The notes beneath the pieces were generated by a model. The model worked only from the letters and a program-made list of their open reading frames with translations. It did not search any database and had not been told where the DNA came from. From the NCBI GenBank assembly GCA_937875395.1, contig CALNCU010000316.1:1-63647 (forward strand): a stretch of 63,647 bases of DNA, in the 5' to 3' direction. The stretch is from an uncultured Armatimonadetes bacterium. GTDB lineage: Bacteria > Armatimonadota > UBA5829 > DTJY01. The position numbers were made by a program, and so were the translations under genes. Shown here piece by piece: positions 1-63,647 of this stretch (its first letter is position 1; every line of letters starts with the position of its first letter).

Positions 1-90
1 TCAACCCCCCCGGGAAGATACTTCGGTCGCAGAGTGCCTTGGCACGCCGCTGCCGAAGCATTGTTTAAACTTGCAAATTCAAGTTTACAG
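1..90 (+). repeat. Structured intergenic repeat, copy A: linker, one core unit (17-59) and a terminal AU-rich hairpin (66-87); the 5' side is cut by the window start
   Basis: GATACTTCGGTCGCAGAGTGCCTTGGCACGCCGCTGCCGAAGC (17-59) is near-identical to 28360-28403 and 38671-38713. It differs from 38735-38777 and from 58595-58634 (reverse strand) only in the apical hairpin. TAAACTTG (66-73) pairs with CAAGTTTA (80-87). Confidence 0.85.
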
Positions 91-142
91 AGTAGTAGTT
101 CATAATATAAGTAATTTGCCGGATAGGGATCAACTCCATCCG

Positions 143-165
143 GGATAATGAGATAGAGTCTCAAT
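143..165 (+). promoter_or_regulatory. Candidate Fur-family operator upstream of feoAB
   Basis: GATAATGAGATAGAGTCTC contains a 7-1-7-like palindrome, TGAGATA-G-AGTCTCA. It resembles the Fur box TGATAATnATTATCA at about 11/15 positions and lies 25-45 nt before the feoA start. Confidence 0.3.
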
Positions 166-189
166 CTCAAGGCAGGCAAGGAGCAGTAA

Positions 190-417
190 ATGACCTTGGA
201 TCAGGTAAAAAAGGGTTCGCAGGTACGTATAGTATCCATAGGTGACGGTATTAGCCGGGCGCATCTGCTCAGGCTTGGGATATCGGAGGGGGCCACCGTC
301 ATCTGTCAGGAAAAACTTCCCATGGGGCCGGTGATACTGCGGCGTAAGCGGCAGGAGGTTGCCGTGGGCCGGAAGCTTGCAAAGGAAATAGAAGTAACGC
401 TGGAGGGCCTGGAATGA
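190..417 (+). CDS. feoA: Ferrous iron transport protein A (FeoA)
   Basis: 75-aa ORF with a FeoA-like pattern (VRIVSI..G...RLLRLGI.EG..V). AAGGAG lies upstream. Its stop overlaps the feoB start (ATGA). Confidence 0.85.
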   Translation: MTLDQVKKGSQVRIVSIGDGISRAHLLRLGISEGATVICQEKLPMGPVILRRKRQEVAVGRKLAKEIEVTLEGLE

Positions 418-2288
418 GGTTTACCAGAGGCTTGCACCGGCACGGAATGCGTCACTGCAGAAGAACCGGCGCGTGCGGATTGAAGGACAAAAAGATTGTT
501 CTGGTGGGAAACCCCAACGTAGGCAAATCCGTGATTTTTGGCTATCTTACCGGAGTGTATGCCGAGGTCTCCAACTACCCCGGCACCACCATAGAGATAT
601 CTCAGGGCAGATCTGATTGGGGGACGGTTCAGGATACGCCGGGGATATACGGTGTTGCATCTTTTAACGATGAAGAACGGGTGGCGCGCGATATTATTTT
701 GGGGGCGGATGTTATAGTAAACGTAGTGAGCGCCGTCCACCTGGAACGCGATCTCTTCCTTACGCTTCAGCTTGCGGATATGGGGATTCCCATGCTGGTT
801 CTTCTTAATTTTATGGATGAGGCGCAGGATGAAGGGCTGGAGATAGATGCAGGCCTGCTCTCCGATATCCTTGGCGTGCCGGTGGTGCCCGCCTCCGCAG
901 TGAATAGGACAGGGCTTGATAATATAGCCGCCGCCATAAAGGGCGCCCGCCCCGGTCACGCCCACCCGGAAGTTGCCGCATTAACCACAGAAGCTCTTTA
1001 CAAAGCAGGCTCAAGGGCGGAGGCCGTGCTGGTGCTGGAGGGGGATCAGGTTGTTGCAAAACGCCACGGCGTTCATCCGGGCGGGATGAGAGAGAAGATT
1101 TACGTGCTCCGCCGCGAACGTGTGAACGATATAGTAGGGCACGTTGTGCGAGAGACCGGCGCAGCAAAAAGGTTTGCTGCCAGGCTTGCGCAGTTGACTA
1201 TGAATCCGTGGACGGGCATCCCCATCTTTCTGGCCGCCCTGTATATGATTTACCTTGTTATAGGCGTGTTTGTGGCACAGCATGTGGTGGGCTTTACTGA
1301 AGGCTCCATTATGCAGGGGCACTGGGAACCCCTGGTGCGTTCTGCAGTGTTTAAGTGGCTGCCGCCAAACTCTGTGCCGGGCATGCTCCTGGCCGGGGAG
1401 TACGGCATGTTTACCATGGCTGTAACGTACCTTTTTGGGTTGCTTCTGCCGCTTGTTGTGGGCTTTTACTTCTCACTGGCATTTCTGGAGGACAGCGGGT
1501 ATCTTCCACGGCTGGCAACCCTGGCAGATAGAGTGCTTGGTGGGATAGGGCTGAACGGGAGGGCGGTTATACCAATTATCCTGGGGTTCGGCTGCATAAC
1601 CATGGGTACCATAACAACCCGGCTCCTGGGAACGGAGAGGGAAAAGACAATAGCCGCATCCATACTCAATTTCACCATACCGTGCTCTGCGCAGCTTGGA
1701 GTAATTGCTCTGCTCCTTGGGCGGATAGGTTTTGCATATTCGCTTACGTACGTGCTTGTGATAGGCGGATGCCTGGTACTTGTGGGGACTGTGCTTAACC
1801 GCTCGCTCCCGGGCGAATCTTCATCCCTTTTAATAGACCTGCCGCCCATGCGCATGCCGCGCATGGGGAATGTCATTAGAAAGACATCGCTTAGAACCAT
1901 GCTTTTTATGAAAGAAGCGTTTCCGTGGTTTTTGGCAGGATCGCTGCTTATTGCCGTTATGCAGGTTACAGGTCTGCTGGATGCATGGCACCGGCTGCTC
2001 TCTCCTCTTGTTGTAGGCTGGCTGCAGCTCCCCATCCAGGCGGCAGACGCCTTTGTGGTGGGCATGATACGCCGGGATTTTGGCGCAGCAGAGATTGCCG
2101 GTATGGTGCTCACCGCGCCGCAGACGCTTGTGGCGCTTATAGCCATGACTCTCTATGTGCCGTGTACGGCATCCGTAGCAATTCTATTTAAGGAACGAGG
2201 TTGGAGGGAGGCGCTTACTATATGGGCGGCTACGTGGATAAGTTCTTTTGCAGTCGGCGGAGCAGTCTCTCAGCTGGTGATAAGGTAA
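414..2288 (+). CDS. feoB: Ferrous iron transporter B (FeoB)
   Basis: GTPase motifs GNPNVGKS, DTPG and NFMD are followed by a long polytopic membrane domain. The ATG at 414 has GGAGG 8 nt upstream. An alternative TTG at 480 would remove an unusual 22-aa basic N-terminal extension. Confidence 0.9.
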   Translation: MRFTRGLHRHGMRHCRRTGACGLKDKKIVLVGNPNVGKSVIFGYLTGVYAEVSNYPGTTIEISQGRSDWGTVQDTPGIYGVASFNDEERVARDIILGADVIVNVVSAVHLERDLFLTLQLADMGIPMLVLLNFMDEAQDEGLEIDAGLLSDILGVPVVPASAVNRTGLDNIAAAIKGARPGHAHPEVAALTTEALYKAGSRAEAVLVLEGDQVVAKRHGVHPGGMREKIYVLRRERVNDIVGHVVRETGAAKRFAARLAQLTMNPWTGIPIFLAALYMIYLVIGVFVAQHVVGFTEGSIMQGHWEPLVRSAVFKWLPPNSVPGMLLAGEYGMFTMAVTYLFGLLLPLVVGFYFSLAFLEDSGYLPRLATLADRVLGGIGLNGRAVIPIILGFGCITMGTITTRLLGTEREKTIAASILNFTIPCSAQLGVIALLLGRIGFAYSLTYVLVIGGCLVLVGTVLNRSLPGESSSLLIDLPPMRMPRMGNVIRKTSLRTMLFMKEAFPWFLAGSLLIAVMQVTGLLDAWHRLLSPLVVGWLQLPIQAADAFVVGMIRRDFGAAEIAGMVLTAPQTLVALIAMTLYVPCTASVAILFKERGWREALTIWAATWISSFAVGGAVSQLVIR

Positions 2289-2467
2289 TGAAAGAAACAG
2301 AGATTATTTGTACCGGATGCGGCGCCGTGTATTCATCGCTCCCCGGGATTACCTGTCCCCGGTGCTGCACTCCGCTCTGCCAAAGCGGCTGCGAGGGCTG
2401 CACGGCGGCTTGCGGGCTTCGTTTAACCGGCGGCACATCATTGCAGGACGGCATCAAGGAGAAGTAA
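2288..2467 (+). CDS. Small Cys-rich protein (59 aa, 11 Cys), translationally coupled to feoB
   Basis: Its ATG overlaps the feoB stop (TAATG). The sequence MKETEIICTGCGAVYSSLPGITCPRCCTPLCQSGCEGCTAAC has CxxC and CxxCC motifs. A hairpin (2474-2515) follows. Confidence 0.5.
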   Translation: MKETEIICTGCGAVYSSLPGITCPRCCTPLCQSGCEGCTAACGLRLTGGTSLQDGIKEK

Positions 2468-2555
2468 AAGCATCTCCGGCCTTGATTATAATGAAAGAAG
2501 CACCGGAGATGGCCCCCAGTGCTTCTTGAAAGAATATACAAAATACTTGCTTTTG

Positions 2556-2738
2556 TCAGCGAGTCCTCTGGCGTCCTCCGCCGTGGCTCACCTGGCCGCC
2601 CTTGCGCCCGGCCTCTCTTGCCTCCTCCGATGTCCACTCATGGGCGGTACCCTTGTTGTGCGCTGCTCTGCCGCCCTTGCTTGCTATCTCTTTCTGCTTC
2701 TCCGGGCTCATACACGCAAATCCTCTTCTAAGTGCCAT
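2556..2738 (-). CDS. KGG-repeat general stress protein (YciG-like)
   Basis: MALRRGFACMSPEKQKEIASKGGRAAHNKGTAHEWTSEEAREAGRKGG matches the stress-induced KGG repeat pattern. I chose the internal ATG at 2738 because GGAGG lies 7 nt upstream. Confidence 0.8.
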   Translation of the reverse strand: MALRRGFACMSPEKQKEIASKGGRAAHNKGTAHEWTSEEAREAGRKGGQVSHGGGRQRTR

Positions 2739-2905
2739 AATTACACCTCCATATAGTTGGCGCTTAAGCACCAATCGAATCTGATGAGATATTACCCGTA
2801 CAATAAGAGCTTTAAACCCATCACTGTTTTTTGCATAGCTTTTTCCGGCTGCCGGACACCGGATGTTAATATACAAAGTAAACAATCTGCCCATAAATGG
2901 AAAAG

Positions 2906-2934
2906 TTTACAACCGAATGCTGCTATGTTATAAT
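2906..2934 (+). promoter_or_regulatory. Sigma-70-type promoter for eno
   Basis: TTTACA (2906-2911), a 17-nt spacer, then TATAAT (2929-2934). Confidence 0.6.
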
Positions 2935-3002
2935 CAAACGGAAATGTTTGCCCGCAAAACAGGCGGGAATAACTGATTAATCAAACTTAAAACGGAGGTT
3001 AG

Positions 3003-4298
<1,296 letters not shown>

Positions 4299-4327
4299 CG
4301 GCATGTAAAACGGATAAAGGTAACTAA

Positions 4328-4357
4328 AGGGGGGCTGCTTCGGCGGCTCCCTTTTTC
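4328..4357 (+). terminator. Intrinsic terminator after eno
   Basis: GGGGGGCTGC-ttcg-GCGGCTCCC stem (with G-U wobbles) followed by TTTTT. Confidence 0.7.
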
Positions 4358-4431
4358 ATAATGTATCCGGCCCAATATCTTCAAGCGGCAGGAGTTTGTC
4401 GCATAGCTCTGCCGCTGTGAATTAAATCAGT

Positions 4432-4460
4432 TTGACTAGAGCACTCCATTCTAATAGAAT
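4432..4460 (+). promoter_or_regulatory. Sigma-70-type promoter for pyk
   Basis: TTGACT (4432-4437), a 17-nt spacer, then TAGAAT (4455-4460). Confidence 0.6.
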
Positions 4461-4494
4461 TATATAGGCAAACCATCCCGAAAGAGGTCTTTGC

Positions 4495-5922
4495 ATGAAA
4501 CGCACAAAAATAGTTTGCACAATAGGTCCGTCCTCAGAATCTGCAGAAATGCTGCGGAAGCTTGTTATTGCCGGCATGAATGTTGCCAGATTGAACTTCT
4601 CTCATGGCGCTATGGAAGAACATGCGCAAAGAATAGAGGCAATCAGAAAGATTGAGGCAGAACTTGGCAAACCCATAGCCATTCTTCAAGATTTGCCAGG
4701 CCCCAAGATTAGAACCGGAGACATGCAGGGGATGGTAGAGCTTCAGCAGGGCAGGACTTTTGTCTTTACCACTCGCAGCGTCCCCGGAGATGCAGAAGAG
4801 ATTAACCTCCCATACCCGGAACTTGTGGCGCAGGCTGCACCCGGCCAGCAGATATTTGTTGCAGACGGACAGCTTGAGTTTAGGGTGGAATCTGCAACAG
4901 ATACAGATATTATAACAAAAGTAATAGTGGGCGGCATGATAGGGGGCCGGAAGGGCGTTAATATGCCCGGCGCAAAGATATCCGTGCCATCGGTTACAGA
5001 AAAAGACCTTGCCGCGCTTGATTTTGGGCTAAAGTACGATGTTGACTGGGTGGCGGCCTCCTTTGTGCGCTGCGCTGCAGATCTTGATCCCGTGCGAAGC
5101 AAGATTGCATCCTCCGGCAAATCTATCCGCCTGATTGCCAAAATAGAGAAGAGCGAGGCCGTCTCAGATATAGATTCCATTATAGAGGCGGCAGACGGCA
5201 TAATGGTTGCAAGGGGCGATCTTGGCGTAGAAATTCCGCTGGAGCGGGTTCCGGCGGTACAGAAATCCATAATAAAAAAATGCAACCTGGCTGGCAAACC
5301 CGTAATTACGGCCACGCAGATGCTTGAATCTATGATTGGGAACCGCAGGCCTACCAGGGCAGAGGTAACAGATGTGGCAAACGCCATTCTGGACGGTACG
5401 GATGCAGTTATGCTCTCCGGGGAGACGGCCATAGGGGAATTTCCCGTAGATACTGTAACCACAATGTCTAAAATTGCGGTTCAGGCAGAGATATCCCTTA
5501 ATCACAGGCACGTTACAAAGCAGCAAACGCACGGGGCTGAGAAGTCTGTGACGGATGCCATAGCCCAGGGGACGGTAGACATAGCCATAGACCTGCAGGC
5601 AAAGGCAATAATTACGCCCACATCATCCGGGGCAACGGCAAGGGCCGTGTCCAAGTATCGCCCGGAGACACCTATTATTGCGGCGGCAACCACAAGGGCC
5701 ACCTACAGGCAGCTTGCGCTCTCCTGGGGAATCTACCCGGTGGTTGTAGCCCAGACCCGCAACACGGATGATATGCTTGAAGAAGCCGTGGAAGGTGCAA
5801 AGCGGGCAAAGCTTGTTCACGATGGAGATATTGTGGTGCTTACGGCCGGTGTTCCCGCCGGGGTGCCGGGCAGAACAAACCTTATAAAAGTCCAGGTGGT
5901 TGGGCAGGCGATAACCACTTAA
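4495..5922 (+). CDS. pyk: Pyruvate kinase
   Basis: MKRTKIVCTIGP N-terminus, MVARGDLGVEIP motif, 475 aa. Confidence 0.95.
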   Translation: MKRTKIVCTIGPSSESAEMLRKLVIAGMNVARLNFSHGAMEEHAQRIEAIRKIEAELGKPIAILQDLPGPKIRTGDMQGMVELQQGRTFVFTTRSVPGDAEEINLPYPELVAQAAPGQQIFVADGQLEFRVESATDTDIITKVIVGGMIGGRKGVNMPGAKISVPSVTEKDLAALDFGLKYDVDWVAASFVRCAADLDPVRSKIASSGKSIRLIAKIEKSEAVSDIDSIIEAADGIMVARGDLGVEIPLERVPAVQKSIIKKCNLAGKPVITATQMLESMIGNRRPTRAEVTDVANAILDGTDAVMLSGETAIGEFPVDTVTTMSKIAVQAEISLNHRHVTKQQTHGAEKSVTDAIAQGTVDIAIDLQAKAIITPTSSGATARAVSKYRPETPIIAAATTRATYRQLALSWGIYPVVVAQTRNTDDMLEEAVEGAKRAKLVHDGDIVVLTAGVPAGVPGRTNLIKVQVVGQAITT

Positions 5923-5948
5923 TATAAAAGGGAAACAGGAGCCAAAAC

Positions 5949-6383
5949 ATGGGCGGACAGTCTAAAATCAGGCGCAGACCAAAGAGTGCGGGACGGCCCG
6001 GTAAATTCCGGCGAGTAGTATCAAAGCTGCTTGTAATCTGCCTTGTTGCGGGGGGCGGATACATGTTTCTGGATAAGCTTTCGCGTCCCTACAGAATCTC
6101 TCATGGCGAAGCAAAAGAGATTGCAGAAACAAAGAGGCAGATTAAGGCAGAAGAGGAGCAAAACCGGGCCTTAAAGCAAAATATAGAGTTTCTTAAGACG
6201 GATAGCGGCCGGGAAGTAGAGGCAAGAAGGCTGGGCTGGGTAAAGCCGGGCGAAGTTGCCATAGTTGTAGAACAGCCCTCTCTGCATCCAGAGACTATAG
6301 AAGTAAAAGAGCCGCCCAGGCATAAATCCTTTTGGAATGCCGTAAAAGGAATATTTATTAAGAAAAATAACCGGAAACCGTAA
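5949..6383 (+). CDS. Septum formation initiator family protein (FtsB/DivIC-like)
   Basis: Basic N-terminus, one TM segment, a coiled coil, then EVEARRLGWVKPGEVA, which is typical of FtsB/DivIC. Confidence 0.65.
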   Translation: MGGQSKIRRRPKSAGRPGKFRRVVSKLLVICLVAGGGYMFLDKLSRPYRISHGEAKEIAETKRQIKAEEEQNRALKQNIEFLKTDSGREVEARRLGWVKPGEVAIVVEQPSLHPETIEVKEPPRHKSFWNAVKGIFIKKNNRKP

Positions 6384-6421
6384 CTTTCCCCTGATTTGGT
6401 TCAGGAAGATGGAGAATATTT

Positions 6422-7699
6422 ATGCCCAGAGTGGGTCTTTATACGCTGGGATGCAAAGTAAACCAGTACGAAACACAAAAAATAGCCGAAGAGTTTAAAT
6501 TAAAAGGCTTTGATATAGTTTCGTTTACAGAGGCGGCCGATGTATATATTATCAACTCCTGTACGGTAACAGTTACTGCAGATGCCAAATCCCGGCAGGC
6601 GGTTCGCTCGGCGGCAAACCGGAACCCTGCCGCCAGGGTAGTTCTAACCGGCTGCTATGCAGAGACTTCGCCCGGCGATGCATCTGCCGTTACGGGAGTA
6701 TCGCTGGTACTCGGCAACAAAGATAAGCAGCTCCTTGTGGAGAAGGTATGCAATCTGCTTGGCTGGACGGAGCAGGATGCGCCGCGCGTGCCCGTCTACG
6801 AGCCGGTCTCCGGCAAACTTGGGCGTACCAGGGCGCTTATAAAGGTTCAGGATGGCTGTAACCAGTTTTGCGCATACTGTGCCGTTCCGCTTGCAAGGCC
6901 AAGCATGTGGAGCAGGCCCTTTGCGGAGATTGTGACAGAGGCGGAAGACCTGGCTTCACGCGGGTATAAGGAAGTAGTGCTTACGGGAATCCGGCTGGGG
7001 CGCTATGAGAACCAGGGGGCGGACCTGGCAGACCTGGTGCGCGCGCTCACCTGGGTGGGCGGCATAGAGCGTATAAGGCTTAGTTCCATAGAGATTACGG
7101 ATGTGCCTGTCTCCCTGCTGCCGTTTATGTCCGGCAATACAAAGGTTTGCCGCCACCTGCATGTGCCTCTCCAAAGCGGAGACGATGAAGTTCTTAAAAG
7201 AATGAATCGCCCGTACACGGTGCAGGATTTTAAGGCGTTTGTACGAAATGCCAGGTCGATGGTGCCCGGAATCGCCATCACCACAGACGTAATTACAGGC
7301 TTCCCCGGAGAGACTGAGGAGGCGTTTGAAAATACCCGCAGGCTGGTAAGCGAAGTTGGATTCTCAAAGGCGCACGTGTTCCGGTTCTCCCCAAGGCCGG
7401 GCACCGCAGCCGCACGCATGAGGGATGATGTATCCCCCGCAGAGAAAGAGAACCGCAGCACGGTTTTAATGCGGGTTGCAAAAGAAGGCGCATGCAAATT
7501 TGCCAAATCTTTGATAGGGGAGACGGTACAGGTTCTGGCAGAGAGCAAGGTCTTGTCGGACGGGCAGAGGTCCGGGCTTACAGATACCTACGTGCGGGTG
7601 GTATTTGATGCTCCCGCGCTTATGGCGGGAAAGTTTGCAGGCGTGTGCATAGACAGCGTATCGCCGGACGGCATTGCGCTTGGGCATGTCACAACATAA
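6422..7699 (+). CDS. mtaB: Radical-SAM tRNA methylthiotransferase, MtaB-like
   Basis: N-terminal LGCKVNQYE (UPF0004 domain) and the radical-SAM cluster motif CNQFCAYC. Its position upstream of rpsU-yqeY matches yqeV in Bacillus. Confidence 0.8.
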   Translation: MPRVGLYTLGCKVNQYETQKIAEEFKLKGFDIVSFTEAADVYIINSCTVTVTADAKSRQAVRSAANRNPAARVVLTGCYAETSPGDASAVTGVSLVLGNKDKQLLVEKVCNLLGWTEQDAPRVPVYEPVSGKLGRTRALIKVQDGCNQFCAYCAVPLARPSMWSRPFAEIVTEAEDLASRGYKEVVLTGIRLGRYENQGADLADLVRALTWVGGIERIRLSSIEITDVPVSLLPFMSGNTKVCRHLHVPLQSGDDEVLKRMNRPYTVQDFKAFVRNARSMVPGIAITTDVITGFPGETEEAFENTRRLVSEVGFSKAHVFRFSPRPGTAAARMRDDVSPAEKENRSTVLMRVAKEGACKFAKSLIGETVQVLAESKVLSDGQRSGLTDTYVRVVFDAPALMAGKFAGVCIDSVSPDGIALGHVTT

Positions 7700-7712
7700 G
7701 GAGGCAAGGAGT

Positions 7713-8057
7713 ATGGAAAACTGCATATTCTGCAAGATTGCAGACGGCAGGATAAAGACAGATGCAGTCTATGAAGATGATAAGATAATTGCATTTAAGG
7801 ACTTAAACCCCGTGGCGCCCGTGCACATTCTTATCATCCCAAAGGCGCACATCTCCGGGGTGATGGCCCTTACGGAAAAAGATAAAACCCTTGTAGGAGA
7901 AATTTTTCTGGTTGCCCGCAGTCTGGCAGAGCAGTTTGGCATTGCAGACAATGGATTCCGCATAGTAGCCAACTCCGGCGAAAACGCGGGGCAGAGCGTT
8001 CCCCACCTTCATTTCCATCTGCTGGGCGGGCGCAAGCTAGGCTGGCCGCCCGGCTGA
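7713..8057 (+). CDS. HIT-family nucleotide hydrolase
   Basis: Histidine-triad motif HLHFHLLGG and CIFCKI at the N-terminus. I chose the ATG at 7713 because AAGGAG lies upstream. Confidence 0.88.
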   Translation: MENCIFCKIADGRIKTDAVYEDDKIIAFKDLNPVAPVHILIIPKAHISGVMALTEKDKTLVGEIFLVARSLAEQFGIADNGFRIVANSGENAGQSVPHLHFHLLGGRKLGWPPG

Positions 8058-8142
8058 AACACCGGCGGCAGATATCTATAATCAGGTAGCCCGACCCTTG
8101 TAAAACATACAGAATTTAAAGCCTTTCCGCAGTGAAGTTACC

Positions 8143-8171
8143 TTGACACGCTGACTGCATATGGGTATAAT
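8143..8171 (+). promoter_or_regulatory. Consensus sigma-70 promoter for rpsU
   Basis: TTGACA (8143-8148), a 17-nt spacer, then TATAAT (8166-8171). This matches the consensus at all 12 positions. Confidence 0.75.
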
Positions 8172-8305
8172 ATGCGTGGACAAGGGGCTGCCTGTAAATG
8201 AGCTGCGCATCTGCGCAGCCCATATTATTATAGGGGGTTCTGGTTCTGCCCGCTTTTGAGCAGGTTAGGGTAGAGAAAACAGTAGACAAAGAGGGGTGAC
8301 ACTAA

Positions 8306-8497
8306 TTGGCGCAGGTTCAGGTACGACAGAACGAGTCGCTGGATAGCGCGCTCAGGCGGTTCAAGAAGGAACTTGAGCAGGCTGGTACGCTACGTGAGGC
8401 CCGAGAGCACCAGCACTATGAAAAGCCGAGCGATAAAAAACGCAAAGCAGAGGCTGCACGAAAACGCAAGATTGCACGCAGCCGGCGTTCCTACTAG
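8306..8497 (+). CDS. rpsU: 30S ribosomal protein S21
   Basis: 63-aa basic protein with LRRFKKE and a [12 protein letters not shown] tail. TTG start with GAGGGG upstream. Confidence 0.9.
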
Positions 8498-8521
8498 GCT
8501 GAAAGGCTGAGAGGCATAAAA

Positions 8522-8986
8522 ATGTCGCTCATAGAAAAATTCCAAAACGATATGAAAGCCGCAATGAAGGCCGGTGACACTCTCAAAGTTTCCGTCATTC
8601 GTCTCCTTAAAAGTGAGATTAAAAACACAGAGATTGCGAATGGCAGGCCGCTTACTGATGAAGAAGTACTTAACGTAGTGGCAAAAGAGAGCAAGCGGCG
8701 GCGAGATGCTATAGAACAGTTTGCCCGTGCCGGCAGGACTGATCTTGTAGACAAAGAAAAGGCCGAGCTTGAGATTCTGGCAAACTATCTCCCAAAACAG
8801 CTTGATGAGGGAGATATAGAAAGCATTGCGCAAGAGGTGATACTGGAACTGCATGCTTCATCCATGGCGGATAAGGGCAAGGTAATGGCCGCCCTTATGC
8901 CCAAGGTTCGGGGCAGGGCGGACGGAAAGGCAGTAAATGCAATAGTCGAACGTCTGCTGCAAAGCAGTTCCGCAAAGCATGGTTAG
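8522..8986 (+). CDS. yqeY: GatB/YqeY domain protein
   Basis: The pattern FQNDMKAAMKAGD...VIRLLKSEIKN is typical of YqeY, and the gene follows rpsU as in Firmicutes. Confidence 0.85.
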   Translation: MSLIEKFQNDMKAAMKAGDTLKVSVIRLLKSEIKNTEIANGRPLTDEEVLNVVAKESKRRRDAIEQFARAGRTDLVDKEKAELEILANYLPKQLDEGDIESIAQEVILELHASSMADKGKVMAALMPKVRGRADGKAVNAIVERLLQSSSAKHG

Positions 8987-11216
8987 TTTTCTTCGGCTCC
9001 CCGCGCGCGCGGGGCACAAGAAGGATTCAGAAAAAAAGCCGGCGCCCGGCAGAACAAACGGGCTCCGTTTATCCATGGGCGTCGGCGTCGTTCTGATACT
9101 CTCTATCCTTCTATCATTGCATCTTCTCCCAGACAAAGTCTCCATGCAGGTTGGCGATATCTGCCGGGAAGAGATTGTAGCTCACAGAACGGTCCGGTAC
9201 CTTGATACCATGGAGACCGATAGGATGAGGCAGGAAGCCGCCGCATCCGCCGATAAGGTCTACCGGATTGTCCCCAAAGCCTCTGCAGATGCTGCTGCAT
9301 CGCTCTCCAACATCTTTGAAATTTTTCGTCGGGCAAGGAACGATGTTCGCATCCCCACGCTTATAGCAAAGGACAGATATGTGCGGCGCAACCTTAGCGA
9401 AGATATAAGCGCCGCCTCCGTAAGAGATCTGCTTCTGGCAGATGCCCGGACGTTTGACAGCGTGGAGGCTTACTCCAAGCAGCTTGCACAGGAAGCCATG
9501 GATAGGGAGATCAGGGACGATACATCAGATATCCACCTGGCTCATGAAGAGTTTGAAGAGAGAATTTTAAACTATCTTGGCAAAAAAAAGGTGGCAAAGG
9601 CAGCCGTTGAGATAGGGTGCAGCGTAATCCGTCCCAATAGAATTTACGATGCAGAGGCCACAAAAGCCGCACGTGCCCGAGAGGCGGAATCCGTGCCGCC
9701 GCAGTACCGCCAGATTATTGCCGGAGATGTTATCATAGGCAAGGATGAGCGCGTAACCCCCCGGCACATAGACGAGTTTACGGCGCTCGGCCTTAGAAAC
9801 CCCCGCATGGATTACATAACCGCGCTGTGTATAGCTCTTCTTGTTATAGGCGTGGTTGTGACGGTTATACTCTATATTGCCAGGTACCATTCCATCATCT
9901 ACCAATCAATCCCCAGGCTGATGCTTCTGTCTCTTATTGTAGTGATAAGCGTATTAGGCTTAAAACTTGGGGGCACCATTTTAGGGTTAAAGCTTACGGG
10001 GGTGCAGTTCGGCTGTTTCACCATGATCTGGATAGCAACCGCCGGAATGCTCACCGCCGCCCTTTTAAGTGCAGACCTGGCGGTGCTGGTTATTGCCATG
10101 CTCTCTACCACAACCGGCCTGGCAATGAACCACGAACTCCGCTGGGCGCTTGCATCGCTTGTGAGCAGCCTGGTTGCAATCTACACCGTCTCTAATATAA
10201 AACACAGCTCAGATCTTATGCGTACAGCCGGCGCCGTATGCGCGGCAAATCTTGTGCTGGTCTGGCTGATAGGGCGTATAGGCGGGGACGTTGTGGGCGA
10301 TCTTATAACGGGGAGCGGATGGGCCGTGTTTGGCGGCGTTGCATCCGTAGGGCTCTTCTGGCTGGGCTCATCTGCCATGGAGAAACCGTTTGGCATTACC
10401 ACACACAGGCGGCTTCTGGAGCTCTCCGATACCAACAATCCTATTTTTAAACGATTACTTATGGAAGCGCCGGGTACATATAGTCACAGCATATTTGTGG
10501 GAAACATAGCGGCAATGGCGGCAGAAAAGATTGGCGCAGACGCCCTTCTTGTGCGGGTTGCATCGTACTATCATGATATAGGGAAGATAAAACGGCCCAA
10601 CTTCTTTGTAGAAAACCAGCATGTAGAAAACGTGCATGACCGCCTGAACCCATCGCTCTCAGCCCTGGTTATACGGTCGCACATAAAAGACGGCCTTGAT
10701 CTTGCAAGGGAGTATGGGCTCCCCCCGGTCATATGCGAGCTTATGAGCCAGCATCACGGCACCAGCCTGGTGCGTTATTTCTTCCACCGTGCCGCCACAA
10801 ATACAGAGAGTGACGCATCCGTTCTTGAACAGCAGTTCAGGTATGACGGGGTAAAGCCTCAGAGCAGGGAATCCGCCATTCTTATGCTTGCTGATGCGGT
10901 TGAAGCCGCATCCCGGGCGCTTGCAAAGCCTACGCAGGGCCAGATAGAGAATATGGTGGATTCCATAATTGCAGAAAAACTGGCAGACGGCCAGCTGGAT
11001 GAATGCGATCTTACATTTAAGGATATAAACCGTATAAGGGCTTCTTTTGATCGTACTCTTACAAGCATGCTTCATGCCCGTATTGAGTACCCGGAGATAT
11101 GCATAAGTGAAGGGAAGATAGCTATTGGAAACGGAAGTGCTGGTAAGGAACTCCCAGCCGGAGAAGGTGGACACGGACAGGCTGGTGACAGCGGTAAAGA
11201 CAACGCTGCGGTTTGA
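8979..11216 (+). CDS. pgpH: 7TM-HD membrane phosphohydrolase (PgpH/YqfF family, cyclic-di-AMP phosphodiesterase-like)
   Basis: Extracellular domain, seven TM segments and an HD domain (HSIFVGNIAAM..YYHDIGK). The start is uncertain (8979 or the ATG at 9075). The low-complexity C-terminal tail overlaps ybeY. Confidence 0.85.
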   Translation: MVSFLRLPARAGHKKDSEKKPAPGRTNGLRLSMGVGVVLILSILLSLHLLPDKVSMQVGDICREEIVAHRTVRYLDTMETDRMRQEAAASADKVYRIVPKASADAAASLSNIFEIFRRARNDVRIPTLIAKDRYVRRNLSEDISAASVRDLLLADARTFDSVEAYSKQLAQEAMDREIRDDTSDIHLAHEEFEERILNYLGKKKVAKAAVEIGCSVIRPNRIYDAEATKAARAREAESVPPQYRQIIAGDVIIGKDERVTPRHIDEFTALGLRNPRMDYITALCIALLVIGVVVTVILYIARYHSIIYQSIPRLMLLSLIVVISVLGLKLGGTILGLKLTGVQFGCFTMIWIATAGMLTAALLSADLAVLVIAMLSTTTGLAMNHELRWALASLVSSLVAIYTVSNIKHSSDLMRTAGAVCAANLVLVWLIGRIGGDVVGDLITGSGWAVFGGVASVGLFWLGSSAMEKPFGITTHRRLLELSDTNNPIFKRLLMEAPGTYSHSIFVGNIAAMAAEKIGADALLVRVASYYHDIGKIKRPNFFVENQHVENVHDRLNPSLSALVIRSHIKDGLDLAREYGLPPVICELMSQHHGTSLVRYFFHRAATNTESDASVLEQQFRYDGVKPQSRESAILMLADAVEAASRALAKPTQGQIENMVDSIIAEKLADGQLDECDLTFKDINRIRASFDRTLTSMLHARIEYPEICISEGKIAIGNGSAGKELPAGEGGHGQAGDSGKDNAAV

Positions 11217-11583
11217 GGGTTTTAATCGTCCTGCAGAGGTGAGCATACTCCTTACGGATGATTATGAGATACAGAATATGAACCGGCGGTACAGGGGGAT
11301 TGATAAGCCTACCGATGTTCTATCGTTTCCGCAACTTGATGCTTCCCTTGCCACCCCTCCCGGTTGTCCTGTGGCTCTGGGAGATGTTATAATTTCTATC
11401 CCAACAGCACACAGGCAGGCAGATGCGCGCGGACAGGCTCTGCCGGATGAGATTGATCTGCTGGTAGTGCACGGCGTTCTGCATCTTCTGGGGTATGATG
11501 ATGTTACAGATGAAGGCGCAGAAGAGATGAACCGCCGGCAGGAAGAAATTCTAAGGCAGCTAAGTAATGAAAGAGAACTCTAA
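11125..11583 (+). CDS. ybeY: rRNA maturation endoribonuclease YbeY
   Basis: NRRYRGIDKPTDVLSFP plus the zinc motif HGVLHLLGYDD, in which the third His of the usual HxxxHxxxxxH is Asp. Confidence 0.9.
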   Translation: METEVLVRNSQPEKVDTDRLVTAVKTTLRFEGFNRPAEVSILLTDDYEIQNMNRRYRGIDKPTDVLSFPQLDASLATPPGCPVALGDVIISIPTAHRQADARGQALPDEIDLLVVHGVLHLLGYDDVTDEGAEEMNRRQEEILRQLSNEREL

Positions 11584-12361
11584 CAAGGCGCAAGCGGAAG
11601 ACGTTGAAGATCGGGTGCAAATGTGCCCGCCGATTAAAGCAAGGTCTACGCTTGAAAGCTTTAAATATGCGGCGGAAGGCATTCTGGATGTGTTTCGCAC
11701 ACAGAAACACATGAGATTCCACTTTATTGCTGTTATTATAGTGCTTCTTGGCGCTCTGCTTTTGGATTTGGATAAGCGGGATATGCTTATCATCCTCTTC
11801 ACCGTGGCGCTGGTGCTTATGGCAGAGATGTTTAACACCGCCGTAGAAGCGGTGGTGGATATGGTTACTCAATCCTACCATCCGCTGGCCAAATTTGCAA
11901 AGGATGCCGCTGCGGGAGCAGTACTTATTGCTACAACCACATCCGTGCTCATTGCCTTTATGATCTTTATTGGCGATACCAGCCTGAGCAGACCCGTCCG
12001 TCCTACGCCGACAGATGCATACAGTCTGCAGCTTGCAATATTTACAGGCGTGGTATTGCTTATAATAGTTGGTATAATAAAAGCACTTAGCAGTAAGGGA
12101 CGGTTGCTTAAAGGTGGAGCGGCAAGCGGGCATACAGCCGCCGGTTTTTTTCTGGCAACCACCATACTGCTTGTAACAAACAATGGCGTGGCGGCTGTGC
12201 TTGCTGTTCTGATGGCGCTTTTAATAGCGCAAAGCAGGGTGCAGGCAAAGATTCACACTCTGCAGGAAGTAGTAATAGGAGCGCTCCTGGCGGTGCTTCT
12301 TACATCTATTGTTTACTGGTTTATGCCGCATTACACAGCCGGCTTTTTGAAAATACTATAA
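11567..12361 (+). CDS. dgkA: Diacylglycerol/undecaprenol kinase (DgkA) fused to a minimal PAP2-like lipid phosphatase module
   Basis: The N-terminal ~140 aa show the DgkA pattern (EMFNTAVEAVVD, AKFAKDAAAGAV). The C-terminal ~110 aa carry PAP2-like motifs KALSSKGRL, SGH and SRVQAKIHTLQE. Confidence 0.75.
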   Translation: MKENSNKAQAEDVEDRVQMCPPIKARSTLESFKYAAEGILDVFRTQKHMRFHFIAVIIVLLGALLLDLDKRDMLIILFTVALVLMAEMFNTAVEAVVDMVTQSYHPLAKFAKDAAAGAVLIATTTSVLIAFMIFIGDTSLSRPVRPTPTDAYSLQLAIFTGVVLLIIVGIIKALSSKGRLLKGGAASGHTAAGFFLATTILLVTNNGVAAVLAVLMALLIAQSRVQAKIHTLQEVVIGALLAVLLTSIVYWFMPHYTAGFLKIL

Positions 12362-12382
12362 ATAGTGGAGGAGCGGACTTAG

Positions 12383-13762
12383 TTGTCAACAGAAGGTGAC
12401 CCAAACAGTCTACTTCAGGTAATCTCTTTAGGGATTCCTGGAAGCATCATTTTTATCCTGGTGCTCATTCTCATGAATGGATTCTTTGCCATGTCGGAGA
12501 TGGCGCTTGTTTCTGTAAGAAGAACCAGGATCAAGCAACTTGTAGAAGAGGGCGTTGCGCGAGCCCTCACTGTGCAGAAGCTGCTTGAAGATCCCACCCG
12601 ATTTCTTGCAACGGTACAGATAGGCGTCACGCTTATCGGATTCTTTGCATCGGCTGCCGGTGCCGTAACTTTGGCCCGGCCCCTGGCAGAGTGGTTTGCA
12701 CGCACGGATATTCCTGTGATTGCAGAAAATGCCACCGGAATAGCGGTTGCGCTGATCACGCTGGTTATTGCCTATGCCTCGCTTGTGATTGGCGAGATCT
12801 CGCCAAAGAGCCTTGCCCTGCAGTATGCAGAGCGGATTGCGCTTGTAACTGCCGGGCCTATTATGTTTATCTCCTACATAGTCTCGCCTTTGGTAAAGCT
12901 TATGACCTGGACAAGCAACATACTTGTACGCCCGTTTGGAGGCACTGCAAGCTTCTCTCCCCCCATACTTACGGAAGAGGAACTGAAGATGCTTGTTGAA
13001 GCGGGCGAAGAAGAAGGGGTGCTGGAAGAAGAGGAGAAGGAGATGATCCACTCCATCTTTGAGTTCACGGACACCGTGGTTCGCAAGGTTATGGTGCCCA
13101 GGATAGATATGCACGCCGTAGAGGTAAATGCTATGGTGGACGAGCTTATGGAGGTTATTACAAAGGCCGGACACTCCCGCATCCCCATCTATGACGAGAC
13201 TATAGATAACATAGTAGGTATAGTGCACGCAAAGGATCTGCTCCGGGCACTGCATGAAAACGGCCGCAACGTTACCATAAGAGAACTTATGCATCCGCCA
13301 TACGTCATACCGGAGAACAAAATGGTGGACGAGCTGCTATCAGAGTTCAAAGAGAGCAAGATTCAGATGGCCATTGTTGTAGATGAATACGGCGGCACGG
13401 CCGGCCTTGTCACCATTGAAGACCTTCTGGAAGAGATAGTGGGCGATATCATGGATGAGTACGATATTGAGGAGCCCAAGATAGAGATTTTGGACGAATG
13501 CACATCTGTGGTGGATGCCCGCGTGCCCATTGATGATGTAAACGAGCAGATGGACCTTTCCCTGCCGGAGGAGGAGTTTGATACCATAGGCGGCCTTGTG
13601 TTTGGTCTTTTGGGCCGGGCGGCGCACGAAGGAGAGACCATTAATTACGATGCTGCAGACCTGGTAGTTGAAAAGACCGACGGACGCCGGATTATAAAGG
13701 TAAAGGTGATAAAAAAAGAACCCACTCTTCGAGAAAAGGCAGAGCGTGAGGTTGAGGAATAG
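12383..13762 (+). CDS. CNNM/TlyC-family transporter-associated protein (DUF21 + CBS pair + CorC_HlyC)
   Basis: Four N-terminal TM segments, a CBS pair and a C-terminal CorC/HlyC domain (IEDLLEEIVGDI). TTG start with GGAGGAG upstream. Confidence 0.85.
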   Translation: MSTEGDPNSLLQVISLGIPGSIIFILVLILMNGFFAMSEMALVSVRRTRIKQLVEEGVARALTVQKLLEDPTRFLATVQIGVTLIGFFASAAGAVTLARPLAEWFARTDIPVIAENATGIAVALITLVIAYASLVIGEISPKSLALQYAERIALVTAGPIMFISYIVSPLVKLMTWTSNILVRPFGGTASFSPPILTEEELKMLVEAGEEEGVLEEEEKEMIHSIFEFTDTVVRKVMVPRIDMHAVEVNAMVDELMEVITKAGHSRIPIYDETIDNIVGIVHAKDLLRALHENGRNVTIRELMHPPYVIPENKMVDELLSEFKESKIQMAIVVDEYGGTAGLVTIEDLLEEIVGDIMDEYDIEEPKIEILDECTSVVDARVPIDDVNEQMDLSLPEEEFDTIGGLVFGLLGRAAHEGETINYDAADLVVEKTDGRRIIKVKVIKKEPTLREKAEREVEE

Positions 13763-13770
13763 CATTGCAG

Positions 13771-13806
13771 AGAGGCCGGACGTAAAAACCCCGGCCTCTT
13801 ATTTTT
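13771..13806 (+). terminator. Intrinsic terminator between convergent genes
   Basis: AGAGGCCGG pairs with CCGGCCTCT (9 bp) and is followed by TTATTTTT. Confidence 0.7.
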
Positions 13807-14869
13807 ACTCTGCCTCCGGGTATGAACCCAGCACGTTTATGAAGAGCGTGTATTCAGAAAGAGCCGCAAGGGCCTTCTGCACGGGGGTATCCTTCACGTG
13901 CCCCTGAAAATCCAGGAAGAATACGTACTCCCACGGCGTAAGCTTTGTGGGGCGGGATTCTATCATGGTAAGGTTGATATCATACTTGTCAAAGACGCTC
14001 ATCGCCTTAAAGAGCGTGCCGGCTTTATGATGCACGGAGAACATGACGGAGGTCTTATCCTTCCCGCTTGGCCCCGGTTCGTTAGCCCCAACCACAAGGA
14101 ACCGTGTGCGGTTTTGAGGGTTATCTTCAATATGCTCGGCCAGCAGGTTGAGCCCGTACTCCTCTTTTGCAAGCGCTGTTCCAATAGCGGCGGAGTGGGG
14201 TTCCTCTGCACAAATCTGCGCGCCGCGGGCGGTGGTTGAAACGTCTATTATCTCTACGCCCGGCATGTTTGTTCTCAGCCATATGCGGCACTGTGCGGCG
14301 GCCGTGGGTATGGAATATACCCGTTTTACCTCCCCCGTATCCTCTGCCATAGAGAGCAGGTTATGCGTAATGGGCAGGTATATCTCCGAGCAGATTTTGA
14401 GCTTTGATGTAAGGAAGGTATCCAGCGTGTGGTTTATTACACCTTCCGTAGAGTTTTCTATGGGCACAACGCCGTACTGCGCGCGTTCCTTTTCTACCTC
14501 ATTAAAGACATCTGGTATGGTGTCCATTGCAGAGAAATTGCACGATGAGCCGAACTTTCTTATGCTGGCCATGTGGGTGTTGGTGGCGGGAGGCCCCCAG
14601 TATGCAATGGTCATAGGGTCTTCAAGTGCGCGCGCGGCAGATATTATCTCCCGGTATATTGCACGGATGGATGCATCGGACAGGGGGCCTTTGTTGGCAT
14701 CGGTAAGCCTTGCCAGCACCTGCTTCTCCCTCTCCGGCGCAAAGAACGTCTTTTTTGTGCGCTGCTTAAAAACGCCTATCTCTTTTGCGCAGCGCGCCCG
14801 CTTGTTTAATAGGTCTAGTATCTGGCGGTCTATATGGTCTATCTCTTCCCTTAGTTCATGAATATCCAT
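13805..14869 (-). CDS. pheA: Bifunctional chorismate mutase / prephenate dehydratase (P-protein)
   Basis: Chorismate mutase N-terminus (REEIDHIDRQILDLLNKRA), prephenate dehydratase domain (IAYWGPPATNTH) and an ACT domain with ESRP. Confidence 0.93.
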   Translation of the reverse strand: MDIHELREEIDHIDRQILDLLNKRARCAKEIGVFKQRTKKTFFAPEREKQVLARLTDANKGPLSDASIRAIYREIISAARALEDPMTIAYWGPPATNTHMASIRKFGSSCNFSAMDTIPDVFNEVEKERAQYGVVPIENSTEGVINHTLDTFLTSKLKICSEIYLPITHNLLSMAEDTGEVKRVYSIPTAAAQCRIWLRTNMPGVEIIDVSTTARGAQICAEEPHSAAIGTALAKEEYGLNLLAEHIEDNPQNRTRFLVVGANEPGPSGKDKTSVMFSVHHKAGTLFKAMSVFDKYDINLTMIESRPTKLTPWEYVFFLDFQGHVKDTPVQKALAALSEYTLFINVLGSYPEAE

Positions 14870-14922
14870 CTCATGCTCCGCAGCAGGGCCGTAACTTTTG
14901 TGCGCACCCTATATTAGCTCAC

Positions 14923-14952
14923 ATAATACCACGAAAACCGTCCAATTGCCAA
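14923..14952 (-). promoter_or_regulatory. Sigma-70-type promoter for pheA
   Basis: On the minus strand: TTGGCA, an 18-nt spacer, then TATTAT preceded by TGg (extended -10). Confidence 0.5.
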
Positions 14953-14980
14953 TACAGGCTCCTCTGTGATAGAATAACCC

Positions 14981-15832
14981 TTGTGTATAGTTAAGGATGA
15001 TATTAACGTGTGTGTATGCAGCAACATAAAGAGGACTATTCCCACAGGCATCCGGTGCATTGCGCTGGATCTTGACGGGGTTGTATACCAGGGCAGGGAG
15101 CTGCTCCCCGGCGCCGATGCCGCCATAAAACGGATGCGGGACATGGGCCTTGATATAGCCTTTGTCACAAACAGTTCCGGCAACACCAGGGAAGCCGTGG
15201 CAGAGAAGCTTTCATCAATGGGTGTGCCGGCTGCCCCGGAAGAAGTCATCACCGCCGCCTACGCCACCGCCACACTTGTAAAAAACCTTGCCCGCACAGA
15301 ATCCCCCACGGTATTCCCGCTGGGGATGGATGGGCTGCGCACAGAACTTTTGCGTATAGGGGCCAAGGTTGTAGAGAATCCCCCATGCCAGTTTCTTGTT
15401 GTTGGGCTGGATAAGCATATAAACTACCACAAAATCTGCCTGGCACTGGATGCGCTTCTGGACGGCGCAATATTTGTGGCCTGCAACCGGGATGCAAGAT
15501 ACCCCTATCAGGATGGAAAGCTGGTTCCGGGTTGCGCCGCCGTAGTGGGCGCCGTTGAAGGCGCAATAGGGCGGGGGCCGGATTACTATGCCGGAAAGCC
15601 GGATACTCTTATGCTTAACATGCTCAGCAAGATGCACGGGCTTAATCCAAAAGAGATTCTGATGGTGGGCGACAGCCTTGAAAGTGACATTGCAATGGCA
15701 AACGCCTTTGGATCGCCCTCCGCCCAAATCCTCTCCCCGGAGGGCAGGATTCAGCTTGAAATCTCTAATGCCGCCGCGCTCAGGCCTACAATAGTGTTAG
15801 ATTCATTGGCAGAGTTGCCCCAAAATCTCTAA
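14981..15832 (+). CDS. HAD-IIA family hydrolase (NagD-like sugar phosphatase)
   Basis: ALDLDGVVY nucleophile motif and GDSLESDI motif. The start is ambiguous (TTG 14981 or GTG 15008). Confidence 0.8.
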   Translation: MCIVKDDINVCVCSNIKRTIPTGIRCIALDLDGVVYQGRELLPGADAAIKRMRDMGLDIAFVTNSSGNTREAVAEKLSSMGVPAAPEEVITAAYATATLVKNLARTESPTVFPLGMDGLRTELLRIGAKVVENPPCQFLVVGLDKHINYHKICLALDALLDGAIFVACNRDARYPYQDGKLVPGCAAVVGAVEGAIGRGPDYYAGKPDTLMLNMLSKMHGLNPKEILMVGDSLESDIAMANAFGSPSAQILSPEGRIQLEISNAAALRPTIVLDSLAELPQNL

Positions 15833-15844
15833 CTTGAGGTAGAT

Positions 15845-16282
15845 ATGGACGATAGACTGCAGACTCTTATAACCCCTACGGATTCCGGCTTTCATCAGAT
15901 GGTAAGGTTTGGAATGGCCGGCGCAGTGTCCGCCGTGGCCGACACCGGCACCCTGTATATCCTTGCCGAGATAGCAAAAATGTACTACCTGTACGCCGGT
16001 ATATTCGGCTACCTTGTGGGGATTATAGTAAGCTACAGTATAAGCATCGCCTGGGTCTTTCCCCATAGAAATATTAAAGACAGAAGGTTAGAGTTTGCAG
16101 TCTTTGCTGCTATAGGCATAGGGGCCATGGCGCTTACGGAGCTTATACTATATGCGGGTGTAGATATAATACACATGAATCTTATACTGGCAAAGATTCT
16201 ATCCATAGGGCTTGTCTTTTTTTACAATTTTGGCGTTCGCAAGGTGATAATGTTCCGGAAGCCCTCCAAATCGGCAATTTAA
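15845..16282 (+). CDS. GtrA-family membrane protein
   Basis: 145 aa with four TM segments and the GtrA-like pattern (QMVRFGMAGAVSAVADTG...FFYNFGVRKVIMF). Confidence 0.75.
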   Translation: MDDRLQTLITPTDSGFHQMVRFGMAGAVSAVADTGTLYILAEIAKMYYLYAGIFGYLVGIIVSYSISIAWVFPHRNIKDRRLEFAVFAAIGIGAMALTELILYAGVDIIHMNLILAKILSIGLVFFYNFGVRKVIMFRKPSKSAI

Positions 16283-16479
16283 TCTGTTTAACATCCTGTA
16301 TTGATTAGGCCCAATGAACATGGGGATGAGCCTGCGCCCTCCGCCCGGAAAAACGTTCATTGCTATGCCTAATTCATCTGTGGTATCATAATTTATCTTT
16401 AAGTATATACACAGCCGGTCGGTATGCCGCTTAAGCAGGCCTCCGCACCGGCTGGCTACGTTAGTAAGGGAGAATCAAC

Positions 16480-17526
16480 GTGATTAGAGCCGGTATTATT
16501 GGAGCATCCGGGTACGGCGGCGGGGAACTTGTCCGTATCCTTGCCGCACACCCGCAGGTGGAACTTACATACCTCTCTTCAGAGACTTACAAGGGACGGG
16601 ATATAGGGGATGCCCTCCCCAACATGCGGGGCTTCCTCTGTATGGAGTGCGAGGGTTATGCCCCAGATAAAGCTATAGAACGCTGTGATGTGCTCTTCTT
16701 TGCACAGCACAATGGATGGGCCATGAACGAAGCCGCCCGCTACCTTGATGCCGGACTCAAGATAGTAGACCTTGGCGCAGATTTCAGGCTGCGCGATGCA
16801 GAAGCCTACCGGGAATGGTACAAGCTTGAGCATACATCGCCGCATCTTATAGAAGAAGCCGTCTATGGGCTTCCGGAACTCTACAGGGAGCAAATTAGGG
16901 ATGCACGCCTTATTGCGAATCCAGGCTGCTACGTAACCAGCACGCTTTTGGCGCTTGCCCCCGTTATGAAGGCCTACGTAATAGACCCGGAGACTATAAT
17001 AATAGATGCCATGTCCGGGTTCTCCGGGGTTGGCCGATCCAAGTTTGCCCTGCAGAACCACTTCCCGGAGGTGAATGAAAGCGCCCGCGCCTACGGTGTG
17101 GCCTCCCACAGGCACACGCCGGAGATAGAGCAGGAACTCTCCGTACTTGCCGGCGCACCGGTGATGGTCTCCTTTACGCCGCACGTTATTCCCATCACCC
17201 GCGGAATCCTTGCCACCGTGTACGGCAGCATTGTAGGACGCGGCTTCAGCACCAAAGAGTTCATTCAGGTCTACCGCGAGTTTTACAATGATTCGCCCTT
17301 TGTGCAGGTGATGGATGAAGGCGAATATCCCACCACAAAGAGCGTTGCAGGCTCCAACTACTGCCGCATAGCTGTTAAGGTGGATGAAAGAACAAACCGC
17401 ATAGTAATAATATCGGCAATAGACAACCTTATAAAGGGGATGTCCGGGCAGGCCGTTCAGAATATGAACCTGATGTACGGGCTTGATGAACGCACCGGCA
17501 TAGTCCTGCCGGGGATGTATCCATGA
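16480..17526 (+). CDS. argC: N-acetyl-gamma-glutamyl-phosphate reductase
   Basis: GASGYGGGEL Rossmann motif and the catalytic Cys in IANPGCYVTS. GTG start with AAGGGAG upstream. Confidence 0.95.
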   Translation: MIRAGIIGASGYGGGELVRILAAHPQVELTYLSSETYKGRDIGDALPNMRGFLCMECEGYAPDKAIERCDVLFFAQHNGWAMNEAARYLDAGLKIVDLGADFRLRDAEAYREWYKLEHTSPHLIEEAVYGLPELYREQIRDARLIANPGCYVTSTLLALAPVMKAYVIDPETIIIDAMSGFSGVGRSKFALQNHFPEVNESARAYGVASHRHTPEIEQELSVLAGAPVMVSFTPHVIPITRGILATVYGSIVGRGFSTKEFIQVYREFYNDSPFVQVMDEGEYPTTKSVAGSNYCRIAVKVDERTNRIVIISAIDNLIKGMSGQAVQNMNLMYGLDERTGIVLPGMYP

Positions 17527-18725
17527 CAGAGAATTTAACAAACGGCGTAACCTATCCATTAGGATTTAAGGCATGCGGAGTGCGCGCCGGAATAAAAGAG
17601 AGCGGGGATGACCTGGCCCTTATCTACTCGGAATCTCCCGCCGCGGGAGCCGGGCTCTTTACCACAAACATGGTAAAGGCGGCGCCGGTGCTGCTCTCCC
17701 GCTCCCGGCTGCCTGCAGATAATCTGCATGCCATAGTTGCAAACAGTGGTAATGCCAATGCCTGCACGGGCGAGCAGGGGATTAATGACGCGCGCAGTAT
17801 GGCTGCACATGCGGCAGAGCTACTTGGCGTGCCGGAGGAATCCGTACTTGCAGCATCTACCGGTATAATAGGCCACGCCATGCCCATGAAAAAGGTGCTG
17901 GCGGGGATAGATAAAGCCGTTCAATCACTCTCTGCAGAGGGCGGCATAGACGCGGCCCGGGCGGTTATGACTACGGATACCTATCCCAAGACGGCAACCG
18001 CAGAGTTTTCCATAGGCGACACCAGGGTTAGAGTGGGCGGCATGGCAAAGGGCGCGGGGATGATCTGCCCCAACGTGGCCACCATGCTCTCCTTTATCAC
18101 AACGGATGCAGCAATTACCTCCCGCATGCTTTTGCGGGCACTTACAAAATCTGCAGACGTATCTTACAACTGCCTCACCATTGATGGAGACACCAGCACA
18201 AACGATACCGTGATAATCCTGGCAAACGGCATGGCCGGGAATGCAAAAATAGATTCGGACTGCCCGGAGTTTAATGAGTTTCTTCTGGCGCTTGGCTCCG
18301 TAACCACATCCCTTGCAAAACAGGTGGCAATGGATGGCGAGGGCGCCACAAAGATGGTGGAAATTACTGTAGAAGGAACCGCATCTTATGAAGACGCCCG
18401 GCAGATAGCAAAGACCGTGGCAAACTCTCCGCTGGTCAAGACCGCCATGTTTGGCTGCGACCCCAACTGGGGGCGGGTGCTTGCGGCGGCCGGCAGAGCC
18501 GGTGTAAATTTTGACCCGGCAGATGTTAATCTCTACTTTGGAGAGATAGAAATGCTCCGGGGCGGAGAACCGGTGGCGTTCCCGGCGGATAAGGCCCATG
18601 AACTGCTGGATAAGCAAGAGGTTCATGTGCTCCTCCAGGTGGGGGGAGGCCCGGGAAGAGCCGTAGTCTGGACAAGCGATTTTTCTTACGATTACGTTAA
18701 GATAAACGCCGAATATCATACTTAA
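17523..18725 (+). CDS. argJ: Bifunctional ornithine acetyltransferase / N-acetylglutamate synthase
   Basis: Autoprocessing site PNVATMLSFITTDA. ATGA overlap with argC. Confidence 0.95.
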   Translation: MTENLTNGVTYPLGFKACGVRAGIKESGDDLALIYSESPAAGAGLFTTNMVKAAPVLLSRSRLPADNLHAIVANSGNANACTGEQGINDARSMAAHAAELLGVPEESVLAASTGIIGHAMPMKKVLAGIDKAVQSLSAEGGIDAARAVMTTDTYPKTATAEFSIGDTRVRVGGMAKGAGMICPNVATMLSFITTDAAITSRMLLRALTKSADVSYNCLTIDGDTSTNDTVIILANGMAGNAKIDSDCPEFNEFLLALGSVTTSLAKQVAMDGEGATKMVEITVEGTASYEDARQIAKTVANSPLVKTAMFGCDPNWGRVLAAAGRAGVNFDPADVNLYFGEIEMLRGGEPVAFPADKAHELLDKQEVHVLLQVGGGPGRAVVWTSDFSYDYVKINAEYHT

Positions 18726-18750
18726 ATTGGCGGTTCGGGAGTTTATGAAC

Positions 18751-19608
18751 ATGAAACAAAGATCAGAACAGGCAGAGATACTGGTGCAGGCGCTGCCCTA
18801 CATCAGAAACTACTTTGGAAAGACCGTAGTCATAAAGTACGGCGGCAACGCCATGACCAACAACACCCTAAAAGAGAGCGTGATGAAAGACATAGTTCTC
18901 CTCCGGTACGTTGGGATGCAGCCGGTACTGGTGCACGGCGGCGGCCCGGATGTTTCAGAGATGATGGTGCGGGTGGGCAAGGAACCCTGTTTTGTTGGCG
19001 GCCTGCGGGTTACAGATGCAGAGACCATGGAAATAGTAGAGATGGTGCTGGCTGGAAAGACCAACAAGGGCATAGTCTCCATAATCTCGCAGCAGGGAGG
19101 CAAGGCCGTGGGGTTAAGCGGCAAGGACGGCCGGCTCTTTGTGGCAAAGAAGGCGCAGACAACCGGCGCCGATCTTGGCTTTGTTGGAGAGATTGAAGAG
19201 ATTAACCCGGAGATTGTGCAAATACTCATCCGCGAAGGGTACATACCGGTTATCTCTTCCGTTGCCGTGGGGAATAAAGGCGAATCTTACAACATAAATG
19301 CAGACCATGCGGCAGGGGAGCTGGCCTCTGCGCTCTCCGCTACCAAGCTTGTAATGCTTACGGATGTCCAGGGCGTCTACCGTGATTTTAACGATAAATC
19401 CAGTCTCGTCTCCACGCTCTCCATGGCGGAGGCGGCAGAGATGATCTCTTCCGGCAAAGCCGGAAAGGGGATGATACCAAAGATAGAGGCCTGCATAACG
19501 GCGCTCAGCGGCGGCGTAGAGAAGGCGCACATAATAGACGGCACGCTCCCGCATGCGCTCCTCATGGAAGTCTTTACAGACCGCGGGATAGGCACCATGC
19601 TAGAATAG
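18751..19608 (+). CDS. argB: Acetylglutamate kinase
   Basis: ILVQALPYIRNYFGKTVVIKYGGNAM. I chose the ATG at 18751 because GGGAG lies about 10 nt upstream; the ORF is open from 18727. Confidence 0.93.
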   Translation: MKQRSEQAEILVQALPYIRNYFGKTVVIKYGGNAMTNNTLKESVMKDIVLLRYVGMQPVLVHGGGPDVSEMMVRVGKEPCFVGGLRVTDAETMEIVEMVLAGKTNKGIVSIISQQGGKAVGLSGKDGRLFVAKKAQTTGADLGFVGEIEEINPEIVQILIREGYIPVISSVAVGNKGESYNINADHAAGELASALSATKLVMLTDVQGVYRDFNDKSSLVSTLSMAEAAEMISSGKAGKGMIPKIEACITALSGGVEKAHIIDGTLPHALLMEVFTDRGIGTMLE

Positions 19609-19652
19609 TCAATTCCGTGCGCCGTAAAACATAAACCGCGCCTTATAAAGCA

Positions 19653-19681
19653 TTGCCAGAATGCCCGCGTTGTGTTATAAT
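19653..19681 (+). promoter_or_regulatory. Sigma-70-type promoter for rpmE and downstream genes
   Basis: TTGCCA (19653-19658), a 17-nt spacer, then TATAAT (19676-19681). A hairpin TTCCGGG/CCCGGAA lies in the leader. Confidence 0.65.
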
Positions 19682-19749
19682 ATTTTGTTCCGGGGACATG
19701 TTCCCGGAAGATAAATACAGAACAATTTTCAGAGAAAAGGAGAATCAGG

Positions 19750-19974
19750 TTGAAAAAGGGAATTCATCCGGCGTACGTCCCGACCAAGGTGGTTTGCGCG
19801 TGCGGCAACACATGGGAGACCCGGTCAACCGTTCCGGAGATCCGGTTAGAGATCTGCTCCGCGTGTCATCCGTTCTTCACCGGACGGCAGAAGATCGTGG
19901 ATACGGAAGGCCGCGTTGAGAAGTTCATGCAGAAGTACCGCAAAACCAAGCAGCCGGAAAAACAGGGTAAGTAA
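19750..19974 (+). CDS. rpmE: 50S ribosomal protein L31
   Basis: MKKGIHP N-terminus and a CxC...CxxC zinc ribbon. TTG start with AAGGAG upstream. Confidence 0.92.
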
Positions 19975-19976
19975 TA

Positions 19977-20681
19977 TTGCACGTAGAGCTTTTAAGCCAC
20001 ACGGCAGACCCGGAGCGGACGGTGGCAGCCGCCACGCGGCTGTGCTACTCCGCTTCGGGTATTCTTAAAATCAGGGATGCCATAGATGATAGAGAAGCGG
20101 CGCGTCTAATTAAAAAGGTGCTTCAACTGGGCCACTTCTCTGTTCTTGAGCATGCCTCCTTTACGTTTGGAATAGAAGGCATCTCCCGTGCGTGTTCGCA
20201 CCAGCTTGTGCGGCACAGAATGGCCTCCTTCTCCCAGCAGAGCCAGCGGTATGTAAAGATGCGCCAGGTGCCGTTTAACATACCGGAATCCATCCGTAAA
20301 AACAAAGATGCCATGGAACGCTTCAGCGCCCTCTCAGATAGGCTGCAGGCAGATTATAACGCCATGCTGGCAGAGGGAATACCGGCGGAAGATGCGCGCT
20401 ACATTCTGCCCAACGCCGTTGAAACAAAGATTATAATGACGGCCAATGCAAGGAGCCTCTTAAACTTTTTTGAACACAGGCTCTGCACCCGCGCACAGTG
20501 GGAGATACGCCAGCTGGCCGGACTGATGCTTAAATGCGTAAGAGAGGTAGCCCCAAATATCTTCTCCGCAGCCGGCCCCGCGTGCGAATCCCGCGGCTAC
20601 TGCTGCGAAGGCTCCATGAGCTGCGGGCGTGCGGAAACTCTTGATCAACTTGTGGCGGTGAAAGATAACAGTGGAGAATAA
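19977..20681 (+). CDS. thyX: Flavin-dependent thymidylate synthase
   Basis: ThyX signature RHRMASFSQQSQRY (RHRxxSxxxxSxR). Confidence 0.92.
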   Translation: MHVELLSHTADPERTVAAATRLCYSASGILKIRDAIDDREAARLIKKVLQLGHFSVLEHASFTFGIEGISRACSHQLVRHRMASFSQQSQRYVKMRQVPFNIPESIRKNKDAMERFSALSDRLQADYNAMLAEGIPAEDARYILPNAVETKIIMTANARSLLNFFEHRLCTRAQWEIRQLAGLMLKCVREVAPNIFSAAGPACESRGYCCEGSMSCGRAETLDQLVAVKDNSGE

Positions 20682-21612
20682 ACCACTCTATGGCGGCCAG
20701 GCCGTAATAGAAGGCGTAATGATGCGCGGCTCCAGATACTATGCAGTGGCATGCCGCAGAGCTGATGGAGAGATAGTAGTAGAGCAGGAATCCGTAGAGT
20801 CAATCTTCAAGAACCTGCAATGGATGAAAAGGCCCTTCCTCCGGGGAGTCTTTGCACTTATAGATGCCCTTGTTCTTGGCATGAAGGCTCTTAAGTTTTC
20901 TGCAGACATAGCCATGGAGGATGCAGAAAAAGAGGCATCCCGCAATAACCCATCAGACAACCCATCCAAGCCCGCAGGCAAGATAAACGATATTGCGGTG
21001 GGCGCTACAATGGTTTTAAGTATGGCCCTTGGGGTGGGAATCTTTATTATAGGCCCTCATCTGCTTGCTAATCTTATGCAGCTTTTGCATTGGAGCCCGC
21101 TACAGCTGAACCTGGGCGAAGGGTTTATCCGCCTTGCCATGTTTGTGCTTTACGTTGCGGGTATCTCTTACATGAAGGATATAAGAAGGGTCTGGCAGTA
21201 CCATGGGGCGGAGCACAAGGTTGTAAACACCTATGAATCCGGCCAGTCCTTCACGCCGGAAAACTTTGCCACGCACTCAACCATCCACCCGCGCTGCGGT
21301 ACAAACTTTATGATGTTTGTGCTGGTGCTCTCCATTATTTTCTACTCATTCCTTGGATGGGGAGGCGCATGGTATATGCGGATACTCTACAGGCTGCTCC
21401 TTCTGCCGGTTATTGCCGCCGTCGGGTATGAGCTAATAAGGCTCTCCGGAAGGTTCAGAAACTCCGGGTTCATGGCCGCCGTAATGGCGCCGGGGCTGTG
21501 GCTGCAAAGACTTACAACCAGGGAGCCGGATGAAGATCAGGTAGAAGTAGCCCAAAGAGCCTTTGATGCTGTGTGGGAGAGAGAAGAGAGTTCTAACTTA
21601 GAATCCAGGTGA
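20671..21612 (+). CDS. DUF1385 membrane protein (often found next to prmC)
   Basis: YGGQAVIEGVMMR N-terminus and HGAEHK motif. It sits upstream of prfA-prmC. Confidence 0.8.
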   Translation: MENKPLYGGQAVIEGVMMRGSRYYAVACRRADGEIVVEQESVESIFKNLQWMKRPFLRGVFALIDALVLGMKALKFSADIAMEDAEKEASRNNPSDNPSKPAGKINDIAVGATMVLSMALGVGIFIIGPHLLANLMQLLHWSPLQLNLGEGFIRLAMFVLYVAGISYMKDIRRVWQYHGAEHKVVNTYESGQSFTPENFATHSTIHPRCGTNFMMFVLVLSIIFYSFLGWGGAWYMRILYRLLLLPVIAAVGYELIRLSGRFRNSGFMAAVMAPGLWLQRLTTREPDEDQVEVAQRAFDAVWEREESSNLESR

Positions 21613-21616
21613 GATT

Positions 21617-22693
21617 GTGTACGAGAGATTACAAGAAGTAGAAGATAAATACGAAGATTTGGCAAGAAAACTGGCGGACCCAAATATTTGGGGAGACCCC
21701 AAGGAATATCAACATCTGGCCAAGGCTCACTCGGACCTGTCAGGGATTGTTGAAACATACAGAGAGTACAAGAAGATAAGGCAGGAGAAGGACGATACAG
21801 AAGAACTTCTGCACGGTCACCTGGACGATGAAATGCGGAATATGGCCCAGAGCGAACTGGATATTCTGAAAGAGCGCGAGACAGAGTACCAGGGCAAGCT
21901 GCGGTTAATGCTCCTCCCCAAAGACCCCAACGATGAAAAGAGTGTGCTTATAGAAATACGTGCCGGAACCGGCGGAGATGAAGCAGCACTCTTTGCTAGC
22001 GAGCTTATGCGCATGTACCTGCGCTATGCAGAGCATAGGCGCTGGAAAACAGAGATAATGAGCATAAACGAGACCGGCATAGGCGGAATAAAAGAAGCCG
22101 TAATTGCAGTAGACGGAAAAGGCGCCTACAGCAATCTTAAGTATGAGAGCGGCGTACACAGGGTGCAGAGGGTTCCTGAGACAGAGAGCGGGGGGAGGAT
22201 TCATACTTCTGCCGCAACGGTTGCCGTTATGCCGGAAGCAGAAGAAGTAGAGATAGAGATAAACCTTGACGATCTTGATATAGATACCTACCGCTCTGCC
22301 GGAGCCGGCGGGCAGAACGTTCAGAAGAACGAGACCGCCATTAGAATAACCCACAAACCCACCGGCGTGGTTGTAACCTGCCAGGATGAGCGGTCGCAGC
22401 TCCAGAACCGCGAGAAGGCCCTGCGAGTGCTAAGGGCAATCCTTTATGAGAAGAAGATGCAGGAGCAGCACACGGAGATAGCCGACGCCCGCCGCACCAT
22501 GGTTGGCAGCGGCGACCGGAGCGAGAAGATTCGCACCTACAACTTCCCGCAAAACAGGGCAACGGATCACAGAATAGGCTATACCATCTACCGTATGGAT
22601 AGCTTCCTGGAAGGAGACATCCAGGACATGATAGACCATCTTATTGCTGCAGATCAGGCAGAGCGGCTAAAAGGCTCTGAGGAAGCGCTCTGA
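21617..22693 (+). CDS. prfA: Peptide chain release factor 1
   Basis: GGQ motif (SAGAGGQNVQK) and an RF1-type PxT tripeptide (PET). GTG start. Confidence 0.95.
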   Translation: MYERLQEVEDKYEDLARKLADPNIWGDPKEYQHLAKAHSDLSGIVETYREYKKIRQEKDDTEELLHGHLDDEMRNMAQSELDILKERETEYQGKLRLMLLPKDPNDEKSVLIEIRAGTGGDEAALFASELMRMYLRYAEHRRWKTEIMSINETGIGGIKEAVIAVDGKGAYSNLKYESGVHRVQRVPETESGGRIHTSAATVAVMPEAEEVEIEINLDDLDIDTYRSAGAGGQNVQKNETAIRITHKPTGVVVTCQDERSQLQNREKALRVLRAILYEKKMQEQHTEIADARRTMVGSGDRSEKIRTYNFPQNRATDHRIGYTIYRMDSFLEGDIQDMIDHLIAADQAERLKGSEEAL

Positions 22694-22697
22694 TTAT

Positions 22698-23552
22698 ATG
22701 AACCGCACCGTGCGGCAGATGCTTCTTAAGGCGGCAGAGACGCTTAGAAGCGCCGGCGTAGATTCACCCCTGCTGGATGCAGAGCTTATGCTTGCAAAGG
22801 CGCTTAAAGTTACGCGCACCCACCTTCTAGGACACCCGGAGTCGCCGGTCCCCGGGGAACCTGCAGAGCTTTTTTTGCTGTGGATCAAACGCAGAGCGGC
22901 GCGAGAACCCCTTGCCTACATACTTTGTGAGAAGGAGTTCTACGGGCTTACTTTTTACGTTGACCCCTCCGTCCTTATCCCCCGGCCGGAGACGGAATTT
23001 CTTGTTGATGCGGGCCTGCAATACCTAAAGAGCCAACCCCGCCCCAAGGCGGCGGATATAGGCACCGGGAGCGGCGCCGTAGCCGTCACCCTGGCAAAAT
23101 ATGCCCCGCACGCCGCCATCTGGGCCACGGATGTATCTAGCCGGGCGCTCACTATTGCCAAAAGAAACGCCGTGCAGCTGGGAGTGGCAGAGAGAATCCA
23201 CTTTGCAGAGGGAGACCTTCTGGCCCCGTTTGCGGGAGAGAAGTTTAACCTTATAATCTCAAACCCCCCGTATATCCCCTCCGGTGAAATCCCCGCCCTT
23301 ATGCCGGAAGTATCAAGGTACGAGCCCAAATCCGCCCTTGACGGCGGCCCGGACGGCCTTAATATCTACCATAGAATAATCACCAATGCGCCGGAATATC
23401 TTCTTCCCGGTGGTATAATTGCATTTGAGGTGGGGCAGGGTGAAGGGGAGCCGGTGCGCGCAATGCTTCTTGCCGCCGGGTTCTCTAATGTGAAGGCGGC
23501 AAAGGATTATGCCGGAATAGAACGGGTGGTAACCGGGGAGATGCCGGAATGA
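22698..23552 (+). CDS. prmC: Release-factor glutamine N5-methyltransferase
   Basis: SAM-binding motif DIGTGSG and catalytic NPPY. Confidence 0.92.
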   Translation: MNRTVRQMLLKAAETLRSAGVDSPLLDAELMLAKALKVTRTHLLGHPESPVPGEPAELFLLWIKRRAAREPLAYILCEKEFYGLTFYVDPSVLIPRPETEFLVDAGLQYLKSQPRPKAADIGTGSGAVAVTLAKYAPHAAIWATDVSSRALTIAKRNAVQLGVAERIHFAEGDLLAPFAGEKFNLIISNPPYIPSGEIPALMPEVSRYEPKSALDGGPDGLNIYHRIITNAPEYLLPGGIIAFEVGQGEGEPVRAMLLAAGFSNVKAAKDYAGIERVVTGEMPE

Positions 23553-24181
23553 AGACTCTTCTTAAAACAGTGAATCCGCAAGCGCCGGAAGCAGATATAA
23601 TTACAGAAGCCGCCGAAATTATAAAAGGCGGCGGGCTGGTGGGCTTTCCCACGGAGACCGTATACGGCCTTGCCGCAGACGCCTTAAATCCGGAGGCCGT
23701 GCGCCGCGTCTATGAGATAAAGGGCCGCCCGGCGGGGAAACCTCTTCCGGTTCAGGTGGCTTCCATAGGGGATGTATACGGGCTTGCATCAGAGGTTACG
23801 GAAAGGGCCGTGCGGCTTATGGAGGCCTTCTTCCCCGGCCCGCTCACACTTATCTTCAAGGCATCCCGCGCGCTCCCGGAGATGGTGACGGCGGGAACGG
23901 GGAAGGTAGGGGTGCGTATGCCTGACAACCCTGTTGCCCTTGCCCTGCTTAACGCCGTGGGAGGGCCTATTGTGGCTCCAAGTGCAAACCCTTCAGATGA
24001 GCCTCCCCCCGTGACCGCGGAAGAGGTAATGAGCTATTTTAACGGCCGGATAGAGATGGTACTCTCTGCAGGGCCGTCTGCAATAAAGTCGGCCTCAACG
24101 GTGCTTGATGTTACCGTAGACCCTCCCAAAATCTTGCGCGCCGGCACCCTTGGCAAAGAAGATCTGAGAAAATATTACTGA
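23549..24181 (+). CDS. tsaC: L-threonylcarbamoyladenylate synthase (YrdC/TsaC type, single domain)
   Basis: GGLVGFPTETVYGLAADA and APSAN motifs. At 210 aa it lacks a Sua5 C-terminal domain. Confidence 0.88.
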   Translation: MKTLLKTVNPQAPEADIITEAAEIIKGGGLVGFPTETVYGLAADALNPEAVRRVYEIKGRPAGKPLPVQVASIGDVYGLASEVTERAVRLMEAFFPGPLTLIFKASRALPEMVTAGTGKVGVRMPDNPVALALLNAVGGPIVAPSANPSDEPPPVTAEEVMSYFNGRIEMVLSAGPSAIKSASTVLDVTVDPPKILRAGTLGKEDLRKYY

Positions 24182-24215
24182 TTCCCGGCGGCAAAGCCGG
24201 AGCCGTTGTCTAAGC
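24180..24215 (+). repeat. Degenerate copy (G) of the structured intergenic repeat
   Basis: GATTCCCGGCGGCAAAGCCGGAGCCGTTGTCTAAGC aligns to the core unit, closest to copy C at 35960-35999 and to the 3' end of the copy at 58658-58702. It begins inside the tsaC stop codon. Confidence 0.45.
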
Positions 24216-24363
24216 TTAATAGAGTTATCACAGAAAATAGGGGAGGAGAAACGGCGCCGCCGGATAACCATAGAATTATAGCAGCATACGGTTGAAGGTT
24301 TTTGCCTATGCCGGTTGCAAAAAAATTGGCCCTATGTGCCAAAAAATTCCTGGAGCATAACCA

Positions 24364-26337
24364 ATGAATACCAATGTATTGATGGAGAACGCCGGAGGCG
24401 TGGTGAAAGACTCTCTTATTCTTGAGGCAAAACGATTTGGCGTAAGTCATCAGCCGCCGCTTACTCTTGATGATTGGAAGAAGCAGCGAGCTGAGTTGGT
24501 TTCTCTTATCAAAGCAAATGCCGGAGCCTTCCCAGTGGCCTGCGACCTTGATATAAAGTATTACGAATCCATACAAATGTCCGGGTACAGCGTAACAAAG
24601 CTTACGTATCAGAGCCGTCCGGGGTTCAGGGTAACCGCAAACCTCTACGTGCCGGATGGCCCGGGGCCGTATCCCGGAGTGCTTAACCTGCATGGGCACT
24701 GGGCGCAGGGCAAATGCGCAGAGCGCGTGCAGAATCGGGGGCACCTGCTTGCCCTTAATGGGTTTGTTGTGCTCACCGTAGATGCTTTTGGCGCAGGGGA
24801 GCGCGGCACCATCCCCGGAGAGTTTGAATACCACGGCGCCGGCATAGGCGGATCGCTCTTCGCCATTGGCGAGACTCTTCTTGGCATGCAGATAAATGAT
24901 AACATGCGGGGGATAGACCTGCTGCAATCATTAGATTATGTAGATGCAGATAGAATAGGCGTAACAGGGGCGTCCGGCGGAGGCAACCAGACAATGTGGG
25001 TCTCTACGCTGGACGAGCGGGTGAAGGCATCCGTGCCGGTGGTCTCCGTGGGTACATTTGAATCTTACGTCACCGGATCAAACTGTATATGCGAACTCCT
25101 TCCAAACGGGCTGACGTTTACTGAGGAATGGGGGATTCTGGGGCTTGCTGCACCCAACCCCATGCTCATCCTGAACGCTATGCAGGATAGCAACCCAACG
25201 TTCTATGTTTCAGAGATGACCCGTTCGTTCAACTCCGCAAGAGAGATTTACAAGCTATATGGGGAAATGGACAAATTCTCCTACCAGGCCATAAATCTTA
25301 CGCACGGCTACTGGCCGGATATGCTTCAGTGTATGCTGGGGTGGTTCCTCCGCTGGCTGAAGGATGAAGGGGAAGGACGCCCGGTAGAAATTCAGGCGCA
25401 TGAATCCCTAAGCGAATCCCAGTGCCTCTGCTTCCCGGATAACCGCAGACCGGCAGATGTTTCCTCCATATTCGGCTTTGTGCGCCCAAGGGCACAGAGG
25501 CTTGCCGCAGAGCATCTTTCCCCCGGCAATTCTATAGATGCGGCGCAGAAACGCGCAGAGCTTAAGGGCATTTTAAACGTGCCCGCCGGCCCAGACTATG
25601 TATCCATAAGCCGGGTAAGAGAAGGCGCAGAGGGCAATCTGTCCATCGCAAAGTTCTCTGTAGAGATAGAACAGGGGATTCCTGTACCGGTGTTTGCACT
25701 CTCTAAGTCAGGGGTAAAAGAGAAAGAGACAGTCATAGCCGTTCACCCGGACGGAAAGGATGCCGCGTGGAATGATCCCCGGGTGCAGTCGGCGCTGGAC
25801 AGCGGCAAAACCGTAGTGCTTGCAGACCTTAGGGGTACAGGTGAGACCCACTGGGATAATATCCCCATTCATGCCCAGCCGCATCACTGCTCCGCCCGAG
25901 CCGTGCTCTGGCTTGGCAGAACAACCATAGGCGACTGGACAAAAGATATTCTTGGAGTTGCCTCCTGCATAAAGGATGTGCTCTCTGCAAAAAGCGTGGA
26001 GATTATATCATGCGGAGAGACCGGCCTTGCTGCGCTCTCGGCATCCGTCCTGTCCGAAAAAATAAAGTCTGTATATGCCGCCGGCGTGCCGGGGTCTTAT
26101 GTAAACGATTCAGATAAAGTTCGTTTGTCTATGGCAGTGCATATTCCGGGTATTCTAAAATGGGGCGATGTTTCCATGATGGCGGCGCTCTCCAATGCCG
26201 GTGTAGAGATAACAGAACCCGTGGACTGGGGTGGGGCAGTCTACTCTAAAGAGCAGGCCCTGCGTCTTCAGGAAAATATAGATGCTCTAACTAAGAAGGC
26301 CGGTCTTATTGGGCATGCTAAGGTTAACAAAGACTAA
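24364..26337 (+). CDS. Alpha/beta hydrolase, acetyl-xylan-esterase/dienelactone-hydrolase-like, with an extra C-terminal hydrolase-like domain
   Basis: Nucleophile elbow GVTGASGGGNQ in the N-terminal half. The C-terminal ~230 aa look like a second alpha/beta fold with no clear GxSxG motif. Confidence 0.65.
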   Translation: MNTNVLMENAGGVVKDSLILEAKRFGVSHQPPLTLDDWKKQRAELVSLIKANAGAFPVACDLDIKYYESIQMSGYSVTKLTYQSRPGFRVTANLYVPDGPGPYPGVLNLHGHWAQGKCAERVQNRGHLLALNGFVVLTVDAFGAGERGTIPGEFEYHGAGIGGSLFAIGETLLGMQINDNMRGIDLLQSLDYVDADRIGVTGASGGGNQTMWVSTLDERVKASVPVVSVGTFESYVTGSNCICELLPNGLTFTEEWGILGLAAPNPMLILNAMQDSNPTFYVSEMTRSFNSAREIYKLYGEMDKFSYQAINLTHGYWPDMLQCMLGWFLRWLKDEGEGRPVEIQAHESLSESQCLCFPDNRRPADVSSIFGFVRPRAQRLAAEHLSPGNSIDAAQKRAELKGILNVPAGPDYVSISRVREGAEGNLSIAKFSVEIEQGIPVPVFALSKSGVKEKETVIAVHPDGKDAAWNDPRVQSALDSGKTVVLADLRGTGETHWDNIPIHAQPHHCSARAVLWLGRTTIGDWTKDILGVASCIKDVLSAKSVEIISCGETGLAALSASVLSEKIKSVYAAGVPGSYVNDSDKVRLSMAVHIPGILKWGDVSMMAALSNAGVEITEPVDWGGAVYSKEQALRLQENIDALTKKAGLIGHAKVNKD

Positions 26338-26381
26338 TCTTATACTGAAAAAAGCTATACCGGAGATTTTGCCGCCGGATG

Positions 26382-26411
26382 TTGACAGATAGGTGCCGTC
26401 AAGGTTACAAT
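26382..26411 (+). promoter_or_regulatory. Sigma-70-type promoter for argD
   Basis: TTGACA (26382-26387), an 18-nt spacer, then TACAAT (26406-26411). Confidence 0.55.
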
Positions 26412-26514
26412 AGCAATAGAATTTTCCGTCAGGTAAGGGCATGAAAATTCCAATATACCAATATTTAAATATGCGATTTAAAGGAGGCAGGGGATTTCTC
26501 TGTCTCCTTTTGTT

Positions 26515-27762
26515 ATGCAGAATGGAGAGTTGTATCGTATGTCAGTAGAGCGCCGGCCGGGCGTAGATTCCCGGTCTGTGATGGAGATGGATTCGGCCTA
26601 TGTAATGCACACCTTCCGGCGGCAGCCGCTGGTGCTTGTGCGCGGAGAAGGCGCCCGGGTATGGGATGCCGATGGCAGGGAGTATCTGGATTTTCTTGCC
26701 GGAATTGCAGTAAACGGTCTTGGACACGCACATCCAAGGCTTGTAGAATCCATCCAAAACCAGGCCGGAAAGCTGATGCACGTAAGCAATCTGTACTACA
26801 TCCCGGAACAGCCCCTGCTGGCAAAGAAGCTGGTTGAGCTCTCCGGCCTTGGGAAGGCCTTCTTCTGCAACAGCGGAGCAGAGGCAAATGAGACCGCCAT
26901 AAAGCTTGCCCGCAAATGGTCATACAAAAATCAAGGTGAAGATAAGTACCAAATCATAACCGCGCTCCAATCTTTCCACGGGCGCACCATGGGAGCCATC
27001 ACCGCTACCGGCCAGCCCAAGTATCACAAGGGATTTGCCCCCATGCTGCCGGGATTTAAGTACGTGCCTTATAACGATATTTCCGCTCTGGAAGAGGCCG
27101 TAGATGCAAATACCGCCGCAATAATGCTGGAGCCCATCCAGGGGGAGAGCGGCGTTCACCCCGCCTCCCTTGAGTATATGCGCCGGGTAAGGGAACTTTG
27201 TGATGCTAAGGGACTGCTCCTGATTTTGGACGAGGTACAGACAGGGCTTGGCCGGACGGGTGAATGGTTTGGCTTCCTCCACTACGGCATTAAGCCGGAT
27301 ATTATAAGCCTTGCCAAAACACTGGGGGGAGGCTTCCCAATAGGGGCATGCGTGGCGTCAAACCGCGTGGCGGATGCCTTTGAGCCCGGAGACCACGCCT
27401 CAACCTTTGGAGGCAATCCGCTTGCGTGCTGTGCAGCCCTTACCACCCTTCAAGTGATGGAAGATGAAGACCTTATAGGCAATGCTAAGCGCGTGGGCGC
27501 CTATTTTAAATCTGCGCTTGAGAGCATTAAATCCAAAACCGGAGCCATTACAGATGTGCGTGGGCTGGGGCTTATGCTTGGAGCAGAGCTTGCAGGCGGT
27601 AATGCCCAGCAGGTAGCCGCGGAATGCCTTAAGAGAGGGCTTATAATAAACCCCATAGGCCTGGATGTTATAAGATTTCTGCCGCCTCTTATAATAGGGG
27701 AGGTAGATGTAGATAAAGCCGTAAAGATTCTGCAAGATTCTATTGCAGGCTCTACGGCATAA
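26515..27762 (+). CDS. argD: Acetylornithine aminotransferase
   Basis: Class-III aminotransferase motifs (DEVQTGLGRTG; PLP Lys in SLAKTLGGG). The start is uncertain (26515, 26539 or 26581). Confidence 0.9.
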   Translation: MQNGELYRMSVERRPGVDSRSVMEMDSAYVMHTFRRQPLVLVRGEGARVWDADGREYLDFLAGIAVNGLGHAHPRLVESIQNQAGKLMHVSNLYYIPEQPLLAKKLVELSGLGKAFFCNSGAEANETAIKLARKWSYKNQGEDKYQIITALQSFHGRTMGAITATGQPKYHKGFAPMLPGFKYVPYNDISALEEAVDANTAAIMLEPIQGESGVHPASLEYMRRVRELCDAKGLLLILDEVQTGLGRTGEWFGFLHYGIKPDIISLAKTLGGGFPIGACVASNRVADAFEPGDHASTFGGNPLACCAALTTLQVMEDEDLIGNAKRVGAYFKSALESIKSKTGAITDVRGLGLMLGAELAGGNAQQVAAECLKRGLIINPIGLDVIRFLPPLIIGEVDVDKAVKILQDSIAGSTA

Positions 27763-27822
27763 TAAAAAACTGCATATAGGGTATCCAAATAAAATTCCTT
27801 TTATGGAGGATAGGAGCCAGGT

Positions 27823-28317
27823 ATGTGGAAGAGACTAACCGTAAGGGCTAGAAAATCTATTTTTCTAGCACAAAAAGAGGCAGAGAAGCTGGGGTATGCT
27901 CAAGCAGGGCCGGAACATCTGCTTCTAGCCCTGACGCGCGAAGACGAATGCGTGGCAGGCAAAATACTGCGCAGGCTGGGCATAGATTCCGGAACCATCC
28001 GCCAGGAGGTTATGCGGCAGATCTCTCGCGGTTCAGAGTGTATAGGGGATAGCATGCAGCTTACAGTTAGCGCCAAGCATGCACTTGATTATGCCTTTGC
28101 AGAAGCCAGGGAGATGATGGACGAGTGGGTAGGCACAGAGCATATGCTTCTGGGCCTTGCCCATGAAACAGGCGGGATGGGATCAATTGTTTTAGGCAAT
28201 CTTGGATTAGATCTTATGCAGATCAGGGAGGCCTTAAGAAAGATTAAAGCAGGTACGCTCCCCTTTGAGAGCCAGCCGGACAGGGACTCTTGCGAAGTGC
28301 CCGCAGCCGCCAAATAG
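27823..28317 (+). CDS. Stand-alone Clp N-terminal (Clp_N repeat) domain protein
   Basis: Two Clp_N repeats (GPEHLLLALTRED, GTEHMLLGLAHE) with no AAA+ domain. Confidence 0.8.
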   Translation: MWKRLTVRARKSIFLAQKEAEKLGYAQAGPEHLLLALTREDECVAGKILRRLGIDSGTIRQEVMRQISRGSECIGDSMQLTVSAKHALDYAFAEAREMMDEWVGTEHMLLGLAHETGGMGSIVLGNLGLDLMQIREALRKIKAGTLPFESQPDRDSCEVPAAAK

Positions 28318-28340
28318 CCTTGGCGCCGGTACTACTTGGT

Positions 28341-28434
28341 TCATCAAATTATGGGGGGTGATACTTCTGGTCGCAGAGTGCCTTGGCACGCCGCTGCCGA
28401 AGCCCTGTTTGAACTTGTAAATCCAAGATTACTA
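28341..28434 (+). repeat. Structured intergenic repeat, copy B (one unit plus a diverged terminal hairpin)
   Basis: The core at 28360-28403 is identical to copy A except for one inserted T. It is followed by TGTTTGAACTTGTAAATCCAAGATTACTAG. Confidence 0.85.
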
Positions 28435-28498
28435 GCAACTATAAAATATTTGGTTGCATAATTATTACTGTCATGTAAAAATTTTGCAAAAATTCACC

Positions 28499-28527
28499 TT
28501 GACAATCTTTATGCGGGCTGATATACT
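28499..28527 (+). promoter_or_regulatory. Sigma-70-type promoter of the pyr operon
   Basis: TTGACA (28499-28504), a 17-nt spacer, then TATACT (28522-28527). Confidence 0.7.
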
Positions 28528-28556
28528 TAGCCGATAACTGGATGGAACGCCTTTAA

Positions 28557-29215
<659 letters not shown>

Positions 29216-29241
29216 ATTTCCAACAGGCATGAGGGAGAAAA

Positions 29242-30180
29242 ATGGGCTTAAAAAGGAAGGATATCCTTGGCCTGCAGGAGATGTCGCCGGATGAGATAGA
29301 GACCATCTTAGAGACGGCGCTCTCATTCAAGGAAATTTTAACCCGCAAAGTAAAAAAAGTTCCCACGCTGCGCGGCCGGTCTATTATTACACTCTTTTTT
29401 GAACCCAGCACCCGCACCAGAACCTCTTTTGAGATGGCCGGGAAGATAATGAGCGCAGATGTATCAAGCATAGCCATGGCAAACAGCAGCGTTGTTAAGG
29501 GCGAATGCTTAAAAGACACCATTCTCACACTCCAGGCCATGAAACCGGACCTCTTTATAGTACGGCACCAGGCCTCCGGCGCGCCGCATTTTATAGCCGG
29601 CATGGTAAAAGAATCCGTAATCAACGCCGGCGACGGCATGCACGAACACCCCAGCCAGGGACTTCTGGACATGCTTACCATCATAGAAAAAAAAGGCCGC
29701 CTGGACGGACTTACCGTTGCCATTGTGGGCGATATCCTCCACAGCCGGGTGGCAAGGTCTAACATGTGGGGGCTCACCAAAATGGGCGCAAAGGTGCGTT
29801 TTGTGGGGCCGGAGACGCTTATCCCATCAGAGGCCAAAAATCTGCCGGTAGAGGTTTACACAAACGTAGAAGAAGGCATAAAGGGCGCCGATGTAGTGAA
29901 CGTGCTCAGAATCCAGCGTGAGAGGATGACGGGCGGGCTGCTTCCAAGCACCAGGGAATACTCCCGCCTGTTTGGCATAACAAAAGAACGCTTAAAACTT
30001 GCCAAAGACAATGCAATATTTATGCACCCGGGCCCAATGAACAGAGGCGTAGAAATAATGCCGGACGTGGCAGATTCTGATATTTCCATGGTCACGGAAC
30101 AGGTGACAAACGGGGTTGCCGTAAGAATGGCAATGCTTTACCATCTCCTTGGAGGCACTGAAGATGCAGTTGTTGCTTAA
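29242..30180 (+). CDS. pyrB: Aspartate carbamoyltransferase catalytic subunit
   Basis: FFEPSTRTRTSFE, HPSQ and HPGPMNRG motifs. Confidence 0.95.
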   Translation: MGLKRKDILGLQEMSPDEIETILETALSFKEILTRKVKKVPTLRGRSIITLFFEPSTRTRTSFEMAGKIMSADVSSIAMANSSVVKGECLKDTILTLQAMKPDLFIVRHQASGAPHFIAGMVKESVINAGDGMHEHPSQGLLDMLTIIEKKGRLDGLTVAIVGDILHSRVARSNMWGLTKMGAKVRFVGPETLIPSEAKNLPVEVYTNVEEGIKGADVVNVLRIQRERMTGGLLPSTREYSRLFGITKERLKLAKDNAIFMHPGPMNRGVEIMPDVADSDISMVTEQVTNGVAVRMAMLYHLLGGTEDAVVA

Positions 30181-31459
30181 AGGCGGACGGGTTATAGACC
30201 CGCTTGCAGGTGTAGATAGAGCGGCGGATGTTCTGGTAGAGGACGGAAGAGTTTCCGCCGTAGGTGCCGCGCCGGATGCCAAAATCCCCGCGGAGTGCGT
30301 GGTAGACGTCTCCGGCAAGCTGGTGCTTCCGGGGCTTATAGATATGCACGTGCACCTGCGGGAACCCGGCCTTGAACATAAGGAAGACATAGAAACCGGC
30401 TCCCGAGCCGCGGCAGCGGGCGGATTTACCGGCGTGGCGGCAATGCCCAACACCATACCGGTTACAGATAACCGCCCAATTGTAGAATATATCTGCAAAA
30501 GGGGCCGGGACGTAGGCCTTGCCAGAGTATGCCCCATAGGCGCCGTCACAAAGGGCCTTCTGGGAGAGTCCATGGCAGAGATAGGGGAGATGGTGGAAGG
30601 CGGCGCAGTTGCCTTCTCAGACGATGCTTTTCCGCTGGCAGACTCCGGGCTTATGCGGCACGTTATGGAATACTGCCGCATGTTTAACGTACCCGTGATA
30701 CTGCATTGTGAAGATAAATCCCTTGCCGGCGACGGCCTTATGAACGAGGGGCTTACATCTACCATGCTTGGATTACGAGGCATCCCGGACGAGGTGGAAG
30801 AAATTTCAACCGCCCGCAACATTCTGCTTGCCAGGCTCACCGGATGCAGAACGCACATAGCGCATGTAAGCACAAAGGGCGCAGTTGAACTCATCCGGCG
30901 CGCCAAGGAGGACGGTATACCGGTCACATGCGAAACGTGCCCGCAGTACTTTACCCTTACGGACGAATTAGTAGTTGGTTACAACACAAATGCCAAGGTA
31001 AGCCCGCCGCTTAGAACAGCCGAAGATGTAGAGGCGGTGAAAGCCGGGCTTGCAGACGGCACAATAGATGTTATAGCAACAGACCATGCCCCGCACGCCA
31101 TAGAAGAAAAAGAGGCGGAATTTGCGGTTGCGCCTCCCGGCATAATAGGGCTGGAGACATCGGTAGGGCTTGTAATGACAGAGCTTGTGGCGCCCGGAAT
31201 CCTTAGCGATGTCCAGGCATTTGAGAAGATGACCGCAACTCCGGCAAAGATTCTAGGAATCCCCGGCGGCACCCTGGCAAAAGGAGCCGTTGCAGATATT
31301 ACCGTAATAGACCCGGCCCGGGAATGGGTTGTTAGGCCGGAGGAGTTAAAATCCAAATCAAAAAACACGCCGTTCGGCGGCAGAAGCCTCTGTGGAAAGG
31401 CAGCTCTAACCATCCTTGGCGGCAAAGTAGTCTGCCGGGATGGAGAGATTGTTGAATGA
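30164..31459 (+). CDS. pyrC: Dihydroorotase
   Basis: DMHVHLREPG and TDHAPH motifs. The ATG at 30164 has GGAGG 8 nt upstream and overlaps the pyrB 3' end by 17 nt. Confidence 0.93.
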   Translation: MQLLLKGGRVIDPLAGVDRAADVLVEDGRVSAVGAAPDAKIPAECVVDVSGKLVLPGLIDMHVHLREPGLEHKEDIETGSRAAAAGGFTGVAAMPNTIPVTDNRPIVEYICKRGRDVGLARVCPIGAVTKGLLGESMAEIGEMVEGGAVAFSDDAFPLADSGLMRHVMEYCRMFNVPVILHCEDKSLAGDGLMNEGLTSTMLGLRGIPDEVEEISTARNILLARLTGCRTHIAHVSTKGAVELIRRAKEDGIPVTCETCPQYFTLTDELVVGYNTNAKVSPPLRTAEDVEAVKAGLADGTIDVIATDHAPHAIEEKEAEFAVAPPGIIGLETSVGLVMTELVAPGILSDVQAFEKMTATPAKILGIPGGTLAKGAVADITVIDPAREWVVRPEELKSKSKNTPFGGRSLCGKAALTILGGKVVCRDGEIVE

Positions 31460-31544
31460 TTTTGCAGGGGCAAATCTCAATGCCCGCCCGGTTCCGGTGC
31501 CAATCACCGCATAACGCAAGTGTAAGATAAAGAGGAGCAGGAGT

Positions 31545-32645
31545 TTGAAGAGAGCTATTCTGGTATTAGAAGATGGAACAAGTTTTGAGGGAGTCTCCAT
31601 AGGCGCCACGGGCACCACGCTGGGCGAAGTTGTGTTCAGCACCTGCATGACGGGCTACCAGGAGATGCTGATGGATCCGGCATACGCGGGGCAGCTCCTC
31701 ACGCTCACTTACCCGCTTATAGGAAACTACGGCGTATCGCCGGAAGATTTTGAATCAAAGCGGGTACAGGTTGAGGGATTAATTGTAAAAGAACTCTGCC
31801 GGTGGCCCAGCAACTGGCGGTCAAACGGCAGCCTGCAGGATTTTCTGGCAGGTCACGGCGTTGTAGGGATTAGCGGAATAGATACAAGACGCCTCACCAA
31901 GCACATTAGGGATGCCGGTGTTATGATGGGTGCCATCTCTACGGAATCCACCAGGGCGGAGGCGCTAAAAACCATAAAGAGCGTGCCGGGATACGGCTCA
32001 ACAGATTTTGCAAAAAGAGTATCAACAGAAAACCCCTACGTTTGGCATAGGGATGCCAAGGTAAAGGGTCGCAAATACAACATAGTAGTTTTAGACCTTG
32101 GGGTAAAATACAGTATAATCCGAAGCCTTGCCGCCATGGGGTGCGAGGTTACGGTATATCCGTGCGATGCAACCGCAGACCAGGTGCTGAAAGGCAACCC
32201 GGACGGAGTGCTCATCTCTCCCGGCCCGGGCGATCCGGCGCTTCTTGATTATGCGCAGGAGACGGTAAAAGGGCTTATAGGGAAGAAGCCAGTCATGGGG
32301 GTCTGCCTGGGGCACCAGCTCCTGGGGAGGGCCTTCGGCGGCCGAACGTTCAAGCTTAAGTTTGGACACCGCGGTGCAAACACTCCGGTAAAAGACCTGG
32401 AGACGGGCAGGGTATACATTACCTCCCAGAACCACGGCTATGCGGTGGATGCAGACAGCCTTAAGGGTTCCGATCTGCAGGTTACCCAAATAAATTTAAA
32501 CGATGGAACCGTTGAGGGAATGAAGCACAGCCGGCTTCCCATCTTCTCAATACAGTACTACCCGGAGTCATCGCCGGGGCCTATGAACAGCAAAAATCCC
32601 TTCGGCAGATTTTTAGACATAATAGAAAGTTCAGGTAAAGAGTAA
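31545..32645 (+). CDS. carA: Carbamoyl-phosphate synthase small (glutaminase) subunit
   Basis: [17 protein letters not shown]-terminus and the GATase Cys in [12 protein letters not shown] start. Confidence 0.95.
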
Positions 32646-35600
32646 TGCCCAGGCGAAAAGATATAAAGAAGGTAATGGTTGTAGGCAGCGGGCCCATAAT
32701 AATAGGGCAGGCGGCAGAGTTTGACTATGCGGGCACACAGGCCTGCCAGGCGCTCAGAGAAGAGGGGATAGAGGTAATCCTCATAAATTCCAACCCGGCA
32801 ACTATTATGACTGATACCGGGATTGCAGATAAAGTCTACATAGAGCCGCTTAACGTGGAGTTTGCCACACGCATTATAGAGCAGGAACGCCCGGACGGAC
32901 TGCTCCCCACGCTTGGCGGGCAGACGGGCCTGAACCTTGCAACAGAGCTTGCCATGCAGGGGGTTCTGGACAAGTACGGCGTTGAGATGCTGGGCACGCC
33001 GCTTGCATCCATACAGAAGGCAGAAGATAGAGAACACTTCCGCAAGCTGATGCAGGAGATTGGAGAGCCGGTGCCGGAGAGCTGGATTATAGAGAGCGAA
33101 GAAGAGTTGCGCCGCATCTCTAAAACAGCCCCGTATCCGCTAATAGTACGCCCCGCATACACTCTTGGGGGCACAGGCGGCGGAGTGGCAAACACCGTTG
33201 AAGAATTAATGGAGATAGGCGTGCGCGGGCTTAAGCTCTCCATGCGTCACCAGATTCTTGTAGAACGCTGCCTCCTGGGATGGAAAGAGATAGAGTACGA
33301 GGTAATGCGCGACGGCGCAGATAACAGCATTGCCATATGCAATATGGAAAACCTGGACCCTATGGGCGTCCACACGGGAGATTCCATAGTTATTGCGCCC
33401 AGCCAGACCCTCTCTGATAAAGAATACCAGCTGCTTAAAGGCGCATCCTTAAAGATTATCCGCGCGCTTGGGATTCAGGGCGGCTGCAACGTGCAGATGG
33501 CTCTATCGCCCTCAAGCATGGAGTACTACATAATAGAAGTAAACCCCAGGGTAAGCCGGTCATCGGCGTTGGCATCAAAGGCTACCGGGTACCCCATTGC
33601 AAGGGTCTCCGCCAAGATTGCCGTAGGACTCACGCTGGATGAAATACCCAACGCCGTTACAAAAAAGACCCTGGCCTGCTTTGAACCGGCGCTTGATTAC
33701 TGTGTAATAAAAGTCCCCCGCTGGCCGTTTGACAAGTTTGTGGGCGCAGACAGAACCATAAGCACCCAGATGAAGGCCACGGGCGAAGTTATGTCTATAG
33801 ACCGCAGCTTTGAGTCTGCACTTATGAAGGCCATCCGCTCCACGGAGATAGGGATGCACTCTCTCCGCCATAAGAATGCCAACCTGTGGAGCGCCATGGA
33901 GATAGAAGAGAAGATTAAGAACCCCAATGATGAACGCCTTTTTGTAATTGCAGAGGCCTTCCGCCGCGGCACCATGATGGAGGAGATTGCAGAACTCTCC
34001 AGCATAGACCCCTGGTTCCTACGGGGGATAGAACGCCTTGTACGCATGGAAGAGAACCTGCGCAGCCACGCCGCAGAGTTTAGAGAACTTGCAAGCCAGC
34101 CCGGCCTGCCGGAGATGCGGGAGAACACCGTAGTCAAGCTGCTCAGAAGCTGCAAAAAGCTGGGCTTCCCGGACAGGCTTATAGCAGAACTGGTTGGTAT
34201 GGATGAACTTCAGATAAGGGAGTTCAGAAAATCCATGGGGATTCTGCCCACCTACAAGATGGTAGATACCTGCGCGGCAGAGTTTGAGGCGCAGACCCCC
34301 TACTTCTACTCCTGCTATGAAGATGAGGATGAGGCAGAAACCTTTATACCTATTAGCACAAAGGAAGCCGGGGGAGGCAGAAAGAAGGCAATAGTAATAG
34401 GCTCCGGCCCTATACGCATAGGGCAGGGGATAGAGTTTGACTACTGCAGCGTTCACTCCGTATGGGCGCTTAGGGATGCCGGTTACGAATCAATAATCAT
34501 AAACAACAACCCGGAGACCGTAAGTACAGATTTTGACACATCAGACAAGCTCTACTTTGAGCCGCTCACCCCTGAAGATGTGCTCAACGTAATAGACATA
34601 GAGCGTCCGGAGGGCGTTATAGTACAGTTTGGCGGGCAGACCGCCATCAATCTGGCAGAACCGCTCACAAAGGCCGGGGTGAAGATACTCGGCTCCTCCT
34701 TTGAATCTATTGACACAGCAGAGGATAGAGACAAGTTTGAGCGGATTCTGCGTGAACTTGATATCCCCAAGCCGGACGGGCGGGCGGTCACCTCTTCGGA
34801 AGAGGCCGTCAAGGTAGCGGAAGAGATAGGCTACCCGGTGCTGGTTCGCCCCTCATACGTACTTGGCGGACGGGCTATGGAGATAATAGGGAGCACGCAG
34901 GAACTTATAAGCTACATGACTTACGTGGTATCCGTCTCCCCCAACGCCCCCATATTGGTAGATAAGTACGTTGTGGGCAAGGAGGCAGAAGTAGACGTAA
35001 TTGCAGACGGCACAGACTGCCTTCTCCCCGGGATTATGGAGCATATAGAGCGGGCGGGCGTTCACTCCGGCGACAGCATGGCCGTGTACCCATCGCAGAC
35101 GCTCTCGCAGAGCGTACTTGACCAGATGGTGGAACACGGCATAAAGATATCCCGCGCCTTAAACGTAAAGGGCGTAATGAACATCCAGTACGTCATAGAA
35201 AATGATACGGCCTACATTCTAGAGGTGAACCCGCGTGCCAGCCGCACCGTGCCGTACCTCTCCAAGATTACAGGCATTCCCATGATTAAAGTAGCTACAA
35301 ATATTATGCTTGGCAAGACATTAAAAGAGCAGGGGTATAAGGGCGGGCTCTACCCGGCCCAGAAGAACATAACCGTGAAGGCCCCCGTCTTTTCCTTTGC
35401 CAAGCTTGTCAGGGTAGATATAGGCCTTGGCCCCGAGATGAAGTCCACCGGCGAGGTAATGGGCGTGGATGAAAGCTTCTCCAAGGCCCTGTATAAAGCC
35501 ATGATAGCTTCCGGCATAGACGTGCCCACAAAAGGCAGCATGATAGCAACCATAGCAGATGACGACAAGGCGGAGGCGCTCCCCATAATCCGGCAGTTTA

Positions 35601-35947
35601 CCGGCCTTGGGTTCTCTGTATATGCAACAGAGGGTACCGCAAAGTTCTTAAGAGAGAACGGTGTAGAGGCAGAGGCGGTGAACAAAATAAGCCAGGGTTC
35701 GCCAAACCTTATAGATCTTATCAGGAGCAGTAAGATAGACCTTCTAATAAACACCATCTGTAAAGATAAGCATATAGAGCGGGAGGGCTCCGTTATCCGC
35801 CGCGCATCCGTGGAGCACGGGATACCATGCCTTACCTCTTTAGATACGGCGCAGGCGCTTCTATACGCCCTGTCTTCCAGAAAAGAGGGAGAGACCTTCG
35901 GGTGCCTCACCATAGATAAATACGTGGTTGACAGAAGCAAGGGTTAG
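32645..35947 (+). CDS. carB: Carbamoyl-phosphate synthase large subunit
   Basis: 1100 aa with duplicated ATP-grasp halves and an MGS-like C-terminus. TAATG overlap with carA. Confidence 0.97.
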
Positions 35948-35950
35948 CAG

Positions 35951-36000
35951 CCGCCGGGTGATACCTCGGTTGCAAAGCCGGAGACGCCGCTGCCGGAGCC
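35951..36000 (+). repeat. Structured intergenic repeat, copy C (single diverged unit, no terminal hairpin)
   Basis: GATACCTCGGTTGCAAAGCCGGAGACGCCGCTGCCGGAGC at 35960-35999. The 3' arm contains the GGAG (35995-35998) that serves as the pyrK Shine-Dalgarno sequence. Confidence 0.75.
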
Positions 36001-36007
36001 AAAAATT

Positions 36008-36808
36008 ATGAGCATATATAATCTACCAATAATAAGTCAGGAAGAAGCCGGACGCCGGACGCATAAACTTGTGCTCCGTGCGCCGGAGCTTGCCGGTGCA
36101 TGCGCTCCCGGGCAGTTTGTGCACGTACTCTGCGGAACATATCACGATCCGCTCCTCAGGCGCCCCATAAGCGTGCATAATGCAGATGTAAAAGAGGGAA
36201 CCATCACCCTTCTGTATGAAGTAAAGGGCAGAGGAACGGCGCTCCTTGCCGCAAAGCGCCCCGGCGAATATGCAAATGTATTTGGCCCGCTTGGGCAGGG
36301 ATTTAAGCTTCCGAATACATGCGGAAGCCCAATACTCCTTCTTGGGGGCGGGATAGGCTCCGCTCCGCTCTACTTTCTTGCCAGGCGAATCTCTGAAACC
36401 GTAGGCTGCCAAACATCCACCTTCATGCTAGGCGCACAAAATTGTGATTCCATGGTCTGCCGGGAGGAGTTTGCCGCCCTTGGCCCGGATATCCGCCTTG
36501 CAACGGATGACGGCTCGCTGGGCTGCCGCGGGTTTGTGACAGAACTTTTTGCAGAGTATCTTGCTTCTTCAGAGAGTAGCACTCCGCCGCTGGTCTACGC
36601 ATGCGGGCCAACCCCCATGCTTAAGGCGGTTGCGCTTATTGCAAACAAACACAACCTCCCCTGCCAGGTATCCCTTGAGGCAAAAATGGCCTGCGGAGTG
36701 GGCGCCTGCATGAGCTGCGTCGTCCGCGTGAAGGATGGCGGCGGTGAAAAGTACGTCCGCTGCTGCAAGGAAGGCCCGGTCTTTGATGCCAAGGAGGTTG
36801 TATGGTAG
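36008..36808 (+). CDS. pyrK: Dihydroorotate dehydrogenase B electron-transfer subunit
   Basis: FAD/NAD-binding fold and the C-terminal 2Fe-2S motif CGVGACMSCV. Confidence 0.9.
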   Translation: MSIYNLPIISQEEAGRRTHKLVLRAPELAGACAPGQFVHVLCGTYHDPLLRRPISVHNADVKEGTITLLYEVKGRGTALLAAKRPGEYANVFGPLGQGFKLPNTCGSPILLLGGGIGSAPLYFLARRISETVGCQTSTFMLGAQNCDSMVCREEFAALGPDIRLATDDGSLGCRGFVTELFAEYLASSESSTPPLVYACGPTPMLKAVALIANKHNLPCQVSLEAKMACGVGACMSCVVRVKDGGGEKYVRCCKEGPVFDAKEVVW

Positions 36809-37734
36809 CAGAGAATAACCGGCTTAAAACAGAGATAGCCGGGATTAGCATGAAGAACCCGGTTATGGTTGCATCCGGGACGTTCGGTTTTGGGCGGGAG
36901 TATGCAGATTTTATAAATATAGAAGAACTTGGCGCCATAGTAACCAAAGGCACATCCCTTCTGCCGTGGCCCGGCAACCCGCCGGATAGAATTGCAGAGA
37001 CTCCGGCCGGCATGCTTAACGCCATAGGTCTGCAAAACGATGGGGTGGAGAGCCTTATATCAGAGAAGCTCCCCTGGCTCCGCCAGTTTGATGTGGCGGT
37101 TATTGTGAACGTTGTGGGCAAAACTCTGGATGAGTACGCAGAGGTTGCGCGCCGCCTGGACGGCGTCCCCGGTATCTGCGGCCTGGAGATAAATATTTCC
37201 TGCCCAAACGTAAAAGAGGGCTGCATAGCCTTTGGTACGGATGCCGGGATGACGGCGGCCGTGGTAGGCTCCGTAAAAGCAGCCACAAAGCTGCCGGTTA
37301 TCCCCAAACTCTCTCCCAACGTGACGGATATTGCTGCCATGGCCCATGTGTGCGAAGATTCCGGCGCAGATGCCGTGTCTCTAATAAACACTCTTATGGG
37401 TACATCCATAGATGCGGAGACTCGCACATTCCGGCTTGCAAACATTACGGGCGGCCTCTCCGGGCCTGCCATAAAACCGGTGGCCCTAAGGATGGTCTGG
37501 CAGGCGGCGGGGGCGGTGAGCATCCCCGTTATAGGCATGGGCGGAATCTCTTGCGCCCAGGATGCCGTGGAGTTTATGCTTGCCGGCGCATCTGCGGTGC
37601 AGGTGGGCACAGCAAACTTTATTAATCCAAATGCCGGGCCAAAGATAGCCCGCGGGATAGATGATTACCTTGCACGGCACAATTTTGAGCATGTGAAGGA
37701 TATTGTAGGCGCCGTGAAGTCAAATAATCTGTAA
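36802..37734 (+). CDS. pyrD: Dihydroorotate dehydrogenase B catalytic subunit
   Basis: Class 1B motifs NISCPNV and GGLSGPAIKP. 7-nt overlap with pyrK. Confidence 0.95.
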   Translation: MVAENNRLKTEIAGISMKNPVMVASGTFGFGREYADFINIEELGAIVTKGTSLLPWPGNPPDRIAETPAGMLNAIGLQNDGVESLISEKLPWLRQFDVAVIVNVVGKTLDEYAEVARRLDGVPGICGLEINISCPNVKEGCIAFGTDAGMTAAVVGSVKAATKLPVIPKLSPNVTDIAAMAHVCEDSGADAVSLINTLMGTSIDAETRTFRLANITGGLSGPAIKPVALRMVWQAAGAVSIPVIGMGGISCAQDAVEFMLAGASAVQVGTANFINPNAGPKIARGIDDYLARHNFEHVKDIVGAVKSNNL

Positions 37735-37815
37735 TATTTGCAAATCCGGGTTCACCAAATTAATCAAGGCGGCTTATGCTTTGGCTCGCGAGTGCAAGTA
37801 CGCCGCCGCCGGAGC
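37735..37815 (+). repeat. Structured intergenic repeat, copy F (degenerate; the hairpin-like piece comes first, then a diverged unit)
   Basis: TTTGCAAATCCGGGTTCAC matches the copy-E terminal hairpin sequence CTTGCAAATCCAGGTTTAC. The unit GCTTTGGCTCGCGAGTGCAAGTACGCCGCCGCCGGAGC ends at 37815. Confidence 0.6.
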
Positions 37816-37861
37816 TTTTGCAGCTTTTTGACTGCGGCAACAGGATATACAGGAGAGGTTT

Positions 37862-38581
37862 ATGGCGGCAAAGGATAAAATAATTCTGGCACTGGATGTA
37901 AGCAGTGAGAGGGAAGCAGTAGAGCTTGTAACAGAGCTTAAAGATTGCGTGGGAGCCTTTAAGATAGGCCTGGAACTTTTTACATCCCTTGGCCCGCGGA
38001 TAATAGAGGCCGTGAAGAATGCCGGCGCAGAGCGAATTTTCTTTGACGGCAAATTCCATGATATCCCCAACACCGTTGCCGGTGCCGCCCGCGCCGCCGC
38101 CCGGATGGGCGTGTGGATGATGAACGTGCACGCATCCGGCGGGTCTGCCATGATGGCGGCCGCCCGTGATGCCGCCGCAGATGAGGCGGATAAGCTGGGC
38201 ATACCGGCCCCTGTCATAATAGCCGTTACCGTTCTTACAAGTATAAACGCAGAGACTCTGCAGCACGAACTCTCTGTTCCCGTGCTGCTTCAAAACCAGG
38301 TCTCACACCTGGCGCAACTGGCGCAGAACGCCGGGTTGGACGGCGTGGTGGCCTCCCCTCATGAGATTGCGGCAGTCAAAGATACCTGCGGGCCGGAGTT
38401 TATGGTGGTTACACCGGGCGTCCGTCCAGCATGGGCCGCCACAAATGACCAGAAGAGGATTATGACGCCGGGCGATGCGGTGGCAGGCGGGGCGGATTAT
38501 ATTGTAATAGGCCGGGCAATCACCGCTGCAGATGACCGCCGCCTGGCCGCAGAGGCCATTATTGCAGAGATAGGCGGCTAG
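37862..38581 (+). CDS. pyrF: Orotidine 5'-phosphate decarboxylase
   Basis: ILALDV and FFDGKFHDIPNT motifs, 239 aa. Confidence 0.93.
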   Translation: MAAKDKIILALDVSSEREAVELVTELKDCVGAFKIGLELFTSLGPRIIEAVKNAGAERIFFDGKFHDIPNTVAGAARAAARMGVWMMNVHASGGSAMMAAARDAAADEADKLGIPAPVIIAVTVLTSINAETLQHELSVPVLLQNQVSHLAQLAQNAGLDGVVASPHEIAAVKDTCGPEFMVVTPGVRPAWAATNDQKRIMTPGDAVAGGADYIVIGRAITAADDRRLAAEAIIAEIGG

Positions 38582-38606
38582 TAGGCGTGTAAACTTAATT
38601 GTGTCT

Positions 38607-38808
38607 GCGATACCCCGTTCGCAAAGCGAAGTGCGCTGCTGCCAAAGCAAGGTGCATCAACCCGTGGGGCGATACTTCGGTCGCAGAGTGCCTTGGCACG
38701 TCGCTGCCGAAGCAAGGGGTATTACCCCCGGGAAGATACTTCGGTCGCAGAGCACTTTAGTGCGCCGCTGCCGAAGCCATGTTTAAACTTACAAATTCAA
38801 GTTTACAG
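38607..38808 (+). repeat. Structured intergenic repeat, copy D: tandem array of three units (38609-38648 diverged, 38671-38713, 38735-38777) plus a terminal hairpin (38782-38808)
   Basis: Units 2 and 3 have identical flanks but different apical hairpins (GTGCC-TT-GGCAC versus GCACT-TT-AGTGC). The terminal sequence is TTTAAACTTACAAATTCAAGTTTACAG. Confidence 0.9.
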
Positions 38809-38912
38809 ATTGGACACTAACAACCACGGAGAACCCTTGCCCAATACCTGGCCGCAGAGCAGATGCCTCAAATAAAAAAATGACCCCCAAACGCTGCAAG
38901 CCTCGCCGGGGC

Positions 38913-38942
38913 TTGACTCTTCTGCCTCATCCGTTCTATCAT
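38913..38942 (+). promoter_or_regulatory. Sigma-70-type promoter for argF
   Basis: TTGACT (38913-38918), an 18-nt spacer, then TATCAT (38937-38942). Confidence 0.5.
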
Positions 38943-38996
38943 ATACTCTGATCAGCAAGCATTAAGTATCCAGGAGAGTATGTTTTGGAAGATTTT

Positions 38997-39920
38997 ATGA
39001 GAGGCAAAGACCTCTTATCCATAGATGATCTATCCCTCAAGGAGATAGAAAAAATCTTCTCTGTGGCGATTGATCTTAAAAAAAGAACGCTTACAGACCA
39101 GGTGAACAATCCTACGCTGCCGGGGCGCACGCTGGCAATGATCTTTGAAAAGCCGTCGCTACGCACCAGGGTCTCCTTTGACGTTGGAATTGCGCAGCTT
39201 GGAGGCCATTCCATATACCTGCAGCCATCGGATATCCAGCTGGGCAAAAGAGAGAGCGTGGCAGATATTGCCCGCACGCTCTCCAGAATGGTTCAGGGGA
39301 TTATGGCAAGGGTCTTTGCACACCAGACAGTGGCAGATCTTGCAAAATATGCGGATGTTCCCGTAATAAACGGTCTCTCAGATTTGGAGCATCCTTGCCA
39401 GGCGCTTGCCGACCTGCTTACCATCTACGAGCATAAAAACCGGCTTGCAGGACTGAAGCTTGCCTACATTGGCGATGGATGCAACACCTGCAACAGTCTT
39501 CTTCTGCTCTCCGCCAAACTGGGCGTCCACATGACGGTGGGCTGCCCGGAAGGGTATGAGCCGGATGCAGGAGTGCTTGCCAGATCGCGCCGGATTGCAG
39601 AGGGCACGGGTTCCATCATCTCCATAGAGCATAATCCGTTTAATGCGGTTAAAGGCGCAGATGCCGTCTACACGGATGTCTGGGCAAGCATGGGACAGGA
39701 GAGCGAACTTGAAGAGCGCAGGCCGCTGTTTCAGCCTTTCCAGATTAACAGCAGGCTTGTATCCGCAGCCAAGGACGATAGCATAGTCCTTCACTGCCTC
39801 CCCGCGCACCGCGGAGAAGAGATTACGGATGAGGTTATAGACGGCCCGCAATCCGTGGTCTTTGATGAGGCAGAGAACCGGCTGCATGCGCAAAAGGCTG
39901 TTATGGCCGTCCTTATGTAA
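38997..39920 (+). CDS. argF: Ornithine carbamoyltransferase
   Basis: FEKPSLRTRVSF, HPCQALADL and HCLPAHRGEE motifs. I prefer the ATG at 38997 over the TTG at 38985. Confidence 0.93.
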   Translation: MRGKDLLSIDDLSLKEIEKIFSVAIDLKKRTLTDQVNNPTLPGRTLAMIFEKPSLRTRVSFDVGIAQLGGHSIYLQPSDIQLGKRESVADIARTLSRMVQGIMARVFAHQTVADLAKYADVPVINGLSDLEHPCQALADLLTIYEHKNRLAGLKLAYIGDGCNTCNSLLLLSAKLGVHMTVGCPEGYEPDAGVLARSRRIAEGTGSIISIEHNPFNAVKGADAVYTDVWASMGQESELEERRPLFQPFQINSRLVSAAKDDSIVLHCLPAHRGEEITDEVIDGPQSVVFDEAENRLHAQKAVMAVLM

Positions 39921-39948
39921 TATTCCGGCCCTGCGCAAGAGGTAGTAT

Positions 39949-40149
39949 ATGAAAACGGCTGATCTTTTAAATTCATGCCTTCTGTACGCATGTCTTGTGG
40001 TATACCTTGCCTCGTTTTTATATGTCCTTATGGGGTTTGCAGCAAGAACCTGGGTTATCCCGTTTAAGATAAAAAGGATGCTCCGGTACATTGAAAAGAC
40101 GCCGTCAAAATTTTTTGACAGTTTATCAATCAATAAAAAATCAAAATAG
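39949..40149 (+). CDS. Hypothetical small membrane protein (66 aa) between argF and argG
   Basis: ATG with AGAGG upstream, one or two hydrophobic segments and a basic tail. The segment is AT-rich compared with its neighbours. Confidence 0.35.
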   Translation: MKTADLLNSCLLYACLVVYLASFLYVLMGFAARTWVIPFKIKRMLRYIEKTPSKFFDSLSINKKSK

Positions 40150-40161
40150 GAGTTATGGTAC

Positions 40162-41352
40162 ATGAAGAAAGTAGTAATTGTCTACTCCGGTGGACTGGAT
40201 ACCTCTGTCTGCATCCCCATGATGCGGGATATGTATGGATTTGACCAGGTTGTTACGGTAACCGTAGATGTGGGCCAGCCTGAGTCAGACCTTCGACAGG
40301 CAGAGGAGCGCGCAAAGATTCTTGGGACAGAGCACTACACGGTAGATGTAAAGAAGGAATTTGTTGAAGATTACATCTTCCCCACCATCAAGGCAAACGG
40401 AGACTACCAGGGCTACCCCATAAGCACATCCATCGCCCGCCCGCTTATAGCGCTCAAGGCGGTGGAGTATGCAGATAGGGTGGGGGCGGATGCCTTCTGC
40501 CACGGATGCACCGGCAAGGGTAATGACCAGTTTAGAATAGAGTTTGTGCTAAGGGCGCTTGGCGGCGGCAGGCCGGTTATTGCTCCCATGCGTGAGAAGA
40601 ACTATACCAGAACAGAAGAGATAGAGTACGCGGCGCAGCACGGCATAAAGATAGAGCAGTCTACCGCTAAAATATGGAGCATAGATGAGAACCTGTGGGG
40701 CCGCTCCATAGAAGGCGGGCTTCTGGAGGAACCGAATTACATCCCGCCGGAAGAGATATTTAGTTGGACAAAGGGCCCGGACACAGCCCCCAATACTCCA
40801 ACCATTGTTGAGATAGGCTTTGAGAACGGCGTTCCTGTTTCCCTGGACGGCACCAGGATGGATGGGCTCTCTCTTGTAAAGAAGATGCTTGCCCTTGCCG
40901 GAGAGAACGGCGTTGGGCGCATAGATATAATGGAAGATAGAATCCTTGGGCTTAAGGTGCGGGAGAACTATGAGTGCCCGGCGGCCGTGGCCCTTATCAC
41001 CGCTCACAAGGCGCTGGAAGATTTGGTATGCACCAAGGAAGAGCGGGCGTTTAAATCTATGGTAGACTACCAGTGGGGCAAGCTTGCCTATGAGGGTCTC
41101 TGGTTTGATCCGCTGAAGGAAGACCTGGATGCATTTATCAACAAGATTCAGGAGCGCGTAGTGGGCAGCGTAAAGCTTCGGCTGTTTAAGGGACAGGCCA
41201 AGGTTGCAGGCCGCACAAGCCCGTTTGCGCTCTATTCCGAAGAAATGGCCTCTTTTGACGATAAGTCATTTGATCAGAGCGAGATGACCGGTGCTCTGAA
41301 GGTACACGGACTGCAATCCAGAATGTACTGGTCTCTTAAAAAGGAGAACTAA
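40162..41352 (+). CDS. argG: Argininosuccinate synthase
   Basis: VVIVYSGGLDTS N-terminal ATP-binding motif, 396 aa. Confidence 0.95.
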   Translation: MKKVVIVYSGGLDTSVCIPMMRDMYGFDQVVTVTVDVGQPESDLRQAEERAKILGTEHYTVDVKKEFVEDYIFPTIKANGDYQGYPISTSIARPLIALKAVEYADRVGADAFCHGCTGKGNDQFRIEFVLRALGGGRPVIAPMREKNYTRTEEIEYAAQHGIKIEQSTAKIWSIDENLWGRSIEGGLLEEPNYIPPEEIFSWTKGPDTAPNTPTIVEIGFENGVPVSLDGTRMDGLSLVKKMLALAGENGVGRIDIMEDRILGLKVRENYECPAAVALITAHKALEDLVCTKEERAFKSMVDYQWGKLAYEGLWFDPLKEDLDAFINKIQERVVGSVKLRLFKGQAKVAGRTSPFALYSEEMASFDDKSFDQSEMTGALKVHGLQSRMYWSLKKEN

Positions 41353-42722
41353 TGGCCAAGCTCTGGGGCGGACGGTTCGGCAAGGAAACGTCTGAATTGG
41401 TAGACAGGTTTAACGCATCCATTGAGTTTGATTCCCGGCTGTGGGAGTACGATATCAAGGGAAGCATTGCCCACGCACGCATGCTTGGGAAGGCAGGCAT
41501 CATCCCCAAGGAAGATGCAGATACCATAGTGCGCGGGCTTGAAGGTATTGCAGAAGATATCTCTGCCGGAAAGGTGGAGTTTGATGTCTCTGCAGAAGAT
41601 ATTCACATGAACGTGGAGAAGCTTCTGCGGGAGCGGATAGGGGACGTTGCGGGTAGGCTTCACACCGCCCGCAGCCGGAACGATCAGGTTGCTTTAGACC
41701 TTAGAATGTATGTTAAAGATCAGATAAGCAATGTGAACTCTGCAATACTCAGCCTGGAACGTGCGCTTGTAAGCCTGGCAGAGCAGCATAAGGGTACCGT
41801 GATGCCCGGATACACCCATATGCAGCATGCCCAGCCCGTGCCGCTTGCACACCATCTGCTTGCCTATGTATGGATGCTTAACCGTGACAGGGAACGCTTT
41901 TCAGACTGCTATAGGCGAACCGACGTAATGCCGCTTGGTTCCGGGGCCATGGCAGGCACATCATTCCCGCTTGACCGTCGTTTTGTAGCCAAAGAGCTTG
42001 GTTTCTCTACAATATCAGAAAATTCTATGGATGCGGTGTCTGACAGGGACTTTGTTGTGGAGTTCCTGTCCGCCGCTTCCATACTGGGGATGCACCTCTC
42101 CCGCTTTGCGGAAGAGATAATTATCTGGAACACCAGGGAGTTCGGCTTTGTTGTGCTGGATGATGCCATGGCAACGGGAAGCAGCCTTATGCCTCAGAAG
42201 AAGAACCCGGATGTAGCGGAACTTATCCGGGGGAAGACGGGCCGGCTCTACGGAAACCTTATCTCCATGCTCACCACCCTTAAAGGCCTGCCGCTAACCT
42301 ACAACAAGGATTTGCAGGAAGATAAGGAGCCCATCTTTGATACCGTGGATACGCTTCTTATGTGCGTGCCCATACTGGAGCAACTCCTTCTAACCACAAC
42401 GTTCTGCACAGATACAATGTCTGCCGGCGTAAAGGGCGACTTCTCAAATGCAACGGATATTGCAGATTACCTGGTGCGTCGTGGGGTTCCGTTCCGCGCC
42501 GCTCACGGAATTGCAGGCCGGATGGTTCAGTACTGTGAAGAGAATAAAAAGACCTTTTCAGACCTCAGCCTGGAAGAGTTAAAGGGCTTCTCTGATAAGT
42601 TTGAGAATACAAGCATGGTGGGCGGCGCAAAAGAGAGCATAGAGGCAAGGGATATTCCGGGGAGCACTGCGCCCGGGCGTATTCTTGAGCAGATAGAAGC
42701 GGCAAAGCGGTCTTTATACTAA
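41352..42722 (+). CDS. argH: Argininosuccinate lyase
   Basis: MAKLWGGRF N-terminus and the fumarate-lyase signature GSSLMPQKKNPD. Confidence 0.95.
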   Translation: MAKLWGGRFGKETSELVDRFNASIEFDSRLWEYDIKGSIAHARMLGKAGIIPKEDADTIVRGLEGIAEDISAGKVEFDVSAEDIHMNVEKLLRERIGDVAGRLHTARSRNDQVALDLRMYVKDQISNVNSAILSLERALVSLAEQHKGTVMPGYTHMQHAQPVPLAHHLLAYVWMLNRDRERFSDCYRRTDVMPLGSGAMAGTSFPLDRRFVAKELGFSTISENSMDAVSDRDFVVEFLSAASILGMHLSRFAEEIIIWNTREFGFVVLDDAMATGSSLMPQKKNPDVAELIRGKTGRLYGNLISMLTTLKGLPLTYNKDLQEDKEPIFDTVDTLLMCVPILEQLLLTTTFCTDTMSAGVKGDFSNATDIADYLVRRGVPFRAAHGIAGRMVQYCEENKKTFSDLSLEELKGFSDKFENTSMVGGAKESIEARDIPGSTAPGRILEQIEAAKRSLY

Positions 42723-43151
42723 GGTAGCGGAATCTGCCGGGTACCTCATTGCAAGCTTTATATACTTGTTGCCGGATTCAGATACCACGCTCCATTCATC
42801 TACCAGGTGATCTATAAGATAGAATCCCATTTGCGCGGTAGTGAGCTCGTCCTCCTCCGGCTCTATGCCGGGCTGGTTGGTGCAGCCGGTGCCGCGGCTG
42901 CAAATCTCTACCTGCAACTCTTCTTTGTTCACTATACACCGCACAGTCACAGGCGAGTGCCTGGGGTTGCTGAAACGCACCGCATTGCAGCAAGCCTCTC
43001 CCACGGCAATCTTTAAGTCCTCTATTTGCGAACACGTTAGTGTTGTGCGCCGTGCAATTCCCTCAACCGTTTTTCTGGCTATGGATATCAGCCTGGGTGA
43101 ACCAGGGAATTCCAATTTTACTATAGTATGATCCGGCATGCTTGTTTGCAA
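42714..43151 (-). CDS. RsbW/SpoIIAB-like anti-sigma-factor protein (HATPase_c fold) with atypical ATP-lid motifs
   Basis: The N-box EACCNAV is present. The expected DxGxG reads SRGTG and the GxG box reads QMGF. 145 aa, downstream of a STAS gene. Confidence 0.65.
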   Translation of the reverse strand: MQTSMPDHTIVKLEFPGSPRLISIARKTVEGIARRTTLTCSQIEDLKIAVGEACCNAVRFSNPRHSPVTVRCIVNKEELQVEICSRGTGCTNQPGIEPEEDELTTAQMGFYLIDHLVDEWSVVSESGNKYIKLAMRYPADSATLV

Positions 43152-43275
43152 GCTCTCCCATTACCTGAAATTATTAAGCTTAAAATAGTACAACTACATG
43201 CTTGACGACAAAGCAAGCAAAAAGGTTGCATTTATAAGAAAAATACGGAAAATATGTTTGCAGGGGGTGGGGGAG

Positions 43276-43674
43276 CTAACGCTTTTTGCTGCCGGGGTCA
43301 CCAATAGCAGATAACGCCGTATCTACCGTCACGGTGAAATTTACTGTGTCTGCAAGGTGAAGGAATCCTGCAATCTGCATTTTATGCATAACACGGTCAT
43401 TACAGTCTGCAAGCCAGAGACGCCCTTGTTGCACGGATAGAAGCTTTATGGCATAGACCAGCGCCGCCATGCCGCCGCTATCCATAAAAGTCACCTCAGA
43501 CATATCTATAATAATATCCTTGCAGCCTTTATCCATAAAAGATTTAACAGCGTTTCGAAATTTATCTTCTGTAAAATAATCCAAATCGCCGCACACTTTT
43601 ACAAGGGGCGTATTGCCGTTAATATTAGTGGTTATACTTGTCCTTGTTTCCATTGCAACACTTCCATCCGTCAT
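43276..43674 (-). CDS. STAS-domain anti-sigma-factor antagonist (RsbV/SpoIIAA-like)
   Basis: DMSEVTFMDSGGMAAL with the conserved phosphorylatable Ser context (DSxG), 132 aa. Confidence 0.75.
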   Translation of the reverse strand: MTDGSVAMETRTSITTNINGNTPLVKVCGDLDYFTEDKFRNAVKSFMDKGCKDIIIDMSEVTFMDSGGMAALVYAIKLLSVQQGRLWLADCNDRVMHKMQIAGFLHLADTVNFTVTVDTALSAIGDPGSKKR

Positions 43675-43892
43675 AAGGATATAGCTGCCCGTACTAGATG
43701 CGATACAATTGTCGCACCATAGTCAAGAGTTGTCAAGTATGTGACCCGGTTTGTTCCTGGTTTTGATAATCCACGGGGAAGGTGCATGCAGCATGTTTAA
43801 CAGATGGCCGCATGGAGGATTTTATGGCTCTGCTATAGAATATATTCACAGATTGCATGTATGGATACTTAACCTTAAAAGGAGCGGATACC

Positions 43893-44102
43893 ATGCTTTT
43901 TCCAAAAGATAAGATGAGCCATACCCCCTCATTCCATGGCAACAAAACAGAAGAAGGCTGGCTGGTTCTTGACATAGGAAACATGGAGCTTGATGGAGTA
44001 ACCAGGCTATACATAGATTTGAGGGATATAGAAGAGGTAAAGGCCCGGCGTGCAAAGGAATCAGATGCTCTTTCGCAGGCCAAGAAGCTTCTGGGAGGGT
44101 AG
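43893..44102 (+). CDS. Hypothetical small protein (69 aa)
   Basis: ATG with AAAGGAG 7 nt upstream and a charged C-terminal helix. I recognised no family. Confidence 0.35.
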   Translation: MLFPKDKMSHTPSFHGNKTEEGWLVLDIGNMELDGVTRLYIDLRDIEEVKARRAKESDALSQAKKLLGG

Positions 44103-44321
44103 TGTGTTCCGCAGGCAGGGAACGCTGCCTTCACCCGGCGCATCCTCGCCGGGATGAAATTTGCCGTATCCATTCCTTCGCTTTATGCAGTATCAATTAT
44201 CCGCCGTTATATCTTGACACCGTGCTCATCCGTATGATAACCTTTGCTAGGCAATTCCCCTCAGGGACGGCACACGCAGCCCGCTCGCTACGGAAAGACC
44301 ACCCATCCTGAAAGGGCACGA

Positions 44322-47300
44322 ATGATTCTTAAGAAGCTGGAAATTCAAGGGTTTAAGAGCTTTGCCGATCGTACGGAGGTGCTCTTTACTCCCGGCGTTA
44401 TAGCGGTTGTCGGCCCAAACGGCAGCGGCAAGAGCAACATCTCAGATGCCATACTCTGGGTGCTGGGAGAACAGAATGTCCGGGCGCTGCGCGGGCAAAA
44501 GGCCCAGGATGTAATCTTTGCCGGTTCCACCAAGCGTAAACCCGTGGGGATGGCGGAAGTCTCGCTCACGGTAGATAATTCCAGCGGCAAGCTCCCCATA
44601 AACTACTCGGAAGTCACCGTAACCCGCCGGGCATACCGTTCCGGCGAGAGCGAATTCCTTATCAACAAAACCCCCTGCCGGTTAAGGGATATATATGAAC
44701 TCTTTATGGATACAGGGGTGGGCCGGGAAGCCTACTCCATAGTAAGCCAGGGGGAGATGGACGCGCTGCTCTCTGCCAAGCCGGAGGATAGACGCGCCCT
44801 CTTTGATGAGGCCGCCGGGATAAAAAAGTACCGCCACCGGAAGAAGGAAGCAGAAAGAAAACTTGAGAACACGGATGCCAACCTCAACCGTGTAAACGAT
44901 ATACTCCACGAGATTCAGGATGAAATAGGCCCAATGCAGGAGCAGGCGGAGATTGCAAAACGGTACCTGGAACTCACATCCCGCCTGAACGAGATAGAAG
45001 TAGGCATCCTGATAAATGATCTGCACAGGCTCACGCAAGATATGGAGCGGGTTCGAGGCCAAAAGTCGGAAAGCTATGATTCTCTTGCAGAGCTTGAATC
45101 CCTTATAGCCGCCCTGGAAGAGAAAAAAGAGGCCCTTGCAGCAGACCTTGCAGAAGCGGATGCAGAATGTGAGAAGCACGCTGCCCTGCACCAGGAGTCC
45201 CTCACTCACCTTGAGCGTCTTGAAAGCCAGCTTGCCCTTGTTAACCAGAGCCACACGGCATCCGGCACATCTGAAAGGCTTATCCAGGAAGAGATAGTTC
45301 AGCTGGAAGAGAGAGCGGCCCAGGTGGCCCTGCAGAGGGAATCTTTGAATGATGAATATGCAGAGGCAGAGCAGAACGAGCGTGAACTGGCCGGAAAGCT
45401 TAAAGAAAAACAGGATAATCTGGCCCAGGTTCAATCTAAGATAGAAGACGCCCTGCGTGCCGTTGATAATCAGAAATCCAGCTACATAGAACTTGCAAAA
45501 CAGCTTGCCACAGAGAAGAATGAACTGGTAAACACCACCGCCCGTATAGCCAGCCTGCAAAATCTTCTTGAAAAACGGTTGTCAGAGCTGTCCGGAGCAG
45601 AAAAAGAGGCAGGCCGTTCAACGGATGAAAAGGTGCGGGCGGGCGAAGAACTTGCCCTGGTGCGCAAAGAGATGGAGGGCATACGCAAATCCATAGAATC
45701 CATCCAAAGCACGCTGAAAGATAAGAACAACGCCAAAAGAGACGCCGCAGAAGAGCTTGCCGCCGCCGGGCGTTCCATAGTAGACCGGGAATCCCGCCTT
45801 AAAGCACTGCAGGAGATGGAGGCGGCCAAGGAAGGGTACTACCTTGGAGTCCGTTCCATAACGCAGGCAGTAAGAGCCGGTCATATAAAGGGCGGATACG
45901 CCGTTCTGGCAGATGTTATAAAAGTTCCCAAAGGCTATGAGGCCGCCTATGAAGTGGCCTTGGGAGGCAGCCTGCAGGATATTATTACGGATAACGAGCA
46001 GGAAGCCAAATCTGCAATAGAATTTTTGAAAAAGAACAAAGCCGGCCGCGCAACGTTTTTGCCCCTGACCATGATGAGGCATTCCACTTCTCCGGGGCTC
46101 AGGCAGCTTGTGGGCAAGAACGGGGTGCTGGGCCTGGGTAACGAGCTTATAAAGTTCAACGCCAAGTACGCTCCGGCCGTAGATTCCCTGCTTGGAAAAG
46201 TGCTTATAGTAGAGAATATAGATTCCGCCATATCCGTCTCCAAATCCGCCATGGGATGGAGCAAGATAGTAAGCCTTGACGGAGAGCTGATCTTCCCCAG
46301 CGGTGCCATGACGGGCGGAAATGCGCCCGGAAGAACGGTAAACATACTTGGGCGAAAGCAGGAGATAGAGAATCTTCAGGCGGAACTTAACAGCCTTAAA
46401 AGCAGGGCCGCATCAGCAGAGAAGCGCCTTGATACATTGGAAGATGAAACCGCCGCTCTTGACACCCGGCTTAAAGGCGTTCTGGAGCAGGATACCGGCC
46501 TTAAAATGTCCCTCCTGGAGAAGGAACGCCGCCTGGAGTTTGCCTCCCGGGAAGAGAGCCGCCTGCTGCAAGATGTAGAATCTCTCTCTGCAGAGAAGGA
46601 GAACCTTGAGGGCGAACTTGCAAAATGCAGGGAAAACCATGAAAGGCTCACCCTCTCCATAGAAAAGGCGGAGAGCGAGAACTCCAACCTGGATACGCTT
46701 ATAGAAGAGACCAGAACGGTTGCACAAAAATTCCAGTCAGAATATGATGCCGTTATGGCAGAAATAAACTCCATAAACGTCTCCGTAGCCTCCCTCACCC
46801 AGAAGCGCCTTGGGGTAGAGCAGGCAATAGAAAACGTAGAGGAATCCGCCAGGGAGATTGGCAGCGAGATTGGAAGGAAGAAGGCTCAGCTTGGAAACAC
46901 CCTTCAGGAACGTTCCGTAGCAGAATCACGGCGCGTAGAACTTAAGGATGAGCAAGAGAAGGCCCGCGCTGCCTGCCTTGCCAGAGAGAGCGAATCAGAG
47001 CGCTGGCGCAAGACCAAGCAGGCCATCCTTGCCTCAAGCCTAGAGGCAGGCGAGCAGTTAAAGGAAGCATCCCTTAAGCGTGAAGATACAACCGCCCGGC
47101 ACCACTCCGAAGATTTAAAAGAGACCAGGCTTGATGTGCAGATTGCGCAGACTTCAACAAGGCTCCTTGAAGAGTACGATATAACCCCGGAGGACGCCCT
47201 CCGCCGCGAAGCGCCGGAAGTTAAGTACGGCGCCGCCACAGAGGTAGTGCGCCTGCGCCGCGAGATTAAAGGCATGGGCGAGGTTAACACCGGCGCCGTG

Positions 47301-47885
47301 CAGGAATATGAGCGCCTTTCTGAACGATTTGAGTTTCTAAGCACCCAGCGACAGGACCTTATGGATGCCAGAGAAAAACTTGTAGAAGCCATCCGTGGAA
47401 TAGATGAGAGCACCCGCGGCGTCTTTGAAGAGACCTTTGAGGCGGTAAAAAAGAGCTTCGCAGAGATGTTTCAAAGGCTCTTTGACGGCGGCAAAACAGA
47501 GCTTGTACTGGTCGACCCGGAGAACATGCTTGAATCCGGGATAGATGTGCTTGTGGAACTGCCCGGAAAGAAGCGGCAGAACCTTCTTCTGCTCTCCGGC
47601 GGAGAAAGAGTGCTTACCGCGGCAGCCCTGATGTTTGCCCTTATGATGGTACGCCCAAGCCCCTTCTGCGTACTTGATGAGGTTGATGCCCCGCTTGATG
47701 AAGCTAATGTAGAACGTTTTGCAGATGTGATTCAGGAGTTTGCCGAAAAGTCTCAGATGATTGTTATCACCCATAACAAATCCACCATGGAGAAGGCGGA
47801 TATTATGTACGGGGTAACAATGCAGGAGCCCGGAATATCAAAGCTGGTCTCCGTAAAGCTCTCTGCCGTGGCGGAGATGAACTAA
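44322..47885 (+). CDS. smc: Chromosome partition protein Smc
   Basis: MILKKLEIQGFKSF N-terminus, Walker A GPNGSGKSN, long coiled coils with a hinge, LSGGE signature, Walker B VLDEVDAPLD. Confidence 0.95.
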   Translation: MILKKLEIQGFKSFADRTEVLFTPGVIAVVGPNGSGKSNISDAILWVLGEQNVRALRGQKAQDVIFAGSTKRKPVGMAEVSLTVDNSSGKLPINYSEVTVTRRAYRSGESEFLINKTPCRLRDIYELFMDTGVGREAYSIVSQGEMDALLSAKPEDRRALFDEAAGIKKYRHRKKEAERKLENTDANLNRVNDILHEIQDEIGPMQEQAEIAKRYLELTSRLNEIEVGILINDLHRLTQDMERVRGQKSESYDSLAELESLIAALEEKKEALAADLAEADAECEKHAALHQESLTHLERLESQLALVNQSHTASGTSERLIQEEIVQLEERAAQVALQRESLNDEYAEAEQNERELAGKLKEKQDNLAQVQSKIEDALRAVDNQKSSYIELAKQLATEKNELVNTTARIASLQNLLEKRLSELSGAEKEAGRSTDEKVRAGEELALVRKEMEGIRKSIESIQSTLKDKNNAKRDAAEELAAAGRSIVDRESRLKALQEMEAAKEGYYLGVRSITQAVRAGHIKGGYAVLADVIKVPKGYEAAYEVALGGSLQDIITDNEQEAKSAIEFLKKNKAGRATFLPLTMMRHSTSPGLRQLVGKNGVLGLGNELIKFNAKYAPAVDSLLGKVLIVENIDSAISVSKSAMGWSKIVSLDGELIFPSGAMTGGNAPGRTVNILGRKQEIENLQAELNSLKSRAASAEKRLDTLEDETAALDTRLKGVLEQDTGLKMSLLEKERRLEFASREESRLLQDVESLSAEKENLEGELAKCRENHERLTLSIEKAESENSNLDTLIEETRTVAQKFQSEYDAVMAEINSINVSVASLTQKRLGVEQAIENVEESAREIGSEIGRKKAQLGNTLQERSVAESRRVELKDEQEKARAACLARESESERWRKTKQAILASSLEAGEQLKEASLKREDTTARHHSEDLKETRLDVQIAQTSTRLLEEYDITPEDALRREAPEVKYGAATEVVRLRREIKGMGEVNTGAVQEYERLSERFEFLSTQRQDLMDAREKLVEAIRGIDESTRGVFEETFEAVKKSFAEMFQRLFDGGKTELVLVDPENMLESGIDVLVELPGKKRQNLLLLSGGERVLTAAALMFALMMVRPSPFCVLDEVDAPLDEANVERFADVIQEFAEKSQMIVITHNKSTMEKADIMYGVTMQEPGISKLVSVKLSAVAEMN

Positions 47886-49219
47886 CCCAACTTACTTTTA
47901 ACAACGTCACATATAGCGCCCGTAATCTCTTGCAACTCCGCAAGGTCCGGGCCTTCCGTCATAACACGGATCAGGTTCTCTGTCCCTGATGCGCGCACTA
48001 GCACCCTTCCCCGGCCCGCCAGGCGTTGTTCGCTCTCTTTTATGACATGGCCTACCTCCGGCACATTCTCCCACCCATTTTTATCTTTTACGGGGACATT
48101 TACAAGCGTCTGGGGAAACTCCTCCACCATAGCCCCAAGCTCTGAAAGAGGCTTGCCGGTTAGAAGCATTACGTTTAGAACCTGAAGCGCCGTTACCAGC
48201 CCATCCCCTGTTGTAGAATGCCGGGAGAAGATAAGGTGGCCGGATTTCTCGCCGCCTACTATAATACCCGTCCTGCGCATTTCATCAGAAACATACCGGT
48301 CGCCTACGCGGGTGCGGACAAGGGATATTCCTTCACGGCGCAGAGCAACCTCAAGCCCCATGTTGCTCATAACAGTTGCAACAACGGCGGAGTGGGGGAG
48401 GCGTCCCTCCCTGGCAAGATGTATTGCGCATATCGCCATCACGCGGTCGCCGTCAACGGCGCGGCCCTTCTCATCAACAAGAATAGCTCTGTCGCCGTCG
48501 CCGTCAAACGCCATGCCTGCCTGCGCGCCTGCAGAGAGCACCGCACGGCGCAAATCATCCAGATGCTGGGAACCGCAGTTATCGTTTATATTAATCCCAT
48601 CGGGCTTGTTGTGTATAACTTCTACATCAGCCCCAAGCGCAGAGAAGATTTTAGGCCCTGCTTCACATACCGCACCGTTTGCGCAGTCCAGCACAAGCTT
48701 TATGCCGCCAAGTTTATGAGGGAAGGAACTTATCAGATGGCTCACATAGCCGTCTATCATATCGTGAACCCTGAACATGCGTCCCACGCCTGCGCCTTCC
48801 GCCCGTGCAAGGTTCTTGAAATTCTTCATCCGGGCTTCTATCTCATCTTCAATCTCGTCCGGCAGCTTGTATCCGTCTGCGCCAAAGAATTTTATGCCGT
48901 TGTCCCGCATGGGGTTATGAGAGGCAGAGATTACAACCCCGGCATCTGCCTGCATCAACTGCGTCATAAAAGCAACCGCAGGGGTGGGGGCCACTCCGGT
49001 AAGATACACATCCACCCCAATGGAACAGATGCCGGATGCCATTGCAGACTCAAGAATATCCCCGGATATGCGGGGATCGCGGCCCATCAGGATTTTTGCC
49101 TCGCTGTGCCTGCCCCTTAGCACGTATGCAGATGCCGCTCCAAGCTTTAGCGCAAGCGTTGGGCTGAGTTCTGTGTTGGCTATGCCGCGTACCCCATCCG
49201 TGCCAAAAAGTCTTGCCAT
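47882..49219 (-). CDS. glmM: Phosphoglucosamine mutase
   Basis: LFGTDGVRG N-terminus and the phosphoserine loop ISASHNP. Its 3' end overlaps smc by 4 nt (convergent). Confidence 0.95.
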   Translation of the reverse strand: MARLFGTDGVRGIANTELSPTLALKLGAASAYVLRGRHSEAKILMGRDPRISGDILESAMASGICSIGVDVYLTGVAPTPAVAFMTQLMQADAGVVISASHNPMRDNGIKFFGADGYKLPDEIEDEIEARMKNFKNLARAEGAGVGRMFRVHDMIDGYVSHLISSFPHKLGGIKLVLDCANGAVCEAGPKIFSALGADVEVIHNKPDGININDNCGSQHLDDLRRAVLSAGAQAGMAFDGDGDRAILVDEKGRAVDGDRVMAICAIHLAREGRLPHSAVVATVMSNMGLEVALRREGISLVRTRVGDRYVSDEMRRTGIIVGGEKSGHLIFSRHSTTGDGLVTALQVLNVMLLTGKPLSELGAMVEEFPQTLVNVPVKDKNGWENVPEVGHVIKESEQRLAGRGRVLVRASGTENLIRVMTEGPDLAELQEITGAICDVVKSKLG

Positions 49220-49266
49220 GTTATAATCTCCGTAAGGATTTAATGTTTAAATATCTGTCTCAAGAA

Positions 49267-49296
49267 ATCCTACTGCCTGCGCAAGGTCTTTGTCAA
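49267..49296 (-). promoter_or_regulatory. Sigma-70-type promoter for glmM
   Basis: On the minus strand: TTGACA, an 18-nt spacer, then TAGGAT. Confidence 0.5.
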
Positions 49297-49457
49297 ATAT
49301 CTCCAGGCATTCCCCGTATAAAACAATGTTTAAAGTGTGACAAAATTTGCGGGAATTCATAGATAATTGGAGTTCTGCGCTTAGCTTGTCATAGCTCTAT
49401 GTGGTAGCTAGTATTCCAAGAGGTTGTGAAATAAGGTTACCAAATACTGAGATGCCA

Positions 49458-49524
49458 TTGACAAGCTTGTAACCAATGTTGTAATATAGCCTATGTTACC
49501 ACAGTTGTTGTGGAACATGTAACA
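49458..49524 (+). promoter_or_regulatory. Promoter plus candidate palindromic operator of the BlaI-family regulator
   Basis: TTGACA (49458-49463), an 18-nt spacer, then TAATAT (49482-49487). Nested inverted repeats ATGTT-CCACA / TGTGG-AACAT and TGTTAC / GTAACA lie at 49493-49524. Confidence 0.55.
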
Positions 49525-49553
49525 ATGCTTAGGGTGTTTGAAAGGGGAAGAGT

Positions 49554-49994
49554 ATGGACTCAAAGGATGGTGCCAGGGATTATGTAGGCATCAGAAAAGG
49601 CCTTGGCGGCCAATCCCTGGGCGAGCTTGAGGCCCAGATTCTGGATATTATCTGGGAACTAGAGCCTCCCGTGAGCACCACGCAGGTGTTCAAAGTCATG
49701 TATCCGAGAAGGGAACTCTCTTACTCGACAATCATGCTGACAATGGCCAAATTAGCAAGAAAGGGTGTTCTCACCCAGGAGCGGACGGGGGATAAGAAGA
49801 CTGATCCCTTTATCTACAAACCCAATGTTTCCCGTAAGGAAATGGGTATTGCGCTCCTTAATGCTGTATCCACGCAGGTACTTGGCAAATCTCTTGACGA
49901 GGCAATTGTTGAACTCTGTGGGGAAAACGGTAAAATAACCCAGGGTTCTGTCACCAAGCTCAAAGAAATGGTGACAAAGGAAGAGAACCGTTAG
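49554..49994 (+). CDS. BlaI/MecI/CopY-family transcriptional repressor
   Basis: Winged-helix pattern LGELEAQILDIIWE...STIMLTMAKLARKGVL, 146 aa. Confidence 0.8.
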   Translation: MDSKDGARDYVGIRKGLGGQSLGELEAQILDIIWELEPPVSTTQVFKVMYPRRELSYSTIMLTMAKLARKGVLTQERTGDKKTDPFIYKPNVSRKEMGIALLNAVSTQVLGKSLDEAIVELCGENGKITQGSVTKLKEMVTKEENR

Positions 49995-50057
49995 TTAAGC
50001 GTTGCCGGGTTCGGGCGGTAATACGTAGTTCTACTTCATTTTATTCTTATGAGGCGT

Positions 50058-50088
50058 TGGGGCAGGTATAACCTGCCCCTTTCTTTTT
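50058..50088. terminator. Terminator hairpin between convergent genes
   Basis: GGGGCAGG-tataa-CCTGCCCC followed by TTTCTTTTTT on the + strand. Confidence 0.7.
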
Positions 50089-50100
50089 TCTAAAAACTTT

Positions 50101-50817
50101 TTATTTCATGAACAGCATAGTAAACTGAGCTGTAAGAGCCTGGAAGCTTCCGGTAACTATTGTTATCCCTACAGCCAGCATTAAGGCTCCGCTTGCAAGT
50201 TCAACAGCCCGGAAATACCTTTTAAAGTTCTGCAGACGGCGCAGGACTGCTCCCGTGGCAAACCCGGCGGCAATAAACGGGAGGCCGAGTCCAAGAGAGT
50301 ATATGCCAAGCAGGCCCACACCTTGCGCAACCGTCTCACTGTTGGCTGCAAGCGCCAGTATGGATGCAAGAACGGGGCCTATGCAGGGAGTCCATCCAAG
50401 CGCAAAGGTTACGCCTATCAAAAAGGCGCCCAGAACCCCTATATCGCTCAGAGAGAGGTGGAACCTCTTCTCAGAATAGAGCGATGGTATCTTAAATATC
50501 CCCAGCATATGGAGCCCGAATATTATAATCAGTATCCCGCCCGCCTTCATAACCAGGTTTGCTTTGGCGGTAAGGATATGCCCAATGGTTGAGGCCGTTG
50601 CGCCCATTGCTATAAATACTGCAGAGAAACCCAGGACAAAGAAGAGCGATTTTAATCCCGTTCTATGCAGCGCATGCGCATGGCCCCCCGGCCGCATCAG
50701 ATCCTCTACCGACGCCCCCGACATATACGAAAGATACGCCGGCACAAGCGGCAGCACGCATGGCGACAGGAAAGATGCCAATCCTGCCAGAAAGGCTATT
50801 GTAGCCGTAACAGACAT
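50101..50817 (-). CDS. ccdA: Cytochrome c biogenesis / thiol-disulfide electron transfer protein CcdA (DsbD core)
   Basis: Six TM segments with conserved Cys in SPCVLPLVP and WTPCIGP. Confidence 0.88.
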   Translation of the reverse strand: MSVTATIAFLAGLASFLSPCVLPLVPAYLSYMSGASVEDLMRPGGHAHALHRTGLKSLFFVLGFSAVFIAMGATASTIGHILTAKANLVMKAGGILIIIFGLHMLGIFKIPSLYSEKRFHLSLSDIGVLGAFLIGVTFALGWTPCIGPVLASILALAANSETVAQGVGLLGIYSLGLGLPFIAAGFATGAVLRRLQNFKRYFRAVELASGALMLAVGITIVTGSFQALTAQFTMLFMK

Positions 50818-50830
50818 TTTTTACCTCAAT

Positions 50831-51364
50831 CTATTTTAGAAGAGACTTTACTACCTTTTCCATATCTGCGGCAATCTCCGGCGAGAACCCTACATAGCTG
50901 GCACGTATAACGCCCTTTTTGTCTATGATAAACGTAGCCGGAATCCCCCGCACTCCGTAGACCGGTGCTGCCTGGTTTTGCGAATCCAGGAGGACTGTGT
51001 AGGTAACCTTGTTCTCTTTAACAAACGGTTTTACATCTCCCGCGCCGCCCCTGTCTACAGAAACGCCCACAACGGCAAGCCCTTTATCTGCATAAGTATC
51101 ATGGAGTTTCTGCAAATGGGGGACTTCCTGCCGGCATGGAGGGCACCATGTGGCCCAAAAATCCATAATCACCACGCGCCCCTGTCCCTTTGGATTCTTC
51201 ATAAGATCGTACAAGCTGACGGATTTGCCGTCAAGGGTGGACATTTTAATATTGGGAGCCTTCTGCCCCTTAACAGGCGCGCTAACCGCTACTGCTATAA
51301 AAACACATGTCAAAGCGGCTGCAATAGTTCCCACCGTGATGCTGCGTCTGGATGGCATTCTCAT
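50831..51364 (-). CDS. Thioredoxin-fold thiol-disulfide oxidoreductase (TlpA/ResA-like)
   Basis: Signal anchor and the FWATWCPPC active site. Confidence 0.88.
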   Translation of the reverse strand: MRMPSRRSITVGTIAAALTCVFIAVAVSAPVKGQKAPNIKMSTLDGKSVSLYDLMKNPKGQGRVVIMDFWATWCPPCRQEVPHLQKLHDTYADKGLAVVGVSVDRGGAGDVKPFVKENKVTYTVLLDSQNQAAPVYGVRGIPATFIIDKKGVIRASYVGFSPEIAADMEKVVKSLLK

Positions 51365-51583
51365 CTTTCACCTCTTCTGTTTGTTGTAATTATAATGCTA
51401 CGCCCGTATTATATCATGTAATGTTTTAATTATGCTTGCCGGTTTGCAAATAAGGTTTGGTGATAATACATAGACGTTTTTTATTGTACCGCAGTTCTCA
51501 CTTTTTTGTAACTTGCAGGAGTACGGTTTTCATGCTATCCTGAAGCCTGAATATATATTGCCAAATGGATACCGGAGGCTACA

Positions 51584-51892
51584 TTGAAAGATAAACTTGG
51601 ACGCGTGATAGGCATGATTGTCTTTGCGCTTGGTATAGTAATCCTTTTCTTTGTGTTGTATTCAGCCTACCAGATGTTTGCGCTTCCAGCAGCAGAGCTC
51701 TTCCATCCAAACGGCAACACGGGTCCGCTTACGGCTGTTGGGTTAGGCACTACGGTTGCCTGGATACTGTTAAAGATAGTAATGCTCTTTGTTATGACGC
51801 TTGCAAGCTCAATTATTGCAAGCAAAGGCATACAGCTCTATCTTGGATGCAGCAGCGCCCAGGCAGGCAGAGAGCCTATGAAGATAGAGTAG
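51584..51892 (+). CDS. Hypothetical membrane protein (3 TM)
   Basis: TTG start with GGAGG 7 nt upstream and three hydrophobic segments. Confidence 0.4.
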   Translation: MKDKLGRVIGMIVFALGIVILFFVLYSAYQMFALPAAELFHPNGNTGPLTAVGLGTTVAWILLKIVMLFVMTLASSIIASKGIQLYLGCSSAQAGREPMKIE

Positions 51893-51894
51893 CA

Positions 51895-52137
51895 TCATCC
51901 CCGGAAGAGCCTGGCCAGATCGCGAACCATATCCATCTTTTGTGCTGGGCAGAGATCGTCGGGGGAGAGCGCATCCACCTGTCTGTTGTTCGCCTCCCTC
52001 TTCAGATGTTTCTCCATAATGCAGACGGCTGCCTGAACCTCATCTGCCGTCGGCTGGATAAGGTGATCTTCCGCCTGCTCAACAATGTTGGGTGATAGAA
52101 TTTCATCATCAAAGAGCGCGGGTTCCCGTGTAGTCAT
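51895..52137 (-). CDS. Hypothetical acidic protein (80 aa)
   Basis: I chose the ATG at 52137 because GAGGTGG lies upstream. I recognised no family. Confidence 0.4.
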   Translation of the reverse strand: MTTREPALFDDEILSPNIVEQAEDHLIQPTADEVQAAVCIMEKHLKREANNRQVDALSPDDLCPAQKMDMVRDLARLFRG

Positions 52138-52272
52138 CTTGCCACCTCTTGCATAAAAGTTCTGTGTCAAGTGTACCCGCATACGCATATGCCGAATCTA
52201 CAGTTGACCGCGGAGTTCGTCCCCGGTTATAATCTGGCGACGGATACCGGCTTAATCTACTGAGGGATATTC

Positions 52273-53112
52273 ATGCAGTTTATAGCACCGGGAATTATCT
52301 TTATACTGCTTATCCTTGCGTTTTATTCCATATTTGTGGAACCCCGCAGGCTTGTTGTGAGGGAGCTGGATATCTATGTAAAGGACCTGGATGCGCGCCT
52401 CTCCGGCGTGCGGATATGCCACCTCTCAGACCTCCACTTCTTTAAACACGCGGCCAACCCTGCGCTTTTGAAGGGCATAAGGAGCCGGGCGTCCGATCTC
52501 TATGTTATCACGGGCGACTTTGTGCACTCTCATGCGGGGCTTTCCGCGCTGGAGGAGCTGCTTGCGGTGCTGAAGGCGCCCGTATTTGCCGTGCCCGGAA
52601 ACGGCGAATATAAAATCCCCGTCTCCTCTGGCGAACTCTACAGCCTTCTTAAGAAACACAACGTGCAGATGCTGCTCAACAAAAGCCTCAATATTGCGGT
52701 AAAGGGAGCCCCTGTCTGCGTGATAGGCGTTGATGATCCGTTTACACAAAGGGATAATCTTTGCCAGGCCATGCAAGGTGCCGGGAGCCACGGGTTCTGC
52801 CTGCTGCTGGCCCACTCCCCGGATGTTATTGGAGACCCCTGCGCAGATTCTGTTGACCTTATACTTGCCGGGCATACGCATGGCGGACAGCTTAGGCCTC
52901 CGCTTTGGGGCGCTGTGTGGGATCATACCCGCCTGCGCCTTGGCGTGGTGGACGGCCTGTTCAGTCCGCAATCCCTCTCCCAAAAAACCGGCAGAAAGAT
53001 ATGCAAAACGCAGCTCTTTGTTAACCGGGGAATGGGCGGCCGGGCAGTGAGAGCCCGCTTTCTGTGCCCTCCGGAAGTTGTGTTTATAACACTGCGGCAG
53101 GCCGGCGTATAA
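52273..53112 (+). CDS. Membrane-anchored metallophosphoesterase (YkuE-like)
   Basis: N-terminal TM segment and motifs LSDLH, GDFVH, GNGEY and GHTHGG. Confidence 0.85.
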   Translation: MQFIAPGIIFILLILAFYSIFVEPRRLVVRELDIYVKDLDARLSGVRICHLSDLHFFKHAANPALLKGIRSRASDLYVITGDFVHSHAGLSALEELLAVLKAPVFAVPGNGEYKIPVSSGELYSLLKKHNVQMLLNKSLNIAVKGAPVCVIGVDDPFTQRDNLCQAMQGAGSHGFCLLLAHSPDVIGDPCADSVDLILAGHTHGGQLRPPLWGAVWDHTRLRLGVVDGLFSPQSLSQKTGRKICKTQLFVNRGMGGRAVRARFLCPPEVVFITLRQAGV

Positions 53113-53265
53113 TCCTTTTGCTGCAAGCCCTGTATTGTCTATCACATTAACGTGTGCTATTATATCTATAATATAGACCCCCGCGGGTATTTGCTGCTAT
53201 GAAGCCGAACTTGTAATATGGTTGGTTGAAATGGGTATCATCAATCTATACAGGAGGTATCAGAA

Positions 53266-54402
53266 ATGAGAACTAGATATGTAACTTTGGTTTGCATACT
53301 ATTGGTTTTAACAGTAGCCGGCATGGCATGCTCAACAGTGCTTCGTTCCGGCGAAGAAGTCTCTGTCCCTGCGGGAGAAAGTATAGCAGATGATCTGGTT
53401 GCAAGCGGCCAGAACCTGAATATTGGGGGGAATGTGGCGGGAGACCTGCTTGCGGCGGGCGGACAGGTATCATCCACCGGCAGGGTGGGGCAGAGCGCCA
53501 TGCTTGCGGGCGGCACAATAAACATTTCCGGCCCGGTTGCAGGCAGTCTTAGGGCAGCTGGCGGGCAGGTGAACGTCTCCGGCCCGGTTGGAAAGAACCT
53601 TATGCTTGCCGGAGGAACCCTCACGGTATCTGATCAGGCCAGGGTTGGGCGTGATGTTGATGTAGCGGGCGGTAACGTAAGGATAGCCGGTAACGTAGCC
53701 GGCAACGTGCGTATCTCCGGCGGACAGGTGTATATTGACGGGGTTGTAGGGCAGAACGTGGTTGTATATGCCGGAAAGCTTACACTGGGCCCCAGAGCCC
53801 TTATAAAAGGGGATCTCACATACACCAGCGGGAAGAAGGCATCAATAGCAAGCGGCGCAAAGGTGCTTGGGCAGACCAAGTATACATTGCGGGCAGAGCC
53901 GATTAAAGAAAAAAAGGCCAAGCCGTGGATGACCGTGTGGCTCTTCATTCGGCTGGTAGGCGCATTTATAGTGGGACTGATAGTTATTGCGCTTGCCCCC
54001 AGAGATTCTATCAGCGTGGCGGATAGAATTAGCGGCTCCCCCTGGATATCTATGCTTGCAGGCTTTATTATCCTGGTGGTAGTGCCGGTAGCCGCAGCTA
54101 TCCTGGCGGTTACACTGATAGGGCTGCCGCTTGCCGTTATACTTCTGGCGGTCTACTTTATACTTTTGTACCTGAGCAGGCTCTTTGTTGCGCTTTCTCT
54201 GGGCCGCTGGATTTTTGCACTGTTCAGAATGCCGGGCACATCGCCATATCTTGCGTTTCTTGTGGGTATAGTGGTGCTGTGGTTTCTGACGTTGATCCCA
54301 TTCCTGGGCGGATGGATTAACTTTATAATTCTAATACTTGGCCTTGGCGGAATGATAATGCATCGTTATTATCTGCTTAGAGCTCCCAGGGCGCAAGAAT
54401 AG
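53266..54402 (+). CDS. Membrane protein with a signal peptide, ~7 bactofilin-like beta-helix repeats and a C-terminal polytopic domain
   Basis: Seven repeats of about 17 aa of the form AGGxVxhxGxVxxxhxh (residues ~60-190), then 5-6 TM segments. Confidence 0.6.
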   Translation: MRTRYVTLVCILLVLTVAGMACSTVLRSGEEVSVPAGESIADDLVASGQNLNIGGNVAGDLLAAGGQVSSTGRVGQSAMLAGGTINISGPVAGSLRAAGGQVNVSGPVGKNLMLAGGTLTVSDQARVGRDVDVAGGNVRIAGNVAGNVRISGGQVYIDGVVGQNVVVYAGKLTLGPRALIKGDLTYTSGKKASIASGAKVLGQTKYTLRAEPIKEKKAKPWMTVWLFIRLVGAFIVGLIVIALAPRDSISVADRISGSPWISMLAGFIILVVVPVAAAILAVTLIGLPLAVILLAVYFILLYLSRLFVALSLGRWIFALFRMPGTSPYLAFLVGIVVLWFLTLIPFLGGWINFIILILGLGGMIMHRYYLLRAPRAQE

Positions 54403-54445
54403 GGGGTATGCGGGGCAGAGCTTAAAACTCTGCCCCCCGTTAAAT

Positions 54446-55192
54446 ATGGATGGCAGCACACTTGCCCGGCTGAAGGATAGAATAAAGAACAGCAAAAGAG
54501 TATGCGCATTTACCGGGGCCGGCATAAGCGCGGAGAGCGGGATTCCAACATTCAGAGATGCAGGCGGCCTGTGGGAGAACTACAATGTAGAGGACCTGGT
54601 TACACCGGAGGCGTTTGAAAGAGACCCCGCGGTGGTTTGGCGGTGGCATATCTGGCTTCAGGGATTGGCGTTTAATGCGCAGCCCAACGCCGCGCATAAA
54701 ACGTTGGCAAATATGGATTCCCTTTTCCCGGAGTTCCTGGTTATAACCCAGAACATAGACGATCTGCACGAGCGGGCGGGTACAAGGCGTATGGTAAAGC
54801 TCCACGGCGATATAATGGAGATTCTGTGCCTTGAGGACGGCCACGTCTGCCGGGTGACCTCCCCCATGGATAGCAGCAATATTGGGCCGGATGCACTGCC
54901 CACCTGCCCCAAATGCGGCGGCGCAGCGCGTCCAAACGTTGTATGGTTTGGGGAGATGCTTCCGGTGGAACCCCTTGCCGAAGGTTCGGAATTTGCCCGG
55001 CGGTGCGATCTGCTCTTCATCATAGGCACCTCCGGCGCGGTCAGCGGCGGTTACGGATTTGCAGAATCTGCCAAGCGCGGAGGCGCCTGCATAGTAGAGA
55101 TTAATCCCGAAGAGAGTGCGCTTACATATCTTGCCGATATAAGCATCAGAAAGCCTGCCGCGGCAGCCATGCCGGAACTGTTTACACCATGA
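54446..55192 (+). CDS. cobB: NAD-dependent protein deacylase (Sir2 family)
   Basis: GAGISAESGIPTFR, QNIDDLHERAG and a zinc ribbon with CPKCGG. Confidence 0.92.
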   Translation: MDGSTLARLKDRIKNSKRVCAFTGAGISAESGIPTFRDAGGLWENYNVEDLVTPEAFERDPAVVWRWHIWLQGLAFNAQPNAAHKTLANMDSLFPEFLVITQNIDDLHERAGTRRMVKLHGDIMEILCLEDGHVCRVTSPMDSSNIGPDALPTCPKCGGAARPNVVWFGEMLPVEPLAEGSEFARRCDLLFIIGTSGAVSGGYGFAESAKRGGACIVEINPEESALTYLADISIRKPAAAAMPELFTP

Positions 55193-55306
55193 GCACCTAA
55201 AGCGCTGCAAAACTTGCTAAATTCTCCACGAAAAGTTAAAATATCACAATAACACAAGCTTAATCACGGTCGATATTCCGACCGCACTCTTGCCCGGAGG
55301 TATTCG

Positions 55307-56356
55307 ATGAATTTTGAAGGAGCCTGGACGGCCCTTATAACCCCAATGACAGACGGCGGCAATATAGATTGGGAAGGATTTGAGAAAAACCTTGCCTTTC
55401 AGATAGATCAGGGTATTAGCGGCCTGGTTCCCACCGGGACCACGGGCGAGTCTCCCACGCTTAGCTGGGACGAGCATAATAATGTGGTGGAACGCACACT
55501 GGCGCGCGCGCTTGGAAAGTGCGAAGTAATTGCAGGCACGGGCAGCAACTCCACTCGGGAAGCGGTAGAGAGCACGGAGCATGCAGCAGCGCACGGAGCC
55601 AGGGCGGCGCTTCTGGTAGACTGTTATTACAACGGCCCGTCCTCCCTTGAGCTTAGAGAAGAATATTACGGCGTGCTTGCAGAGCGCTTCCCGGAAGTCT
55701 CCTTTGTAGCATATGTTATCCCCGGCCGCTCCGGAACCTCTCTTGGGGTAGAAGACCTTGCCGTTCTTGCAGGCCGGTACCCCAACTTTGCCGCGGTAAA
55801 GGAGGCCACCGGCGATCTTGCCAGGATGGCCCGCACCCGGCAGCTTACCGGCCCGAATTTTAACATAATCTCCGGCGATGACGACCTTACCTTTAAGATG
55901 CTCACCGACCCCAGTATTGCGGCACAGGGAGTTATCTCCGTTGTGTCCAACATAGCCCCTGCAGCCATGCGGGAGATGGTTCAGAAGGCCCTCTCCGGCG
56001 ATGTGGACGGCGCATGCAAGATTCACCAGGCCCTCTCTCCGCTCTTTGGAATAGTTACCGTTAAGGCAGAGAGCGAGCGCACTCTTCCGGGCGGCAACAG
56101 CCTTTATGTGCAGGATAGATTCAGGAACCCGCTCCCTGTAAAATGTCTTATGGAAGCGCTTGGGATGCCCGCCGGCCCCGCACGCCGTCCGCTTGGACGT
56201 ATGAGCGCAGAGGGTGTGTCCGTGCTAAGGGACGCCGTAAAAAAGATGTGGAAAGACAACCCGGAGATTCTTGCCCCAATAGGCAGCTTCTATAATGTTG
56301 ATATTGAAGCCAGGATTATGGATGATTCCTGCTGGGCAAATCTAAGTTACATGTAG
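55307..56356 (+). CDS. dapA: DapA-family aldolase (4-hydroxy-tetrahydrodipicolinate synthase-like), long form
   Basis: PTGTTGES motif and the Schiff-base Lys in AAVKEATGD. At 349 aa it has about 55 extra residues in the C-terminal third. Confidence 0.75.
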   Translation: MNFEGAWTALITPMTDGGNIDWEGFEKNLAFQIDQGISGLVPTGTTGESPTLSWDEHNNVVERTLARALGKCEVIAGTGSNSTREAVESTEHAAAHGARAALLVDCYYNGPSSLELREEYYGVLAERFPEVSFVAYVIPGRSGTSLGVEDLAVLAGRYPNFAAVKEATGDLARMARTRQLTGPNFNIISGDDDLTFKMLTDPSIAAQGVISVVSNIAPAAMREMVQKALSGDVDGACKIHQALSPLFGIVTVKAESERTLPGGNSLYVQDRFRNPLPVKCLMEALGMPAGPARRPLGRMSAEGVSVLRDAVKKMWKDNPEILAPIGSFYNVDIEARIMDDSCWANLSYM

Positions 56357-56381
56357 AATTTTTGGTATTATGCCAAATTTC

Positions 56382-56416
56382 AACGGGCGCGAATTTTTAT
56401 ACGCGCCCGTTTGTTT
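56382..56416. terminator. Terminator hairpin between convergent dapA-like and glnN genes
   Basis: AACGGGCGCG pairs with CGCGCCCGTT (10 bp) and is followed by TGTTTT. Confidence 0.7.
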
Positions 56417-56429
56417 TAAGCGTAAGAAC

Positions 56430-58538
56430 CTATCTTAGAAAGAGCATCTCTGCATAGGTGGGGAGCGGCCATACATTGGCATCAACAAGCATCTCAAGAG
56501 AATCGGCCGCCTTTCGTGCGGATGCCATGGCGGGGATTACCTCATCTCTGTAAGCTGCGGCCTGGTCTCTTAAATCTTCAATGGATTCTGCTTTATCCAG
56601 CGTAGACTCTATGCTGAATATGCCGCTCTGCAGTTCGCCCGTAAGCCGGCATATGTTTGAGAGCACCTTTGTATGGGTCTCTGCATCTGCCCCGCACTCT
56701 TTAAGCGCATTTACTGTGCCGGCCAGTTTCCCCGAATAATCCATAACTGCGGGAAGTATTTGCCGTTTTGCTATGGATATGGTTGTCAGCGCTTCTATAT
56801 GTATCTCCTGACAGTAGCGTTCCAGTATAGTGTCGTACCTTGCCTGCATCTCATGGCTGGTAAGAACGGCATGGCGTTCAAAGAGTTCAATTATATTTTT
56901 ATCGGCCATGGCGGCAAGGGCGTCTACAGCGTTGCAAATATTGGGCAGTCCGCGCTTTTTTGCCTCTTCCGCCCAGCCGCTGGAATAGTTGTCGCCGTTG
57001 AAGATTATTCGCTTATGCTCCTTGATAATCTTATGTACCAGTTCCTGCGCGCTGGCATGAACGTCATCGGCTTTCTCCAGCTTATCCGCCATCTCCTGAA
57101 AGACATCGGCTGCAATTGTGTTCAGTACAAAACAGGGGCCGGATGTAGACTGTGTGGAACCCACCATTCGGAACTCAAACTTGTTGCCGGTAAAAGCAAA
57201 CGGCGAAGTTCTGTTGCGGTCTGTATAATCCTTGGGCAGCGGCGGAAGGGTGCTTACGCCAAATTTTAATACCTCTCTCTTTCTGGGGGATATTTCTCCG
57301 CCGTTCCCCAGCTGATTTAGAATATCCGTGAGCTGGTTTCCCAGGAAGATGGAGATGATTGAGGGCGGGGCTTCGTTTGCGCCCAGTCTTAGATCGTTGC
57401 CGGATGTGGCCACGCTTGCCCTCAGGATGTTTGAGTATTTATCCACAGCCCGTATAATTCCGCAGAGAAACACCAGAAAAGTCTCGTTCTCGTGCGGAGT
57501 CTTTCCCGGATCCAGCAGGTTAAGCCCATCATCCGTTACCAGGCTCCAGTTGTTATGTTTGCCGGAGCCGTTTACACTGGCAAACGGCTTTTCATGCAGA
57601 AGGCAGAAAAATCCGTGCCGCAGCGCAACCTTCTGCATGGTCTCCATGGTAAGCTGGTTGTGGTCTGTTGCTACGTTAACCGTGGCAAATACCGGCGCCA
57701 GTTCGTATTGCGCCGGGGCGGCTTCGTTATGCTGAGTCTTGGCGGAGACTCCAAGCTTCCAGAGTTCGTTGTTCAGCTCAAACATAAAGGATGCTACGCG
57801 TTCGTGCAGGCTGCCGTAGTAGTGGTCATCCATCTCCTGGCCCTTGGGCGGCGCGGCACCAAAGAGCGTTCTGCCCGCAAGCACAATATCAAGCCTGCGT
57901 TCGGCAAACTTTTTATCCACCAGGAAGTATTCTTGCTCTGCGCCAAGCGTGGTAAGCACGCGTTTGGATGTGCTGTTGCCCAGCGCCTTAAGTACCCGCA
58001 TGGCCTGGGTGTTAAGGGCGCCCATAGAACGGAGGAGCGGAGTCTTTTTATCCAGTACCTCGCTGGTATATGAGCAGAATGCGCACGGAATATAAAGGGT
58101 TATGTTTCTTCCGGCCTCTTTTACAAAGACCGGGGATGTTGCATCCCAGGCTGTGTAGCCGCGCGCTTCAAAGGTGACGCGCAGCCCGCCGGACGGAAAG
58201 GCGGATGCATCCGGCTCACCCTTTATCAGTTCCTTGCCGCTGAACTCCATTATGGTGCGGCCGTCAGGGGTGGGGGAGATGAAGGAATCGTGCTTCTCTG
58301 CAGTAACGCCTGTCATGGGTTGGAACCAGTGGCAGAAGTGCGTAGCTCCCTTCTCTATGGCCCAGTCTTTCATTGCTTTTGCAATGATGTCCGCTATGTG
58401 AGGGTCAAGCGGGGCGCCTTCATCTATTGTGCGCTTGATTGCCTGGTAGACATTTGCCGGCAGACGCTTGCGCATAACCCCTTCACTAAAGACGCTGGAA
58501 CCAAACAAATCTGTTACGGGAACTCTCTCTTCGCTCAC
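56430..58538 (-). CDS. glnN: Glutamine synthetase type III
   Basis: About 700 aa with GSIII-type N-terminus (HFCHWFQPMTG) and catalytic domain (NGSGKHNNWS). I chose the GTG at 58538 because GAGAGGA lies 9 nt upstream. The 63 upstream in-frame codons consist of the intergenic repeat and are not counted as coding. Confidence 0.88.
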   Translation of the reverse strand: MSEERVPVTDLFGSSVFSEGVMRKRLPANVYQAIKRTIDEGAPLDPHIADIIAKAMKDWAIEKGATHFCHWFQPMTGVTAEKHDSFISPTPDGRTIMEFSGKELIKGEPDASAFPSGGLRVTFEARGYTAWDATSPVFVKEAGRNITLYIPCAFCSYTSEVLDKKTPLLRSMGALNTQAMRVLKALGNSTSKRVLTTLGAEQEYFLVDKKFAERRLDIVLAGRTLFGAAPPKGQEMDDHYYGSLHERVASFMFELNNELWKLGVSAKTQHNEAAPAQYELAPVFATVNVATDHNQLTMETMQKVALRHGFFCLLHEKPFASVNGSGKHNNWSLVTDDGLNLLDPGKTPHENETFLVFLCGIIRAVDKYSNILRASVATSGNDLRLGANEAPPSIISIFLGNQLTDILNQLGNGGEISPRKREVLKFGVSTLPPLPKDYTDRNRTSPFAFTGNKFEFRMVGSTQSTSGPCFVLNTIAADVFQEMADKLEKADDVHASAQELVHKIIKEHKRIIFNGDNYSSGWAEEAKKRGLPNICNAVDALAAMADKNIIELFERHAVLTSHEMQARYDTILERYCQEIHIEALTTISIAKRQILPAVMDYSGKLAGTVNALKECGADAETHTKVLSNICRLTGELQSGIFSIESTLDKAESIEDLRDQAAAYRDEVIPAMASARKAADSLEMLVDANVWPLPTYAEMLFLR

Positions 58539-58563
58539 TTTAGGATTTCCTCTCTCATCTAGG

Positions 58564-58702
58564 CTGTAAACCTGGATTTGCAAGTTTAAACAAGGCTTCG
58601 GCAGCGGCGCCTCCGGCTCTGCGACCGAAGTATCTTCCCGGGGGATTGATGCCCCTTGCTTAGGCAGCAGCACACTAAAATGCTCTGCGACCGAAGTATT
58701 GC
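58564..58702 (-). repeat. Structured intergenic repeat, copy E: two tandem units (58658-58702, 58595-58634) plus a terminal hairpin (58564-58592), 25 nt upstream of the glnN start
   Basis: The reverse complement reads AATACTTCGGTCGCAGAGCATTTTAGTGTGCTGCTGCCTAAGC ... GATACTTCGGTCGCAGAGCCGGAGGCGCCGCTGCCGAAGC CTTGTTTAAACTTGCAAATCCAGGTTTACAG. Confidence 0.9.
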
Positions 58703-58874
58703 GAACATAATTAAGCTTACACGCCACCAGGCCGCCTTTCGGCCGAGTATAAACGTTATTATCTCTTAATAATGTTTCAGAAATGTTTCGCAGAAGTTAA
58801 AAATACATGAGATGTGCGGCTATTCAGGAAATAGATTGCCAGCTAAAGCATCCTCATACACATTCTGCAATGTA

Positions 58875-59087
58875 TTGACTCAAAAGATGCTCTTGTGGTA
58901 GGCTTAACTGTGGAGAGTAGTATGCATATACGCAAAGAGATCAGTTCGGGCCGGTTTTTCTGGTGGCGTTCTATGGGTATTCACAGTTAGGATGGTAATT
59001 AAGGCTTCCGGCTGTGGAGAGCTTATGCGCTCGCTTGCGGCCGGATTATAGTTGACGTAAAGGCTGGGGCGTTCCCCGGCCTTTTTT
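58875..59087 (+). promoter_or_regulatory. trpS leader: candidate promoter plus a ribosome-mediated (leader-peptide) transcription attenuator
   Basis: TTGACT (58875-58880) with TGgTAGGCT (58896-58904); a leader ORF with TGG TGG; terminator GGCTGGGG-cgtt-CCCCGGCC (59062-59081) plus TTTTTT; alternative pairings are described in the findings. Confidence 0.5.
58922..58990 (+). CDS. Candidate Trp-rich leader peptide (22 aa, MHIRKEISSGRFFWWRSMGIHS)
   Basis: ATG preceded by GGAGAG (58912-58917), tandem Trp codons at 58961-58966 and a TAG stop at 58988-58990, upstream of an intrinsic terminator and trpS. Confidence 0.45.
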   Translation: MHIRKEISSGRFFWWRSMGIHS

Positions 59088-59124
59088 GTTATAAGGCATA
59101 ATTAGAGCATCAAGGAGAGAGTTT

Positions 59125-60129
59125 ATGAAAAAGGGAAGAATATTAACCGGCGATAGGCCGACGGGGCCGCTGCATCTGGGGCACTATGTGGGCTCGCTTA
59201 AGAACCGCGTAGAGCTTCAAGACGATTATGAGTCTTTTATCATCATTGCAGATGTACAGGCGCTTACCACTAATTTTGAGCACCCGGAGCAGCTTCCGCA
59301 GGCTGTGCGGCAGGTGGCCATGGACTATCTGGCCGTTGGGCTTGATCCGGAGAAATCCACCATATTTGTGCAATCCATGATAAAGGAGATTGCCGAACTT
59401 ACAATCTTTTATTCCATGTTCATAACGGTTAACGTGCTAAGGCATAATCCCACCATAAAGACAGAGGCCAAACAGTATGGTTACCAGGATATGACATACG
59501 GGTTTTTGGGATACCCGGTAAGCCAGGCGGCGGATATTACGTTCTGCAAGGCAGATTTGGTGCCGGTGGGGGCAGACCAGGTTCCGCACATAGAGTTTGC
59601 CAGAAAGATTGTGCGTCGTTTTAACGAGCTTTACAAGCCGGTTCTGGTTGAGCCTAAAGCCCTTGTTGGCGAGGTTGGACGCCTTGTGGGGCTGGACGGC
59701 AGCGCAAAGATGAGCAAGAGCCTGGGGAACGCAATCTATCTTTCAGACAGTGCAGAGGCTGTGCGGAAGAAGATAAGCATGGCGGTAACGGACCCGGCCA
59801 GAATGCTCCGCACAGACCCCGGGCATCCCAGCGTGTGCACGGTCTTTGCCTACCATAAGGTCTTTAACCCGGAAGTGGTTGCAGATTTAACCAAGGAGTG
59901 CAAGAGCGCCTCTATTGGGTGCGTGGATTGCAAGAAGCTCCTTGCCCAGGTTATTAACAATTTCCTGGAGCCCATGCGGGAGCGCCGTGCCAAGTACCAG
60001 GCCAACCCCAAGCTGGTGGACGATATTCTTATTGCCGGAACAGAACGCGCCCGGGAGGAAGGCCAAAAGACCATGTCCCAGGTGCGCGAGGCCATGTGCC
60101 TGGACTATTTTGGCAAGCAGTTTGAGTAA
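59125..60129 (+). CDS. trpS: Tryptophan--tRNA ligase
   Basis: HIGH-type motif GPLHLGHY, KMSKS motif, 334 aa. Confidence 0.95.
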   Translation: MKKGRILTGDRPTGPLHLGHYVGSLKNRVELQDDYESFIIIADVQALTTNFEHPEQLPQAVRQVAMDYLAVGLDPEKSTIFVQSMIKEIAELTIFYSMFITVNVLRHNPTIKTEAKQYGYQDMTYGFLGYPVSQAADITFCKADLVPVGADQVPHIEFARKIVRRFNELYKPVLVEPKALVGEVGRLVGLDGSAKMSKSLGNAIYLSDSAEAVRKKISMAVTDPARMLRTDPGHPSVCTVFAYHKVFNPEVVADLTKECKSASIGCVDCKKLLAQVINNFLEPMRERRAKYQANPKLVDDILIAGTERAREEGQKTMSQVREAMCLDYFGKQFE

Positions 60130-60154
60130 TCTTCAATCAAACCATGTAAAAAAC

Positions 60155-60183
60155 GGGCGCAGGGGAATAGAATCCCTGCGCCC
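60155..60183. terminator. Bidirectional terminator between trpS and the nitroreductase gene
   Basis: GGGCGCAGGG pairs with CCCTGCGCCC (10 bp). An A-run lies 5' of it and a T-rich stretch 3' of it, so a T-run follows the hairpin on the minus strand. Confidence 0.75.
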
Positions 60184-60191
60184 GCAGTGTT

Positions 60192-60713
60192 TTAGAAGTG
60201 TTCCTTCTTTACAAGGTCGTCCAGGGAACGCCTTGGTGTGGGTGATGGGTTTTCGGTTGTGTAGCCTACCGGAATTATGGCTACCGGCGTTATGCCCTCC
60301 GGGGCCGATATTGCTTCTGCTACCTGCTCCGGGTTAAAGGCGCCCACCCACACAGTACCCAGTCCCAGGGATGTTGAGGCAAGCTGGCTGTATGCGGCGG
60401 CTATGGTTGCATCCTGGATACTATAAAGGTTTACTCCACGGGATGCGTACTTGCTCCCGGCTTTTAGCGGATTGGTGCAGAATACCAGCACAACCGGCGC
60501 ATCTGCTATAAACCCCTGCCCGCGAGATGCCTGCGCAAGGGCTTCACGTATCTTCTTGTCCTTAACAACAACCACCTCGTAGGACTGCATGTTTCCCGCA
60601 GAAGGCGCCTTGTTTATTGCATTTAGTATGCGGTCTAGTTTCTCTTGCTCAACTTCACGAGCTTCATAGCCCCGCATGGAGCGCCGTTTATCTACTGCAT
60701 CAAAAAAATCCAT
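60192..60713 (-). CDS. Nitroreductase-family oxidoreductase
   Basis: The RRSMRGY..........APSAGNMQ pattern is typical of the NfsB/NADH-oxidase nitroreductase fold. Confidence 0.85.
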   Translation of the reverse strand: MDFFDAVDKRRSMRGYEAREVEQEKLDRILNAINKAPSAGNMQSYEVVVVKDKKIREALAQASRGQGFIADAPVVLVFCTNPLKAGSKYASRGVNLYSIQDATIAAAYSQLASTSLGLGTVWVGAFNPEQVAEAISAPEGITPVAIIPVGYTTENPSPTPRRSLDDLVKKEHF

Positions 60714-60731
60714 AATACGCCTCCGTTGAAT

Positions 60732-62243
60732 TTAAGACAGGTTTTCCGCCATTTTTGCTGCAAGAAGAACCATGGTGGCAATGCCCACTCCGGTTGCTCC
60801 CGCCGCCCTGTACCCCTGGTCGCTGTTGTCCGGGGTGTAGGCCGGGCCTGCTATATCCAGGTGCACCCAAGGCTTGCCGTCTGTAAACTCTTGCAGAAAA
60901 AGTCCGCCCTGTATGGCGCTGCCCCATCTGCCGCCTGCGTTTGTAAAATCGGCTATGGTGCTTTTAAGCATATCCATGTAGTCTTTGGGGAGGGGAAGTT
61001 CCCATACGCGCTCACCGGCGGAGGCCGCCGTTTTCATCAGATCGTCCGTAAACTTTTTGTTGTTGCCCATAACCCCCGTTATATCGTTCCCAAGAGCAAC
61101 CACGCAGCCGCCGGTGAGCGTTGCAATATCTACCAGGTAGTCTGCGCCCTGCTTAACGGCATAGGTTATAGCATCGCATAGAATCATCCGCCCTTCTGCA
61201 TCTGTGGTGGTAATCTCTACGGTCTTGCCGTTCATTGTTTTTATTACATCTCCCGGGCGGTAGGCGCCGCCGTCCACCATGTTCTCTGTTGCCGGTATCA
61301 GGCCCATCACGTTTATACCGGGCTTGATCTCTGCAATGGCGCGCATTGCCTGTATTACTGCGGCCCCGCCTGTCATGTCAAACTTCATCTGCCCCATATG
61401 TTCTGACGGCTTGATTGAGATTCCGCCGCTGTCAAAGGTGAGGCCTTTGCCTACAAGCGCCAGGGTGGGTTTGCTACTGTCTGTGGTGTAGCGGAGGATT
61501 ATTAGCGCCGGCTCCTCCGAGCTGCCTTTTGCCACGGCCAGGATTCCGCCCATGCCCTCACGTTCCATATCCTGGCGTGAGAGTATGTCTATCCCCAGCC
61601 CGTACTGCGCGGCTGTGTCTGCGGCCTTCTCTGCAAGGATGGTGGGGGTCATGTTGTTTGGCGATTCGTTTCCCAGGTTGCGGGCATCGTTTACTGCCTG
61701 GCCCAGTATTTCGCCCTCACGTGCTCCGGCTTGAACTGCCGGAATCCTTGAGGTACCAAGCTCTACCACTGTGAAGGATTCCACTCCCGCACCATCTTCC
61801 TTTTTGGATTTGTGAAGGTCGCCATCGTAGACGCCCGCTACTGCTCCTAGAACGGTGGCGCGGGCGGCCTCTTTTATGTCCAGGCCGCCTATGCCGGCGC
61901 CATGGACTATTGACGTTATGCTCTTTACGCCGTATTTTTTAAGGCAGCGCGCGGCTGCACCAGAGGCTTTTCCGGCGGCAATCAGGTCAAAATCTTCCGC
62001 CTTTCCCAGCCCTGCAATCAGGACTTTCTTTGGGGATATACGGCCGTTTGTATGCAGCAGGGCCGTCTCCATAAGTTTGCCTTTAATCTCCCCGTCTGCA
62101 ATCATGCGGCTTATGGCGCCCTCAAGTGCGTTATCTACCGCGCCTGTTGCTCCTCCCGGGCTTGTGATTCCTTCAAACAGGTTTACAATAAGGGCATCGC
62201 TTTCTATCTCTGTTATTGATCCTGATACTACTCTTACTTCCAC
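60732..62243 (-). CDS. pepA: Leucyl aminopeptidase (M17)
   Basis: M17 signature TTDAEGRMILCDA and VGKGLTFDSGG. Confidence 0.93.
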   Translation of the reverse strand: MEVRVVSGSITEIESDALIVNLFEGITSPGGATGAVDNALEGAISRMIADGEIKGKLMETALLHTNGRISPKKVLIAGLGKAEDFDLIAAGKASGAAARCLKKYGVKSITSIVHGAGIGGLDIKEAARATVLGAVAGVYDGDLHKSKKEDGAGVESFTVVELGTSRIPAVQAGAREGEILGQAVNDARNLGNESPNNMTPTILAEKAADTAAQYGLGIDILSRQDMEREGMGGILAVAKGSSEEPALIILRYTTDSSKPTLALVGKGLTFDSGGISIKPSEHMGQMKFDMTGGAAVIQAMRAIAEIKPGINVMGLIPATENMVDGGAYRPGDVIKTMNGKTVEITTTDAEGRMILCDAITYAVKQGADYLVDIATLTGGCVVALGNDITGVMGNNKKFTDDLMKTAASAGERVWELPLPKDYMDMLKSTIADFTNAGGRWGSAIQGGLFLQEFTDGKPWVHLDIAGPAYTPDNSDQGYRAAGATGVGIATMVLLAAKMAENLS

Positions 62244-62372
62244 TTATTTCCTCCTTGGGAACGGCCTGACTAAGCAGACCGAAAAATTTTATAGTTTTTA
62301 GTTTATAGCTAACAACTACGCCCACCCAATCTGCGGCATAGTTATGAATAATCAGATTAAATTTACAAGATG

Positions 62373-63485
62373 CTAAAGCGGTATGGATTTACGCTGGCTC
62401 AATCTTAAAATAAGTATCTCCAAATTAAGACGGGGCGAACCGCCTTCTTTGGATATGCCCTTTGCGGCAAGCTCGCAATCAAGCACTCTTCTAAGGCATT
62501 TTTCAAGGTCTTCCATGGTGAACTGCAATGCCTGCGCAGTGATTTTATCCTTCTGCCATGAGGAAAGGGAGAGGGGGTTCTGCTCCTTCATAAGTGAAGA
62601 ACGCATCTCCTGCGGCGCGGATTCCAGGTTCCGCACGCCCGGCTGCATGAGTATATATTTTGCCTGGTAGAGGAGCCTGAAGTGCCGCGCCATAAGGCTT
62701 ACCACTTTAAGCACTTCGTTCTCCGGCTTTGGGCTTGCGGCAAAGGTATCGTCCAGTAGCTTTACCGCGGTCTCCGGCTGCCCGCCTGCCACGGCATCTA
62801 TAAGAGGAAAGACCCGGTCTTCGGCAGATTTAATGGTTACGTTCTCTACATCATTAAGCGTAACGGAGGACTGCCCGGCGGTGTAGGCGGCCAGTTTTTC
62901 TATCTCCCTGTCGAGCAGGCTGGGGTGCGCTTCTATAAGGCGTGAGAAGGTTTGCAGCGCAACCGGCTCCATCTTAAGCCCGGATTCCCGCACCTTCTCT
63001 GATACAAGCGCGGCCAGGTCTCTTGAGCGAAGTTTGGCAAAGTTTACCACAGTGCCGCCCGCCTTTACTGCCGATGTAAGCGCCGGTCGCAAGCCCTTTT
63101 TGCCTTCTCCATCTCCAGATGAGGCACGCTTCTTTGCCGGGTCTTCCGTGCCTGCAAGAAGGATAAGGCAGCTCTTCTCTCCAAGCTTTGGGATAAAGGC
63201 GGCCAAGCGTTCCTGGCTGTCCGCGTTCATCCTGTCTACCCTGTCTACTACAACAACCTTGCGCTCTGCAAAGAATGGTATGGTGGAGACGGCGGGGAGT
63301 ATATCCTCTGCAGAGGCGGTGTTCCCGTCAAATTTTTCCAGGTCAAACTCTTCGCCGTTGGTGCCGATCATCTCTGAGAGGAGCTTCTGGACGGCTGTTG
63401 TCCGCCTGAAATCCACCTCTCCGGTGAAGAGGTAGGCCCTGTATATGGTGTTTGACGGCGCATCCGCCCCTATTTTGCCTGCCAT
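62373..63485 (-). CDS. holA: DNA polymerase III delta subunit
   Basis: 370 aa with a HolA-like pattern (YLFTGE, delta N-terminal and C-terminal helical domains). Confidence 0.75.
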   Translation of the reverse strand: MAGKIGADAPSNTIYRAYLFTGEVDFRRTTAVQKLLSEMIGTNGEEFDLEKFDGNTASAEDILPAVSTIPFFAERKVVVVDRVDRMNADSQERLAAFIPKLGEKSCLILLAGTEDPAKKRASSGDGEGKKGLRPALTSAVKAGGTVVNFAKLRSRDLAALVSEKVRESGLKMEPVALQTFSRLIEAHPSLLDREIEKLAAYTAGQSSVTLNDVENVTIKSAEDRVFPLIDAVAGGQPETAVKLLDDTFAASPKPENEVLKVVSLMARHFRLLYQAKYILMQPGVRNLESAPQEMRSSLMKEQNPLSLSSWQKDKITAQALQFTMEDLEKCLRRVLDCELAAKGISKEGGSPRLNLEILILRLSQRKSIPL

Positions 63486-63607
63486 TTGCTCCTCAATTCT
63501 TTCTTGCCCGGAAGATTTTTTGCTGCTCTTGCCTGCCTGATTTCATCTCTAAGCGCCAGAAGTGCCGATGCCATGGATGCGGTTATCTCTTCCGGCATTG
63601 GGCGGCC
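63470..63607 (-). CDS. 3' end of an unidentified upstream CDS (partial, truncated by the adapter/contig end)
   Basis: An open frame reads ...EEITASMASALLALRDEIRQARAAKNLPGKKELRSKWQAK and its stop overlaps the holA start by 16 nt. Confidence 0.3.
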   Translation of the reverse strand, partial: GRPMPEEITASMASALLALRDEIRQARAAKNLPGKKELRSKWQAK

Positions 63608-63647
63608 AGATCGGAAGAGCGTCGTGTAGGGAAAGAGTGTAGATCTC
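63608..63647. other. Illumina TruSeq adapter read-through (non-biological sequence)
   Basis: AGATCGGAAGAGCGTCGTGTAGGGAAAGAGTGTAGATCTC is the beginning of the standard Illumina universal-adapter read-through sequence. Confidence 0.95.

What the first reader, a model, noticed from the sequence alone, without database searches (positions are those of the whole stretch)
38607..38808. A multi-copy, strand-specific structured RNA-like element with compensatory changes in its apical hairpin
A unit of about 43 nt recurs at 7 or more intergenic loci in 63 kb. In RNA sense it reads GAUACUUCGGUCGCAGAG-[short hairpin]-CGCCGCUGCCGAAGC.

Loci:
- 17-59
- 24180-24215 (degenerate)
- 28360-28403
- 35960-35999
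- 37771-37815 (degenerate)
- 38609-38648, 38671-38713 and 38735-38777 (tandem)
- 58658-58702 and 58595-58634 (tandem, minus strand)

Weaker remnants may lie at 31466-31500 and 55198-55232.

Structure: the flanks can pair as CUUCGG/CCGAAG and GCAG/CUGC. The apical hairpin differs in sequence between copies but keeps its pairing: GUGCC-UU-GGCAC, GCACU-UU-AGUGC, GCAUU-UU-AGUGU and GCC-GGA-GGC. Between the first two forms, three of the five base pairs change on both sides and stay complementary. The third form pairs only with G-U wobbles. In copy F the outer helix is CUUUGG/CCGGAG, which also pairs only with G-U wobbles. Those pairings work only as RNA of this strand.

At three loci (61-90, 38779-38808, 58564-58592) the last unit is followed by the AU-rich hairpin UAAACUUG-CAAAUU-CAAGUUUA.

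All 7 loci are co-oriented with the flanking genes, which has a 1 in 128 chance if orientation were random. I do not recognise this as a known riboswitch, ribozyme, REP, BOX or ERIC family. It could be a new structured ncRNA or cis-regulatory motif, a binding array for an RNA-binding protein, or an mRNA processing/stabilising element that spreads like REP sequences.
Basis: partly seen in the sequence, partly recalled or inferred. Interest (0 to 1): 0.8.

Follow-up and report, generated by a model that had tools for sequence, protein, structure and literature searches.

The report
REP-type palindromic repeats with own transposase
The repeated 43-base hairpin unit is real, but it is a family of REP-type mobile DNA palindromes in an Armatimonadota bacterium, linked to a REP-associated (RAYT) transposase gene that is itself flanked by the same units; it is not a strand-specific structured RNA.

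Summary
The unit GATACTTCGGTCGCAGAG-[hairpin]-CGCCGCTGCCGAAGC is real. The loci at 24180, 31466 and 55198 are not copies. Public metagenomes gave 113 more stretches, with about 256 units in 660 kb. The apical hairpin does covary (CG/UA, GC/CG/AU, UA/CG).

The RNA reading fails on the larger set:
- Arrays lie in both orientations between co-directional genes (45:25; 20:15 with strict gene calls).
- A:C mismatches outnumber G:T wobbles (58:24).
- The opposite strand folds better.
- Related species lack the units at the same pyr-operon sites.
- One strain has 2 units instead of 3 after pyrF.

Contigs with the window's tetranucleotide composition carry a 159-aa HUH/Tyr transposase (Pfam Y1_Tnp; NCBIfam REP-associated tyrosine transposase; PDB 4ER8 TnpA_REP). 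It is flanked by inverted pairs of these units. Its orthologues in two other genomes are flanked by the same repeat family.

This is a REP/RAYT ("REPtron") system with BIME/BOX-like mosaic arms. It is a new member of a known kind, in a phylum the two REP/RAYT surveys I text-searched do not mention. Effects on mRNA are possible but untested.

The parts
1..16 (+). End of a spacer hairpin module (..TCAACCCCCCCGGGAA), cut off by the window start
   Evidence: Same sequence as the inter-unit spacer AAGGGGCATCAACCCCCGGGGC seen in arrays
17..59 (+). REP unit, apical hairpin GTGCC-TT-GGCAC
   Evidence: CM 64.7 bits, E 2e-16
60..98 (+). Right arm R1 (TTGTTTAAACTTGCAAATTCAAGTTTACAGAGTAGTAG), contains the AU-rich hairpin
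   Evidence: same arm ends many arrays in other loci
28340..28359 (+). Left arm, L2-like (TTCATCAAATTATGGGGGGT)
   Evidence: Read; resembles L2 CACCAAATTAATTATGG
28360..28403 (+). REP unit with a 1-nt insertion in the 5' stem
   Evidence: CM 52.5 bits, E 7e-13
28404..28440 (+). Right arm R1, degenerate (CCTGTTTGAACTTGTAAATCCAAGATTACTAG)
35960..35999 (+). Solo REP unit that fills the 60-nt carB-pyrK spacer
   Evidence: CM 48.9 bits. In two related species carB and pyrK overlap or abut, with no unit between them
37750..37772 (+). Left arm, L2-like (GTTCACCAAATTAATCAAGGCGG)
37775..37815 (+). Degenerate REP unit between pyrD and pyrF
   Evidence: CM 22.1 bits, E 5e-4
38580..38608 (+). Left arm L1 (AGTAGGCGTGTAAACTTAATTGTGTCTGC). 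It begins in the pyrF stop codon and can pair with R1
38609..38648 (+). REP unit 1 of the array (diverged)
   Evidence: CM 39.9 bits
38649..38670 (+). Spacer hairpin module
   Evidence: TRF period 64
38671..38713 (+). REP unit 2
   Evidence: CM 62.5 bits. One array period (about 64 nt), spanning parts of units 1 and 2, is missing in strain variant L117, which has 2 units
38714..38734 (+). Spacer hairpin module (GGGG-TATTA-CCCC)
38735..38777 (+). REP unit 3, apical hairpin GCACT-TT-AGTGC
   Evidence: CM 64.6 bits
38778..38812 (+). Right arm R1 with the AU-rich hairpin
58564..58594 (-). Right arm R1; it ends about 20 nt upstream of the ribosome-binding site of the type III glutamine synthetase gene
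58595..58634 (-). REP unit, apical hairpin GCC-GGA-GGC
   Evidence: CM 67.4 bits
58635..58657 (-). Spacer hairpin module
58658..58700 (-). REP unit, apical hairpin GCATT-TT-AGTGT
   Evidence: CM 45.2 bits
58701..58729 (-). Left arm L1 (TGGTGGCGTGTAAGCTTAATTATGTTCGC)

Best explanation
The units are REP-type (repetitive extragenic palindrome) DNA elements of an Armatimonadota bacterium, together with their mosaic accessory modules. They are the cognate repeats of a REP-associated tyrosine (HUH/Y1) transposase, a RAYT.

Shown:
- A 38-48-nt imperfect palindrome, preceded by a conserved GAT[A/G] foot, is present in hundreds of copies. All credible copies are extragenic.
- Copies occur as singlets, head-to-tail arrays of 2-7 units (period about 64 nt, with a second small hairpin as spacer) and inverted pairs.
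- They often sit between arm modules (L1/L2 on the left, R1/R2/R3 on the right) that can pair with each other.
- Copies lie in both orientations and prefer the 3' ends of genes.
- They differ in number between strains and are missing from the same sites in related species.
- A single-locus RAYT gene, on contigs of the same composition, is flanked by inverted pairs of the units. Its orthologues in two other genomes are flanked by the same family.

Inferred by analogy with E. coli TnpA_REP and IS200/IS605:
- During replication the hairpin folds in single-stranded DNA.
- The RAYT recognises the conserved foot, lower stem and internal loops, then cuts and rejoins there. This spreads and maintains the units.
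- The apical stem-loop would not be contacted. It is therefore free to change as long as it still pairs, which explains the 'compensatory' tips.
- Arrays grow and shrink by unequal recombination between units.
- When a unit lies inside a transcript (for example carB-pyrK) it will also fold in the mRNA and may affect its stability. That would be a side effect or a secondary recruitment.
For: Size of the family:
- One metagenome scan returned 113 stretches. They hold 256 units at nhmmer E<=1e-3 in 660 kb.
- After removing redundant contigs there are 152 arrays of 1-7 units.
- Modules combine as a mosaic.

Position and orientation:
- Convergent 29 against divergent 4 (p=1e-5). Co-directional sense 45 against antisense 25.
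- With both flanking ORFs >=200 aa: 20 sense, 15 antisense, 14 convergent, 2 divergent.
- About 16 inverted pairs lie within 29-208 nt of each other.

Transposase:
- L105 ORF 791-1270(-) scores Pfam Y1_Tnp 26.6 bits (cut-off 23). It scores NCBIfam NF047646 REP-associated tyrosine transposase 77.9 bits, E 7e-22. It matches PDB 4ER8 TnpA_REP at E 9e-8.
- The HUH motif (PEHVHMM) and the Tyr motif (INYIHRNPV) align with those of the E. coli protein.
- In L121-L125 two '+' units lie just upstream of the gene and two '-' units start right after its stop codon.
- L022 is the same locus (98.8% identical) without the gene.
- Tetranucleotide correlation between the window and the RAYT contigs is 0.96. 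The two halves of the window give 0.98. Related species give 0.16-0.37.
- RAYT orthologues (57% identity) in GCA_054604175.1 (L129) and in a 5.4-Mb genome (L130) are flanked by the same REP family, including an inverted doublet and a 5-unit array.

Mobility and dynamics:
- carB and pyrK overlap or abut in two related species (CarB 83% identical). There are no units in their pyr operons.
- Strain L117 has 2 units instead of 3 after pyrF.

Hairpin tips:
- 104 of 225 tips are GNA triloops, and 34 units contain GCGNAGC. This is the sequence of the very stable DNA mini-hairpin (PMC13037366).

Literature:
- Coexisting self-complementary loop variants, location between unidirectional and convergent genes, and REP-flanked RAYT genes (REPtrons) are described features of REP families (PMC3733652; PMC6006769).
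Against: - The 5' foot is GAT[A/G], not the canonical GT[AG]G or CGTC.
- The NCBIfam equivalog score falls 2 bits short of its cut-off.
- Head-to-tail arrays predominate over the inverted doublets (REPINs) thought to be the mobile unit in Pseudomonas and E. coli.
- The RAYT was not found in the window. In the sample that matches the window (Ga0172377) only the RAYT-less allele (L022) was recovered, so the window's own strain may lack the gene.
- The link between the RAYT contigs and the window genome rests on composition, shared repeats and 98.8% identical flanks. They are not on one contig.
- No transposition intermediate or target-site signature was shown.
- The left and right arms look like terminal inverted repeats, so a second mobilising mechanism is not excluded.
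- The excess of A:C over G:T mismatches is unexplained.
Confidence: 0.85

Rival explanations
1. One reading: a strand-specific structured non-coding or cis-regulatory RNA motif, or a binding array for an RNA-binding protein. It would be selected for its fold in transcripts of the named strand.
For: - The apical hairpin covaries.
- All 9 window copies are co-oriented with a neighbouring gene.
- Two window copies pair only with G-U wobbles on this strand.
- The family shows a weak overall sense bias of 45:25.
- Units inside operons, such as carB-pyrK, must be transcribed.
Against: - With well-supported flanking genes, sense and antisense are 20:15 (p=0.5). L1-R1 arrays like those in the window also occur antisense (L006, L059).
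- A:C mismatches (58) outnumber G:T (24), in both sense and antisense contexts.
- The opposite strand pairs and folds better.
- The outer helices do not covary.
- The units are absent from orthologous sites in related species and vary in copy number between strains.
- Rfam gives no match.
- A cognate RAYT explains the family.
- 63% of the tips are triloops, mostly GNA, which are favoured in DNA rather than RNA.
Confidence: 0.04
2. A miniature inverted-repeat transposable element. The mobile unit would be the whole composite L1-(unit-spacer)n-R1, about 110-230 nt, moved by a DDE transposase that recognises the arm sequences CTAGTGGCGTGTAAACTT...AAGTTTACAGAGTACTAG. The REP-like units would be cargo or later insertions.
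For: - L1 and R1 (and L2 and R2) are imperfect inverted repeats that close the element into one long hairpin.
- The same composite recurs at many loci.
- Arms are nearly always found next to a unit or a decayed unit.
Against: - Bare units without arms insert on their own (35960-35999).
- The RAYT gene is flanked by bare units and spacers, not by arms.
- Arms combine freely (L1/R2, L2/R1, L2/R3), which is not expected for one transposase's ends.
- No target-site duplication or matching transposase was seen. Neither was searched for exhaustively.
Confidence: 0.07
3. REP elements whose present role is mainly a host function. They could protect upstream mRNA from 3' exonucleases, tune expression within operons, or bind nucleoid proteins or gyrase, as reported for E. 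coli REP/BIME. The RAYT would be only their historical source.
For: - There is a strong preference for the 3' ends of genes (convergent 29 against divergent 4).
- Units lie inside the pyr operon and immediately upstream of the glutamine synthetase ribosome-binding site.
- The repeat consensus is conserved across species whose CarB proteins are only 83% identical.
- Such roles are described for REPs (PMC6006769 background; PMC3733652 abstract).
Against: - No expression data are available.
- Individual copies are not conserved at orthologous sites.
- The position bias can equally reflect purifying selection against insertions in promoters.
- No intrinsic terminator accompanies the pyrF array.
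Confidence: 0.3

Closest known systems
E. coli REP/BIME elements with TnpA_REP (RAYT; the 'REPtron'; PDB 4ER8)
   Same: - High-copy extragenic imperfect palindromes with a conserved 5' tetranucleotide foot, a bulged stem and coexisting self-complementary tip variants.
- Mosaic clusters with other short motifs.
- Location after genes.
- A transposase gene of the Y1/HUH family, seen at one locus, flanked by inverted copies of the repeat (PMC3733652; PMC6006769).
   Different: - The foot is GAT[A/G] rather than GTAG.
- There is no sequence similarity between the repeats.
- Clusters are mostly head-to-tail with a 64-nt period, not alternating Y/Z inverted pairs.
- The RAYT scores just under the NCBIfam equivalog cut-off and matches the E. 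coli protein only weakly (phmmer E 9e-8 over about 140 aligned residues).
- The host is Armatimonadota.
Pseudomonas REPIN-RAYT systems (Bertels and Rainey)
   Same: - A transposase seen at one locus, associated with a lineage-specific, abundant repeat family.
- Inverted doublets exist here too (about 16 pairs; an inverted doublet lies upstream of the L130 RAYT).
- Repeat and RAYT persist together across related species.
   Different: Only a minority of units form inverted doublets. Singlets (90 arrays) and direct arrays (62) dominate.
Streptococcus pneumoniae BOX elements (boxA-boxB(n)-boxC). This comparison rests on my own knowledge; no paper was checked here.
   Same: - Modular architecture: a left arm, a variable number (1-7) of tandem ~45-64-nt middle units, and a right arm that can pair with the left arm.
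- Copy number of the middle unit varies between strains.
   Different: - No sequence similarity.
- BOX has no known dedicated transposase.
- Here the middle unit is itself the RAYT-associated palindrome and also occurs alone.
Atypical REP-like families and 'TIRtrons' around RAYT-like genes (Di Nocera 2013; Quentin 2018 subclass 2.6 and class 3)
   Same: RAYT-like genes flanked by non-GTAG secondary structures that are also dispersed in the genome, up to hundreds of copies, with other feet such as CnGA.
   Different: Those were described in Bacteroidetes, Acidobacteria, Planctomycetes and Proteobacteria. The sequences, the foot and the array organisation differ here.
Subterminal hairpins of IS200/IS605 insertion sequences
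   Same: Imperfect hairpins with a 5' guide tetranucleotide, recognised as single-stranded DNA by a Y1 HUH transposase.
   Different: Here the repeats are dispersed without the gene. The gene was seen at only one locus. The protein matches the RAYT model far better than the IS200 model (77.9 against 23.1 bits).

Membership tests
REP / RAYT (REPtron) system | Short (about 20-65 nt) imperfect palindrome in high copy number, extragenic | tested here: met
   Units are 38-48 nt. There are 9 in the 63.6-kb window and 256 in 660 kb of related contigs. I checked some apparent 'inside ORF' cases: arrays read open as short spurious ORFs, the N-terminal over-extension of the GS ORF, and L098. All of those were artefacts. 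The remaining flagged cases were not inspected one by one.
REP / RAYT (REPtron) system | Conserved tetranucleotide at the 5' foot of the hairpin (canonically GT[AG]G; CGTC in the other superfamily) | tested here: inconclusive
   A conserved foot exists: GATA in more than 120 units and GATG in more than 34. GATG is also found in two other species. It is neither GTAG nor CGTC. Non-canonical feet are reported for atypical families.
REP / RAYT (REPtron) system | Cognate Y1/HUH transposase of the RAYT type with HUH and catalytic Tyr motifs | tested here: met
   Pfam Y1_Tnp is above its gathering score. NCBIfam REP_Tyr_transpos scores 77.9 bits (cut-off 80), against 23.1 for IS200. PDB 4ER8 matches at E 9e-8, with PEHVH and YIHRNP aligned. 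The gene is on contigs of the same composition as the window, not in the window itself.
REP / RAYT (REPtron) system | RAYT gene flanked by copies of the same repeat in inverted orientation | tested here: met
   L105 and L121-L125 have two units on each side of the gene, in opposite orientations. The same holds for the orthologues in L129 and L130.
REP / RAYT (REPtron) system | RAYT present as a single copy, unlike insertion sequences | tested here: inconclusive
   tblastn finds one locus in 660 kb. All 5 public contigs with the identical protein show the same neighbourhood. No closed genome of this organism was available.
REP / RAYT (REPtron) system | Preference for regions between convergent and co-directional genes; both orientations occur | tested here: met
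   Convergent 29, co-directional 70 (45 sense, 25 antisense), divergent 4. The strict set gives 14, 35 and 2.
REP / RAYT (REPtron) system | RAYT binds and cleaves the folded single-stranded repeat | not testable with these tools
   This needs purified protein and top- and bottom-strand oligonucleotides.
REPIN (inverted REP doublet as the replicating unit) | Most units arranged as inverted pairs with a conserved short spacer | tested here: not met
   There are about 16 inverted pairs, against 90 singlet arrays and 62 head-to-tail arrays.
Structured RNA family (Rfam or a new one) | Match to a curated family, or strand-specific covariation along the whole structure | tested here: not met
   No Rfam match at gathering score in the window, and nothing relevant at E<=10 around the array. 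Covariation is limited to the tip, and mismatches favour the other strand.
Miniature inverted-repeat transposable element (MITE) | Terminal inverted repeats plus a target-site duplication; gain of the whole element at empty sites | tested here: inconclusive
   Arm pairs L1/R1 and L2/R2 behave like terminal inverted repeats. The one empty-site comparison available (carB-pyrK) shows gain of a bare unit without arms. No target duplication was identified.
CRISPR array | Identical repeats separated by unique spacers | tested here: not met
   The 21-nt 'spacers' are themselves a conserved repeated hairpin module.
PyrR binding site (Rfam RF00515) | Match to the PyrR attenuator model in pyr leaders | tested here: not met
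   The units do not match. A separate sub-threshold PyrR site lies at 28546-28655, downstream of the unit at 28360-28403.

The most novel reading that the evidence does not exclude
This could be a distinct REP lineage of Armatimonadota, with a GAT[A/G] foot and its own RAYT clade. It would amplify mainly as head-to-tail arrays of a two-hairpin 64-nt module capped by pairing arms, a BOX-like A-B(n)-C architecture, rather than as inverted REPIN doublets. That would point to a different mode of RAYT-driven propagation. The consistent excess of A:C over G:T mismatches would then mark the complementary strand as the one whose fold is selected, that is, the RAYT substrate strand. The arrays could in addition be recruited as mRNA stability elements inside operons.
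Probability: 0.3. Interest if true: 0.45.

Novelty: new member of a known kind. Interest (0 to 1): 0.25.

Why it matters
- It removes a false lead. Compensatory changes in a hairpin tip and local co-orientation with genes looked like a new structured RNA. The family-wide data show a mobile DNA palindrome with its own transposase.
- It records a REP/RAYT system in Armatimonadota. A text search of the two survey papers I consulted finds no mention of this phylum (PMC3733652, PMC6006769). The foot is non-canonical and the arrays are unusually head-to-tail.
- It has practical consequences. These repeats break metagenome assemblies: contigs end right after the Clp_N gene in L143 and L144. They are read as coding sequence by gene callers: the glutamine synthetase ORF is extended by 48 codons. 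They can also expose mis-binned contigs.
- Strain-level copy-number differences could serve as typing markers.

Tried and rejected
- Rfam at gathering score over the whole window, and at E<=10 around the pyrF array: nothing relevant.
- tRNA/tmRNA scan: none.
- Intrinsic terminators in or next to the pyrF array: none. A promoter-like site for argF lies downstream at 38913-38942.
- PyrR attenuator: a separate site, not the unit.
- CRISPR reading: rejected, because the spacers are conserved.
- The single genome-contig scan gave only one 1-kb contig, labelled Synergistaceae. That label conflicts with the CarB and RAYT relatives, which are Armatimonadota, so I did not use it for taxonomy.
- Cluster look-up for names: masked for the window's own proteins.
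I reached it through the search for homologous proteins instead.
- First ORF-based orientation count: 61 units appeared to lie inside ORFs. Those I checked were artefacts: ORFs read through repeat arrays, or over-long N-termini. I redid the count with the units masked, then with strict flanking ORFs.
- Genes lying between inverted units in L072, L056 and L006 are ordinary or unannotated proteins, not transposases.
- Search for arm-only (L1-R1) elements without a unit: the candidates hold decayed units.
- Looking for further strain polymorphism next to trpS and the Clp_N gene: spacing is identical in all contigs.
- Transcription-linked mutation bias as the cause of the A:C excess: rejected, because the excess has the same sign in sense and antisense contexts.
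Full report
**1. What is in the window.**

The region after pyrF (38580-38812) reads as follows:
- a left arm, L1 (GGCGTGTAAACTTAATTGTGT);
- three units of the form GATACTTCGGTCGCAGAG-[small hairpin]-CGCCGCTGCCGAAGC;
- a second small hairpin (GGGG-loop-CCCC) separating the units;
- a right arm, R1 (TGTTTAAACTTACAAATTCAAGTTTACAG).

TRF reports the 64-nt period. The flank motifs and the AU-rich hairpin occur far more often than in shuffles.

I built a covariance model from 133 distinct units and ran it over the window with filters off. It finds eight strong units: 17-59, 28360-28403, 35960-35999, 38609-38648, 38671-38713, 38735-38777, 58595-58634(-) and 58658-58700(-). It also finds one degenerate unit at 37775-37815. 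The proposed loci at 24180, 31466 and 55198 do not match.

The neighbouring genes are housekeeping genes:
- feoB;
- a Clp_N protein and pyrR;
- carB, pyrK, pyrD, pyrF and argF;
- type III glutamine synthetase and trpS.

**2. A much larger sample.**

One pattern scan of public metagenome contigs returned 113 stretches, mostly from three related samples. Together with the window they hold 256 units at nhmmer E<=1e-3 in 660 kb. Redundancy is small.

After removing redundant contigs there are 152 arrays: 90 singlets, 47 doublets, 11 triplets, 3 of four units and 1 of seven.

The units are embedded in a mosaic of other short repeated modules:
- left arms L1, L2 and L4;
- right arms R1, R2, R3 and R5;
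- the spacer hairpin.

These occur in many combinations. L1 pairs with R1, and L2 with R2, so a whole element can close into one long hairpin. About 16 pairs of units lie in inverted orientation within 29-208 nt of each other.

**3. Tests of the RNA reading.**

(a) Covariation. The apical stem covaries: CG 79 and UA 41; GC 44, CG 43 and AU 15; UA 14 and CG 13. 0 of 500 shuffles reach the observed score. The two outer helices only decay and do not covary. The outer flanks were used to find the loci, which limits what can be said about them.

(b) Strand. If the named strand were the folded RNA, transitions in the stems should survive as G:U.
- Instead A:C mismatches outnumber G:T by 58 to 24. 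An A:C mismatch is a G:U wobble only on the other strand.
- By distinct sequences the count is 55 to 24, p=6e-4. The excess has the same sign whether the unit is sense or antisense to its neighbours.
- On the same 15 pairs, 93.2% of cells pair on the complementary strand against 85.8% on the named strand.
- The complement folds better as RNA (-25.5 against -19.6 kcal/mol) and as DNA (-10.8 against -9.7). The same holds for the whole pyrF array (z -4.6 against -2.8).

(c) Orientation.
- Between co-directional genes, 45 arrays are sense and 25 antisense.
- With both flanking ORFs >=200 aa and within 400 nt, the split is 20:15 (p=0.5).
- L1-R1 arrays like those in the window also occur antisense.
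- What is strongly biased is position: convergent 29 against divergent 4 (p=1e-5).

(d) Conservation.
- In two related species (CarB 83% identical), carB and pyrK overlap or abut. The 60-nt spacer that consists of the unit at 35960-35999 does not exist there.
- Their pyr operons hold no units.
- A strain with an identical PyrF protein has two units instead of three after pyrF. The junction is what recombination between units 1 and 2 would give.

(e) Rfam has no match. The true pyr leader element is a separate, sub-threshold PyrR site at 28546-28655.

**4. The transposase.**

Comparing two contigs of the same locus (98.8% identical) showed that L105 carries about 800 extra bases between units. 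The insert encodes a 159-aa protein with these matches:
- Pfam Y1_Tnp, 26.6 bits (cut-off 23);
- NCBIfam 'REP-associated tyrosine transposase', 77.9 bits (cut-off 80), against 23 bits for the IS200 model;
- the solved E. coli TnpA_REP structure (PDB 4ER8), E 9e-8;
- aligned HUH (PEHVH) and Tyr (YIHRNP) motifs.

Five public contigs carry the identical protein at one locus. Two units in the sense of the gene lie just upstream. Two units in the opposite sense start right after the stop codon.

These contigs have the same tetranucleotide composition as the window (r=0.96). The two halves of the window give 0.98, and related species give 0.16-0.37.

The closest named relatives of both the RAYT and the window's CarB are Armatimonadota MAGs. 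RAYT orthologues (57% identity) in GCA_054604175.1 and in a 5.4-Mb genome are flanked by recognisable versions of the same repeat (GATGCTTCGG..GCAGAG..CGCT.CCG.AGC). These include an inverted doublet and a five-unit array.

A unit elsewhere in GCA_054604175.1 keeps the conserved flanks but has a quite different, longer apical hairpin.

This is the arrangement called a REPtron in the literature (PMC6006769; PMC3733652).

**5. How it most likely works.**

Shown:
- a high-copy extragenic palindrome family;
- both orientations, with a bias towards the 3' ends of genes;
- turnover between strains and species;
- a cognate RAYT flanked by the repeats, in three genomes.

Inferred by analogy with E. 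coli TnpA_REP and IS200/IS605 (PMC3479197; PMC6006769):
- The hairpin folds in single-stranded DNA at the replication fork.
- The RAYT reads the foot and the lower, conserved part of the stem, and cuts and rejoins there.
- The tip is not read. It may therefore change, provided it still closes. That would produce the 'compensatory' tips.

Coexisting self-complementary loop variants within one REP family are already described (PMC3733652). The tips are mostly triloops (141 of 225), and 104 of them are GNA. 34 units contain GCGNAGC, the sequence of the exceptionally stable DNA mini-hairpin (PMC13037366). This fits a DNA-level fold but does not prove it.

Template switching within a palindrome can also copy a change from one arm to the other without any selection. 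This point is my own knowledge. It means two-sided changes in a DNA palindrome are weaker evidence for selection than in an ordinary RNA alignment.

Arrays change length by unequal recombination.

Units inside transcripts will also fold as RNA. A secondary role in mRNA stability, as reported for E. coli REPs, is possible but untested.

**6. What does not fit neatly.**
- The foot is GAT[A/G], not GTAG or CGTC.
- Head-to-tail arrays dominate over inverted doublets.
- The arms look like terminal inverted repeats.
- The sample that matches the window yielded only the RAYT-less allele (L022), so the window's own strain may lack the gene.
- The A:C excess is unexplained. It may mark the complementary strand as the selected one.

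**7. Verdict.**

The interpretation as a new strand-specific RNA is not. The finding is a new member of a known kind, a REP/RAYT system with BIME/BOX-like mosaic architecture. It comes from a phylum that a text search of the two REP/RAYT surveys I consulted does not find mentioned. Interest is modest.

Noticed in passing
window 28546-28655 (+): A PyrR binding site / attenuator (Rfam RF00515) lies upstream of pyrR. It scores 44.8 bits, below the gathering score of 54 (E 1e-4), and ends in a U-run. It is probably the real cis-regulatory RNA of this pyr operon, in a diverged form that the default Rfam scan misses.
   Followed up: partly
window 58880-59095 (+), terminator-like hairpin 59059-59084: About 200 nt upstream of trpS ends in a strong hairpin plus T-run, right before the ribosome-binding site. 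This looks like an attenuator or T-box-type leader. Rfam gives only chance-level matches (best STnc390, 24.7 bits).
   Followed up: partly
window 58527-58727 (-); L131, L133-L137: Public gene calls give the type III glutamine synthetase 765 aa (747 aa in L132) by reading through the REP array. With the units masked, the ORF is 717 aa. A GTG preceded by GAGAGG near 58527 looks like the true start. The repeat array inflates the annotated N-terminus.
   Followed up: partly
L001 (JALHFZ010000232.1, 1088 nt): This contig is labelled Synergistaceae MAG. It carries two of these units plus the R5 module, while the window's CarB and the RAYT both have Armatimonadota as closest named relatives. The contig is probably mis-binned.
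   Followed up: partly
L001 ~750-790, L010 ~1520-1550, L038, L040 (module R5); many loci (module R3): Other repeated modules accompany the units. One is a GC-rich hairpin, CGGGCGGGCACAGAGACCCGCCCCTACGG. Another is a ~50-nt module, ATATGTAGATAATTGAGCACCCTGC...GGCTTCGCCCGC. They may be separate repeat families of the same genome.
   Followed up: no
All units (alignment A1): Transitions in the stems leave A:C mismatches 2.3 times more often than G:T, whatever the orientation to genes. On the unit's named strand, G>A changes (40) outnumber C>T (13). The cause is unknown. It could be selection on the complementary strand's fold or a strand-specific mutation process.
   Followed up: partly
L022 3480-3700 versus L105 600-1694: The RAYT locus is polymorphic in the population. 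One allele has the gene between inverted unit pairs. The other has a single composite element between the same aldolase and alcohol dehydrogenase genes. The break lies inside two identical units, as expected for deletion by recombination.
   Followed up: yes
L034 and L098 (Ga0326727 contigs, GC 56%): Units with the same conserved flanks occur in contigs whose composition differs clearly from the window (r=0.33-0.39). The family therefore extends to at least one further, unidentified organism.
   Followed up: no
L143, L144 (contigs ending about 95 nt after the Clp_N gene): Several public contigs stop at the unit at window position 28360. This fits assemblies breaking at these repeats.
   Followed up: no
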